From Lama glama (taxonomy: Eukaryota), in assembly GCA_028534125.1 (NCBI GenBank), contig CM052838.1:65596001-65660000 (forward strand): DNA of 64,000 nt. Direction: 5' to 3'. Below, piece by piece: positions 1 to 64,000 of this stretch. Under the pieces are notes generated by a model. It saw only the letters and a program-made list of their open reading frames with translations, was not told the origin of the DNA and searched no databases. Numbering within the stretch: the first letter of the stretch is position 1; each line of letters opens with the position of its first letter. Both the position numbers and the translations under genes were made by a program.

Positions 1-670
1 GGTTCCAGAGGCAGGTCCCAGGTTTAAGTGCCGCTGGTCTCGTTTCAGGCAAAATGACTTGTCTTGCGTTTTTCCTGGAACCCTCAGCCCTTTGGCTCTC
101 TCTTCCGCTCGCCTTTAAGCTTCCTGCAGTCAGAGCTCCACCCCGGCTGGGGGCTGCTGCCGGGGGTGGAGAAAGCATGGAAACGAGGCAGAGTGTTCCT
201 TTTTCAGGAGCAGGCCGTTGACAGACTTCCTGGGCTCACGTCGGAGCACATCAGATACTTTAACCTCAAACCGTTTCCCTCTGTAGAGGTTACGTAGTAA
301 AAACTGAACGTGACTGATTTTATAGCTCAATAGGGAAAAATGAAATTCCTGCTCACAGCCCATAACGGCTTTATTTTAAACCACGGGCTAGAGATTCAAT
401 TAAGGCATGGTCAGGGAAATGAAGACATGCTGGCCGTGTGCTTGGTGAACGCAGGTTTGCACGGGGAGCACGAGAAGGGCTGATGGCTCCTCTTCGCCGT
501 GGCTGACAAGCTGCTGTCCTGGTTCACTTGCTCGCTGGGTAGCCCGCTCACCTTCAGCCCTGAACCACAGCACTTCCGGTCGAACGGCCGTGTGCGGAGG
601 CCTCCCCAGCACTGCTGGCTTTTACCCGATGACTGTCTTTGCTGGGCTTGTTCTAAGAACTTGACCCCCG

Positions 671-740
671 CCCCCATTTTACAGCTGGGAAGCCTGAGGC
701 GCAGATGGGCCCAGAGACGGCTCGTAACTGGTCCGGCCGG
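671..740 (-). mobile_element. MIR SINE core fragment (degenerate)
   Basis: ccccattttacagctgggaagcctgaggc resembles the reverse-complement MIR core cccattttacagatgaggaaactgaggc; boundaries approximate. Confidence 0.5.
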
Positions 741-3554
741 CGCAGCGGGCAAGGAGCCCCGCGGCCCCACCGGGGCCTCCCGCTGCCCGTGCAGATCGAT
801 AGTGTTCTATTCTCAACTGTGCACTTCGGACCTGCCAGCCCACCTTCTCGGACAAGGAAGGACAGGAGCCCCCCACGGTTCCCAGGGACGCGCGGGGACA
901 GACGACCTGCTCTGTGGGCTCAGCCTTGGCCTCGCGTCTGCTTGGGCACCATTCACGTGGCATCTCTGCGGCGGTCCGCTGGTCCAGGGCAGGGCACGTG
1001 GCCTCGCTGGCAGGGTGGGCACCAGGCGCCGCCCTCCCTGGTGCTTGAGGATGTGCTCCAGGAGGCTCCCCTGAGATGGTCACGGGCAGAAACCGTGGGG
1101 CTTCAGGGCTTGAACCTTCGACCCGAGTCCAAGGACAGCTTCGTCCTGTCGTGTTCCCTCCGGCTCTAATTCCGCCTCTTTGCACATTGTTCACCTTTCA
1201 TCACTTCCTGCGGCCCCGCTCCCGCCTCAGGGGCAGGCTGCGCGTCTAGACTCACTCAGCGGCGCCCTGTGCCTTTAATGTCGCACGCACATGGCTGTCT
1301 GTGCGCAGGAGGGTCTGCCCCGGAGGGTCTGCCCCCCCGTGTCCCCCTCTGCACTCACAGCCCCCGCACTCGTGATCTGTCCTCTGTTCCTGTCCAAATG
1401 CTCCACCCTGCCCTCCTCACGGTCTCTCCAGCCCCCGAGCCCCCTGAGTTTTCTGGACCTCCATGGGCAACTCCCCAGGCTCACCGACCTGTTCTCGGAG
1501 AGCCCCCCACCAAACTGCCCTCCGTGTCCCCCTCGCTGCCTCCAGCCCCACCCACCTCCCATGGCGTTGGACCGTGTGTCAGACCCACCCCCCATGTCTT
1601 TCCTCCAGCTCCACCCCGTGACCAGTGGGCAGGCAGCATGTGAGGTCCCTGGTCACACACTGGGGCTGCGTCCCCATCCCGACGGTGCAGGGCATCGGGC
1701 TCACAGTGGTGGGACTTAGCGCCCCCCCACCTCCGGGGGGCGCCGCCCAACTGCTGCGTTGCTGGTTTTTCCCTTTGTGCCCGATCGTCCCCGTCAGCAG
1801 CCCACATGCCAGTGCCTCCCTCTCCTTATGGACAAAAAGCTCTCCTGACCCTGTATCTCCCCCGGGTTCTCAGTCCTGTGGAAATACTGGTTTCTTTTCT
1901 TTTTTAAGGAGAAAAGTGGGTATGCATGTGGCCGGGGCAGCAGGGCCGAAGTGGGGAGAGTGCAGGCGGGGGTGGACGGCACCCCTTCCCTGCGACTTTG
2001 CCAGGAGGTCGGGTCCACGTCGAGGCCACCAGTGGGATGGTTTCTCCTGGGGGCGGGGGCTGTTCATGGTTCGGCCTCAGAGGAGAGGTGAGGAAGGAGG
2101 GGTCTTTCTTTCACTTTATGGGGAGCTGCACCCGCACAAGGTGAAACGTGGGGCACAGAGGGGCTTCCTCCTTCACCTGCCTCCTTCTGGTTGGGCGGCT
2201 AGTGGTGACTTAGGGCTCTTGGTGTGGTGGCCTCTCCGTGGCCGAGGAGGGGAGGGGACAAGGATGGGGACAGCAGGGCTCCTGCATCTTTGCATGGCGG
2301 GGGGCGGGTGGGAAGTGTTACCACTGTCTCACGGGAGTGGGGGTTAACACTGAACTGTTTTGTCCTGACCCTGCGCCACCCACTGGAGGTCAGAGCACCC
2401 CTGGGAAAAGACGCTGTGATTGTCTTCCACGTCGCGGTGGAGAAGCCGGGGCTCGGGCAGGGTCAGTGACGTGGTGAGGTCTCTAGACCAGGAGGAGGTG
2501 GGTGCAGGACGTGACCGCCGCGTTCTGCTCCAGACCCGCGTCTGAGCCCCGGCTGCTCCCACCCAGCACGGGGGCCAGGGCGGAGGTGGCCTGAGCCGGG
2601 TCACGGTGCTCGTTTGGAGGTCCGTCAGGGGAGCGCTGGTGTCTGAAGCCTGAGGCAGGTGTTTGGAGGTGGCGTCCTGCAGAGCCCCGACTCACGGGAG
2701 GGGCAGAGGAGGGCGTACGGCTGCTGCTCCTCTGCTGACAGTGGTGCGTGGTCTCTCGCGGACCTCCCAGCAGGCAGATTGGATTGTGCCCCCTCTACAA
2801 GTGAGGCTTTCTCGGTGCACGTTTGCCCAAATCATGTAGCCAAAAGCTATGGGGCAGAAGACGACGCTGGTGACGCAGGGCCAGCAGAAGACCCTGAAGT
2901 GAATCGTGGGAGGACAGAAGGCTGGGGTGGGTGAAGGCGGAGACGTGTATGTGGAGCCGAGGGGTCAGAAGCCCTTGTGGATCGTGAATGGCAGTTTTCC
3001 AGCACGTGGAAGACCCCAGGACACAAATTCAGGAGTCCCGATGAGCCCCAGGCAGGAGGCAAAGGCACTTGCACCCGGACAGGCCACAGTGAGACTGGTG
3101 GACCATGGACGGGGGGCCCTGCAACGCTGCCGCGGGCAGGCAGCGGGACCCCATCCTCAGCAAAAACACCTTCAAGAATGAAGGTGCAATGGACGTTTTT
3201 ATTCAAATGAAACCCCAAAGGGACTTGTCACCAGCAGACCCACCCGAAGGGCAGTAAAGCCTGAAGGACGCTCTTCTCCAAAAGCAAAGGGCCCGGCGGA
3301 AAGACGGTCAGAGGCAGGAAGGACAGGGCGTGAGGATGGCAGACACGGGGTGGACGTGGGTGATGGCGTGTGCAGTCGAAGCAGGAGACAGGGCCACCAG
3401 CACCAGCTGCGCAGGTGGAGGGGCGAGTGGAGTCGGCTCCGTGGGCTCAGAGGGGACAGTAATGCGGGGGCTGAGGGGCGGCTCCCGGGAGCCTCGCGCC
3501 CGCACGTGCCGCTGCTCCGGAGTCTCTGGGACAGGGACTGAGTGCGACTCTGTG

Positions 3555-4085
3555 AAACAGAAAGAGATGGAAATTTCCCAGTACAATTGAAATTTAAAAA
3601 TCAATTAAACCTTTTCTGTAGCACTTTATATGCCCCAGGCGTCTCTAATGGCAGAAGGTATTCTGTAAACGGCTTGCGTTCCATGTGGGCCGTCTCTTAA
3701 AGTGCATCTTACTTTAATTATCCTATATCCATAATGCACATAACCTATTTCTCCAGGACATTTGTAAGAATGAAATTGTAATTGGAAAGCTAATGATTTT
3801 TAGAAGACAAAAGATGAAAGTCAGAGCTGTTTTAATTATGATGCAAACTCTCCACATAATTTAATTGGCATAAAACTTTATTGATTACCTTTCGTAATCA
3901 TTTAGACATGGAAAAGTGACTTAATAAATTTCATAATTAAAACTAGTTGTTGTTTTAAGTCTGACATTTTTCTTTGCCCATTACTGAAACTTCGAGTTTG
4001 CAGAAGTATGTATTATTGCAAAGAATATTCCTATTGCAAGGAATGCCGTTGTGAGAGGAAAACGCTTAGGTGATGCAGATTTAAG
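3555..4085. promoter_or_regulatory. Candidate conserved non-coding element / enhancer
   Basis: Non-repetitive AT-rich island in a GC-rich intron, dense in TAAT/ATTA sites; function inferred only. Confidence 0.55.
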
Positions 4086-7000
4086 GCGGTTTGGGGGTGC
4101 TGGCCGAGGAGGTCGGGTCAGCATTGCCCAGGAGGGTGGCGGGCACATGGCATGAGTTTGGGGATGTGGCCAGACCTTTCCCACCTGTTGTCAGCTGTCA
4201 GCTCCTGAGACATTAAACCCCGCAGAAGTCAGTAGGATTTCCCTTTTCAGAAGGAAGGTCCGAGACACTGTGAACAAAAACGGGTGATCACGTGGGTGGA
4301 GAAGGGAGTGTCGGGTCTTGGATGGACGGCATCTTCAGACGGCGTTTCCAAGATGGTGCCTGGGTGACATCCTCAGGGGCCAGCAGTGCCCAGTGCTCCT
4401 TCTGTGAAGTGTCCTTCTGTGCTGACACGTCTGACGTCCCTGACACCCGCCTACTCTCACCCACGAGTACTTCTTTGCTCTCTTCTCCCCATGACCCCCC
4501 GTGTCCCTGCTGGCCACCGTGTCCCCTGCCCTGTGCTCTCATCCCTCCCCGGGAGCTCGGTAGCTTGTGTTGGGGACGTCCCCCTGCACTTACACCTGCC
4601 CAGACCTCTGTCCTGGACTCCAGGCGTATGTCCAGCTCCGCTCGTCCAGTGTCCCCCGAGGTGTCTTACGGCCTTTTCAGCCTCAGCTTGTCTGAAGCCA
4701 ACGCCTGCCCTCCAGAGCCCACCCCGTCTCGGGTGGTGGCAGTGCCCGCTTCCAGCTGCCTGGACGGAAACCTTGGAGTCGTCCCCCAAGCCACGTCCAT
4801 TCTGTCAGGACGTCCTGGGGATGGTGCCTGTGCTCAGAAGCTGACCCTTCGTCCGAAGCCCCCGACCCTGGCTCTTAGGCCACCTGCCCGTGGAGACTTC
4901 TTGACTCCTGAGTGTGGCCGGAGACAGAGTTGGGGATGGGGTGAGGGGTTCTCTCAGGGTGGCCTCGCCCAGGTGGGTGTGGGGACACGACCTTGCAGTC
5001 CAAGGCTCTGGCATCCTCCCCCTTGTGACGCGCCCTCCCACAGCCCATCTGGGAGGCCGTCGTGAAGGGCCGTCTGGTGACGCTTCAGTCCTCCTCGCTG
5101 TGCTAACACGTTAGCAGCGCATTGACCTGGTGGGATTTGTCGTAGGGGCGGGGGGCGAGGAGGAGCTGTGCCTGCGGTGATGGCCCTCCCTGTCGGGGCC
5201 ACCTGACTGGGGACCCAGTGCCACGGCTGTGACAGGTTCAGCGCCCGGTGTCCAGCTTGCCAGCCTCCCCGGTGCTCGCCTTATAAAATGCTTTTTAATT
5301 CAGGAACAGAATATCATTAACTTTGTAAGTAGATGAATACAGTGGGCAACCAATTTAATTAGGTTCTGCTGTCGGCCGTTGGACAGGAGACGCAATGAGA
5401 TTACGGGTGTGTCTCGGGGGCAGGCGGGCAGCCCAGGGGGGCCGTGCTGAGGGTCAGACGGGGGCCTTGGGGCCGCCACTCCGTGTTTAGCTCCAGGGGC
5501 TGAAATGGAAAGTCAGTACTTTGTAAATCAGCCCCTTCTCGTTTGAGATGGTGGCAGAGCTGCTCCGAGAGGCAGGGTGGCCTCGCGACAGTGACCTGCT
5601 AAATGCACCCTTCCCACCTGCTGCCCCGCGGGCACCGCCACCTCCCATCAGGTCGCCCGCCGGAGTGTGTTACACAGGAGATCAATGAAGCTCTACATTG
5701 ATTCAAACAAAAGCCTTGTTTCATTTATTATTGTTTATAATCTAATGAATGTTACAGTAACTTTGCTTTGATTTATTACTCAATCTGTTAAATTGTTTTA
5801 AAACCAGGAGTCTCAGGGCTTACTCCTGTGAAGTGCTGTTCCCCTTACTGGTAAAAAGTGTGTTATTTTTTACAGTCGTGCTCAGCCTCTTGGAAGGCTG
5901 GAGGCCACGTGATGGGCTGTCCCTTGAAGTCGAGCAAACAGTCCCACGTGTTAGCTTGGGAGCCACTCACCCGTCGCTCCTCGGGGTGCCCTGCGTCTCC
6001 ACATCTCCCCCGCTTAACCAGGAGTCGGCAGACTCCTGCCATGTGTGGTGGTTGTGCTGGGACTCAGAGGTGACCAGGCCGTCCTCAGGGAGTGTGTTCA
6101 CAGAGCCACTGTGGAGCCCAGCTCCAAAGGCAGATGGAGCGGCCGGTGTGGCTGTGCACCCCAGTGGCGACTCTGGCGAGGCAGAGACCGTCTGCAGGCA
6201 GCTCGAGGGTCCCGGCGACGCCCGGGCGGGTGGGACCGGGGCTTCAGATTGCGTCCCCGCCGTGTTCCCTGTTAACACGGTGGGCACCCAGTACCCACTT
6301 CCGAGCCCTGGAGGCCTGGTTCTGTGGTGGGAACTCAGGCCTTCCAGTCCCGTAGCTGTGCCTCGAAGCCGTCCTGCGGCTGGCGGTCAGGGCCTCCGCC
6401 CTGCGTCCACTGTTCTCGCCGACACACCTCGAGGCTGGACTGCGCTTGACTGCTGGGAGGTCGATAGCGCCCCTGACAGCCCGGCGTGTACACGTGCGAA
6501 GGTGTTTTCATTGTTCTTGGCCAAATGGGCAAGGAGTCAGTGTTCTCAGAGCTGGTGAGCACCTGCTGACAGGTGTGGGGTCAGGGGACCCCGAGCCAGG
6601 CCCGTCGGCCGTGCAGGGCCCTCCGGACGTCCTCGCGGCCTGTGGGAAGGGCCCCGAGATGCGGGAAAAGTTGGGTTGAACTTCGACTTTGCATGCTCAC
6701 CAGAGCTAACTGTGGGTTCCTGACTGAATTACAGTTGCTGTTCCTGCACTGGCAACTTATTTTCCGTTTATTTATTGTGAACCTCTTAGTATTGTATCAA
6801 CTTTAACATTCGATGAGGTGATGTTTAAAATCTTTGCAACCACGTTTCTTTTCTTGCGCTTCTCCGGAGTGCTCTGTACGTGAAACACATACCGTCCGTG
6901 GAGCAGCTGTCAGGTCCACTCACGGGCTGCTCCTGCGCCTTCCTGAGTCCACGTGCTGCCTGTGCCCGCCACCCCCTTAACTGGGACGGGCCCAGCCGCA

Positions 7001-7866
7001 CGTCCTCGGGTGTGTGCGGCGGTGCCCCCGCTCCTCTGTCAGAGGGTGCGGAGCCGCTGCTGGACTCGGGGGGAGGGTAGGGGGCAGCGGCGGGCGCGCT
7101 GTTTGTTCTGCGCTTGCTCCGCGGGGCGTCTGTCAGCACCAACAGCGCACCTAAGTCCCCGTCACACACACGGGTACACGTGGAAAGAATGTGTAACCAC
7201 ACACATGCGTTAAGTTTGATTTCCAGATAAAGAAATGATTGTTGGTATCAGAGGTCGCCTTCCTGCCCCGGCCCAGCCCTGACACTTCGGTCTTTTCACG
7301 GGTGGGGTGAGCAGGACCGGACCCACCACCCGGAGTGGCTCCCGGCACCCGGCAGGCACTCCCTGGCCGCGTGTTCAGTTGACCGTGGATGGGCAGGGCT
7401 GGTGGCACTGGGGGTTGGGGGGAGCGGGGCTGCCGCTCAGTCCTGAGGGGCGTGAGGGTGAGGAGCGAGGGGCTGGACCCGCGGAGGACGGCCGGGCTCT
7501 GGTGGAGCAGGTGGGAGCCAGGGAGCCAGGGCCGCAACAGGGACTGCCGTGCTGCCGTGACCGAGCCCGGGGTCCTGCACCCAGGACCAGTCCCTCTCCG
7601 CCCAGACCCTTGCCCGCTGCTCCGCACAGCCCGCGCAGCAGACGGGGGACCGCGGGCCGGCGTCTGTGGGGGAGGTGTTGGCAAGGAGCGGAGCTGATGG
7701 TCCCCGGGGTCGGGACGCGTGTGGTTACACCCCAAGTCTCGGGCTGTGGTTAAACTGCAGGCAGTTAAAGTCTTGGTCTCGTGCAGTGGAGCTTCCGGCC
7801 CATCGCACGAAGCTGTTTTAGGCATGTTCTCCTGGGGTCTCACTTATTTCTCTTTTTGCTCTACAG

Positions 7867-7930
7867 GCACTAGGAAGTTTTTATTTTCTTCACGAATCCT
7901 TAAAAAACATCTACCAGTTTGACTTTAAAG
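7867..7930 (+). CDS. INPP5A: INPP5A coding exon (exon 5 by human numbering): ALGSFYFLHESLKNIYQFDFK
   Basis: Acceptor tttttgctctacag|GCA, donor AAAG|gtaaga; 64 nt; ends in phase 1, completing GCT (Ala) with the next exon. Confidence 0.96.
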
Positions 7931-10900
7931 GTAAGACTCCATGCTGTCCTTTGCTGTCTCCTGGGGGTTTCTGTCTTGGGGCCCCCAACACCCTGCCCGC
8001 TGGTCTGGCTTCTCCGGGTCCCCTCCGCCCAGTGCCCCTGCAAGAGGGTGTGTGCTCTGGGTCTGATCGAGTCGTTTGCTGCAGTCACTAAGTGGGGAAT
8101 CATTAGAACCCCTGGCTTTCTGGAGTTTCTGAAACCAAGATGACAGGCCTGCCCTGGACCACCCCCCCAGCCGTCCTGCCCCGTTGCCGTCCGTGCCGCT
8201 CCCGGGACGAGGCGCAGGCGGGGGCTCCGGCTCTCCAGAAGCGGAGCTAGAGGAGAAGGAAATGGCTCTGTATGTTGTATCGGGGCTCCTGTCAAACGGA
8301 AGATAATGAAAAACAGAAACGCGACTGGAGGAGGGCGTGTTTCAGGAAGAGACGGGCCAGGGGTGTGTTTGCAGCAGAGCAGGAAGTGTAGCCTGTGTCT
8401 AATGGGTGACACCACGTGTCTGTGCTGAGAAGACACCCCCCCCAGTCTCCTGACACAGCCCTCGCCTCCGTCCTCTGACTCGGGGGCGTTCAGGCTGTGC
8501 CCCAGGCCTGAGGGGTCCCAGTGCCTGCCTGTCCGGTCTGCGGAGTCTGCGTGTCGACCTTCCGCGTGCCGCTGTCTCTGCGTGTTTCATAGAGTCCTTC
8601 AGAGCCCCCCATGTTGGGCTGTGGAGCCAGGTCACGTTAATCAGAAAGGCCACTGAGGGCGCGAGAACTGGGGGCAGCTACTCGTGTCGGTTTGTTCAGA
8701 CTCGTCCTCACTCACTCACTCACTCGAGACAGATCACTCTCCCCAAGGCTGGGGGCCAGCGTCGTCTCCAGACTGCTTGAGAGGTGATGTCATCCACATT
8801 GAGAGCAGGGTTCTAGCCGGCAGGGGGGCTCTTCACTGCCCTGTTGCCTGGGGGTTCTCTGACGCTCGAGATACAGCCTCTGGCTTCCCGCTGAGGAGCC
8901 TGGGGTGGCCGAGCAGACGGGGCGGGAGCCCGGGCTCGGGTTGCTCTCCCCACCATCTCATGCCGGACCCCCGATGTCTGCAGGTCGTGTTCGCGGGCAG
9001 CAGGCTGGGAGCAGACAGGGACGGTCAAACACAGCAGGCCCAGGTGAAGCTGGAAGCAAAACGGGTTATGTTTCTAATAAACCTGCACCTCCAGCTTAAA
9101 CATCTACCAGATCTGCTGAACTTCTCCCGTTTGCAGGTCACCATTTGCATACGTGTTGTATTGCTAAGTCGGACTAGTCATGAAGTGCCTGGCCAGCCCC
9201 ACAGTTCACTTAAACCTGTGCATTAGGTGCATGTTAGACGCACGGTAGGGGGCAGCAAGCCCCCTCCAGGGCCGGCCCCGCTGTCGCAGGCAGGAGCTGT
9301 GATGCGGTGGTCGGCGGCTGCGCCCTGAGCCCACGAGCCCGGCGGGAGGCTTGCCGGTCTCTGAGCGCCCCGGCGTGCGCAGGGCGGGCGTGGCTGCTGT
9401 CCCACAGCGCCGGCGCCGGCGGGGCCTCGGGCTGCCCTTGCTCTTCTGCCTGGAACTGAGCTACAGCAAGAGCAATCCAGCATTTGTGATGAGTTGGAAT
9501 GAATTTTAAAAAGAGATAGCCTGAATTTTAACACGTTGGTTCCTACCCAGAAATTTAAGAGGAAAAGGGGCGAAAGGGACTTCCGGTTTCTGGTCCAACA
9601 CATGAAGAGCTTGGAAGTTGTCACTCCCATCCTCATGATGAGAAAAAATCCAAACAGGCTGCAAATAGATCCCTTAGACCCCTCAGAGAAGCAAGGTCAC
9701 AGGGCAAACTGATGCCCCCCAAAGCAGAGGAGAATCTGGGCCTCCTGGGAGCGGGGACCACCACAGGGGCCGCTGGTCTGGACACTGAAGGAAGGCTGTG
9801 TGATGCTGGGGGCCGAGTGCAGGCAGCTGGTAGGAGAAGCGCCGGGGCCCAGCCTGAGGGCTGTGCTGTCCTGGGCTTTACCTGCAGGACCTCACCATGT
9901 TCTCATGATGAGTGTGAAGAGAGGTCTCCATGTGCCTCTAGTGAGGGAGGGGAAAGCAGTGTTTTGAAACGTGCCCAGAGCGCTCTGCTCTCCTTGAAAG
10001 GCCTGCCCTCAGGAAAAACCATTTCACCAGAACCCAGAGTGTTGGCATCTGATCAGGGCCTAACCAGGGGGAGGGAGACAGACAGTTCTGGCCTCCTCCA
10101 GCCTTCCTGCTGCACTGGAGATTAGACACAGAGCAGACTGAATCCGCAGTCAGCAGGAGAGAAGAAAGCATGCAAAGCGAGCACAGATGAGTGGGAGTGA
10201 AGACACTCAGTGGAGAGCACTAATGACACCAAAAGCTGGTTCTTTGAAAAGATCAATAAAATTGGTAAGCCATTAGCCGAGCTAACAACAACGAAAAGAG
10301 CACAAATGACCGACATTAGAAATGAGAGAGGGGCTGTCAATACTGATCCTGTGGACACTAAAAGGACAAAAAGGTTTTTAAGAAAAAAACTATTCCTATA
10401 AATTTGATAACTTATATGGACCAACTCCTTGAAAGGAACAGTCTACCAAAACTCACTCAAGGCTTGCTGGAAAATGTGAATAGATCTTTATCTACTGAAA
10501 GAAATTCAACCAATAATTAATAACCTTCTACATAAGAAGGCATCAGGCCAGACGGTTTCACTGGTGATTTCACCAGGCATTTAAGGGCGACGTTATACCA
10601 ATTCTCTGAAGTCTCTTCCAGGAAACAAAAGTAAAGGGAAAACTTCCTGATGCATTCTGTGAGGCCGGCATTGCCCTAATACCAAAACGAGTTGAAGATA
10701 CCACGAAAAGGGAGAACTACAGACCAGTGTTTCTCGTGAACATAAAATGCAAAATCCTCAACATAATGTTAGCAGCTTAAAAGCAACAATGAACAAGAAA
10801 AATTGTACACCAGGGCCAATTCAGATTTATCCTGGCGTACAAGGCTGGTTCAACATTCAGAAATCAATTAATGGAAGCCATCACATCAATGGGCTAAGGA

Positions 10901-13900
10901 AGGAAAATCAAATGATCCTATCAGTAGATGTAGAAAAAGCATTTGATAAAATCCAGCACCCATTTGTAAAAACTTGCGGCAAACTAGGAATAGCAGAGAA
11001 CGTCCTCAACTGGACAGAGAGCATCTTCAGAGACTACGTTAACATCCTACGTAGTGGAGAGGAACTAGACGCTTCTCTGAGTAACAAGGTGAGGATGTCC
11101 ACTCTCGGCATTTGTCTTCAGCCTCATTCAAGAAATCTTGGCTAATGCAGTAAGACAAGAAAAGTATATAATAAACTTACGGTGGGAGTGGCTGCCTTAG
11201 TTCTTAAATAACATGTTCACATAGAAAATCTCAGCTCAGCAGCGACAGCAGCAAGTCTGTCACCAGAAGCAAGTTTTCAGGATCTGACTGAAGACGCACA
11301 TGTCAGAGGCTTTCTTCTGTACCAGCAACGAACAGCTGGAATTTGAAATGAAAAACCCAGTATCATTTGCCGTAGCACACACACAAAAAGAAGTCCTTAG
11401 GGAAAAGTCTAACCAGGTGTGTACAAGATCTACGTGAGGAGAACTACAAAACTCTGATGGGAGGAACCAAAGAAGCCCTGAATAAACGGACAGACGGTCC
11501 ATGTTCATGGGTAGAAAGACTCGGGAATTTGAGGATGTCAGTTCTTTCCAACTACATACTCAGCACAGTGCCAAACTCCCAGCAAGCTGTCTTGTGGGTA
11601 CCGGCAAACTGAGCCTAAAGGTTCTAAGGGAAAGCAGGAGACCCAGAGCAGGCAGAACAGTCCTGAAGGAGAAGAGCAAAGGCGGAGGGCAGACCCCGCC
11701 GTTGTCAGGACTTTCCACAGCGGTCAGGACAGCGTGGTGTCGGTGAAAGGCTGGACAGTAGATCCCCGGCACCGAACAGAGAGCCCAGAAGTGGACGCAC
11801 ACGTCCACACTCGACCGACCTTTGACAGAGGAGCAAAGGGAGCAAAGTGGAGCAAAGACCGTGTTTTTAACAGTTGGTGCTGGAACCTGCTGGACGGTCA
11901 CAGGCCCCCAGATTCAGTCTAGTCGCAGACCTCACACCTTCAGACTCACTCAAAGGGGGTCACAGAGCTGAGCATAAGATGCGAGACTATAAAACTCCTG
12001 GGTGGCGACGTGGGAGAAAACGCAGGTGACCTTGAGCTAGTGACAGCTTTAGATACAGCACCAAATGCATGGTCCTTGGAAGAAAAAGTCAGTAAGTTGG
12101 ACTTCATGAAAACTGAAAACTCATGCTCTGCAGAAGACACCGTTAAGGGAATAAGACAGCCACAGGCCGGAGAACGTGCTCTCGGAGGACACATGAGATG
12201 AAGCGCTGCTGTCCGGAGCACACAGAGAGCTCCCACAGCTCAGCAGCAGGAACAGCCCAACTGGAAAGTGAGCCCAAGGTCTGAACAGGCGTCTCACCCA
12301 GGAAGATATATGGACGGCAACACCAGGCACTCAGCATCGTGTGTCATCCGGGAGCTGCACGTGAAAGCAACAGTGAAAACCACCGCACCCTGTGAGAGTG
12401 GCTTAAGTCAGAGAGACTGACGCCACTGCACCAGCGAGGCTGTGGGGGGGCCGCCCGCGGCCTGCGCTGCACCCACCCGCACCCTGGGGGCCTGCGTCTG
12501 TCCTGAGGACGTCCCCGGGCGCTGCAGTGATGACACGGTCTTTGCCTCGAGGAAGCCCATCCTGAGCAGACCTTCAGAGAGAACATCCTTTATTCTCAGT
12601 GGAACTCAAGCTGGGCCACGGCTGTTAGTGAGGGGGGCTCTAGAAGGTCGGATAAATACTCCCCCTGCAGGCGGGGACCCCCCCAGGTCAGCCCAGGCCA
12701 CACCCCATTAGGTGGCGCCGCCTGCGGTGGTGCTGATGCCTGACCCTGCCCCTTCCAGAGACAAGGGGGCTGGCCAGGAGCAGAGGTGTCCCGTGGAACC
12801 GGGCAGAGGCCAGCCACTGCTGGGGCTGGACCCTCACCCGCACCCCCTGCCCTGTGCAGAGGCCGAGTGGGGGCCCAGGGCCGCCCTCCTGGCTCCAGGC
12901 TGGCTGTCAGCTCCGCCCTGCTCCAGAGCTCCCCTCCACCTCCCCCGAGGTGGCACTGCTTGTCCTCCACCCTCTGGCGGGGGCACGTCCTCTGTCCACA
13001 GGGGCACTCCCCCTTCCTGGAGGCTAGTTCAGCTCCCCCAGCAAGACCCGGCTCAGGCCTCTCTTGGTGGCCACACTCAGGAGCATCCAGGTCCCGTGTC
13101 AATCTGTGTCCCCTCTCCGGGCCCCATGTCTGCTTCCCGTGGCCGTGTCCTCAGGGCTCCCAGGAGGTTGAGGCCATGCCTGCTGTCTGTGTCCCCAGCT
13201 TCTGGCCCCGGCCCCACAACGCTCAGCGGACATCCTGGTGTCGCCCAGTGCAGGAGGAGCCTGGAAGGGCTGTTTGAGCTGGTGAGAAGCGGGGCTGGGG
13301 GCCGGGCAGGTGGGAGCCCACCCTGCAGGCCGGAGCCGCGTGAGGGCTGCTGTGTCACTGGTGGGGCAAGCAGGTGGCGTCTGTGCGGGATGGGCCTGTG
13401 GCCCCCCACCGGAGTGGTCAGCTCCCCACTCAGAGTCTAGGTGGCCTGCCGCCTCGAGGAGGGGAGTTCTGGACGTGCCGCGCCTGTGACAGCGGTGCAC
13501 CTCCCCGTCATGATGCCGCCTGCGGGTGATGCTTGATAAATGTTGTCCTTGTGCGGAGATGGATGGGCGGTTACAGTAAGTGCTCCTGTGATTAAACGCC
13601 GCAGGTGGGGTTATGAATGGGTCACAGCTTGGCGGCGTCCCTTGTTTGTTTACACAAGCCTGTGCCCCCCTCCCCAGGCACCAGCCTCCTGCCTCACGGG
13701 TGCGGGGCTCTCGGGGGACCTGTCGTCCCCGTGGCTCGTCTCCGTGGTTTAGGAGGAGGGTCAGAGGAGCAGTGGGTACAGGGAGACAGCTCTACTTCGT
13801 GTGCTCTGCCCCCTGCCCCCGAGTCACTGAGAAGACCTGCCCTGTCTCATCATTGCTGTTCCACCCACTTCAGTGGCCCATGGGGTGGGCGGTACCCCCA

Positions 13901-16900
13901 GAAACTTACAGTGGAGCTGCTCATGGGACCTGAGCGTGACCCCCATGGCCACACCAACGACCTCCTGACACCCCAGGAATCTCACCCTTGGTGCGGACCA
14001 TCCAGCATGATCTGGGCTGGAATCTCCCCGTGGCGGTCTTGGCTGGCCCACCTGCTGCCCAGGCTCCCCGCCCCACATCTTGGGGGGAAGCTGGCAGCCT
14101 TCCACCCACCAGGCCCAGTGAGGGTTGGAGGAACAGACTCGTGCATCCATTCATTTGTTCATTAAACCCCACCATGGACATAGGGATATCGGTCTGTGGA
14201 AACAAACAACCCGAGGCCTGGCTGTAAAAGGACCAGACCAGGCCCTGCATGCAGGGGGTCTGCCAGGTGAAGGGAGGTGGCCCCCCACGGGCACTGGACA
14301 GGCCAGCATGGGCAGGGGTGGGGGCGCTGGTCCCGACTGCCCTGCCGGCTGTCCTCTCCCCCCGCCCGCCCCACGTGAACTCCTCTTCACTGCGTGAGTG
14401 ATGTTGGCTGGATCGAGGAGAAAATCGATGTTATTAAATAAATTCATATTAAGCAGGAGTGAACGGTAACTCCATAGCCATTTTAAATATAGCCGCAGTT
14501 TGAACAGAGGATGCCAATTAGCCCCTGTAAATCTGCAGGGTGGAAGCTCTCAGGGGATAATGAAGTGGACTGTCAGGTTCCAGGTCGTGGGGTGGGAATT
14601 TATGAGGCACACGTGTCCCCAGGAGCAACTGGCCAGACTGGGGTCGGTGGCCCTCGTCAGGCCCTCCTCCCGGGCCTCCCTCACTGCTCCGGTGGGACCG
14701 GGACCCCAGGTGGCCTCAGCTGGCTGAAGGGGGACCCCAGGTGGCCTCAGCGGCTGAAGGGGCTGTGGCGCTGGGTCACAGGGTTCTTCCACTCTTTTCT
14801 AGCTAAGAAGTACAAAAAGGTCACCGGGAAGGAGATCTACTCGGACACGCTGGAGAGCACGCCCATGCTGGAAAAAGAGAAGTTTCCGCAGGACTACTTC
14901 CCCGAGGTGCGTGCCCCGCCCCGCCGGCCGCTTCCTCACCAGCGCGCTCACTTTCCGAGCGGCCACGTTGGAGGTGGAATTTAGGGCGTGGTGGGGGTCC
15001 CACCGCGGCGGCTGTCACCCTCCAGCGCTCTGTCTTCCTCGGAGGTCCTGAAACCCGTGCGGGCCCCTCTGGGCTGTCTGACGTGAGGCCTGGGAGGGTC
15101 CGTGGTGTTTATTGTTACATCATAGGTAAATTTTCTAATCTTCGTTTCCAGGCAAAGGAACCTTCCCCAAAAGTAGAAAAAGAATTATTGGTTGATTTGG
15201 GGCCTGGAGTGTGCTGGGTCCTCCCAGCAAACCTTGGTGTGAGCGGCTCAATCCAGCCCGTGAAACTATATGACCAGATAGCGGGGGTGTGCGGGGCCAT
15301 GGCACATGGGGGGGTCTTCCCCGCCCCTAGAGTACTGGTGTGAGCCCCCGACTCTCACAGGTGAAGCCAGTGTGGGGCTGTGGCCACCAAGAGACACAAC
15401 TGCAGGCTTGGAGCCAGGGCCCCGTGTGCCCCCCACCCCTGCCCCGCGCACCTTCTCCAGGCAAGGGAAGGCCCTGGGATCGTCTCTCACCCCTGCTCAG
15501 ACACAGTTAATCAGAAACTTGAACGTATTTCCCTTGGGTTCTACTGCGCTTGTGGATAGTTCTGTCACTTTTATGAGCCGTCACACTGCATACGTCATTT
15601 TGGGTTCTGGTGTTTTTAGTAAACGTTATTAACAGCCAGCATTTTGGAGTCTCCTGTTGCTGAATGATTCAGCCCTGCTTCCCCGGCTCTCGGTGCCTGA
15701 ATCATGCTGGGATGTGGACTGTGACTGAAGCCTTTGGGCGCTGAGGTGGGGCAGCTGGGTGTCCGCACGCAGCCCGCCTCCTTGTCAGGAGGAGGCTCTC
15801 GGCCCCAAGAAGGATGGCTATGCTGAGTCCTCTCTGCCTGAGGATCGCCCGCCGCTCAGCGGAGGGGCCCCTCCTGATTTCAGCAAGGCCACAACTTTAT
15901 TAACTTGCTTTATGACCTGATCCTGGAGGGACGGGATTGCAGCGCCTCTGTGAAGGATGGGCACTGTCTCCACGCCGGGACGCGGCTTCCTCATCCATTG
16001 TCCCCCAGCCAAGGCCGCGGTGTCAGGGGCCCGCCTCCTGTCCTGGCCTCCCCCGGCCTCCACTGTCCCTGCCCCTCAGCACCGCTCCCCCTACCCGCCC
16101 CTTGCTGCGTCCCGAGGTCAGAGGAGCAGCAGCCGGGAAGTTCCAGAGGCTTCAGTTCTGAACCCTCCTCGAGTGCGGCCGAGTTTCAGCCCTGTGGCCC
16201 ATGGATGTGTCCAGCAGGAGGATGGGCCTGAGGTCCCCTTGAACAGGACAAGGGCCGAGAACTCAGTTTCAGTTCCTGCTGGTCTCCTGGTCCCAGTCCC
16301 CATCCAGATGGTACTGGTGTGCACTCACCTCGGCCTGACAGTGACCAGGGCCCCAGTGAAAGGAGTGCGAGCTGGAGGGAAGCCAGGGTGGGGGCAGGGC
16401 TGCACACCACAAGGTCAGGGCTCGGCCGTTCCTGGACGCCAGCACCTTATAGTGGGAGAGCAAGCGGAAAGAGGTCCCCTGGGGCAGTTTGGGGCAGCCC
16501 TGAGCTCTGGTACTTAAGCATCTTGTCCAAAGAGGGTCCCGTGATGCCACTGCCGATGTCCAGGGTCCTGGTTCTCCTCAGGCCGATGACCCAGCACCCA
16601 CAGAGTGAGAGGCCTCCAGGCTCCCCTCGGGCCTGCCCGCCTCCCCCACCACTGGACTGGAGACCGCAGATGACCCTGGCTCTTCCCTCCTCACCCAGGG
16701 GTCTAATGCCAGCCCAGTGGGGGCCCTCACCTGACCTGGGGGTGGGCTGAGGTGCCTGACGGGTCAACAGGGAGGGACACAGGGTGGGCGGCGGGCCCTT
16801 GGAGAGAGCTGGACACAGGACGGTGAGGGCCACAGGCACCTGGGAGGGAAGGCAGGGCTGAATGGGGAGGCCACGAGGCCGGCCATACCCGGGTCAGCGC

Positions 16901-19900
16901 TGGGGCTGGGCAGCCAGGGCCGGGCAGAGCGATCCCAGGGACCCGGGCTGTGTGGTGTGAGGATTCGCGGGCTGGGAGCAGGGCTTTTGAGGTAGCCCCC
17001 CAAGCAGTTGAGGCTGCTGCCCACCCAGAGGCCGCCTGGTGCCTGGGAAGTCGATCCCACTGCGCTGGCCCCCGAGGGCGGGGGCGCACTTGGTGACCCG
17101 GCACCAGGTGGACCCTCCATGCGGCCTGGCTGCCCCGGGATCTCCCACAGCCCACCCGGGTCCCTTGTCCTCTCGGTACTCACCAGGGACTCCAGAATTC
17201 AGGGTCCTCCCCCTGCACCTGCGGCCTCGGGAGCTAGGGTCGCCAGAGGCTCCCAGTGTCCGTCAGCCAAGAGCTGTAAGAGGCTTCTGTGCCAGTCACT
17301 GTGTGTGCAGAAGGGAGCCCCACGGAGGAGGCAGCTTCTCCCAGAGAAAGTGTCCAGCCCCTCGCCCCCCACCCCCTGAGGCTCCGGCCTCCATCCCTCC
17401 CTGGGCAGGGGCCTGGGGTGGCCAGTGTGCATCCCCCTGAGGTGCTGGCTGGTTCCGGGGGGCAGACGTGAGGGGGCGGAGCTGCCCGCAGACCTGCTCC
17501 GGGGCCACACTTCCCGCCCGCAGGCAGAGGGGGATGCAGCTCCGTAAGGAAGGGGTTGGGGTGTCACCGGGTGGACCCTGGTCCCCCGACTGGAGAGCAG
17601 CGTGCTGCTGGGACTAGGTGACCCCCCGGGGCCCTGGCTCAAAGTGACGTTGCCGCTGGAAGCTGCCCCGACTGCGTGCGGCCCAGGGCCTGGCGGCGGG
17701 TGTCTGGGGGCGCCCGTCTTCCTTGCATCCTGATAGATGAACAGAAGGAAAATCTCACTGAGAAACACAGGTGCTTCTCGTGTTCTGTCAACAGTGAGAC
17801 ATTTCTCAGGTGTGTGGAGCTCCACGGCCGTTGCGGGGACTGACTGTCCGTGTCTTTGCTGGCGGCCCCTGCCTCGCGTGGCCTGGGGGGACCGTGGCGC
17901 CGGGGGTGGCGCTGGGGCAGCTCGGCCCCCGCCCTCCTGCCGGCCCGCGGACCGTCCTTTAGCTTTGTTTGAACACATTTTGGGGGAGGGAATTAGTCTA
18001 AGACCGATTTCTCTTTCTTTTATTACCATCACTTAAGGATAATCTAAATGTAATTACCATGATGGAAGCATAATGCGATTCCAGATAATCCCAGCCGCTG
18101 CATATAAAACTAACAAAGCTCTCCCTGCTGATCTATAGGTTCTCTGGGCTCGACATGGGTTTCAAATGCTGCCTCTGGGAGCAGCACTCCAGATAATGTG
18201 AGACCATTTTTAAAAAGCAGATTTGTGTAGTCGATCAGGGCCAAGGCATTTTTTCCTCTTGCCCGTAGTGAGAAATTGGTTGTTACCATAGATCACAGGG
18301 ACCGCTCCAAGCTCTTATGAAAGATGAATTAATTCCACTAATGCTCCAAAGCGGGCCTTTCACAGGGAGGCTGTGTGCTGATAACCTTCCTGCAGCCTGC
18401 CTTTGCTCCCTGTGATTTATGCCGTCTTTTAGTAGATGAAACCGCCCGTATTCGCAATCCATCTCCTGGCTAAAGGAACCCTATTAACAAGGGATCTGAG
18501 CAGAGACTTAATATTGTAAGGTGAACGATGCGGCAGCCCCCCCCCAACGTGACATGGTCTTCACTCCAGCGGTGGTGACCTCTCCCAGGGTTGGGGTGGG
18601 CACCCCCGGGGGCACCTCGGCCACTACCATCTCCTCTGCGGTCGCCTGGAGCCCTGGATGATTTCTGAAGGTGGCCGATGACCAGAGAGCTTGGGGACGT
18701 AGACGGAAAGGCGCAGAGTCAGACCTGCTACCCTGTACGCACTCCGCCTCCATCTGCAACAAGCATCTACGTCCAGAAACTTCTGTGGGCCCTTGTGTAG
18801 TCGAGCATGAGGACCTATGCAGAGGCCCCGGGTTTCCCATCTGTGTGCCCCCCAGACGCGTGCCAGGAGGGCGGTGGGGGGAGGCGGGACAGTGTGTGTT
18901 TACACGTGCGGGTGACTGTGCCCCTGTGCATGTGGGTTTCAGGCAGAGTGTGTGGGTAAGCCACAGCGGGCAGTCACCTGGTGGGAAAGCTGCCTGTACC
19001 TTCTGGTGCCTGGGGGTGTTCTTGCCCACCCCCCACCCCAATGTGGCCCCAGTCGTGATCCCTGAGGCCTCACGGTCCAAGCCTGGGAATGAGGGTCCAG
19101 CAGTTTGGAAAGTGGATTCCGCCCTCTGGATGGAGGTGGGGGGCCGGTGTCCTCACCTGTTCCCCACGGTGCCACACGGTGCCCCCAGGGCACGTGTTCA
19201 CTCCTGGTGCCAGGGGACCCCAGCCTGTGAGCTCGAGTCCCAGCGGGAGAAATGGACCTCGTGTGTATAGTCAGCCAGGGACTGTCCTGGCAGGGCGTGT
19301 GGGGTGGGGTGGGTGCCCGCTGCAGAGGCTGGTGTCTGGTGAGCTGGGGGTGCCTGGAGGGAAGGAGCCAGCAGGGAGTTGGGAAGTTTTTGCTTCTGAG
19401 AGTGAAGAGTGAAAGAAGTCCTCCTGCGGTGACTGGTTTTGTGGCAGGAGGGGTCCTGGGTGGTGTGCACTTGAAGGTGTGGGGGCTTCACAGCCGTGCC
19501 TGGGGCGGGGCCTGGTGATGCAGCCCCAGAGGCCCATCCTTCAGGTGTCCCGGCCTTTCTGGTTAGAGTCCAGGAGGGGCGGGGGCGGGGACAGCCGACT
19601 TGACCCCTGGTGCAGGGCCCCTCCTGGGGAAGCGGGGGCCGGCAGGGGCTGGTGCTGGCTGGGAGCAGCCTCCCGGACGTCCCTGCTGGGGTGCGAGCTC
19701 CTCGCTGCCCATTTCTGCGAAGGGCTGGCTGGGCGAGGCGGGGGATGCAGGACACAGTGGTTGGCCCCTGGTGGGTGGTGCCCGCTGCCCGGTCTCTGCA
19801 CTGCCCTCCCGCCTCCCTCCAGTGGGTGCGCCCACCCGCCACCCGCACGGCTTCTCTGGGGCTCGCGGCTGTGTCCCCGCTCCTGGAGGCTCGCCCTGAG

Positions 19901-22900
19901 CAGAGTCAGGGCTGCCCTGTGCAGTGGTTTCTGGTTTCCAAACGTGTACGAGGGCACCAGGGTCACTGCGACCTCTCCCGCTCTCTATCCTCAGGGCTCC
20001 GTGGCCCAGGGTCCAGCGGCTCCCTAGTCAGGCAGCCTGACCCACAGCATCCATCTTCACGGAGCGTCCTGCTGGGCTGTGGGCCGCACCCCTTCCTCCC
20101 ACCTCGCCCCACCCTGCCCCGCGTGAGCACCAGGGGGCAGGATGGTCATGGACCCAGGACAGGGCAGGTACCAGCCCAGTGGTGGACGTGCCCCCTCTGT
20201 CCTCTCGTGAACAACAAGACCAGGTGGGGGTGCTCAGTGACCCTTCTCCCAGGCTCTCCAAGTAAGGTTCTTTTTGGGGGAAGAGGATAAGAAAATGGAG
20301 CAGAAGTAAATGTGGGGTTCCTTTGACCCCCCCTCTGTCTGTAGGGCCCCACGAGGTTCTCTTCGGGCGATGAGACTACAGGCCTGGAGCACCGCTGGGG
20401 GTGGGCCCTGCGGGAAGCGGCCTCCGCGGGGCCGCGTGCAGTCCCGTCCCCGTCAGCACGTGCTGTCACCTGCCAGGCCTGACAGCCTGTCACGTGGCCC
20501 CCACACTGTCCCCAGGGCACCCCGCACGCCCGTCCTGCGGAGCTGCCGCCCCGGCGTCCTTCCCCCCAGCCAGGCTCCCCACGTGCCCGGCTGGCTGCGT
20601 CCCTGGGCCTCTCTCCAGCCTGGGCAGTGGTGGGTAGAGGACGGTGGTGGCCTTGTCCCTCGGCCCCTTCCTGCCTGTGGCTGAGCCGGAGCAGCGAGCC
20701 AGCAGGCGCCCTGCGCGGAGAGAGCGGCTGACCTCATCCGACTGGAAAGCACGGCAGGCGCCCCAACTGCGTGGGAGCCGTGGGGCCTCCTTCTCTGTCG
20801 GCCGCTTACAAGTGTCACCTGTTTATTTTTCAGTGCAAGTGGTCGAGGAAAGGCTTCATCCGGACGAGGTGGTGCGTGGCGGACTGGTACGTCCCCTGTG
20901 GTCCTTGCCTGTGCCCGGCTCCCGGGACGTTCCCCTTTCGGACTGGGCACAAGTGGTGTGTGGCTTGGACATCCGTCAGAGGCTGCTCCACCCTACTCTC
21001 CGCTCTTGACCCTCCTTGTTCTGGCGACTCCATGTGGCACAGAGCACTGTCACCTGGTCCCTGTAACTCCGGTGTTCTGGTGCTCACATCCACCTGCCCC
21101 TGCCCTCCTCCCTGGGAGCCCCCTCGAGAGCCAAGAGCTGGTGCAGGGCTCCCCAGACCCCTCCTTCTGGTCGTCCTACTGCGCTGCGTCCAGCTGCAGG
21201 AAGTGGGGTTCTGTGGGGCATGGAGCACAGGTGAGGCAGGACCCTTGCTGACATGGGGATCCCCGGCATGGCCTTCCTGGGGGGCACCCTCCATGGTGCA
21301 CGCCTGTCTTCTCCCGGGACAGGAACCCTTGAAGACTGCTCCCTGCTGTCCTGACCTGCGTGCAGCACCTGTGGCTGGGCTCTGCTGGTCCCAAGGCCGT
21401 GCTCTGCACAGCGAGGTCCTGGAGTGGCTGGAGTAGGGGTGTTGCCCCCTGCAGGCCCTGGGGAGATGGCCGTCCTGACGCTGGCTGACCGCAGCTGGGC
21501 CCTCAGCTGCCCCTGCTATGTATGTCCACACAGGCCCCTCACTGGGGCCTCGAGGGTTGGGGTGTTCCCTGGAACGGGGATCCTAGAGCATGAGAGAGCA
21601 GGAGGGAGCTCGAGCCAGCTGCAGCCTCCAGGACCCGACCGCCCGCTTGAGCCTGTGTGGTCAGTCCCGCAGGCCCAGGCGCGGCATGGGAGGGCACAGG
21701 GGGCTGCTGCCAGCTCTGCAGATGTGTCCCGCTGGGTCTCGGGCCCAGTGGTCCCAACTCTGCGGGTGGCATGGGGCGCCCCCAAGGCACCACTCACTGT
21801 GTGGCAGACATGCCCCAGCGATGCCCAGGGGCCCTGGGGTGTGGAGAGGCTGACTGGGCTGAATCCGGCCTCACCATCTCCCTGAGAAGCCAGGCCAGCA
21901 GTGCCCTGCTGTTTCCCCAAGGGTCTTCCAGGTTCTGTGAGCTAGGGGCTTCTTCTTGGGAGTGAAATGAATCACTCAGTGCCCCCATGTCACGGGGTCC
22001 GCCTACAGTGAGCGCTGCTGGACAGGGGTGGCTCCAGGCTGCACCAGCAGCCACCCAGGAGGGAGCCAAGGCCTGGGGAGGTGACTCCCCCATCCCCCCA
22101 CCCCCATGTTAGCCCACAGCTCGAAGGAAGTTTCTGGGGTCGTGTGTAAGTTCTTTGCTTTAGAGAAACAGTTCCCTTGCCATCCAGTGAGCTGCTGTGT
22201 TTGTAACACTGAGAGCCTGCGTGCAGGGTCTCGTGTGTCCTCCTCTGACCAGAGGAGGACATGCCCTGGGCAGCCTGGCGCGGCTGAGGGGGACGGGCAT
22301 GCGGGGTGCCCTTGGGAGCCAGGGGGACAGCGTGGGGGCCTCCCTGGGTGACCCAGCGGCGCCAGCCCCTCTGAGCCCCTCGCCATGAGCCCTCCCTCTG
22401 TCCCTGCAGTGCCTTTGACTTGGTGAACATCCACCTTTTCCACGATGCGTCCAATCTGGTGGCCTGGGAGACGAGCCCCTCGGTGTACTCGGGCATCCGG
22501 CGCAAGGCCCTGGGCTACGTGCTGGACAGGTAGGTGCCCGCCCGCCTCCGGGAGGACTGACACTCGTTCTTCAAAGCCACTTCTCCTAGTTTGCCTTTTC
22601 CTGTTTACCAAAAGTACGAAACTTGCAAAGGTCAAGCCCACGGGGGATGCACAAACGCTGACCCCGCCCCAGGCTCATGAGGCCCCACCCAGACACGCTG
22701 AAGGCTGGGTGGCCTCACCTGCTTTTCCGTTTCGGGGGAAGAGGGACCGAGGCAGATGAAGCTCAGCTGCAGCACCTCCTCTGGCCTCAGCTCAGAGACC
22801 GGAGCTCCTGGGGTCTCCCCAGGCTCTGCGCCTCGGAGCAGCGGCTGTGTGGGGTCTGCTCCGCGAGGCTCCTGCTGCCAGCCCGGGTGAGCACGGCCTC

Positions 22901-25900
22901 CCTCCTCGCTCTGCCCGGCTTCCTGGATCTGGCCGGGGGCCTCTAGTCAGAGGGGAGTCAGCCTCAGTGGTCTCCAGGGTGGGGGAGCTGCTCCCGCCTC
23001 CGACCCAGGCTCCCAGCCCCCCTACCCCATCACAGCTGGTTTTCAGGACCCTCCCACGGGGCCCTCTGGGGCCCTCTGTCTGTCTGCAGTGGTCTCGTTT
23101 GACCCTCCCTGGGGTTAGCTCTGAGGGGCTGTCATCTGGAAATGAAAGGCAGTCCCACACACCCAATTAACAGGCTGTGTTTGGTCTTGTTTTGCAAACG
23201 GGCCCTTTGCTGGAGCCCGGCTGGCTCACCTCCCCGCCCCCGTTCAATTGAGTCCTCAGCCCAGCGCCTTCCCGCCCCCTGGGCCCTGAGATGTGCCTGT
23301 CCCCTCCGTGCACGCACTCGGCCGGGACGTGCTCTGGACGGGGGTAAGGCGGGGAGCGTGTCCCCGTGCGGATGAGGCGGTGGCCGTCAGCCCACCTCTG
23401 GGGCCCTGAGGTCAGGCCCCTCAGCCCGTCCCAGCCCACCCCGAGGCCCACGCGGAGGACCCACGATGGGGCCGCGGGGTCTGCTAGCTTCTGCGGCTAC
23501 TCCTGCACCGAGGGCTTGGCCTCACGCCGCCTTCCTGGCGTGCATGGAGCTGGGCTGGGGTGTGAGTGGCGTCCGAGGCGGTGGAGGGGCCGGGCAGACC
23601 CGAGCCTGAACCTGCTCTCGGCCCGACGCCGGGGGTTTGGCCCACATGCACCTGTAGGGCCCAGAGCTTTGTCCCCTCAAGCTGACCAGGACTGCCATTC
23701 GGGGCGGCTTATCCACTGGTCACTGTCTCTCGAGACCTCCCGGGGGCAGGTGCTAGCGTCACCCAGTCCGTGCTGAGGCCCCAGGTTGTCACAACTGCAG
23801 CTCTGCCCCCGCTGGCACAGCTCTGGGGGAGGGTGCACTGGCGCTGGTGGGGACAGCTGCCTCAGTTCAGGGGCAGGGAGGGGTGCGGTTCCAGCAGACT
23901 CGGCAGCAGCCCTCCCCGGAGGGGCCACCTCGCAGCGGCCAGACTGGCCTCCCCGGGGCCGCTTGGCTGGGGTGCTGGTCTCCCGGACCGGTCAGGCCAT
24001 CAGAGGGGCGGGGGGTCCGGCACTTCCCTGCGGCCCTGCGTTCCCATGAGCCGCTCCGGTGGGGCGCGCAGCCAGCCGCGGATCCGGACCTCCGCCGCGC
24101 GGGGCGGCTGCCCGCACAAAGGGCCGCTCTGCAGCGCGGTGACTGACGGGCGCCCTTTCATCGCGGAAGCTAACCTTTTGGCAGCCACCAGCAGACTGCA
24201 TTCTGCACTGCCGACCGGGAGGACAATGCCACGCTGGCCCTTTGAATGGACTCTGCCACCAACAGTGCCCCATTCACGGCGCTGGGAACCTCTGGGAACA
24301 TTGTCTGCGGGCCGGCGTGGACGCGGGGAGACAGCGAGGAGGCTCCGAAGGCGGCCCGCCTTCCTGGCTTAATCCCCTGTAAAGCTTTGCAGGCCGCATT
24401 TCCCTCGGAGCCGGGTCAGGCCGGGAGGGGGCACGCCGGCCCCACAAGTGGGGGGCGGGGGGGTGTGGGGGCTCGGGTTAAAATGAGAGGCACCTGGTGC
24501 TGCGTTCGCACCTTTCCTGTAAATCTAAGGTTATTCCAAACTTCAGAGCTTACTTAAAAAAACCCGAGAGGGAAACTCTCATCTGGAATGTGTAACCTTT
24601 GAGCCGAGGCTCCAAGCAGCACCTGGTAGCTGCGCCGGCGTCGTGGGCGGACTCACGTTGGCGTCGGAAAACAGCGTTCCCAGTGTTAACAAGGGGCAGC
24701 CAGTGGGTTCACCTGGGCTTTTATTGCAAGTGATAATCTTGATGTTTCTTGTGCAACGAATATTTTACTGTAAGTCTCTCGTTTTACAAGTTAAAAGGAG
24801 ACAAACCTCTTTATTAGTGAAGAGCGTTAAGCTCGGAGACTTGGGAGTGGGCAGCCACACCGGGTGTCCCGGCCTCTGCGTAGGGCCTGGGGTCCCGACT
24901 GCCTGGAGGAGTGGCTCGGACCCTCCACGGGGCCGTGGGGTGGGCTGTGGGGGCCGCCTGCCCCTCTGTGCCCCCCGTGGGGATGGCCCTCTCCCAGGCC
25001 GGCAGTCACGGTCTTGGGGAGCATTTGGGGCGGTGAACAGGGGCAGACACCTCCACTCACACAGTCCTTCCTGAAGTCTCCCAAGCTTTCTGCTGTGAAA
25101 CGAGGTTTTTTTTCCACAAGTGACAGGGCTCTTGTGTCTCCCCTTTGAAATGCAGCCCGGCCAGGTTCGCAGGAACATTTTTACATCACAACTATGAAAT
25201 CTGGGCATAAAGCGCCCCTTTGTCCCCCCAGTATCTCCTCACAAATACAGTCCGTTGTCACAGCGCTGAAGTTAATTTGATCAACATTGGGACATTTAAC
25301 TTTTATGTCCAGTCAAAAGACTTGTTTCACGCTCATTTTGGGCATTCAAAGAAAATGATTGCCAGAAAAATAATGCTGCCCGGAACAATTCCGAGCAATT
25401 AGTTTCCCAGGGTGAGGCGGTGTGATGCGGCCGCCACACAGGGCCCCTTTGTCGTCCCGCGGGCGGTCATCAGTCAGCTGTCAGCTGCTCAAAGACCCCG
25501 GTCTCAGGGTTTCTCTCCCGGCCGTTCCCAGAGCTCGCCTCGCTGAGCAGCCAGCAGAAGAAAAGCCACAGGTCTCCAGGCGGAGGCTGACTCCCTGCTC
25601 CGGGTGCAGGTCACCAGGACGCCCCGCCTGGCTGGCCGCCCTGACCTCGCCTCCCGCCCGACGGCCTGGGGAGCCGGCTGCCGCACCCTGTCCTGGTTCC
25701 AGCCTGCGCCCTCCAGCGCCTGAGTGTCCCGTGTCTGTGTGGGGCCCAGCACGGACACGAGAGTCCCGGGTCCGACGGGCAGCACGGGCCCACACTCCTC
25801 AGCTGAGGGCTCTGGGCTCCCCTGTGTTTCTAGCGTTGGGCAGGCCGGCCGGCCCCAGGAGGATGTGTGTGACGTCTGTGAGCTCACGGTTCCTCACAGC

Positions 25901-28900
25901 TCTGGTGGCCGTGGCTCTGTGACATGTCCTTTACTGAAAGCTAACCCGAGCACCCAGGCCAGCGTGGAGGGCGGTGGTGGAAGTTCCTGCCCTCCACTCA
26001 GCAGCCACACATTTGTGCTTTTCCACACTCGTCCTTCTGTTCAGGAAGGACACGTGGGTGCTCCAGACGCCCCTGCTCTCTGTCCTGACCCTCTTGTGCC
26101 CCTTCCCAAGCCCGTGCCGACGTTCCCTGGACACGCGCTCACTCCCGCCCCAGTCCCGGGCTTGGCGCGTGCGCCGTGCTGTGTTTTGTCCCGAGTCTGC
26201 ATCGTGTCCCTTTGGGGCACGCGGGCTTCCGCCAGCACCTTAGGTAAAGTTCTGCAGGGTCGTGGGGATGGCGGCGCCAGCGCCTCCCTCTGCAGCTCGT
26301 GCTCCTGGCTGTCACGTCCGTGCTGCACTGTGTCCCCTCGGGGCAGCTCCCTCCCACCCCGCACCCAACAGCCGTCTTGCTGGCCTTCCTCTGGGGCGGC
26401 TCAGGGTTTTGCTAAAGGTCAGGCTGTGAACACAGAGTAGTCTGCGTTTCCTGAGCACTGTGTCCGGTGTCTGCTGGCATCGAAGGTGTAAAGGCTCCCT
26501 GGCTTTCCAAGTGCCCCAGTCTTGCTTCCTCCACCACTTAAGTGGAGACCTGAGTGGTCCCAGGAGGCTAAAGGTCTGCTCCGCTCCTCTGGCTGTGGTG
26601 GCCTCTGAAGAAGATGCGCATTTAACATTGTGATGCTCTTGAGAGAACACATCAAAGCACCTGCTGATGGAGGCAGGCGGTGTGGGGGGGAGCGGGGGGG
26701 GGGCGGAGGGGGCAGGGGGGGACTCCTCCTGGCAGCTCTGCCTTGAGGCGTTCTGACGTTCTGACAGGGAGGGGTCACCGACAGGAGCCTGTCCCTGTGG
26801 AGGCTGGCGAAGCGCCTTAGCGGTTGAGAAGTGCCTCCTGCCCCGGCCCCACCTACAGAGGCAGCGGCCTCGGTGTACAGAGTGGAAACGCAGGCCCGGC
26901 AGGTTCCCGCAAACCCGCAGCTGCAGCCACCGCTCCGTCTCCCACAGCTCTGGGGCTGGAGGTCCCGGACGGGGCCCGCGTGATCAGGTCTGGAAGGCCC
27001 GCTCCCCGGCTGGACGGCGGCCGGCTGCCCTGTTGCTGTGTTCTCACGGCACAGAAGGTGCTCTAGTGTCTTTCTTACGAGGACCAGGGCCCCCATGACC
27101 CCATAACCTTCATCGCCTCCTTAGGGCCCGTCTCCCGGAAGCCACATCAGGGGAGTGTGGGAGATGGTTCAGTGCCCTGTGGGCTATGAGTGCTGGCCAC
27201 GAGCTGGCTGAGATGAGAGGGAGTTTCAGAAACGGGGAGCAGTCACCAGGGAAAGGCCCGGACTCGTCACTGACGTCTCCTTGGCCACACGGCTGGCCCA
27301 GCTCACTCTCTGTTCTCACTGCCTCAGGCAGTGGCCTTAGCGTGCTGCGACTTCCCCAGGTCCGTCCCATGTGAGTGTCACCTGCACTGGGCTCAGCCTG
27401 CCCGCTGGAGGGGCATGCGCATTCCTGGCCAGGACAGCATGCTGGGGAAGTCAGGACACCCTGGGCCGGAGGGCGCGTGGTGCCCTGACTGTGCGCTGCC
27501 GGTGGGCAAGTCACTTCACCTGACGCGGGAGGGACATGGCGGCTCGCCCGGCGCTGGCTCAGGTTCTGCTGACAGAAGCCTTTCTGCTTCTCCGGGACCC
27601 TCCCTACTCTGCCCCATGCGCGTCTGGGACAACAAAGTATGACTGTCCACCTGGGGGCTGCCTGCCCGCCCAGGCCCGAGCCCAGGGCAGCACTGGGCGG
27701 GTAGGCGGGGAGCCAAGCGTGACGTCAGTCTGTTGAAGGCAGTTAGGTGTGCGCGATGAACCTTCCGTCAGCTGCTTCAGGCGAAGGGCAGCTTGAACTC
27801 TGGGGTCAGCTGCCAGTCTCAGTCACCTTCTGTGGGCATGGTTTTGCTCTGAGGATGTGGCCTCGCCCGATCTCAGATGTCTGTCGGTACCACCACGTTC
27901 CACAGTTAAAGTCAACACAGGAAGGATCCTGGTGCCAGCCGACCGGGCACGCCAGCCCCTCACTGGCCTGACTCCCAGTCCTGGGGTGAAGGTCTGATCC
28001 TGCCCACGGCCAGCGGGCAGACGCCCTAGGTAGAAACATGTGCCCTCGAATGTTTGGTCGGCACCCCTCCCTCCCGCGGGGCGGCCCCTCTGCGCGGTGT
28101 CCATCATGTGACAGAATCGCCCTTCAGGACGGAGGCTGTTCTCAAGGCCTGAAGCATTGATCTTTACGGCCTTTCTTGTGATTCTCGTTTTGAATCAGGC
28201 CCCCGGTATTGACGGGGACTACTTTTTAATCATAATAGCTCCTGACAAGGTAATTAATTTTAAAACAACTCTTCTTTCTTCCTGGCCCAAATGGCGCTAT
28301 ATTGAAATTAAAAGTGAGTGCACGGGGTGGCGGGGAGCAGAGGCTCTGGGGCACCCCCCTCCCGCTGCTGTGTCTCCCGCTCTTCAGAGTGGGGCTTGTT
28401 GTTGATGGGCCGAGGCCCTCACGTCGAGAGGAGCAGGCAGGGAGCTCAGGCCCTAACGACGGCATCACCAGACTCAGGACACGCTGCTGGAAGAGGCCGT
28501 GCGACGCAGCCTGCTCTCCCTCCGGACCGCCAAAGCTGTTATAGTTGATTCAGCCCCAAACTAAATCTGAAATTTGTCGTTTTTTAAAAAGGAGGTTGCC
28601 TCAAGGTAGGGTCTGCCGTTTAATTAGCCAAACAGTTGCTTGCTTCCTTAATACACACTCCGGGTGTCGGCTGCTCATGCTTCTTGTAAGTTCCTTCCCT
28701 GCCCATCGCAGTGAGATGGTCGGTCCACTGGGCGCCGCTCCGCGGGCAGCAGGGGACGGCGGCGCTGACGTGCCTGCGGGCATCGCGGGAGCCACTCTTG
28801 GCTGTGGGGACCCTGGGCCCCCAGGCGGGATCCACCTCCGTCTTCTGTCACCTCCTCAAGGCCCCCGGGGACCCCAGGACCGGCGTGGCGGCCGCGACTG

Positions 28901-31900
28901 AGCGTGGTGCACTCGTTAAAGCCCGACGTGATGGGGGTGAACGGACCCAGAGTTGGTCCAGAGCTGGCGGGCACGGGCAGGCCCCTGCTCTGCGAAGGGT
29001 CCTCAGCCTGGGGTCGTCCCCTCAGGCTCATGGGGCGGAGGGGCACTTGATCAGAAACGGACCTGACACTTGGGCGTGCAGGCACACACGTATGTTATGC
29101 CACACGTGCTCATGTGACATGTGCGCTGACACCCACCACACACCTGCATCGTGACCCAGACCTCCGGCCTGGAGCAGCACGGGTCCAGGCTGCATAGGTC
29201 ACTGCATTTTCAGCGGGAGACGCCGTGGGATGGCACAGGTGCAGTTGGTTGAATCTGCAGACGCAGAACCGCGGATTTGGGGCCAACTCTGTGCTATTCG
29301 TGGATTTGCTGCCGAGTGGAGGCCTGGCGCCCCTCACCCCGTCTCGTCCAAGGGCCAGCTGTACACACATGCCACACGTGTGTATGTGACGTGGGCAAGC
29401 CAGGGCTGACCCACTGGTGTCCCTGCCAGTGCCCTGTGTCCCATCTCTGGGCAGTATTTCCTCTGCAGGAAGACGTAACTTCAAAAGAAGTGAAACTTCT
29501 GGCCATCGTCACTGTTAATGACAGTCTGTTACAATACGTCCTTTCCTCTTCAAATTCAAGTGTATGAGAGTTAATCCAATTTAAAAGGGTAATGAGACTC
29601 CCTGGAATTTAGCAAGATGATACGGCAATTAATATGCAAGAGAAATTTAAAAACAGTTGAGATAATTTTTGAAGGAATTTCAACAAGAAGGGCTTCCCTA
29701 TAGAAAGTCCTGCTAGTGGGAAGTGTTTGGGAATAGATCAGACGTCTGCAGAGAAGAACAGAGTCTCAGAAAGACCGGTGTGACTCGGGGACTCTGCACG
29801 AGCTCGGGGACGAGGGTGGCATGAGAGGGAATGGCTCGGATCGATCGACGCTGGGAAAATCCATAAACTCAGATCCCTGCTTCACGCGTAATTCCAGATA
29901 GATTAAAGGCTGATGGCGCAACTCGCCTTGGAGATGAGAGAACTTGTCGTGGATCGGCCTCAGAAGAAGCACCAGCAGCCGGGGTCGGGGCGGGGGGCCT
30001 GCGTGGAAGTCAAGGCTTGTGTGTGGCTCGGGTGCTGTGAACCCAGCGTCACCACGCCCGTCTCAGAAGAGGTCAAAGCAGCAGAAGGCACAGAGCGGGA
30101 AGAGCCAGGCAGGTGCAAGCAGGAGGGAGCGCAGGCTCCGGGCGCAGGGGGCGGCCTGCTCGCTGTCCAGGGCTGCGTCCCCTCCAATGCGGCCACACGG
30201 GCAGGGCGCCCAGGCTACCACACCCACGGCAGGGACGCGACTGTCCCCTGGAGGGGGCACCGCCCACTGAGGACGTGGCACCCACCCTGCAGAGCTGGAA
30301 ACACAGCCGCTGTGTCGCTCCCACTCAACCTTGTGGTTCTGTCATAAAAACCTAAATTTTGTCATATTGCCCTGTCATGGGGGGAGGATATAGCTCAAGT
30401 GGTGGAGCACATGCTTAGCAGGCACAAGGTCCTGGGTTTGATCCCCAGTGCCTCCTGTAAAAATAAATAAATAGACGTAGTCACCTTCCTCTCACCATAT
30501 TGCCCTGTCATTCCAGTGTCGCAGCCCTGCCCGCCCACACCCCGGCGCGCCCGCTCCCGCCTGCACTGCGGCTCGTGGGTTTCTAGGTCACCAGCCAGAG
30601 GGATTGGGGTGCACGTGGGCCACGGTGCTCCCTGGCTTTGCCACCCGATAACATTTAGTTCCTCAAAGTCCATCCCCGCGCACGGTCTGGTCTGTCCGCT
30701 GCCCTGGCCCCCAGCCCCGTGCCTTCTGCAGCCGCAGCTGCGTGGGAGGTTGGGGACTGCGTTTGCCGGACCTTCCTTGCTCACGGACCACGGCTCTCAC
30801 ACAGCTGTCTTGTCAGCAGTGGTTCTCATTTTGCTCTGGAGTTGGCGGTGATGGGCGCGCTCTTCCCTCCCCCCGGCCCAGCCTGGGCTCCCGCTGCTGC
30901 GTGGGTGGGCAAAGGGTCGGGGTGAGCGGTGCTCCCAGCCTGGTCACCGTCACCGGGAGGAGAGGCCTGTGAGGGGGCTGCCGACATAACCGCTGACCGA
31001 CATTTGCTGGGTTTGCCTTCTTCAGTTGAAAAATCTTTGTGAAATGAATTGTGATTGATTTAAAACATGGGCAGAATTTTTGAGCAAGGCAGTACCTGGT
31101 GTAAAAAAATGGAATTGCTCTTACTTTGTAACTTTGAAATTATCCCCGAGTGACACTTGGAGAGCGAGTTCAGTGTCCCCCACTGACCAGGAGGAGCCAT
31201 CCAAGGGCCGGGGAGAGCGGCTTGGGTGTCGTGCTTGCCCTGCACGTGCCACCCCCCATCTCCCCCCAGCTCCCCGCCACTTCTCTGAGTCCTTTCCCGC
31301 CCCTTTCCTTCCCGGCGTGGCTGTGGTTCCCACCCAGCGAGGGGCCGCGCTGGCGCACACGCCTCCATGCAGATGGGTCCACGGTAGATTCCGGACAAGT
31401 CTGTCTTCCGCGGCAGGAAGCGCGCGTGTGGGAGTGCGTGGGACAGATGCGGGCTGGCGGGTGGGTGGGCTCAGCACACCTGGTAACTCCTCCCCCGCTC
31501 TCCTCCAGGATCAGCGACCAGAGGTTCGAGAAGGCGTCCTACTTCGTGTTTGGTGATTTCAACTTCCGACTGGATTCCAAGTCCGTGGTGGAGGTAGGCG
31601 CCCCGGCTTCCACTGTGTGTTCAATCCTGTCCGGAAGCAGCAGCGAGGCCGTTGGCTGGAGTGTTCGCGCCATCCTACTCGCTGGTTCTTTTAAGACAAA
31701 CTCCTAACGAAGAAGATCTTATTGTCAGAGAGGGGCGTTATCTGAGGTGAGGTGAGCCGGGGGCCCTTGGTACCGCTGGCTGGTTGGCTGGCTCCTGCCT
31801 GGCGCTGCGCGGACCAGGTTTCCCAGCTGTGGGAGTTGAGGGCCACGTGTGTGACCCTCAGGCCCCTGGGGTGATGCCCCCGCTGAGCGACAGGTGCAGG

Positions 31901-34900
31901 TGTGACCCTGGCCTGGACCCCCACCATCCCAGCCACGTAGCCTTGAAGCGTGGCCTCCTCTGCGCAGTGCCAGCCTCTCCATGACAGCGGTGTGACAGCT
32001 CCTCGGCTCTGGGACGGTGGTCGTGCCTCCGCAGCTCCCCTGGGGCTGCAGCAAAGGGGGGGGCCCCGCCTCCCCACCCCGCCCCAGGTGCGCGTCTCCA
32101 TCCAGGCCTGGGTGTGGGAGGCAGGCTCCTGCCCAGTGTGTTGCACACTGGGCGTGCACTGGTGGAAACAGCAGTAGGAGCCCAGGCTCCGTGCGCTCCT
32201 CTCCAAGCAGCGGCCTCAGGAGCCAGTGACTCTCCCTCCTCTAGAGACTGAGTGGCAGCGGGGGGCTCTGACCAGAGGGGCCCCTGTGCGGGGGGCTCTG
32301 ACCAGAGGGGCCCCTGTGCGTGGGGGGCTCTGACCAGAGGGGCCCCTGTGCGTGGGGGGCTCTGACCAGAGGGGCCCCTGTGCGTGGGGGGCTCTGACCA
32401 GAGGGGCCCCTGTGTGCGGGGGGGCTCTGACCAGTGGGGCCCCTGTGCGGGGGGCTCTGACCACTCGGAGTGTTTTCAAGTAGACGGATGGGTTCCACTG
32501 AGGACAGTAAACCTTCCTCTGGTTCTGCTGGCTTTTCCTTCCTCATTTCGAGTTTGGATCAGTCAGTTATCAGGGTCCAAGGTCCCGTGGGTTCTGCCCT
32601 TGGAGACCCCGGGTGCGGTGCCGTCTGGTTGAAACCTGCCCGTGTGAGATGCCGGGGGCACAGGGAGCCAGGCCCTTCACTCAGCCTCCCCTTCCCAAGG
32701 CCGTGAGCCTGTGAGAACTGGTCGCGCTGGCTGGTATTGGCCCAGTGAGTCTGCTCTGCCCAGCGCAGTCCCCGCTCACCCCGAGGGTCCCTGAGAGGAG
32801 CCCTGGAAAGACCAGAGCTGACCGTGGTGACCGGCCAGCTGCCAGCACATTAGGAAAGGTCAGGGAAGTTTCCAAAGTGGCCTTTTCTTCCTCATAGGAC
32901 AGACACCATGGCAAAGGGTGGAGGCTCTGGACTCAGGCCGGGATTGGTGGGGGTGGGTGGAGGGCAGGGTCTGGTGTCTGTTGCGGGGACTGAGCTGGCG
33001 TTTGGCTCCTGGAGGTTGTGGCGCAGGCAATGGCAGTGGGGGTGGCACAGCCAGGGCTCCTGAAGAGGCACGGTTCCCTCTTCCTTCCGGAGTGCGAGCG
33101 GCCGTGCGCGTGCCATGCAGGCGGTGCTCCCGGGGCTGCACACTCCCTGTTGGGTAACAGCCCAGGTCTCCCTCGAGCAGCATGGCTGTGAAACCAAACT
33201 CCGCCACCTTGGGCTGGAGGGCTGCCCGTCTGGGGAGCAGCTGTGAGTCCTCCAGGAGCTGCACGCTGCTCTGAAAGTCACCCAGGACGCCGGGTGACCA
33301 GAAGCACCGGAGTTTGATGGGCTGCTCAGCTTTTGTCAGGTCTCCCCAGGTCCCTCCTCCTCTCCCTTCAGGAAGACATGGGGCCCTTTCTCTTGATCGC
33401 TTTCCCAACAAACAACGCAGATAAGGAAGCACCTGAAGTCCTGTGCTCAGTACACAGTTCTCACAAATAGCTGTTACTCCAGGGGGCCAGGACCGTGCAC
33501 ACCAGCCTCCCCTCCGGGGCCCTCGCCTTCCACCTGCCTCGCCGCCCTGCACCTGGGCCCAGCCTCCCCAGGCCCCGCCGGCCCCCTCCGCTGGGCCCCG
33601 AGGGGCAGGCCTGTCTCTGGCCCCACGGCCCTGGTGTCCTGCCCTGTGGGCAGCTGGTGACAGACCCAGCGCTGGCCGAGCACACCCGGGACGCTCTGGG
33701 GCCCGTGCACGTCCAGAGCTGGGAGGGCGGTGAGCGGCCCTCTGGTGTCCTTGTCTGCCCTGCCCTGTGTGGGCCTCTGTGTGTGACATCAGGTGCAGAG
33801 CATGAGTTTAACTGCTAGTGAAAGTCATAAATGTTACACATTTACGTGTCCCTTCCCGCGAGGAGGTCAGTTAACACACAGTGAATTACCCGTCTGTCCT
33901 AGGCTTCGTTATGTCCTAGTCGGACGCCCCGTTGACTGCCATGTGGGGCGCCCGGGCTCGGGTGCTGGGGGGCCCAGCGGGACCCACAGGCCGTTCCAGC
34001 TCCCGGGACACCGGGGCTGAGCCCAGGCGGTGGGGCAGGGAGTGGGGCCTCTGCGGGTGCAGGCGGCGCGGGAGGGTGGCCGGGACACCCCCGCCCTCAG
34101 GGCTGCAGCCTGTCCCCCACAGCCCGCCACTTGCTCTCATCAGCAGGCGCCCGGCTGGGGGCTCTTCCCGGGGCTCCCTTGCCCCGGCCTCCAGGCAGCC
34201 CCTCCCGTGAGTCGTCCGGCTGTGCGGCGTCTCTGCGGGGACCTAAGTGCCACCCTGGGACACCCCCGCCCCGAACAGCCCGTGCTCTGGCCCCGCCCCA
34301 CGACGGCCTCATGCCGACACCGCCCGCCCCGCCGCCCCGTGACCCCGCCCCGACCTCTCAGGTCCGCACACCGCGCACGAGGGGAGCCCGGGCCCTGTTG
34401 TCTGGCACTTCCAGAGAGGGAGGCAGTCGGTGGAGTTTAAGTGAATCGTGGGTCTCGGATCGCGCAGTCATTTCTGGAGGGTTTTCATGCACACGTGGCT
34501 CTTTAAAACCTGTGGCTGGATGGCTTGTCAGTGGACAGAAACCTCGCCGTTTTGCACAGTTTGTTACACAAGTAAAGCAAACCAGTGGGAAATGACTTTT
34601 ATTCCAGTTTTTTTACAGTAGAGGTTTCAGCATGGAGTTTTTTTAGGGCCATTTGGCCAAAAGAAGGCTGTAGCCCTGGCGTCAAAGACTGTTCCCTCAG
34701 CGCCAGCAGCAGTGCAACCACCAACCCTCTGTGCAAAGTCCAGGGTGTGCGGAGGCTGAGCCCCCCACCCCGCGGACACAGGGAGCCAGCGGGGAAGCTA
34801 GCTCTGGGGTCCGCCCTCACTCCTTCCAAAATGAGGCCTGTAGTTCCTAAGAGCTGTGGCCGGACCGCGCAGCGTCTGGACCGTGTGTCGCCCCCAGGTC

Positions 34901-37900
34901 GCCGCATTGCCTTGGCTTCAGACCCGTGCATCCCATCAGGAGAGCTGTAACTAACTTCATGCTCGTCCCGAGGGTGACGAGCATGCGCCAGGTGGAGACA
35001 CCGCGTGCGCCAGGTGGAGCCTTCCTGTGCTGTGCTCACATCCCCCTGTGTCCGTGTCCAGATGCCGTTGCGCCCAGCCACCACGACCTGGCGGCCGGAA
35101 CAGCAGACGTCGTTTCCACAGTCTGGAGGCCAAAGCCCGCGGCCGGGTGTCGGGGCCGCGCTCCCCCGAGACGCTCCGGGGAGGCTCCTTCCTGTGTCGG
35201 CAGCTCCGGTGGCCCCGACGTCCCTGGTCTGTGGCCGCGCTCTGCAGTCTCTGCCCTGTCGCCGGGTGGCTGCTCTCTGCTTCTCTGTGTGCACTTTTTT
35301 CTTACAAGTCACCAGCCCTCGGACTCAGGGCCCCCAAATCCAGGATGTGCTCCTCTCGAGAACCCTAACTAATTACACCTGCAGAGACCGCCCTTCAAAG
35401 TAAGGTCACCGGCTGAGTCAGGGGGCACCCTGGGGGCACCCTCCAGCCCGCAGCAGCGCCGGGCGCCAGAGAGACGTTTCTTCCCACCACTTGTGAGGGT
35501 GAGACTAACGCATAAAGCATCTCTGTGGGAGAAGCTCGCCCTGAAGACAAACGCAGCCAGGAAAGCCCGGTGTCTCGTGTTGGCAATTCGTTTCAGCAGC
35601 TCTCGTCGAGCTGCCTGTCGAGTTCTTGAATCGCAGAACACCCTGTAAGCACCTCCTTTGGAAAACCAGAATTTGCTAGTTGGCAGCGCACAGCTCTTTG
35701 AAATAGTTTCTAACTGTAAAAGCAACTTGAGAAAGTTTGTGGAAACCAGAGAAAATTTCTCCCGATCTTCCTGACAGGCCGTTAGGCGGAGTGGGCCGCG
35801 GGCAAGGCCTGGAGAGGCCGGTCGCGGCGTAGAAGGGTGGGCAGGGGCGCCCGGGCGCAGGCCTGAGGCCAGCGAGCAGGTGGGGGGACGGGGCTCCCAG
35901 AGCGGCGTCCCTGGCCTCAGGCTCCCGCTGCTTTGCCCCTGATGTGCGCGTTGAGTGGAGAGGATGCATTGTGTGGGCTGCCGCGTCCGCTACGCAGTGT
36001 GGCCCCGCTGCTGCAGCCCGCGTGGGCGGCCCTCCCGGCTGGGACGTGGCTGCTTGGGGAACCAGGCTCATGCTCCAAGCGGGACCAGGTCATCTCAGCG
36101 CCAAGCCTCAGGTTGCCCCAGGTGTCAGATCCCGTGGGTGCACACCTGAGACGCCGTGATGCTGGCATGGCCTCCAGCGGGACCACAATGTTTTGGGGAC
36201 ACTTGGGGGCCGTGGTGGAACCTGTGGGTTTTGGCCTCGTTTTCCTCGCACGGAGGAGCACTGGGGAGAGAGAAGCCGTGGTCTGTGTCCAGTGTCCTCC
36301 CCGGCTCGGCCGTGTGGCCCATGTCCACAGGGGCCCCAGGGCTTGCATGCTCTGATGTTGAGTCTGATGTGCTGTGTTTCTTTGCTGTTTGTCCAGTGGG
36401 ACTTCTCTGCCATCTGCTGCAGGGCCAGGGTTGGCAGCAGGACTGGGGTGGGCGCAGCGGTGGCCCTGGACGCCGGGCCGTCTGCGCTTGTCTGCTCTTC
36501 TGTCCCAGCTCCCAGGAACGTAGAGAGCAGTGTGAGAACAAGGCTGCCAAGGTATCCCACGGCTCCCGACGCGTCCTCGGAAGCCTTTGCCTTTTACAGG
36601 AGAGCCGGCCATGACGTCGAAGGCCAGCCGGGGCCAACGGGACGCATCTGGGGGCTGGCCCTCTGGGGAGCACGGCCTGGCCTGGCACCATGGGACCTGC
36701 AGGTGGCTCAGGGGTGGTCTGGGGCATCGCTAGGCTGGCAGACGTCCCTGGGCGGGTGCTGGGATGCAGACAAGGTTTCTCTGCCCCACGCCGGCCATGG
36801 CTCGAGTGCTGGCTGTTCCCAGCTGTGCCAAGGAGGCACGGGGGGCCATGCCCTCTCCTTCCAGACAACACAGCACAGGAAGAGCACGGGTTTGGGAGAA
36901 ACACACCAAGGCTTGACCCCAGGGCCCTGGCCTGGCACCACCCCATCCCCAGGTGGGCAGGCCACCCTCAGCCACGACCCTCTTGTGTTAGAGCCTACAG
37001 GCCGGCCCTGGGGCAGGAAAGGGCCGACTTGTATTCCTGGGGTGGCCTGTGCTCTCAGCCATGGTCTTCCCACAGATGGTGTCCAGGTGGCCCACGGTCA
37101 GTGCAGCAGGTGACCGTGAGCGTCCCAGGCGGCCCTGCAGCTGTACAGGGCACAAAGGTCTCTCCTGGAAGCCTTGTGGTTACTTTGTCTGCAGGGGCAG
37201 CACCTGCCGCTTGAGGAGGAAAGTCGGGGTCACCCTCCCTCATGGCCCAAGGAGAAGCTGGCTTGTCTGGGCTTTGGTTTTTGTGGTGGGCGCCCCTCCC
37301 CCAAGAGCGGCAGGTTCATCCCCCCACTGGGGGCCGCTGTCCTGGGGTGCAGTGGGCAGGGCTCCACGGGGGGCCTCTGGGGAAGGTGGGGCTGCTTGTC
37401 CTTTGTGGTAAGGGAGGGCTCCAGGGTCCTGGAGCCTCACCTGGCGCCAGACCAGGGAAGTGTGCTTGTGAGAGGCTGCCCACCCCCACCCCCTCCCTGG
37501 AATCTGAATTCCATGCTCCAGATGCAAATGGATACAGATGTGCTCTCGGAGCAGAACGGAAAAGATGGTTCTGCGATCAAATGTGTCAGTGCTTAGGCCG
37601 TAATTAAAACATACGCAAATTAAACTCGATTATCATGCGCCACCTAATGGGCCATGCGTCCTGAACTAATTAATACGCAGCCTCGGCTCAGCCCTGCTGG
37701 CGGGACTGCTCGGAGGGTGTTATGCCGTGCGTGGTGGAACCGGCAGCTGGGCGCTCAGCTGGCCAGTGACAAAGAGTGACAGCAGTGCCAGGCGCTGCCG
37801 TCTCCGCGAGGCCGGGCCGCGCGCCCACCTGCCGTCCGTCACCGCTGACAGCAGCTGTGATGGATGCGTTGTTGGAGGCCGGCTGCTGTTTTTAAACTGG

Positions 37901-40900
37901 CTGCTGGTTACTGACAGGTACACGTTCAGGTGCTAGCTGAGCCCCTGGGAACGGACGGGTCCCGTGAGGACCCTGACTTCTCCGAGGCAGCAGTCGTCGG
38001 CCAGGACGCTCGCAATCATGGGGTGGGGGCCGCAACAGCCGCGGTCCCAGCACCGCCCACACCTGCCTTGAAAGAGGATGGCAGAACCCCCACAGGGCGT
38101 GCCCCGCACAGCAGTGCCACGAGGGAGACCTCGGCCAGGCTGCCTGGCGGCCTCGTCCCCTGTCCCAGCACGCAGACGTTTCTGCCACCCAGCCGCTTCT
38201 CTGGCTGCACCCGCATCCTGGAGAGGCCGCCCCCCCCCCCCCGCCAAGCCAGGATGCGCATTGCCCGTGCCGGCCCCTGGGAAGCCCATGAGAACCTGGA
38301 AGGCCACTGGGCGGGTGCTGAGTGCAACAAAGGGCTGCTTTATGTCTGGTTCCCGCTACCTCCGGGAACCAAACCCCAGTCGTGCCTCCACACCCCAGGC
38401 CCTGTAGCCCTGGGACACGGTGGGTGAGGCCGGCCAGAGTCAGTGGGAGCTGTCAGCGCTCGTTGGGGGCACTGTGGGTGGGTGACGGCTGCGTGGCGGG
38501 CGCCATGGGTGTGACTGTGCCTGTCCTTGGTCGGCGGTGTGCCCTTCGGCCCCAGCCCCCCAGCAGCCCCCATGAGTCGGTATTGTTGCCGGGGGGGAGG
38601 GTCAGAGCCAGGGCGGGGCAAGGAGCTCGGGCAGTTTGCCGTCTGCGAGACAGGTGCCAGGTGCCGCCCGCTCGCGTGAACCCTGGAGGAAGCCTGGTCT
38701 GAGGACGCCCCTGCAGACCTCCGGTGTGACTCTGAAGTGGTGGAGATCCCGGTGTGCACGGCCCCCTCCTCTGCCAACGTCGGCAAACCTCACAGGCTTG
38801 AAGTGTGTTCTGAGTCGGAAGCCACAGTAGACGGGCCCGTCCTGGCTGCTGCTGGCCACCTCCGTAGCCACGGTGGCCTCCCTCCCTCTCCGGACGTCCT
38901 CTTCTGACCGTCGGCTCCTGAAACTAACTGCCTGGCGGGCGAGATGGAGTTGCGGGAGGGCTGGGGGGAGGCGCGCCAGCCAAACGGTCCTTCCCGGCGT
39001 CCTCGCTGGGCCTTTCACGGCAGCCTTGCTCTCGAAGGCCGCGTTGTTCGCCTAAATCGCTGCGTTCACTTCTCAGCGGCTGAGATGAGAAAGGACCTTT
39101 CTCTGTCTGTTTTGACACAGAGCCTCACGACGTCACAGGAAGGGGGACCGTGATGTTTGCGTGATGACGGCTCTGGGGTTCTGTTCAGGGTGTTGTCTTC
39201 CAGGAAGTTCACTCTGCGGACGTTGGCCAGTGTCTTCAAATGGTGGACTGACGGCAAAATAACTGTTCCCGGGATCATAAAAGAAAAAACAGGAACCCCA
39301 GAAGCGTCCGCAGCCTGCCCCCGCCCGTCCCTGGTGCAGCAGTAGCTTTCCGCCTGCCTGCCTCGGGGTCCGCACAGCCCCCCGGGGACGTCAGGACGTG
39401 GGGAGGCACCTTCTATGCCAGGCAGGTGGATGGGCGCTCCAAGGCCACGGTGGCGCCCCCTTGTACTCGCCCCTCACGGGCTCCTCCGCTCAGCTCAGAG
39501 AGTGGCCCGGACCCTGGCAGTCCCTGGAAGGAGGTGATGAGGGCGAGTCCTGCTCTCCCTCCTGCCCGTCCCCTGCTGCCCAGCGGATCTGACCTTGATG
39601 TGTCCAGAGAAGGCTGGGGACGTCCTCAAGAGGCCAGACCAGGAGTGTGGCAGGTCCCCAGCCGGATCTGCCGTGGGCAGGGATCCCCAGTGGCACTGCC
39701 AGTCCTGGGGAGCCATCCAGACACCTGCTGGACACAAACCTGAGATAGAGCCTGCACCGCTTCCTTCTGGAAAAATTGGTGGCGCTCTCCTGGCCCAAGA
39801 GCTGGAATCAGCATTGGGTTTGCCCCTGGGCCGCACGCGGGCGCTGTCACCCCTCCAGGCGGGGAGGGTGTTGGCAGAGCCGACCTGGAGGAAATGAAAG
39901 GGGCTTTATGGCACGTTGTTGCCCTGATGAGCAGTTGACAGTGTGGAACAAAGAGGACCCAGGTGCCTCGACACTGACACAGCCCTCATGACAGCGCCTC
40001 TCAGTGACTGGCTGCCTGCCCTGCCGCCGCACAGCCCCCAGGGATGTCAGCGCCTTCGGGCCTCCAGGTCGTGGACTCAGCCCTCGAGAGATGTGCCCCT
40101 CCCAGCCCAGGCGTTTGCCAGGGAGATCTTAGAGAAAGAAGTCAGAGTAAACGAATTGGTGGGATTTGGGGGGCGGCTCCCACCAGAGGGACAATGACCC
40201 CACAGTGCTTCCAGTGAAAACCCGATGTGGCCACACCTCTGCTCGGCCCTCCAATCCTCGGGCCCCATCCAGGATGGCCCTTCTTTGAGTCAGGCAGGCC
40301 ACCCTGAAAACCAAGGAAGTTGCCACCATGATGGGGCCCCCTGAAGGCGGGGTCGGCAGCCACAGCCCAGCCACCGGCCACAGACCACAGACGGCTCCCA
40401 CGAACGTGGTGACCTCCTGGCCCGTCGGCCACAGGAGGGGCCGTGAGGCTGTGTGAGGGCCAGGCAGGCCAGGGCTCTGGCTTCCCAAGAGCTGTGTGCG
40501 TGTCATATGTGTGGTGCACACGTGTGTGCACGTGTACAGAGGGAAAGGAGGCTGGCCAGAGCTCATCCGTGACCACGTGTCCTGTGCTGGGTCAGGGGCA
40601 CCTGTGTTGTCCCCACGGTAAGTGCAGACCTGCATCCCGAGCACTGCAGGGTGGCTGAGAGATGCGCACCTGTCTGCCCAGTGCTTACTTTTGGGGTGTG
40701 TCCACCCCGAAGGGGAAGGCGTCAGAGAGTCCCCCGAGGCTTCCCTCTGAGCACTTTCCCTTGGGTCTGTGAGTTGCCTGTGACCAAGGCAGGTTTTGAG
40801 GCCCCGTCTCCCCTTTAGGGTGTCAGCGAACTGAAAACTCCTGTCCTGCACCTGTTCTGACACTGGGAGGACTTGAAATGACGTCTGTAGGTGCTGGTGA

Positions 40901-43900
40901 CCAAGGAACAGTCCGTCCCTCAGGACCGGTGACGCTTACCTGTTGTTCCTGGATGTCGGGGCGCTGGCTGGCTGCCTGCCTGTCTGTCGGGATTTGGTGT
41001 TCTAATTCCCTGTGCACACCCGGCGCTAACCCTGTGGTGCGCGCGTGCCGATCCGGACGGGGCCCCGCAGCGTTCTGAGACTCCGCGAGGCGGGTCAGGC
41101 GGTGGGGCGTGGAGACTTGGTTCTCCTTCCAGGGCGAAGGGTTTTGTGGGGTCCGACTCAGCAGGGCAGTGACCTGTGCTGACATTCAGCGTTACTGCAA
41201 GACTGTCTGTAGCACAGAAGGTCAGGTTTATCCTCCGGGTGGGTTCTGTGTTCTAGAGTCACTTGAAAAATCTAAATGTGAAAAGTAACGGTTTTCCATT
41301 AACTTGTTTTGAAGAAAACCTGTGTAAAGAACTCGGGTGTCCGTCTCCGAACCGTGCCTCAGGGTTTCTTCCCTGCTCCTCTCTGCAATCTGTGCCGCAT
41401 GACAATGTTGGTGGAACTGTTATTTGTATGATTTTTAACTTTTAAATGTTTTGTGGCTAGAATTTAACAAAAAAACAACAGGATGGCCGAATCACGGGAC
41501 AGCGGTGACTTCCTCCTGACACCCTTTGGTGGGCTAGGTTTTTGGCAAAGAGCTTTCCGCGGGGTCTGCCCAGTGCGCCTCGCGGCCCTCGCTGCTGAGG
41601 ACCAGGCGTCTGTGACCCAGAAGTGATTTCCGGGTGGGAGACCCCAAGAGCCCAGCCAGGTGGCGCTCCACGCCGAGCTCCTGCTGGACACACGGCGCAG
41701 AGACCCCAGAGTGTCCGTGAGAGGGAGGGAAGCAGGCGCACCAAGAGGAAGGAGGGGCTGGCTGGAGGACGACTTGCTTTCACCTAGGAGCTGCAGTGAC
41801 CCCAGGGACGGCTTCTGTCCCCAGAGCACAACCCCCCTGTGCAGAGGATGTGACACTGAGCATGCCGCTGGGCCTGCGTGCACTGGGTCTCCAGCCCTGC
41901 TCCCGGGAGGTGAGGGCACCCTGCTGCCATCAGATGGGTAGACGCAGTCAGTGGGGCGGCCACTTGGTTACCCCTTCTGGTTCCCGGCAGCTGCACCCAA
42001 AGCCAAGTCCCGTGGAGCGGCAGGGCTGAGGGCCACCCAGGCGGGCCAGGCATGCAGAGGCCGCGACCCCCGGCGGCACAGGCGAGTCCTCGCCGCCCAG
42101 CCCGCTCTGGTGCGAGCGAAAGGGGGTGGATGAGCCCCGACCGAGCCCTGAGGTGTTTCTGGCCTCACTGCTCCGACCGGAACACGGCCAACAGCAGCTG
42201 CCACCTCTCCTCCCTGCGGCCCCCAGGCCGGGCTTTGCGGTCCCTCAGTTGTCACTGTTTCTTGGTTGGATCTTGGGACGGAGGCACAGATATCACATGT
42301 GGGGGTCCTGAGATGTGAGCGCTGCCTGCAGAGGGCCAGCGGGGCCTCCCGACGGTGGAGCCACACACACGTCACCTGCGTGAGACTCCAGGACGCACCC
42401 GAGGGCCCCGCGCCACAGAAGGGCCCCGCGGCCCCGCCTGGGCTCTCCTCACAGGCACGTGCGCCCCGCCCGTCTTGAGGCCCGTGAAGACGTTACTTCT
42501 TTTCCAGGCCTTTCCTTTCAGCTTCTCTGGAGTCCGTCCTCCGAGCGTGCTTGTGGCTGAGAGAGCCCAGCGGCCACGGCCAGTCGCGCCTTTGTGCCCC
42601 GGCTTTGTTTCCGATTTCACGCTATCAGAGGCCCGCATGTTCTCCCAAGGGAAGCTGTCAGGGTGAAAGCGCGAGCGCGGAGGGCGGGGTGCCCCTGGAG
42701 CCCACCCACCCGCCGACCTCAGCCCCAGCGGGGGCCCCTGCGCCCGAGGGTGGGAAGTGCTTTCTTGCAGACGGGCTGATTCTTCTCGGTGTGAGAACAG
42801 CTGGAGCGGGACCAGCTCCCGCCACCGGCAGTGGCCCCACCGCCCAGGTGTGGCCGCCTGGAGCCCTGGTGTGGCCATGGGACGCCAGGCGAGGTGAGGG
42901 CACCCCCGGCTGCCCGGCTCAGCGCTGCTTCTGGAGCACTGGCCCTGTGGGGGGCAGAGGGAGTCCTGCCATCGGCCCCACTCGGGGAAGAAGCCCAGCG
43001 CGCAGAGGCCGCCGAGTCCGGCGGGACACAGTGTGCAGCGCGCCTCACGGCAGTGGCGGGGGGGCCGACCTTGCCCGCAGGGGCGGCTGGCCCAGGGTGT
43101 CCAAGTAGAGGACGGACGCCCGCCGGAGACTGGCGGCTTCACAGCCCGGGAAGCGGCTGCACTTGGTTTTCTTTTGATTTGACTTTAAAGAGTTAACCCC
43201 GCCCCTAAAGTCTTAACCCACAAGCCGAGTGGTCAGAGCAGTAGACAGAGGACCCCGTATACGTGCCGGCTGGCCACCTACGCCCTTCACGGGCAGCGGC
43301 CTCGTCACGGGCAGGTGAGCACGGGCCAGGAGAACGCCAGACCTCGGTGGGGCTGGACGCCCTCGGCCCCACTCGGCCCGGTTGCTGTGGGCTCGTTCGT
43401 GATGCGCACTTCTCCGGGGGTGTCCAGGCAGAAATGGGGGCCCCCGTGTCCTGCCCTACAAGAGGTCTCAGGGCAAAAAAAAAAACAGAGAAGCCCATTC
43501 TCCTGGCTAAGAAAATGCTGGAAGTTCCCCCAATGCCTGCCTGCAGAGCATCTAAACCTGGGGGCCAGACTGGCTCTGTGGTTCGTTTTGATTTTGTTCA
43601 GACATCCTTGCTCCACCTGGAGGGAAGGCAGCGCAGAAGGCTCTGAGAGGCCCAGTGGGAGCGAGCGGGGGCCCCCCTGTGCCTTGAAACAGCCTGCAGA
43701 TATCTGGCCGGCTGTTTCCCTTCGCAGACCGAGCTCAGGACGAAGCCTCGCCCCACACTTTGTGCAGCCCTGATGAGTGACTGGGCCCCAGACGATGGCC
43801 TGCTCGCCCCTCCCAAGGCCCCTCCCCAGGGCACAGATCCGGGTAGGGGGAGCTGGAGCCTGAGGGGCCGAGACCAGGAGGCTCGGGGAGGGGCAGCCTC

Positions 43901-46900
43901 TCCCAGCACCTTGGACTCGGGTCACCTGGCCGCGCCCACCTGTCCCTCTGGAGCAGGAGCTTCCAGAAGGCCGAGACGTGCGGCCCGTCGCTGAGAACGT
44001 GCCAGGCCCGGGCTGCGGTTGCGGGAAGGATGTCGATGGCTTCTCCCACACCCAGTCTGCGCCAGAAACACCAGCCACCGCCAGGATGGCTGGGAGGTGG
44101 AGGTGTCCCTGCTGCCCAGAAAGTGTGCATCCCAGCAGGTGGCCCCCGACGCTCCTGACTGCCCCTCCCGCAGCCCCGGGGCCCTAGCGTCCTGGGCTCA
44201 CCCCCTCGCACCGACTCCCTCTGTGGGATCTGACTCCGCCGTGGGCCCGCGGACTGCGTCGGAGCTGCACGCTCACCCGTGGGCACTCCTGACTCCAGGT
44301 GGGGAGACCAAACGGGGTGCCCAGCCCACACGGGGCTCTGCGGCAGGAGCCAGCTGTTTGTGTCATTCCTGATGGGCGTCTAGTACGTACATCGCTTCCT
44401 CTGTGTTCTCGGGCGGAGAAGAGGCAACGTGGACGTGTGTTCTGATTCTCTCTGCCCCTGGGCCCCCTGGGTGGGCCTGTACCGATGGACGCCCCCGTTC
44501 TGTCCTGGCTGCCCAGGACAGATGCCTCCCCCCAGCTCTTGCCACACCCCATGGCCCACCTGCCATTCCCTTCCCTCCCGCCTGAGCAGGTGCCCCCACC
44601 GCCCCGGCTCCCCTCAGGCCCTCTCCCCACCTCCCACACTGCCACTCACCTTTGCCCGGCTGGGCCCTCCCCCTGGACCCCCGCGGGCCTGCTCCTCCTC
44701 CAGGAAGGTCCCTTATGGTCACCATCGTCTCACCAGTTACCCCCGACACCCTGGCTCCCGGCATGCAGACACTGCCGCCCGGCACACAGGGGACGCCCTG
44801 GACGCCAGGCGCAGCAGTTCTCGCCTGGCCCCAGCCTATGCTTGGTCCTTTGGAAATTTGGGGTCAGCTGGGGCTCCTGGGGACCCTTTCCTCTGAGCCC
44901 AGCATGCTGGGTGCAGACGGAGACAAGTGTCTGAAATCAGAACCACAGCTGGGTCTGAAGCCTGTGGGCCATCGGCAAATGCGAACCAGTTGCTCTTTTT
45001 TAACACCTGTGGCCTCTTCAAGCGGATGGCCAGGCAGCAGCACCACAGCCCTTACCGCTGTTTAGAGACAAACGTCGCAAGGAGACTTCTGAGGGGCCTT
45101 TTACCACTGCAGATCAGAACTTACTACACGAAACTTGCGAACGTACTTTTGGAAAGAAGCGTCTTGTCCCAGCTCTGACACCCACGCCTCCGCCCAGTCA
45201 GGCGTTGCTCAGCGCTTGCAGACCCAGGAGATGCAGGCTCGGGACCTTCCCGGCCTGGCTGGCCAGGGGCTGGTTTCACCTCGGGCTGTGGGGCTGTGTC
45301 CGCAGGGGTCAGGGCTGGGTGGTCTGCTCCTCCCCCAAGGGCCGGATGCAGGGCTCCTCTGTCTGGCAGGGTGCAGAGGGTTCTGGAGGGCTGCACACAG
45401 CGGGTTCCCGGTGGGACCCCAGGGGCTCTGCCTCCACTAAGATTTGGAACCTGGTGCAGTCGGGGCACAGCAGGGCCGGCAGCTCCCAGAGGGGCAGGGC
45501 CAGCTGTACAGGTGCCCCGACCACCAGTGGTTTTGTACAAGTGGAGCAGCTGTCAAACCGCCCTTCTGGGCTGACGCTGGCGCCCAGGGCCTGTGGGCGC
45601 CCGTCCGGCAGCCTTGGTACCCGCGCAGCAGGTGTCTTCCCACGGCAGCGGCCGCTCCCTTAAGTTCCAAGCAAAACACCAGGCGCCCCAGGTACCAGTG
45701 GAGACCGTGCTGGGCCGCCTTGCCCCGCGACCTTCACGTGGCTGCTAATAATGAAGTAATCCTATATGGGTCTTTAAAAACAGCAGTTTGGGAATTTTTT
45801 TTCTCCTTTCAAAAGAGAAAATGCCTCTGTAAGTGGGTGAGCCAGAAAAGCCTGGCCTGGGGCTTTCTGCATGAGTGGTCACGGCTGCAGATTGAAAGGC
45901 CAGGGGAGAGGCCTGAATGCCCGGCCTGGGAGTCTTTAAAACCCGGTAAATGAGGTGGCTCCTGGCGGGTGTGGGAGAAAGGGCCCGGAGAGCCCGAGGC
46001 ACGCGGAGGCCCCTCTGTGGGGCCGGGCTGGTCAGATGTGTATCCTTTGGGAGCGCGCCTGAAGTGTCGAGATAAAGCAATTTTTTAAGAAGTTTCCAGC
46101 AGACGCCTTTGGGAGAGACAGAGAATTTCCTGAATCGGGTCCTGGGGAGGCTACGAGGCCGTCTGCCTGCCAAGCCCTCCGCATTCACCAGCGCTTAAGC
46201 CACTTAAGCGCATTAGCATCTGGATGGCGGCAGCTTCTGGCCGAGGGCTGGGCAGGGTGGCCGCTCTGGGCTGGATTGTCCCCTGCTTGTTCTAATCCGC
46301 GCCACTTGAAGGCGGCCAGACTGATTTGTGACACATGAGTCCAAAAGCCACTTTGAGGGTCTTGACCTGATTAGCTGTCTGTGCTCTGAATGTCAATGCC
46401 TGCTGCAGTGCGTGTTGGGGACCGCGGCCCCCTGCCCGCGCTGGGCCACACGGCCGGGAGGGGCCCTGGTCCCGCTGCCCGCTGACGCGGGGCCCTGAGT
46501 CTCCAGGCTCCCCATGAAGTGTGGCCTCATGAGGGCTCAGCAGAGGAAACTTTTTTCAAAAGTCAAAATCAGCTCCGTTGCCCTGGTCTTTTGCTTTTAT
46601 AAAATTCTCTAAGCCTTTCTGGGAACACAGCTCTCATGATGTATGACTTGCACCCAAACCGGATCCAGTTGTGACCGCTGGTCCCGCCCGGCCGGGCCGG
46701 CAGCCCAGGCTCCACTTTCTGCCCCGGGCCTACCCTCTCGGGACCAGAAGCGTGTGGGCCGCTCCCCCACATCCTCGCAGCGCGTCTCGTGAACGAGGGG
46801 GTCTCTCGGCCTAGGTGGGGCTCTACTCTCTCTCCGTGGCTCGGCGTGGCCTCAGCGCAGCCCTGTGGTGCCCAGCCGGCCCGTCCTGCGGCCCCTCCCT

Positions 46901-49900
46901 CTGTGCTCTGTGGCCCGGCCCTCGGCCCGCTGCCCTCCCGCAACCCCCAGCGCGTGGCCTCTGTTCCCCTCAACTTGCCCTCGGGTCCCGTCCGGCAGCC
47001 TGAAACATCACCGTCCCTCCCCCCCTGGGCTGCGGAGGAGTCACCAGCCTGTTCTCGGCAAAGCCCTCGCAGACCTTCCCGGGTCGCCTGGTGGGCAGGG
47101 GGGCCAGCAGCGCTGCTGGTCACGCTCCCACTTCTGTGCGGGCAGATTTGTGCTCCCAGAGCCTCCTTCTCCCTCGGTGTCCCTTGACATCCCTTGATGT
47201 CCCTTGAAGTCCTGAGACCCAGGTGGAGCAGTAGGGGTCTGCCTGGAAAGGGCGGGGTCGGGGAGAGGGGTGGGAACATTTGCTTCACAGTGACACGGCT
47301 GTGGGCTGCCCGGCGGAGACCCCTAAGGTCTTAGTCAGACTGAGTTCCTTCCTTGTCCTTCCCAGACCCTCTGCACAAAGGCCACGATGCAGACAGTCCG
47401 GGCCGCTGACACCAATGAGGTCGTGAAGCTGATATTCCGCGAGTCAGACAATGACCGGAAGGTGAGCGCCCACGGCGGTGGTTAGGGCCGCACCGGGGTG
47501 GGGTGTCTGTGAAAAGTCTCAAAGAGATACAGATTACCTCGCCCGGCAGGTGACACTCCAGCTGGAGAAGAAGCTCTTCGACTACGTGAACCAGGAGGTG
47601 TTCCGGGACAACAACGGCACCGCGGTGAGTGCGCCGTCCGGTGCCCCGTGCGGCCGGGGGGCCTGACTCCGCCTCCTGCTACCTCTGCCGGCCCAGGACT
47701 GAGGTCCTGGTGCTGTCCCAGCCCGGAGGCGGGTCTGGACCCTCACCCTCCCATCACTTCTCTGCCAGCCTGTTCCTGGGTGTGGCCTGTTCGCTGGCCG
47801 GGGCCACGGCCAGCGGCCTCCCTGCCCTGGGGTGCACATCACAGCTGTCACACTGTCTCTGATGCATCCCCACTGGACACACCCCTCACAGGTCAGCCCC
47901 TGGTCCCCTTCCGCCTCAGCTCAGCTCTTGTGCCCTGGCAACCCTGGGTGGCCCGGTCACCTGCTGGGTCTTGAATTTCCGTCTCACTTGTGGCGACGCG
48001 CGGTGCTCCAGGCTGTGCCCAGGGAGTGGGAGGTTCCGAGGAGGGCACACGGCCAGTCCTAGGTAGCAGGCCGCACAGGCTCTGCCCAGCCCTGTGCCCC
48101 TGAGTCCGCTGCACTGCACAGAGCCACCCCCATCCCGCTCCTTTCCTCCCCCGGGTCACCCCCAGCCCCTTGCTCCCTCATGTCCAGCAGCCTCTGAGCC
48201 TGGACTCTCTCCACACCCCCAAGTCCATCCCTCCCTCCCCCGGGCCCTCACCTGCTGAAGGAGCCCCTCACTGCCTTCCTGCACCCCTGCCCCTCTGTCC
48301 ACCCCAGCCTGGAGCCCAGCCAGCCCGGGGCTTGTCATGGCTTCTGGCCCTCAGCCACTTCCCACCTCATCGGGTAAAGCCTGGGCCCCTGACTCCTCTC
48401 CCACGGGGGCTCCGAGCTCCCCTCCCCTCCTGCCCCACCCCACCCTCCTCTCAGTGCACCCGGCTCGCTGCTGTCCCAGCGGACGCCCTGAGCCTCCTGC
48501 CCCTTCCACCCACCTGCTGCCCTGCGGACACTCACTCATCCCCTCGGCCAGATTGTCTCTCTGCTCTTTGACAGCCTTGGGTCCCGGTGAGGTGGGCTCC
48601 TCCTGTGTTCCCGCAGCACCCACACTCAAGATGCTGATGGCTCAGCCTCAGTTCTGCTGAGCAGGAGGCTCCGTGGGGCGGGGGCCGTGTCCAGCTGCTG
48701 CCTGCCCTGAAGAGGGAAGCGTCCCAGTGACATCAGCAGGGCCTGGAGCACATGGGGCAGGTGTGGGGATGCGGGTGCCCACTGTGCCCGAGTGGAGGAG
48801 ACTTGGGGAGCTGTCCCCTCCCTGGGCAGCTGTGTGGCCATCTGAGCTTGGAGAAGGCCAGGCGGGGGTGGGCCTTGAGGGCTCCCAGCACAAAGACAGC
48901 CCCTCAAAGCCGGGGGCAGAGTGGCCACCTGGGCAAGCGGAAAGCGAAGGCTCCCGGGAGAAGAGTGGACATGGGGAGTGTGGTGCGGGGCAGCCGGGCC
49001 AGAATGTCTCGGGAGGAGCCGGGGGCCTGGTGGGAAGGGAGAAGCGTGGGTCTGCGGCAGGGTGTGCGGCGGAGGCGGGGGTGCGTCCTGCTGAGGCAGA
49101 GAGCGCGTCGCCCCCATTAGAAGAAGTCTTTCTGTATGAAGTTGGGTCTCTTTTTGAGGTGGAGGAAAATTAGCCTGAATATTTGGAGGAGGTTTTGAGT
49201 CTGACCCTAAGATGAAGAGGCGCAGTGGAGGTGCGCAGAGAGGAGGTTTGGCGTGGGTTTTTGGAGAGGCCCGCGGACCCCCCACCGGTGTCAGGAGTCC
49301 CCTGTCGTGACGGGGCTAGGCCAGCAGTGCCGCGCCTGTCCTGCTGCTCAGCGCGTGCGTCCCCGCGTGGGTCACAGGCAGGAGGCGGGTCGCCGCCCTG
49401 GGTGGGGGGGGCGGGGAGGGATAGGCGGCCCGAGGAGCCCCTGAGGCCGGGAGCAAACTGCCCGTCGCAGGATGGATGTGCTGCACCGGCCACGGCCCCA
49501 AATCCATCGCTTCCTTGATCAACCGCCGGTCTTGTTCCCGGCTGACAGAAATTTAATTCGAGCTGGCTCTGAAAANNNNNNNNNNNNNNNNNNNNNNNNN
49601 NNNNNNNNNNNNNNNNNNNNNNNNNNNNNNNNNNNNNNNNNNNNNNNNNNNNNNNNNNNNNNNNNNNNNNNNNNNNNNNNNNNNNNNNNNNNNNNNNNNN
49701 NNNNNNNNNNNNNNNNNNNNNNNNNNNNNNNNNNNNNNNNNNNNNNNNNNNNNNNGAGATTAAATTTTCCGCGGCTGTCCCAGGGCAGGGCTCGGGAATT
49801 TTCACAGCACTCGGCCTGTTGGATAGAGATGTTTTCTGTGTGTTTAGCAACTGCTCCAGCTCAGGCGCATTGATTTTCCAGCCTCTTTTCCTTTATCAGC

Positions 49901-50847
49901 GCGGTGGCTCTGCAGTAACAGAGGAATTTGTGCGGCCGGGACAGCTGCTGACAGATACACACGATCAGGCCGCTTTATCATTGTCCATACACGCCCTGCG
50001 CTGGTTTTCACTTTGTAATCAAGAAGAATGTTTAAGATACATGTGAGATTGGTTATCGTATTTGTGAAAAATCTCAAAGAGATACAGATTACCATTTCAA
50101 CAGAAATGCAATGTAATTTCTAATCAGAAACTTCTCAGGCCGGCGTTCTGTGCCGCAGCCGCGGCTACAGCTGCATTATTTCCGTGGCCGCGAGGCGTGG
50201 AGCCCTGGGCGCTCCCACGGGGGCGGGTCCCACTGCCTGTCAGGGTCGGCTGGACAGCAGGGCAGCTCGGCTCAGGGCCTAGGGCCGGATCAGGGCTTAG
50301 GAGTCCAGGCTGCAGCGCAGTTTGTGTGGCCATGGGCTCACCTCTGCCTGCCCGGGCTGGACGGTCCTGGAAGCCAGGTCGGTCCGGTGGTGGTGTGGCC
50401 TTTGGTGGAGCATCCAGCTCAGAACCTGGCGCTCGGAGAGGCCTCCTGTCACTTGTTGAATCAGAACGAAGGTGGGTCCCCGTTTCCGGTCTCCACTTAC
50501 ACGACAGGCAGGTTATCAAACCCTGGGGTGCTCTGAGGGCGGTGCCGCCCGGAGAATGTGGGGGTCGGTGTGGCTAGGGCCTGGTGTGGGCCTGGGACGG
50601 GAACAGGACAGCCGGACACCTACAGGGCTGAGTCCTCCCCAAACTGGCTCTGTAAACTGTTGTAGCAGCTGGAAGATTCCAACTCATTCCAAACCAGGTG
50701 TTTATTTGCTGTCATCTTGAGTTCAACCCCGGACAAGTGGTAGCGGGGGCCTCAAGCAGCCCACAGGGAGCGGTGAGCCCGTCTCCGGCCCGGAGCCTCT
50801 CTGCTCCGTCCTCCGCAGGTGTCTGGCTCCCCTGCCTCCTTGCTGCG

Positions 50848-50882
<35 letters not shown>

Positions 50883-53800
50883 TGGTTTGCTTTTAACTAG
50901 AAAGTTCCCACAAGCCCCTCCCAGCAGTGGTCTGGACGAGGGCCCCGTGGACCTCTGGGCAGGTGCTGACCACTTTGCAGGTCTCTTCGAGGCTGAACTA
51001 AATCGGGCGTGTTCAGTGGGTGGGGAAAGAAGGGTGCCCCCAGTGCGCTCGCACTCAGACTCGGGCACATGAGACCCGGCACCCCTGCCAGCACGGGGGC
51101 AGGCGTGCCGCCCCCTCGCCCTGCAGTCCCTGGGCGTGTCCCAAGGGGGTCGTGGGGACCAGCAGCCACAGCCGCCAGCTGTTTGCTGGCCAGATACTCG
51201 GTGCAGAAGTGAAGGTGGTGACATGCTCAGTTACTCTGGTCCATGACTCTTTGGCTCAGTTAGAAATTGAAAAACAAAACACACACATGGGCCTGTATGT
51301 GTGCATGTGTGAGTGGAGCCCTCGGTCCAGTGTCCAGCGTCCTCTCACAGCGTTTGAGGGGAGTGAGGATCTGGTCCACCCACAGCGCCCCCACAACCTG
51401 GTCCAGGGGGCCGGTTTTGCAGGAGGTAGTGGGTGGCGATGTCTCAGTGCAGATGTGGAGAGAAGCAGCCACTGTCAGAGAGAGCATCGGGGCGCTGTGC
51501 CGTCCTTATCTCCTGAGGGACTTTGAGGTGGTTCTCGCACTTGTGTGGGGCCCTGGGGATTCTCACTGCTGCCGCCTCGAGCCAGGCCCTGGTCTGGGTG
51601 AACCCAGCCCCCAGGGCAGCGGGCTGCAGGGACAGAGGAGATGCAGGTGCCAGCAAACACGGAAGCGGCACCTCTCCAGGATGAGGGGAGACCTGCTGGG
51701 GTGTCCCTGGGGTAGGGGGACACAGGAGGCAGGCCCCATCCTGTCCGCTTCCTGCTGGGGGTCTGTCCGGGGGAGGGGAGCTGTCCAGGGCGAGGGGGTG
51801 GGGAGCGACACCTGAGCAACATCTGATGAGAGGCTGGAGCCTGGTGAGTGGGGCTGGACCTGCTGGCCGGGGCCGGGCCTGCTGTCCATACCGCGCTTTG
51901 CAGGCTGGGGCCTGGGAGACGTCCAGGGTCCCGGGTGGCTCTGGGACTTCCCTTCAAAGTGTGAGGAGGAGAAGTAAGCGTCTGTCCCCACACCTTGGAG
52001 CTGCTGGGGCTACGTTCTAAGTGCGTGGTAAGAGCCCGGGTCCTGGTCTGCTGTTCCCGACTCCAGCGGCCATCTCCTGCAGGGCAGGCCCATGTCCCCT
52101 GCCCCGTGAAGACTCTGCGAGTGAAGGTCCCTGAAGACAGGCTTGCAGTCCAGGTGCGAGAAGTGTAGGGGGTGCTCCGAGCAGCAAGCATCTGGGGACG
52201 TCAGGTAACTGAATACTTGACAAAACTGTAAGATGAGAACATTTTAAATTATTAAAAACATGAAAGAATCAGAAACATACATAAATGCCACACCTGAAAA
52301 AAGCAGGCAGACTAGAAAATGCACAGAGCTCCCGGAAGCGCAGCCCTGACGTGGACGCCTCCGTGGACGGCCTGAGGGCCGCACAGACCCAGCCGGGCAG
52401 CAGCCCCTGAAGTGGACGCCTCCGTGGACGGCCTGGGGGCCGCACAGACCCAGCCGGGCAGCAGCCCCTGAAGTGGACGCCTCCGTGGACGGCCTGGGGG
52501 CCGCACAGACCCAGCCGGGCAGCAGCTGGGAGCGACCCGCACAGCGCGGGCATGGGGGGGGCGTCGTGGTCCCCAGGAGCTCGATGGGCCCCGAGCCCCA
52601 AACACAAAGACAAGACTGAGGGCGGCCTGAGGACAGCGATGGGCCACCAACAGGAAGGGCCCCGGACCACAGAGCCAGAGATGCTGGAGGGGTCGCCGGA
52701 GGAGCAAGGAGGCCGGGGTGACGGGGCCGATAGGGGCCCCGGGGGGTGAGAGAAGCAGGAGTGAGAACGTGCTGTGTGCGCTCTGTGGGCACACGTGCAC
52801 CTGTCACCAGGGGGAAGGGACGGGCCGCGTGGACTCACTGTTTCCAGAACGTTTCCTTTCTTCTCTAAGAGGCTGGGGTTTGGAAAAACTTAGAAGATGT
52901 GGGAGCTCTCGGTGGGGAAGCACGGCTGCTCACCGCCCACGCTTCCCCAGACGCTGGACCGGGTCGTCGCGGAAAGGGCAGCTGCCGCCAGCATTTGGTT
53001 AAATGGCCGATTAGCGGGGGAGGTGCTTTCACCGTCCTTCAGGGGCAGCCCCTCTGACCCTACCGCCGCTCAGAACCACAGCCGCACCCCGGGGCCACAC
53101 CCCTCCGCAGGCCGGCCCCTCTGCGTCAGGGCCGTCCTCCTGTCCCCTCTGGGGAGGCTGAGGATTCACGCCCCGGAATGATGAACCGCGGGTGCGTGTG
53201 CGATGTGAGGGCAGCCCCAGGCACACACGTCCACGCAGACGCACATAAGAGCGGCCTGGCCCCGGCCCCACAAGCACACTTCACCTTGAAGAGGCAGCTC
53301 CTCCCCAGACTCCTCCCCATCCCCAGCCCCTGGGGAGCTGACTTGGAGCCTTCCAGAACCTGTCTGGCCTGGAGTGCATTTCTTCTCGACTCCCCACCCG
53401 GTCCTGCCTCCCCAGCTGCACCCCGGGCCCCCAGCAGGGCTGTCGGGTGGTGCTGAGTAGGGTGGGGTTGCCACTCGCCCTCGTTAGTGGCTGCTGGGGC
53501 TCACAGGGGGCCCCTGTGGGGTCCGGCACCTGAGCCGGGCCAGGTGGGTCTGCGGCTCTCTGTGAGCCTGATACTGGGTGTCCAGATTCTGCAGGGACCT
53601 GTGTGGGGTTGAGGTTAGGCAACTGTTCTGAAACAGCCCGGTTTGTGCCAAAGGAGCTGGGGTTCACTGCCCCCAGAGCCATAAACACCATGAACCTGCT
53701 GGCGGAGATGCAGCCCTGCCGCCCTCTGTGCTCCCCGAGGAAAGCCACTCAGCCCACGGTGGCCACGGCTGGTGTTCCACAGCGGCCCGTTCGGGGTAAT

Positions 53801-56800
53801 AACTGTGCACGGCGCCTAACCACGCGCTCCGGGAGCGACGGACAGGGCAGCAGCCAGGAGGGGAGGGCGCAGTGGGGCTTCCAGGGACCCAAACACAGCT
53901 GTGGGCCGTGATGGGTGGACGTGTCCCCAGGGTGTGACAACGATGGCGGCCAGATGCCGCCCGTGGTGCCCTTTTCTCTTGGGGGCCCAAGGCCCACGGG
54001 GTGTGGCTCTGAGGAGTCCCTCGGGGGCCGAGTGGCTCTGTCAGTTTCCCGCCCAAGGTCTCTGCTGGAGTCTCCTGTGTGCAAACAGGGGTCCGCTTCC
54101 CGTCTTCCTCTGTGAGGCCGACAGTCTTACGCTTAGCTGGCCACTACCCTAGCGTGCAGGCACTGCAGAGGTGATGCCCAAGCCCGCGTGGCTGCACCAT
54201 GTGGTTTCCGCAGAGCAAGGTGGCCCTGCGTGGCCGGTCAGCATGTGCAGTGTGGAGTCCAGGAGGGAGCTGGGTCCAGAGGGGCCTGCAGGGCGCCCAC
54301 GGAGCTTTCTGGCCACACCGGCTGGGTGACATGCAGGGCAGGTGGAGGCGGGAGCCACGGGTTTCCCAGGAGTGACGGGGGTCCCCACTGCAGACAGACC
54401 CCTCCCCCAGGGCCTCTCAGTGCCCCCAGGACAGCAAAGCAAAGTAACTTTATTTTCTGGTTTTTTTTCCTTTAGCTCTTGGAATTCGACAAAGAGCTGT
54501 CTGTCTTCAAGGACAGGCTGTGTGAACTGGACATCTCGTTCCCTCCCAGGTGAGGAGCGTGCTCATGGGCCAGCAGTTGCCCGCCCTCCTGTTCCCGCAT
54601 CTGTGCACCGCCTGCTGCCTCCACAGCCTGGAGGCCCGCCACAGAGCGCAGGGCTCTGCCCCTGGTTCCACCGTGGCCTCCAGTTTGCCTGCTCTGAGTT
54701 CTGGAACTCTGGGACCGTGGTGGGGTGGGTTTTGGCTCTGTCTGTCTGTTTTTGGCTTTCTCGGGTACCTCAGCTTTTGCTGTGTCTGACTCTGACGTTT
54801 ACAGAGTTCAGACCTGCAGCAAAAACAACACGTTCCTTTCTGACCAGCCCCAGAGGTGCTGCCCCAGACAGGCCCGGGCCACAGAGGGGCATGAGGTAAG
54901 GAGAGGGCCCAGAATGCTAGGCAGGTGCGGGGCCCGTGGGACTCAGCCTACCTTCAGCACCCTCCGGCCCGCCGCCTGGAAGGACTTGGACACCCCGTCA
55001 CGCCCGGCTTTCAGGGCCTCCTGGACTTTTCCCCTCGTCATCCACACAGCAAATGCACTGCAGGCTGGCCGAGCGGTCCTGGCCCCTGTCCTGGTGGTGG
55101 CCAGCTCTCCGGCCGCCCCGTGGCAGGGGGTGTGGGGCTCAGTGCAGAGCCTGGGGCGTCCAGGCCGTGGCCAGTCGTACACCCGGGATAGTCCCTGGAG
55201 ATGGTCCATCAGCGGACGGGGCTCCTGACCAGCGGCCGGGGGTCCTTTCCCACAGAGCTGTCTGTTACTGTTCTCCGCGGAGTGATGGAACCTGGCTCCT
55301 GATGGACTGCGACCTAGTGCTGTGCGCCACTTTGCTGGACGAGGTGCTGACGTTTCAGACCTCTGCAGACCCTTCAGTTCTTGTTCTTCGCAGCTGCCTG
55401 CGGTCACGTGTAGCACGTTCACCCCAGACAACTACCCAAGTGACCGGGTGGGGGGGTCGGAGGCAGAGTGCGCAGCCAGGCCAGGCCAGTGGGCCCAGGG
55501 GCTGCCCCACCACAGAGACCCTGCGGGCCCCACCCCTGCATCCGGGGTGATACCCGCCAATCCCGCCAGGCCACATGAAGGCCTTTAACGCCATGTAGTG
55601 TTACCAGGAACTGGTGACAAAAAGACTTCAAGTTTGTGCTTAGACTAATCTTGGTGGACAGAGACCACAAGGCTGGCCTGGCACAAGCTGTGCCCACCTG
55701 GCTCCTCTCTGTAACCAGCCGGCGTTGAGCTGACCCAGAGCTGACCATGGGACTAGTTGTTCCTGGTTGACGGGGTGATGCGTTGTCAGCTGCCACCCCC
55801 GGTGCCCAGGGCCCTCAGAGAGACAAGCGGCGCTGACCACCCTCCGGCCTCCGGCCCAGGGTCCGCTCACAGCTCCCACTCCAAGCCCAGCTTCGGGCTG
55901 ACGGCAGGAGCCCCAGGGTGGCCCAGCGTGAACAGCTCAAAGGTGACCACTGACGCCTCTGCCCTCTGCATCCTAGCCAGCTGGGAATTTTCTAACTTAC
56001 AATTCAATTCTGAGCGAAATTGTCATTGGTTTTAAAATAAGGACGTCAAAGTGGGAAGACGGGGTGGTTTAGCTGCCTTTTTCGCTAATGTGGCCGTGGT
56101 GGCATCTCCATGGCCCTGGACCCAAGTCCCCCTGGGACGGTGCCCGCTCCCTTCTGGGCGGCTGCTCCACAGTGCTCCCTCCCACTGCCCAGAACAGCCC
56201 ATGTGAAGCCTCCCTTCCCTGGAACCGGACGATTCCCGAACGCAGCAGACTGCGCCCCACAGCTCCCGTCTCGTCCCACCGACTCCGAGACACTGGGTGT
56301 CCCAGACTCGGGAGTCAAGGAGTCACATACAGCTTTGCCTGCACCTTGGGGCCGCGGCCAGGTTCCTGCCGGGGCAGCGCCGACACTGTGACAACAGGCC
56401 AGTCTACCTGTGATTGTGAACATGGAGTTTACCTTCCAGACCCCTGAGAGGGCCTCAGGGACCCCAGAGGTCCTCACGTCACAGCTAGAGCCAGCCCCAA
56501 ACAGGAAGGAGTCTAAAGGCTGTTGATAGCGGAACGGATATTTGCGCTGAATTCCGCAGCCGGCACTGCATCACGCGAGTCTGGAGGCAAATCTGAACAG
56601 GAGTGTGCGCAAGCAGGCCGGGGTCACGACCCTTGACCTCCCAGGCCGTGGTGGAGGGCATGGGGCTGCTGGACGTGACGGGGGCTGGGCTCTGCCTGGT
56701 ACCTGTGCCTGGTACAGAACGAGGTCAGCGAGAAGGTGGGAAGGTGTCCAGTCCCGGCTGCACCCACCGTTTGGTGTGTCCGGCTTATCCAGGGAAGCCC

Positions 56801-59800
56801 CCACCGTCCCAGAGGCAGGTGCGCGCCCCACGGTGGGACGGGGTGTTTCTACGGGGAGGTGAGCCACAGGGAAGGGCCAAGCGGCGGTCTTTGAAAAAGA
56901 CGAAGCCCCACAGAACACAGGGATAAGCGCATCCCGAGCCGGGGGGGCTGTCCTCCTAAAGTGGGCCATTCATTTTCATATGAACCCTCAGAGGCTCTTC
57001 TCAGACTTTCCTGTGGCCAGAACTTAAAGCTGGACCGCCTGTGGGTTCCTGCCTGTAACGAATACAAAATGGTGACGTTCGAACAAGAAGGCCGGGCTCC
57101 CTGCTGCATGCCACGCCTGGTGCTCGGGGAGGGAGCCCAGGCGGCCCTTTGTCCAGCTGGTCCCCGAGCCCTGGCTGGACGTGGCCCACACGGACACGTG
57201 GGGCAAGTGCTGAAGGGCAGGGGCACAGCACGGGTCCCCTGGGGCGCCGGCCGGTCACCCCACGTGCCCCGTGCCTGGAGGAGGGTCGGCCCTGCGCCTC
57301 TGACCGCGGGACCCACCTGGGACGCCTGCTCCTCATCTCCACTCGGCAGCTGAGCGCCGCTGCCGGTCCCGGCACAGCTGTGCCCCTCCTCCCTCCGTCT
57401 TCTGGGAATCTCAGTAACTGCCAGCGTTTGGCAGCCCAGTATTTGAGCGGCCACTGCTTGTTGGCCTCCGGAACTCACACATGCACACGGGGACCTGCCG
57501 CTCCGGGCGCTCTGAAGCCACTGAGTCGGCCCTCCCCACAGCGGTGCTGTGACCTGGGGACACTGAATTTTACCAGGCAAGAATCCGAGGCGGGGCCTCT
57601 GTCCCCACCCTCCCTGGGGGCCTCAGGCAGCACCCCTGCTTCTCCACTCCCACTTTGGTACAGAACCAGACGTGATCGGGCCTGGTTCAGGGGCCCCGCG
57701 CCGTCCACCTCTTGAGCCNNNNNNNNNNNNNNNNNNNNNNNNNNNNNNNNNNNNNNNNNNNNNNNNNNNNNNNNNNNNNNNNNNNNNNNNNNNNNNNNNN
57801 NNNNNNNNNNNNNNNNNNGGCCGTCAGTCCCCACCGTGTGGAGCTTGGGCTGGGCTGCCATGTCCCGTGTCCCCACCCTGCACAGGGTTTGCTTTCAGAT
57901 AAGTCTGCGTGCACAGCACTGCATTAATCATCACCCACGCTGGGGCTCAGCGGTCAGGTCCCAGGCAGGCAGCACTCCGGCCATCCTCACAGCGGCCGGG
58001 GCAGGGCCTCACCGTGGGGAGGACGCATGTGAGGCCGCCCAGCCCTCCCTCCCTGCCCCGGAGCCCACGCTGGCCTCCCGGGACCCACCGGCACCAGCAC
58101 TGCCCTGCCTGCTCCCTGGTTCTGGGAGGTGCTGCGCCCCTTCCTGGGTGTGGCTGCGGGGAGGGTTGCTTGTCTATGAGGGGGAGGGTGCTGCCCCCAA
58201 CAGCCCTGCCCGCTCCAGCCAGGGCCCCTCAGGGCCAGCTTCTCAGTCCTGTTGAATCAGATGTGGATGCGCCCGCAGCAGGGGGATCTGCCCGAGCAGG
58301 GAGGGGCCAGGGCCTCCTGGGACCCGGGGAACCCCTGCTGGGCGCTGGGCGCTGGGCTTGAAGGCCCAGTGGGAGATCGGCCCCAGGCCTCCCGGGCTGT
58401 TCCCTGTCACTCCCCACCATCCCTGCGACGCCCCACCAGCTCCTGGCATGGCCGGGCTGAACAGGGCCCAGCGCTCTGTGATCATGGGCCCAGGGTGTGC
58501 GAGGAGCAGCTCTTACACACCTGCCTTTCGTGTGCTGTTTCTCACCCGGGACCACACACTAACGCTGATCCCGGTCTTGAATTAAGTAAATTCCTCTGGG
58601 GGCTGGGGTGGTACGTCGTGGTTTCCAGTGAAAGCATTTGTGTCCGACTGGAGATGGAGGAGGCTGAGAACCGTTAACTTAGGTTCTCCGGACCCTGACC
58701 GAGCTCTCAAGGCCTGGCCATGCAGAGAGGGAGGAGGGCGCCAAGGCCTCGCCAGCCAGGGCCCAGGATGGAGCAGCCCAGAAAGCCAGTCTCATTTCCT
58801 CCACCAGCGGCAACAAGAAAATTTAATAGACAGTAAGGAGCCATGCACAGCAAACACCATGTGGCATTTCAGAATTGACCCCAAATGTGTTAGACAAGGA
58901 ATGATTTTAGGCCGTACTGAAGGCCACACGAGATGTGCCGGCCTCCTACTCAGGGTGCATGCTCAGCACGGCTGGGGGTCTCCCCAAAGCCAGTCCACTC
59001 CAAGTTACGTTCCCCTACTGTTGGTTCAGGGCAGTCCCAATCAAAATGCCCACTGCGGGGGTGGGGGTGGGGGTGGCAGTTTTAAATGGACCAGGCAGGG
59101 CCTACTGGGCAGTGCAGAGCCCGGAGGCAGGAGCTCCGGGGAGTTCTGGAGACAGGAGGGAGCCACCCCCAGGCCAAGGAGCTCGAGGGGCCTCAGCCAG
59201 ACAGCGGCCAGACGCTGTGGACGAAGGGGGCGGCCACCTGCTCTCCCATGCTGCCCGGCCAGTAGGTCAGTGGGTCAGTCGGCTCTGCTGGCTCCATCCC
59301 CGAGGGGGCCCCAGGCCTCCCCCGGTGGCCAAGCCCCGTCAGTGGGCGGGAAGCGGGAGCCTGTGTGGCCAGGGCAGCGCGTCAGGGACAGGCACACGCT
59401 CCGCCACAGTGATGACCCAAGACCCTCTGCAGCGGGGGTGCCTGGGTGGGACCGGGGTGTGCCGTCTGTTTGCGCCCAGCTGTCCCGAGTGCTCGGCTGG
59501 TTTTCTTTGTGCTTCAGGCCACTTCCAAAAATAAAACCAAGGTTAGTAGAAGACTCCATCCTTGAAGGAAATGGTTAATCCGAAGTGCTGGGCCGGGACC
59601 GCCCTCTGACTGTCCTAGGAGCTGCTGTCCGCCCGCCCGTTCTTTCCCTTTTCCCTGGACACTGCTGGCCTTCCTGGGGTGCGTGGGGGAGAGTCCGCTC
59701 GGCCCTCCCCTCGGGGGTGGAGGAGGGGCTGCAGCCACTGCGCTGACCGGCGCCTTCCTGCCCCGTCTCCCCAGCTACCCGTACAGCGAGGACTCCAGCC

Positions 59801-62800
59801 AGGGCAAGCAGTACATGAACACCCGGTGCCCCGCCTGGTGCGACCGCGTCCTCATGTCCCCGTCCGCCAAGGAGCTGATTCTGAGGGTGAGTGTGAGGTG
59901 GGGGTGGGGGGTCAGAGCCGCAGGGCTGGGGGTGGGCTGGGGGATTCGAGTTCCTGCCGACCCCAGCATGAGCCCTGCCTCGTCCTGTGGCTGCCGACCC
60001 ACCGACCGGTACGTCAGGGCGGCCCCCGGCCTGCGGGGCCGTGGGCGAGCCAGGCCTCCAGCACCTTCCCAGCTCAAAATGGGCATGAGCGGCCAGCCGT
60101 GCACCAGGAGCCCCCTGATCTGCCACGTCCTCGGGGCCAGTGAGCCCTCGTCTTCGCAAGAGCTTGTTGCTGACGTCTCTGCGTCTCCCAAGCTGTGAGT
60201 CAGAGCCAGAGTCGCACTCGGACCCGAGAAGTTAAAGACGAACGGCCCACGGTCCGGGGGCAGCACCGTGTGCTGGGCCAGGTTTCCCAGGGTGTTTCGG
60301 TGCCCACATCTCAGCACGAAAGAAGTGCTGGCAGGAGTCAATATCTGCATTGGTCTTGTCCACCCCATCAGTGCAAAAATGTTACAGTGACGGGCATTGA
60401 CTCACCAGGGCAGCAGTCTGGCCTCTGAGGGACGGGGGCAGCCAGTTAGGGTGGCAGGAGGCCCCCATGGCCCCAGACCACCCCCTGCCCACCTCAACCC
60501 AGCATATTTGAGGCCAGTTGCCACCCTCCATGGCCCCCGCAGCTGCTCCGAGGAGCCCCGTCTGGGCCCCTGGGCCTCACCCAGGACATAGTCGGGAGGG
60601 CAGAATGCCCACCGGCTGCCTAGGTGTGCACCCCGTCCCCCGCTCAGCGGCCCCTGCGGCCCCCACTGGGAGGCCTGCTAACCTTTGCAGGAGGGCTGGC
60701 CCTCAACACCGCCTGGAGCCACAGCTCCCTGGGCGTTGGGGCAGGGAGCCTGCAGCCATGTGGGGTCTGCAGCAAGCTTGCTCTGGTGGGGCCTGGGGGG
60801 CTGGCCTGGGCAGCCTAGGCAGACCCCCGGCCTGTGGGCAGGACCTGCACCTCAGGGCCCATCAGGGAGGACGGCCGCTGGGGCTGCTTCCACAGGCGGC
60901 CCTCCTGAAGGAGCTGCGTGGGGCAGGGCCCTGAGCACACAGCCCAGACTTGGGCCTGCCCCTGGTGCCCTGAGGTGAAGGCGAGGGATGAGAGAATGGA
61001 CAGCGGCTCTGAGCACATGGGGCACATGAGGCCTGTGGCCGGTGTGGGTGCCTCCAGGGGCCTCGGGACGCAGAGAAGAGACCAGAGTCATCTTCCAGAG
61101 AGAGAGGTGTCTTGCAGTAAACCCACTAAGACAGCGGGGGTGCTCAGGACTGCGCGTGGGGGCTGCACGAGCCTCCGCCCCAGGCTGCAGACAGTCTAGC
61201 GGAAGGTGGCATTTTAGACTGTTTTATGTCATCTCAGTCTGGGGGCCTGAGACTGGCTGCTGCAGACGCTGTGGGGACAGAGCTCGGCTGCTGGCCCGTC
61301 TGGGGAAGGCCCAGTGCCTTCCTGGTGGGGAGTCCCGGCAAGCGGGCGTTCCCAGCCCGGTGGCTGCGCGGCTAGCAGTCTCCGTGGCGTCATCCATCAT
61401 GCCACGCTCGGGCAGCTCGGCCTTGTGTTAGTTCCGCTTCCCAGCCCCGGACACCGGAGGCGGCAGCCGCAGTGACGAGTGCGCAGCGAGGCGTGCGGCG
61501 CCGCGGTCATTTGTTTATCTGTCTCGAGATCATACGGTTGGAAACCCACAATCTTATGCTGCCTTTGCAAATTGCCTCGCTCGTTGGATGGATGCACCCC
61601 GACTCTGCGGAGGCGGCGCTGCGACTGCAGGGACTTGCGGAGGGTGCTGTCTGTATGTTCTGGCAGACGACCATGCTGGAGAGGAAATCTGACCTTAAGC
61701 TTCCTACTGCATTACGGATAATTCAGTTTTAACGTTGTAGTCGCAGATGCTTCAGCTGCAGATGTAAAACCCTGGCCCAGTCGGAGCCGTCCGACTGCTG
61801 GGAACACACACCCTCTGCGTCGTCCGGAGTTAAGGGTCTGCAGGCTGGTGGAGGTGGGAGGCCGATGGGCACACGGACCACGGGGTGCAGTGGTGTGGAG
61901 TTCAGGGGCGTCTGCTCTTGCATGAACAGGGGCCGCTGGGTGAACAGAAGCTGATGTCAGAAGCGAACGTCAGCAGGGAAAGTGGGAACCGGACGAGCGT
62001 CTGTGGTGCCGGGGGCTCAGCGGCACATGTGCTCACAGCGGCACCGACTGCGGGGAGCACCGGCCCGGGCCTCCACCGCGTCCGGGGCGCCGAAGGGCCG
62101 GAGGGGAGCCTGGAGCTCAGCATAGCCCCTGAGGTCACCGCCTTCCTGAGGCCAGAGCCGCCTCGCCTGCAAGAGCCAGGGTGCAGAGATGCCGCCCGGA
62201 CCGCCAGGACCTCGGGCCACCGCCAGCCGCCCCTCCGAGGGGCCTCAGAAATGGGCAGAGTGGGCGGCGGGCGACTGCTCCCCATTCCCACCTCTCACAC
62301 CTCTTCCTGTGCTTGCTTTTCTCAGTCGGAGAGCGAGGAGAAGGTTGTCACCTACGACCACATCGGGCCCAGCGTCTGCATGGGAGACCACAAGGTGACA
62401 TCACCTCGCTGGGGCCCAGGGTGGGCGGTGGCGGCTTGTCCTGCCGCCTCCTTAGCCTGGCCTCACAGAGGAGGTGAAATTGGTCTGTTTTTATTTGATT
62501 TTAATAAAATACCAGAAGGAGTTGGGTAGACAAGCAGACAGTAAGGCAGACAAGACTAGTCACAAGAGAACCCGGGGCAGATTTACTATTTGTAAAAAAT
62601 GCTGGTGGTTTCCGGAGTCCGTTTCCCAGGTGTGCATTGGAAGTATTTTAATGGCCTCTGAGGTGGGGCAGCTGCCACCATGGGGCGAGCGGGAGGCGTG
62701 CGTGCTACCAGCCCAGCGCTTCGGGAGGCAGTGATTGTTCCAGTACTAAGTTCTCCGTGTGACCGTGCCTGGCCCCTGAGGGGCCCCATGGGGACAGGTC

Positions 62801-63194
62801 CTGGGTCACTGGCAGGCAAAGGCGATGCACTGGTTCCCCATCTTCAAGACCTCTGGGCCCCACCCACACTGCCCCATCCCAGGAGGAGCTCTGTCTTTCC
62901 GGGGCTATTTGGCCGGAATCAGCAGTTCTTAAATGAGCTTTTACATTAGTTTTCCCTCTGGGAATAATGCCCTCTCTACAGACCACGAAGGCCCTCTGCC
63001 TCGAGCCTCTGGCTGCCCAGTCCGGGCAGCTCCACACGGGCGGGGTCCAGAATGGGTACCCAGCCGGGAGCGTGGGGTCCGGGGTTCTGACGACTTCTCT
63101 TCTGCCCCTGCAGCCCGTGTTCCTGGCCTTCCGCATCGCGCCCGGGGCAGGTAAACCTCACGCACGTGTGCACAAGTGCTGTGTCGTGCAGTGA
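7867..63194 (+). CDS. INPP5A: Inositol polyphosphate 5-phosphatase A (43-kDa type I IP3 5-phosphatase); 5'-partial spliced CDS, 11 exons, C-terminal 310 aa
   Basis: Exons join in frame (64+104+53+120+85+96+75+74+112+69+81 = 933 nt) with GT-AG boundaries. The translation contains 5-phosphatase motifs VFGDFNFRL, RCPAWCDRV and MGDHKPV and ends KCCVVQ* (CAAX), matching mammalian INPP5A as recalled. Confidence 0.98.
9577..12445 (+). mobile_element. Old LINE-1 (L1M-type) relic: 5'UTR-like segment plus disrupted ORF2 (RT region)
   Basis: A-rich + strand. ORF2-like peptides TKSWFFEKINKIGKPL, ENYRPVFLVNI, GVQGWFNIQKSIN, SVDVEKAFDKIQHPF, KDRVFNSWCW and KLDFMKTENSCSAEDTVK occur in shifting frames with stops. 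9577-~10120 resembles an L1M 5' end. Ends approximate. Confidence 0.92.
14700..14762. repeat. Two-copy tandem duplication, 30-31 bp unit (ggaccccaggtggcctcagc(t)ggctgaaggg)
   Basis: Read directly; lies about 40 nt upstream of the exon 6 acceptor. Confidence 0.9.
14803..14906 (+). CDS. INPP5A: INPP5A coding exon (exon 6): (A)KKYKKVTGKEIYSDTLESTPMLEKEKFPQDYFPE
   Basis: Acceptor cttttctag|CT, donor GAG|gtgcgt; 104 nt; peptide visible within track ORF 14511..14984. Confidence 0.97.
17960..18520. promoter_or_regulatory. Candidate conserved non-coding element / enhancer
   Basis: AT-rich island with TAATTA, TAATCC, AATTAATT and CACTTAA motifs; function inferred only. Confidence 0.55.
20834..20886 (+). 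CDS. INPP5A: INPP5A coding exon (exon 7): CKWSRKGFIRTRWCVAD(C)
   Basis: Acceptor tttatttttcag|TGC, donor CTG|gtacgt; 53 nt. Confidence 0.96.
22410..22529 (+). CDS. INPP5A: INPP5A coding exon (exon 8): AFDLVNIHLFHDASNLVAWETSPSVYSGIRRKALGYVLD(R)
   Basis: Acceptor ctgtccctgcag|T, donor CAG|gtaggt; 120 nt; contains the NxHL motif typical of 5-phosphatases. Confidence 0.97.
29162..29361 (+). mobile_element. MER8 / Tigger2-derived non-autonomous DNA transposon (TcMar-Tigger)
   Basis: Internal gttggttgaatctgcagacgcagaaccgcggat and 3' end ggcgcccctcaccccgtctcgtccaagggccagctg followed by TA match the recalled MER8 consensus; left TIR eroded. Confidence 0.7.
29690..30130 (+). mobile_element. Highly diverged L1 (L1ME-like) ORF2 3' fragment
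   Basis: Collinear pieces aacagagtctcagaaagacc, gggaaaatccataaactcagatccctgcttcac, aattccagatagattaaag and gcacagagcgggaagag resemble L1 ORF2 C-terminal sequence. Confidence 0.55.
30379..30495 (+). mobile_element. tRNA(Ala)-derived SINE, camelid vic-1 type, with 16-bp target-site duplication
   Basis: ggggggaggatatagctcaagtgg (A box) ... ggtttgatcccc (B box), then aaaaataaataaatag and a C-rich end; exact flanking repeat catattgccctgtcat at 30363-30378 and 30496-30511. Confidence 0.9.
31509..31593 (+). CDS. INPP5A: INPP5A coding exon (exon 9): ISDQRFEKASYFVFGDFNFRLDSKSVVE
   Basis: Acceptor ctctcctccag|G, donor GAG|gtaggc; 85 nt; catalytic motif GDFNFR. Confidence 0.97.
32258..32463. repeat. 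G-rich minisatellite, 30-33 bp unit, about 6.5 copies
   Basis: Unit gcg(tg)gggggctctgaccagaggggcccctgt; gctctgacca occurs 7 times. Confidence 0.97.
35045..35455 (-). mobile_element. MaLR solo LTR (MLT1C/D-like)
   Basis: Ordered blocks cacagtctggaggc, ggggaggctccttcctg, tcttacaagtcaccag, agggccccc, taattacacctgcagagacc and aagtaaggtcac match the reverse complement of the recalled MLT1 consensus; ends approximate. Confidence 0.8.
37545..37680. promoter_or_regulatory. Candidate compact homeodomain-site enhancer
   Basis: TAATTAA twice plus TAATGG and GATTA within about 80 bp; function inferred only. Confidence 0.5.
47366..47461 (+). CDS. INPP5A: INPP5A coding exon (exon 10): TLCTKATMQTVRAADTNEVVKLIFRESDNDRK
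   Basis: Acceptor gtccttcccag|ACC, donor AAG|gtgagc; 96 nt, phase 0/0. Confidence 0.97.
47550..47624 (+). CDS. INPP5A: INPP5A coding exon (exon 11): VTLQLEKKLFDYVNQEVFRDNNGTA
   Basis: Acceptor cccggcag|GTG (weak pyrimidine tract, see findings), donor GCG|gtgagt; 75 nt. Confidence 0.95.
49576..49755. other. Assembly gap (180 N)
   Basis: Run of N in the sequence. Confidence 1.
49756..50130. promoter_or_regulatory. Candidate conserved non-coding element / enhancer
   Basis: AT-rich non-repetitive island with TTATCA (GATA-like), CATTGT (SOX-like) and TAATC motifs, abutting a gap. Confidence 0.45.
50850..50879. repeat. (GT)15 microsatellite
   Basis: Read directly. Confidence 0.97.
52340..52526. 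repeat. Minisatellite, 60-61 bp unit, 3 copies
   Basis: Unit gcagcccctgaagtggacgcctccgtggacggcctgggggccgcacagacccagccgggca; copies 2 and 3 are identical and copy 1 has a few changes. Confidence 0.97.
54476..54549 (+). CDS. INPP5A: INPP5A coding exon (exon 12): LLEFDKELSVFKDRLCELDISFPP(S)
   Basis: Acceptor ttttttcctttag|CTC, donor CAG|gtgagg; 74 nt. Confidence 0.97.
57719..57818. other. Assembly gap (100 N, conventional unknown-size gap)
   Basis: Run of N in the sequence. Confidence 1.
59775..59886 (+). CDS. INPP5A: INPP5A coding exon (exon 13): YPYSEDSSQGKQYMNTRCPAWCDRVLMSPSAKELILR
   Basis: Acceptor gtctccccag|C, donor AGG|gtgagt; 112 nt; second catalytic motif PAWCDR. Confidence 0.97.
62326..62394 (+). 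CDS. INPP5A: INPP5A coding exon (exon 14): SESEEKVVTYDHIGPSVCMGDHK
   Basis: Acceptor gcttttctcag|TCG, donor AAG|gtgaca; 69 nt. Confidence 0.97.
63114..63194 (+). CDS. INPP5A: INPP5A last coding exon (exon 15): PVFLAFRIAPGAGKPHARVHKCCVVQ*; exon extends to 63201
   Basis: Acceptor ctgcccctgcag|CCC; TGA at 63192-63194; C-terminal CAAX CVVQ; donor-like GTG|gtaaat at 63201/63202. Confidence 0.97.
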   Translation, partial: PVFLAFRIAPGAGKPHARVHKCCVVQ

Positions 63195-63201
63195 CGTGGT
63201 G

Positions 63202-63288
63202 GTAAATATTCCTCCTTCCCTCGTGTTCACCTTTCCTGAGTTTCTCCTGGTGTGTGCGCGCCTTTAACCAACGGCCGACTCCACGCAG
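63202..63288 (+). other. INPP5A: 87-nt intron in the INPP5A 3' UTR
   Basis: gtaaat donor, branch-point-like ctttaac at 63262-63268, acceptor ccacgcag at 63281-63288; agrees with the recalled short last intron of mammalian INPP5A. Confidence 0.8.
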
Positions 63289-64000
63289 GGACGCGGTGTC
63301 AGCGCCACGAGAGGACCCTTGGCGAGCCCTCCCTGTAGCACAAGGCGCAGACGAAGTCGCAGCCCATGAAATACGTACTCGTGATAGCTGCACCCACAAC
63401 CGCCCGAGCGCCACCCGCTAGGCAGATGGCCAGCCCTGCACTTCGCTTCAGCCTCCGGACGGCGGCTCCGGAAAAGCCTCACATACCTCACTGTCTCGTC
63501 TGTTCATGTGACATTAAGTAGAAATACTGGGTTTTTAAAAAAAAAAAAAAAGTCACAGCCCTGTTGCCAAAACTCTGTAATAGACAGCAAAGAGATTCTG
63601 TATTTTAGACTTCACGGTTTTCGATTTTTACGAATTGTCAGCGTGGAAGAGCTTCTCCAGGGTGGAAACCCCACAGGTGCCGAGCCCTCTGCCAGCCGGG
63701 CGCCCGGTGGGGGGCAGGCGGGCTCTGGACCGCCGGGCTGTGCGCGGCCTCTGCTGGGGGTCGTGGCCCGGCTCCCACTCCGATGGCCCCCCTTCCGTGC
63801 TCTTCACTCTACTGCCATGTGACATGGCTTTTGAATCACACTGCAGCTGCTTTCCATTTTTATATATAAATATATATAAATATATACTTTTTAAAAATAA
63901 TTTATAAACCTTACCAAAACTTACGCTAAATATACTTTCCAGTATGAATGCTTGAGTGGTATTTCAGCAGGTAGCATCGAGGTCTAGGAGATCAGGCACG
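63289..64000 (+). other. INPP5A: INPP5A terminal exon / 3' UTR (3'-partial)
   Basis: Follows the last acceptor; contains an A15 run (63537-63551) and an AT-rich block (about 63856-63950). No canonical AATAAA was seen, so the UTR probably continues beyond the window. Confidence 0.8.

What the first reader, a model, noticed from the sequence alone, without database searches (positions are those of the whole stretch)
63141..63338. Built-in splice switch: CAAX (membrane-anchored) versus non-prenylated INPP5A C-terminus
Seen: the last coding exon has two donors exactly 51 nt apart, CAG|gtaaac (63150/63151, inside the CDS) and GTG|gtaaat (63201/63202, after the stop). Both can use the acceptor at 63288. 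The downstream donor gives ...PGAGKPHARVHKCCVVQ*. The upstream donor removes the CAAX and the stop and reads into the UTR exon as ...PGAGTRCQRHERTLGEPSL* (TAG 63336-63338). Established: INPP5A membrane targeting depends on farnesylation of its C-terminal CAAX, and all catalytic motifs lie upstream. Inference: donor choice toggles a membrane-bound versus soluble IP3 phosphatase and so the spatial reach of Ca2+ signals. Both products should escape NMD. I recall similar alternative C-termini being annotated in other mammals, so the event may be known although little studied.
Basis: partly seen in the sequence, partly recalled or inferred. Interest (0 to 1): 0.7.

Follow-up and report, generated by a model that had tools for sequence, protein, structure and literature searches.

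The report
Ancient splice switch removes INPP5A anchor
The gene for INPP5A, an enzyme that shuts off calcium signals, has a second splice site, identical in a fish, that would swap its membrane lipid tag for a conserved 16-residue tail and likely makes a minor unanchored enzyme whose role appears untested.

Summary
A teleost locus has the same two donor 11-mers letter for letter, the same 51-nt spacing and the same tail frame. Tail differences fall mostly on third codon positions. The tail ends 96 database INPP5A proteins from fish, amphibians, reptiles, birds and mammals; macaque matches this window at 14 of 16 residues. The isoform is annotated: mouse isoform B gives a band 51 bp shorter, but that band was absent from mouse cerebellum and cortex. 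Use of the junction in this species is untested, and 0 of 14 camelid records carry the tail. Loss of the lipid anchor likely gives a soluble or nucleoplasmic, weaker IP3 phosphatase (published C409S mutant). All 12 distinct amphibian and sauropsid tails end like a class I PDZ ligand; this window's tail does not, and mammalian tails are eroding. Ten literature searches showed no functional study. This scan reported the same switch before, in a chimaera genome (e1-9525713). Verdict: real, ancient, annotated, function open.

The parts
22410..22529 (+). Upstream INPP5A coding exon used to identify the gene (HLFHD motif)
   Evidence: 100% identical to camelid INPP5A over 40 aa
59775..59886 (+). INPP5A coding exon with the PAWCDR catalytic motif, shared by both isoforms
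   Evidence: region aligns to SHIP2 and OCRL catalytic domains
63114..63201 (+). Last coding exon in its long form (88 nt); the short form ends at 63150 (37 nt)
   Evidence: same layout in teleost locus L006
63148..63158 (+). Upstream (distal) donor D1, CAG|GTAAACCT, inside Ala-Gly-Lys-Pro codons
   Evidence: identical 11-mer in L006
63177..63194 (+). Cys-Cys-Val-Val-Gln-stop: palmitoylation site plus CAAX box, removed when D1 is used
   Evidence: C408 and C409 lipidation from PMC12450637 section 6
63199..63209 (+). Downstream (proximal) donor D2, GTG|GTAAATAT, 7 nt after the stop
   Evidence: identical 11-mer in L006
63202..63288 (+). Last intron, 87 nt from D2 and 138 nt from D1; shared acceptor CAG at 63286-63288
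   Evidence: 339 and 390 nt in L006
63289..63338 (+). Dual-use start of the last exon: 3'UTR in the D2 mRNA, coding tail (TRCQRHERTLGEPSL, stop) in the D1 mRNA
63339..64000 (+). Shared 3'UTR, continuing past the window; no AATAAA inside, first AATAAA 722 nt beyond the window end
   Evidence: no similarity to the fish UTR

Best explanation
Two donors 51 nt apart share one acceptor, an arrangement also present in a teleost, and the upstream donor likely yields a minor INPP5A isoform whose lipid anchor is replaced by a 16-residue tail, predicted to be soluble or nucleoplasmic. Shown: the sites, their spacing and the tail frame; the tail's presence in annotated proteins across bony vertebrates; a codon-position signature of protein-level selection between fish and this species. 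Inferred: the proximal donor D2 is the default and gives the palmitoylated, farnesylated 412-aa enzyme. D1 is used in a minority of transcripts and gives a catalytically intact enzyme of about 414 aa, without Cys408 and Cys409. That enzyme would leave the membranes near IP3 receptors and act on the diffusible or nuclear IP3 pool as a weaker brake on Ca2+ oscillations. Constraint on the tail looks strong in fish, amphibians and sauropsids and relaxed in mammals.
For: Locus L006 (teleost by its encoded C-terminus) has both 11-mers identical, spacing 51, the acceptor and the tail in frame. Tail differences by codon position are 7/5/13 over 16 codons (Fisher p=0.005); 4 of 6 shared residues and the stop use different codons; similarity ends at the stop. 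Of 428 proteins collected, 96 carry the tail (51 distinct; 81 of 96 exactly 16 aa), 186 end in the CAAX, 130 lack this exon's motif and 16 are other. Three tail-bearing proteins come only from Logan contigs of 1.8-3.4 kb holding 413-415-aa ORFs (P0259, P0263, P0266), which implies spliced RNA. Bullfrog has both forms in assembled data, 100 vs 18 contigs. Mouse isoforms differ by 272 vs 221 bp. C409S INPP5A leaves membranes, gathers in the nucleoplasm and damps oscillations only at the lowest agonist dose. The Pfam domain ends at 390 in both forms.
Against: No 221-bp band in mouse cerebellum or prefrontal cortex. 0 of 14 camelid records seen carry the tail (only part of each cluster is listed). 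0 of 28 mammalian tail records list Logan as a source. Only 10 of 22 distinct mammalian tails keep the 16-aa length, against 28 of 29 non-mammalian ones; mean identity is 0.58 against 0.76-0.83 (relatives are not independent, the 7 whale tails are one event). This window has Thr at tail position 2, seen in 0 of 50 distinct database tails. The selection test rests on one pair of sequences; the permutation tests are weaker (p=0.035 and 0.066) and cannot place the selection on the mammalian branch. Conservation of wobble bases at D1 is not significant alone (4/4 vs 10/16, p=0.21).
Confidence: 0.7

Rival explanations
1. Relic in this lineage: the switch works in fish, amphibians and sauropsids, but in camelids and many mammals D1 survives mainly through the Gly-Lys-Pro codons, is rarely used, and its product does nothing.
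For: Stop lost in whales, pig, goat and cricetid rodents; 10 of 22 distinct mammalian tails keep the length. No band in mouse brain. 0 of 14 camelid records. Unique Thr at position 2 in this window.
Against: The window tail matches macaque at 14 of 16 and bats at 13 of 16 residues with the stop in place. D1 keeps all 11 bases of the fish site. Mammals of many orders have the form annotated.
Confidence: 0.22
2. Anchor exchange rather than release: the tail re-tethers the enzyme, through a C-terminal PDZ ligand or palmitoylation of its conserved Cys, to a scaffold or membrane other than the one the CAAX form uses.
For: 12 of 12 distinct amphibian and sauropsid tails end [ST]-x-L (the class I consensus is recalled). 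Shifted-frame sturgeon and rattlesnake records are compatible with ETTL and ESSL ends. Cys at tail position 4 in 45 of 50 distinct tails, next to basic residues.
Against: This window ends EPSL. The motif is met in 0 of 17 other non-mammalian tails (16 teleost, 1 lungfish) and in 3 of 22 mammalian tails. In the CAAX form palmitoylation needs prior farnesylation. No partner is known.
Confidence: 0.15
3. The tail region is conserved as an RNA element, such as a splicing enhancer for a weak acceptor, and the peptide is incidental.
For: The window's acceptor has a poor pyrimidine tract. Several tail positions tolerate radical changes.
Against: Nucleotide identity to fish is only 23 of 48, differences concentrate at third positions, the stop codon differs (TGA vs TAG) but keeps its place, and the other two frames share only 2 of 15 residues.
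Confidence: 0.06
4. The tail is reached by stop-codon readthrough: 51 is a multiple of three, so in the D2 mRNA the tail lies in frame behind the CAAX stop.
For: In frame in the window, in L006 and by mouse band sizes. The stop is TGA followed by C in this window.
Against: The known strong context TGA-CTAG (recalled) is absent, and fish has TGA-T. Tail-bearing database proteins join directly at D1. A leopard record suggests 50-nt spacing in cats (weak, decoded by eye). The 2 papers listed for INPP5A plus readthrough mention each term once and were not read.
Confidence: 0.04

Closest known systems
Mouse Inpp5a isoforms A (412 aa) and B (422 aa), PMC7046734 (passages and supplementary file 1 text read; figure not seen)
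   Same: C-termini differ; common primers give 272 vs 221 bp, the same 51 nt. The reverse primer, read by eye as reverse complement, matches the Ser-rich end of the cricetid tail P0100.
   Different: The rodent tail is 24 aa (stop lost) against 16 here. In what I read, the paper does not link B to loss of the CAAX; it found no B in cerebellum or cortex and did not study it.
RefSeq and UniRef INPP5A isoforms of 414-415 aa in birds, lizards, turtles, frogs and teleosts, and macaque isoform X6
   Same: Same junction residue, tail length and core pattern (C4, E8, E13, L16).
   Different: Automated annotations without function. This window has T at position 2 and P at -2; no camelid record with the tail was seen.
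Splice-controlled CAAX switches: OAS1 p46 vs p42 (PMC8357416, abstract and outline; PMC6950736, listing only) and ZAP long isoform (passage in PMC13524398)
   Same: Isoform choice adds or removes a prenylation box and so changes where an enzyme acts.
   Different: OAS1 depends on a splice-site SNP; here two donors compete in one exon, the lipid form is the default, and the alternative tail is itself conserved from fish to mammals. Lamin A/C, GBP5 and H-Ras p19 are further recalled parallels, not checked.
INPP5A C409S and C408S/C409S mutants, PMC12450637 (passages, sections 6 and 9 read)
   Same: No farnesyl and no palmitate; the best proxy for the D1 product.
   Different: Engineered mutants keep the rest of the CAAX tail; the natural isoform carries a new tail with its own Cys and basic residues.

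Membership tests
INPP5A (type I inositol polyphosphate 5-phosphatase) | Sequence orthology to annotated INPP5A | tested here: met
   40 of 40 residues identical to camelid INPP5A; last exon identical to the camel C-terminus
INPP5A (type I inositol polyphosphate 5-phosphatase) | 5-phosphatase motifs (GDFNFR, PAWCDR, DHK) and domain intact upstream of the swap | tested here: met
   PF22669 match 161-390 in CAAX and tail forms; swap at residue 399-400
INPP5A (type I inositol polyphosphate 5-phosphatase) | IP3 5-phosphatase activity of the tail isoform | not testable with these tools
   no assay found; inferred from the C409S mutant's residual effect
Alternative 5' splice site event | Two GT donors and one shared acceptor, conserved across species | tested here: met
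Alternative 5' splice site event | Both junctions present in transcripts of some vertebrate | tested here: met
   Logan-only full-length proteins of both forms (P0259 tail, P0295 CAAX); bullfrog X1 and X2 with Logan source. Indirect: protein calls on contigs, not reads
Alternative 5' splice site event | Both junctions in RNA of this species | not tested
   no reads were laid; 0 of 14 camelid records seen carry the tail
Splice-controlled prenylation switch (OAS1/ZAP type) | One isoform ends in a CAAX box, the other does not | tested here: met
Splice-controlled prenylation switch (OAS1/ZAP type) | The isoforms differ in localisation and the ratio is regulated | not testable with these tools
   only the mutant proxy; mouse brain shows one form
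Class I PDZ-binding motif (x-[ST]-x-[LVI]-COOH, recalled) | Ser or Thr at -2 and a hydrophobic last residue, in this window's tail | tested here: not met
   EPSL has Pro at -2; met in 12 of 12 amphibian and sauropsid tails, 3 of 22 mammalian, 0 of 17 others
Programmed stop-codon readthrough | In-frame conserved extension behind the stop | tested here: met
Programmed stop-codon readthrough | TGA-CTAG-type context (recalled) | tested here: not met
   TGA-CGTG in the window, TGA-TGTC in L006

The most novel reading that the evidence does not exclude
Bony vertebrates have kept, for over 400 million years, a second INPP5A protein with its own selected tail that retargets IP3 breakdown away from membranes, to the nucleoplasm or, in amphibians, reptiles and birds, to a PDZ scaffold. 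Regulated donor choice would then set which IP3/Ca2+ pool is silenced, and mammals are losing the PDZ ligand lineage by lineage.
Probability: 0.3. Interest if true: 0.72.

Novelty: new member of a known kind. Interest (0 to 1): 0.45.

Why it matters
INPP5A ends IP3 signals in Purkinje cells and is required by GNAQ/11-driven uveal melanoma cells, where its farnesylation is proposed as a drug target. A natural unlipidated isoform would be a second pool of the enzyme, with another location, that farnesyltransferase inhibitors would not displace. The papers I read treat only the CAAX form. The conserved tail sits in sequence usually labelled 3'UTR, so variants there could be coding. The claim is cheap to test with junction counts and two tagged constructs.

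Tried and rejected
Sequencing runs: 24 listed, no RNA holder listed. No reads were laid, so junction use in this species stays open. Structure prediction of the 414-aa bird isoform on a 10-sequence alignment: mean pLDDT 29, discarded. Solved structures: no INPP5A entry, only SHIP2 and OCRL at E about 1e-5 to 1e-3. Metagenome pattern scan: 1 of 8 loci was INPP5A, 7 were chance matches. Search for short transcript-derived mammalian fragments with the tail: 10 hits; the 2 from Logan or ENA ended in the CAAX. U1 pairing energies: D1 -8.3 vs D2 -5.3 kcal/mol, a crude measure; three comparison donors were mis-indexed by one base and were dropped. My first tally missed 4 felid and squirrel records, corrected. 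My early guess that the SCA17 rescue virus encoded the non-CAAX form was dropped: the primer sits at isoform B's stop, which is 3'UTR in isoform A, so an isoform A template keeps the CAAX stop. Literature searches showed no study of the tail isoform. Most hits were seen only as listings. The library lacks most subscription papers, including the 1990s cloning and farnesylation papers, and supplementary splicing tables were not searched except those of PMC7046734.

Full report
Observation. The coordinates are exact. The last coding exon starts at 63114. Donor D1 (CAG|GTAAAC) cuts at 63150/63151, inside a Gly codon. The CAAX stop is at 63192-63194, donor D2 (GTG|GTAAAT) cuts at 63201/63202, and the acceptor AG is at 63287-63288. 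D2 gives the C-terminus KPHARVHKCCVVQ. D1 drops those 13 residues and reads the start of the last exon, where 63291-63335 encodes TRCQRHERTLGEPSL before TAG. The gene is INPP5A: motif-bearing exons lie upstream, and one is 100% identical to camelid INPP5A. CAGGTAA occurs twice on this strand of the window.

Conservation at DNA level. A pattern scan of metagenome contigs gave 8 loci; one, L006, is an INPP5A locus, teleost by its encoded C-terminus. It holds D1 at 91, D2 at 142 (spacing 51), an acceptor at 480 and a tail KCCQRGENIFREAPL in the same frame. Both donor 11-mers equal those of the window. Over the 16 tail codons the differences fall 7/5/13 on positions 1/2/3 (Fisher p=0.005). Six of 15 residues are shared, four through different codons. 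The stop differs (TGA vs TAG) but keeps its place. The other frames share 2 of 15 residues, and intron and UTR show no similarity. Column-shuffling tests are weaker (p=0.035 and 0.066), and this is one pair. The fish-mammal split of roughly 430 million years is recalled.

Conservation at protein level. Three searches and two cluster look-ups gave 428 proteins: 186 end in the CAAX, 96 carry the tail, 130 lack this exon's motif and 16 are other. The sample is biased toward the tail, because two queries contained it. Tails occur in teleosts, lungfish, frogs, a salamander, a turtle, lizards, a python, birds and mammals. 81 of 96 are exactly 16 aa. C4, E8, E13 and L16 dominate. The closest to the window are macaque (14/16) and bats (13/16). 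Most records are automated annotations, which as I recall need RNA support for a junction. Independent of annotation, P0259, P0263 and P0266 come only from Logan contigs of 1.8-3.4 kb that hold whole ORFs, so from spliced RNA by inference. Contig counts suggest a minority form: bullfrog 18 vs 100, and two Logan-only fish proteins 2 vs 10. These counts are not expression levels.

Results against. The short band was absent from mouse cerebellum and prefrontal cortex (PMC7046734, supplementary file 1 text). No camelid record seen has the tail (0 of 14; clusters are only partly listed). No mammalian tail record lists Logan (0 of 28). Mammalian tails are looser: 10 of 22 distinct ones keep the length, against 28 of 29 elsewhere, and mean identity is 0.58 against 0.76-0.83. 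The stop was lost in whales, pig, goat and cricetid rodents. The window's Thr at position 2 is in none of 50 distinct tails. No reads were laid on this window, so use of D1 in this species is open.

Mechanism. Shown in print: Cys409 is farnesylated, Cys408 is palmitoylated in a farnesyl-dependent way, and the C409S mutant leaves membranes, gathers in the nucleoplasm and damps Ca2+ oscillations only at the lowest agonist dose (PMC12450637 sections 6 and 9). D1 removes both cysteines. The Pfam domain ends at residue 390 in both forms and the swap begins at 399-400, so activity is likely kept. Both mRNAs should escape NMD under the 50-55-nt rule (recalled), if no further intron follows; the first AATAAA lies 722 nt past the window. 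D1 pairs better with U1 than D2 in a crude duplex calculation, yet D2 seems dominant. The usual preference for the donor nearest the acceptor, tuned by SR proteins and hnRNP A1 (recalled), would explain this and give a handle for regulation. I commit to a minor, unlipidated, soluble or nucleoplasmic isoform (0.7).

A twist. A tail that only deleted the anchor would not need conserved residues. All 12 distinct amphibian and sauropsid tails end [ST]-x-L, the class I PDZ-ligand consensus (recalled). Shifted-frame sturgeon and rattlesnake records are compatible with such ends. The motif is absent from 16 teleost tails and lungfish, from 19 of 22 mammalian tails and from this window. Re-anchoring is therefore a lead for those clades, not a property of this gene. 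Because 51 is a multiple of three, readthrough of the CAAX stop would reach the same tail, but the context is not the known strong one.

Comparison and novelty. The isoform is known as an annotation: mouse isoform B, 422 aa, 51 bp shorter amplicon. It works like the splice-controlled CAAX switches of OAS1 (abstract) and ZAP (passage); regulated use and distinct localisation are untested. Ten searches showed no paper on the tail's function or deep conservation, within the library's limits. The scan itself reported the same switch in a chimaera genome (e1-9525713). That note is unchecked; I found it after the conservation work, and I did not test its shark claim.

Verdict. Real, ancient and under protein-level selection somewhere on the fish-mammal path; annotated but functionally unstudied; probably minor, and possibly decaying, in this lineage. 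New member of a known kind, interest 0.45.

Noticed in passing
window 63166 and 63168: Two further GT sites in the same exon match the breakpoints of database proteins: orangutan 'isoform 7' (P0422) joins after KPHAH into another frame of the last exon, and a gray whale model (P0423) joins after KPHA into the tail frame. Possibly a third minor donor, or gene-model artefacts.
   Followed up: no
window 63151-63191 (equivalent position): Sturgeon, rattlesnake, cusk-eel and bowfin records (P0108, P0395, P0340, P0377, P0388) read the D2 mRNA in a shifted frame, as if about 41 nt from D1 to the CAG before the stop were removed; likely mis-models. Decoding them suggests 48-nt donor spacing in sturgeon.
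   Followed up: partly
window 63177-63201 (equivalent position): Leopard record P0195 runs from KCCV through a shifted frame into the tail without a stop; it suggests an indel in that assembly and perhaps 50-nt spacing in cats.
   Followed up: no
window 10001-12000: A+T-richer, A-skewed stretch (GC 0.455) with a short ORF at 10610-10777 that resembles LINE-1 ORF2 (resemblance recalled).
   Followed up: no
window 63840-63950: A+T-rich block with TATA repeats in the 3'UTR, without AATAAA; the first AATAAA is 722 nt past the window end. Possibly a weak proximal poly(A) site or a protein-binding element.
   Followed up: partly
L006 531-630: A CA-repeat follows the tail stop directly in the fish, so conservation ends sharply at the stop codon.
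   Followed up: partly
protein clusters: PWWP2B proteins (P0166, P0169, P0372) are listed inside INPP5A clusters; probably a clustering artefact.
   Followed up: no
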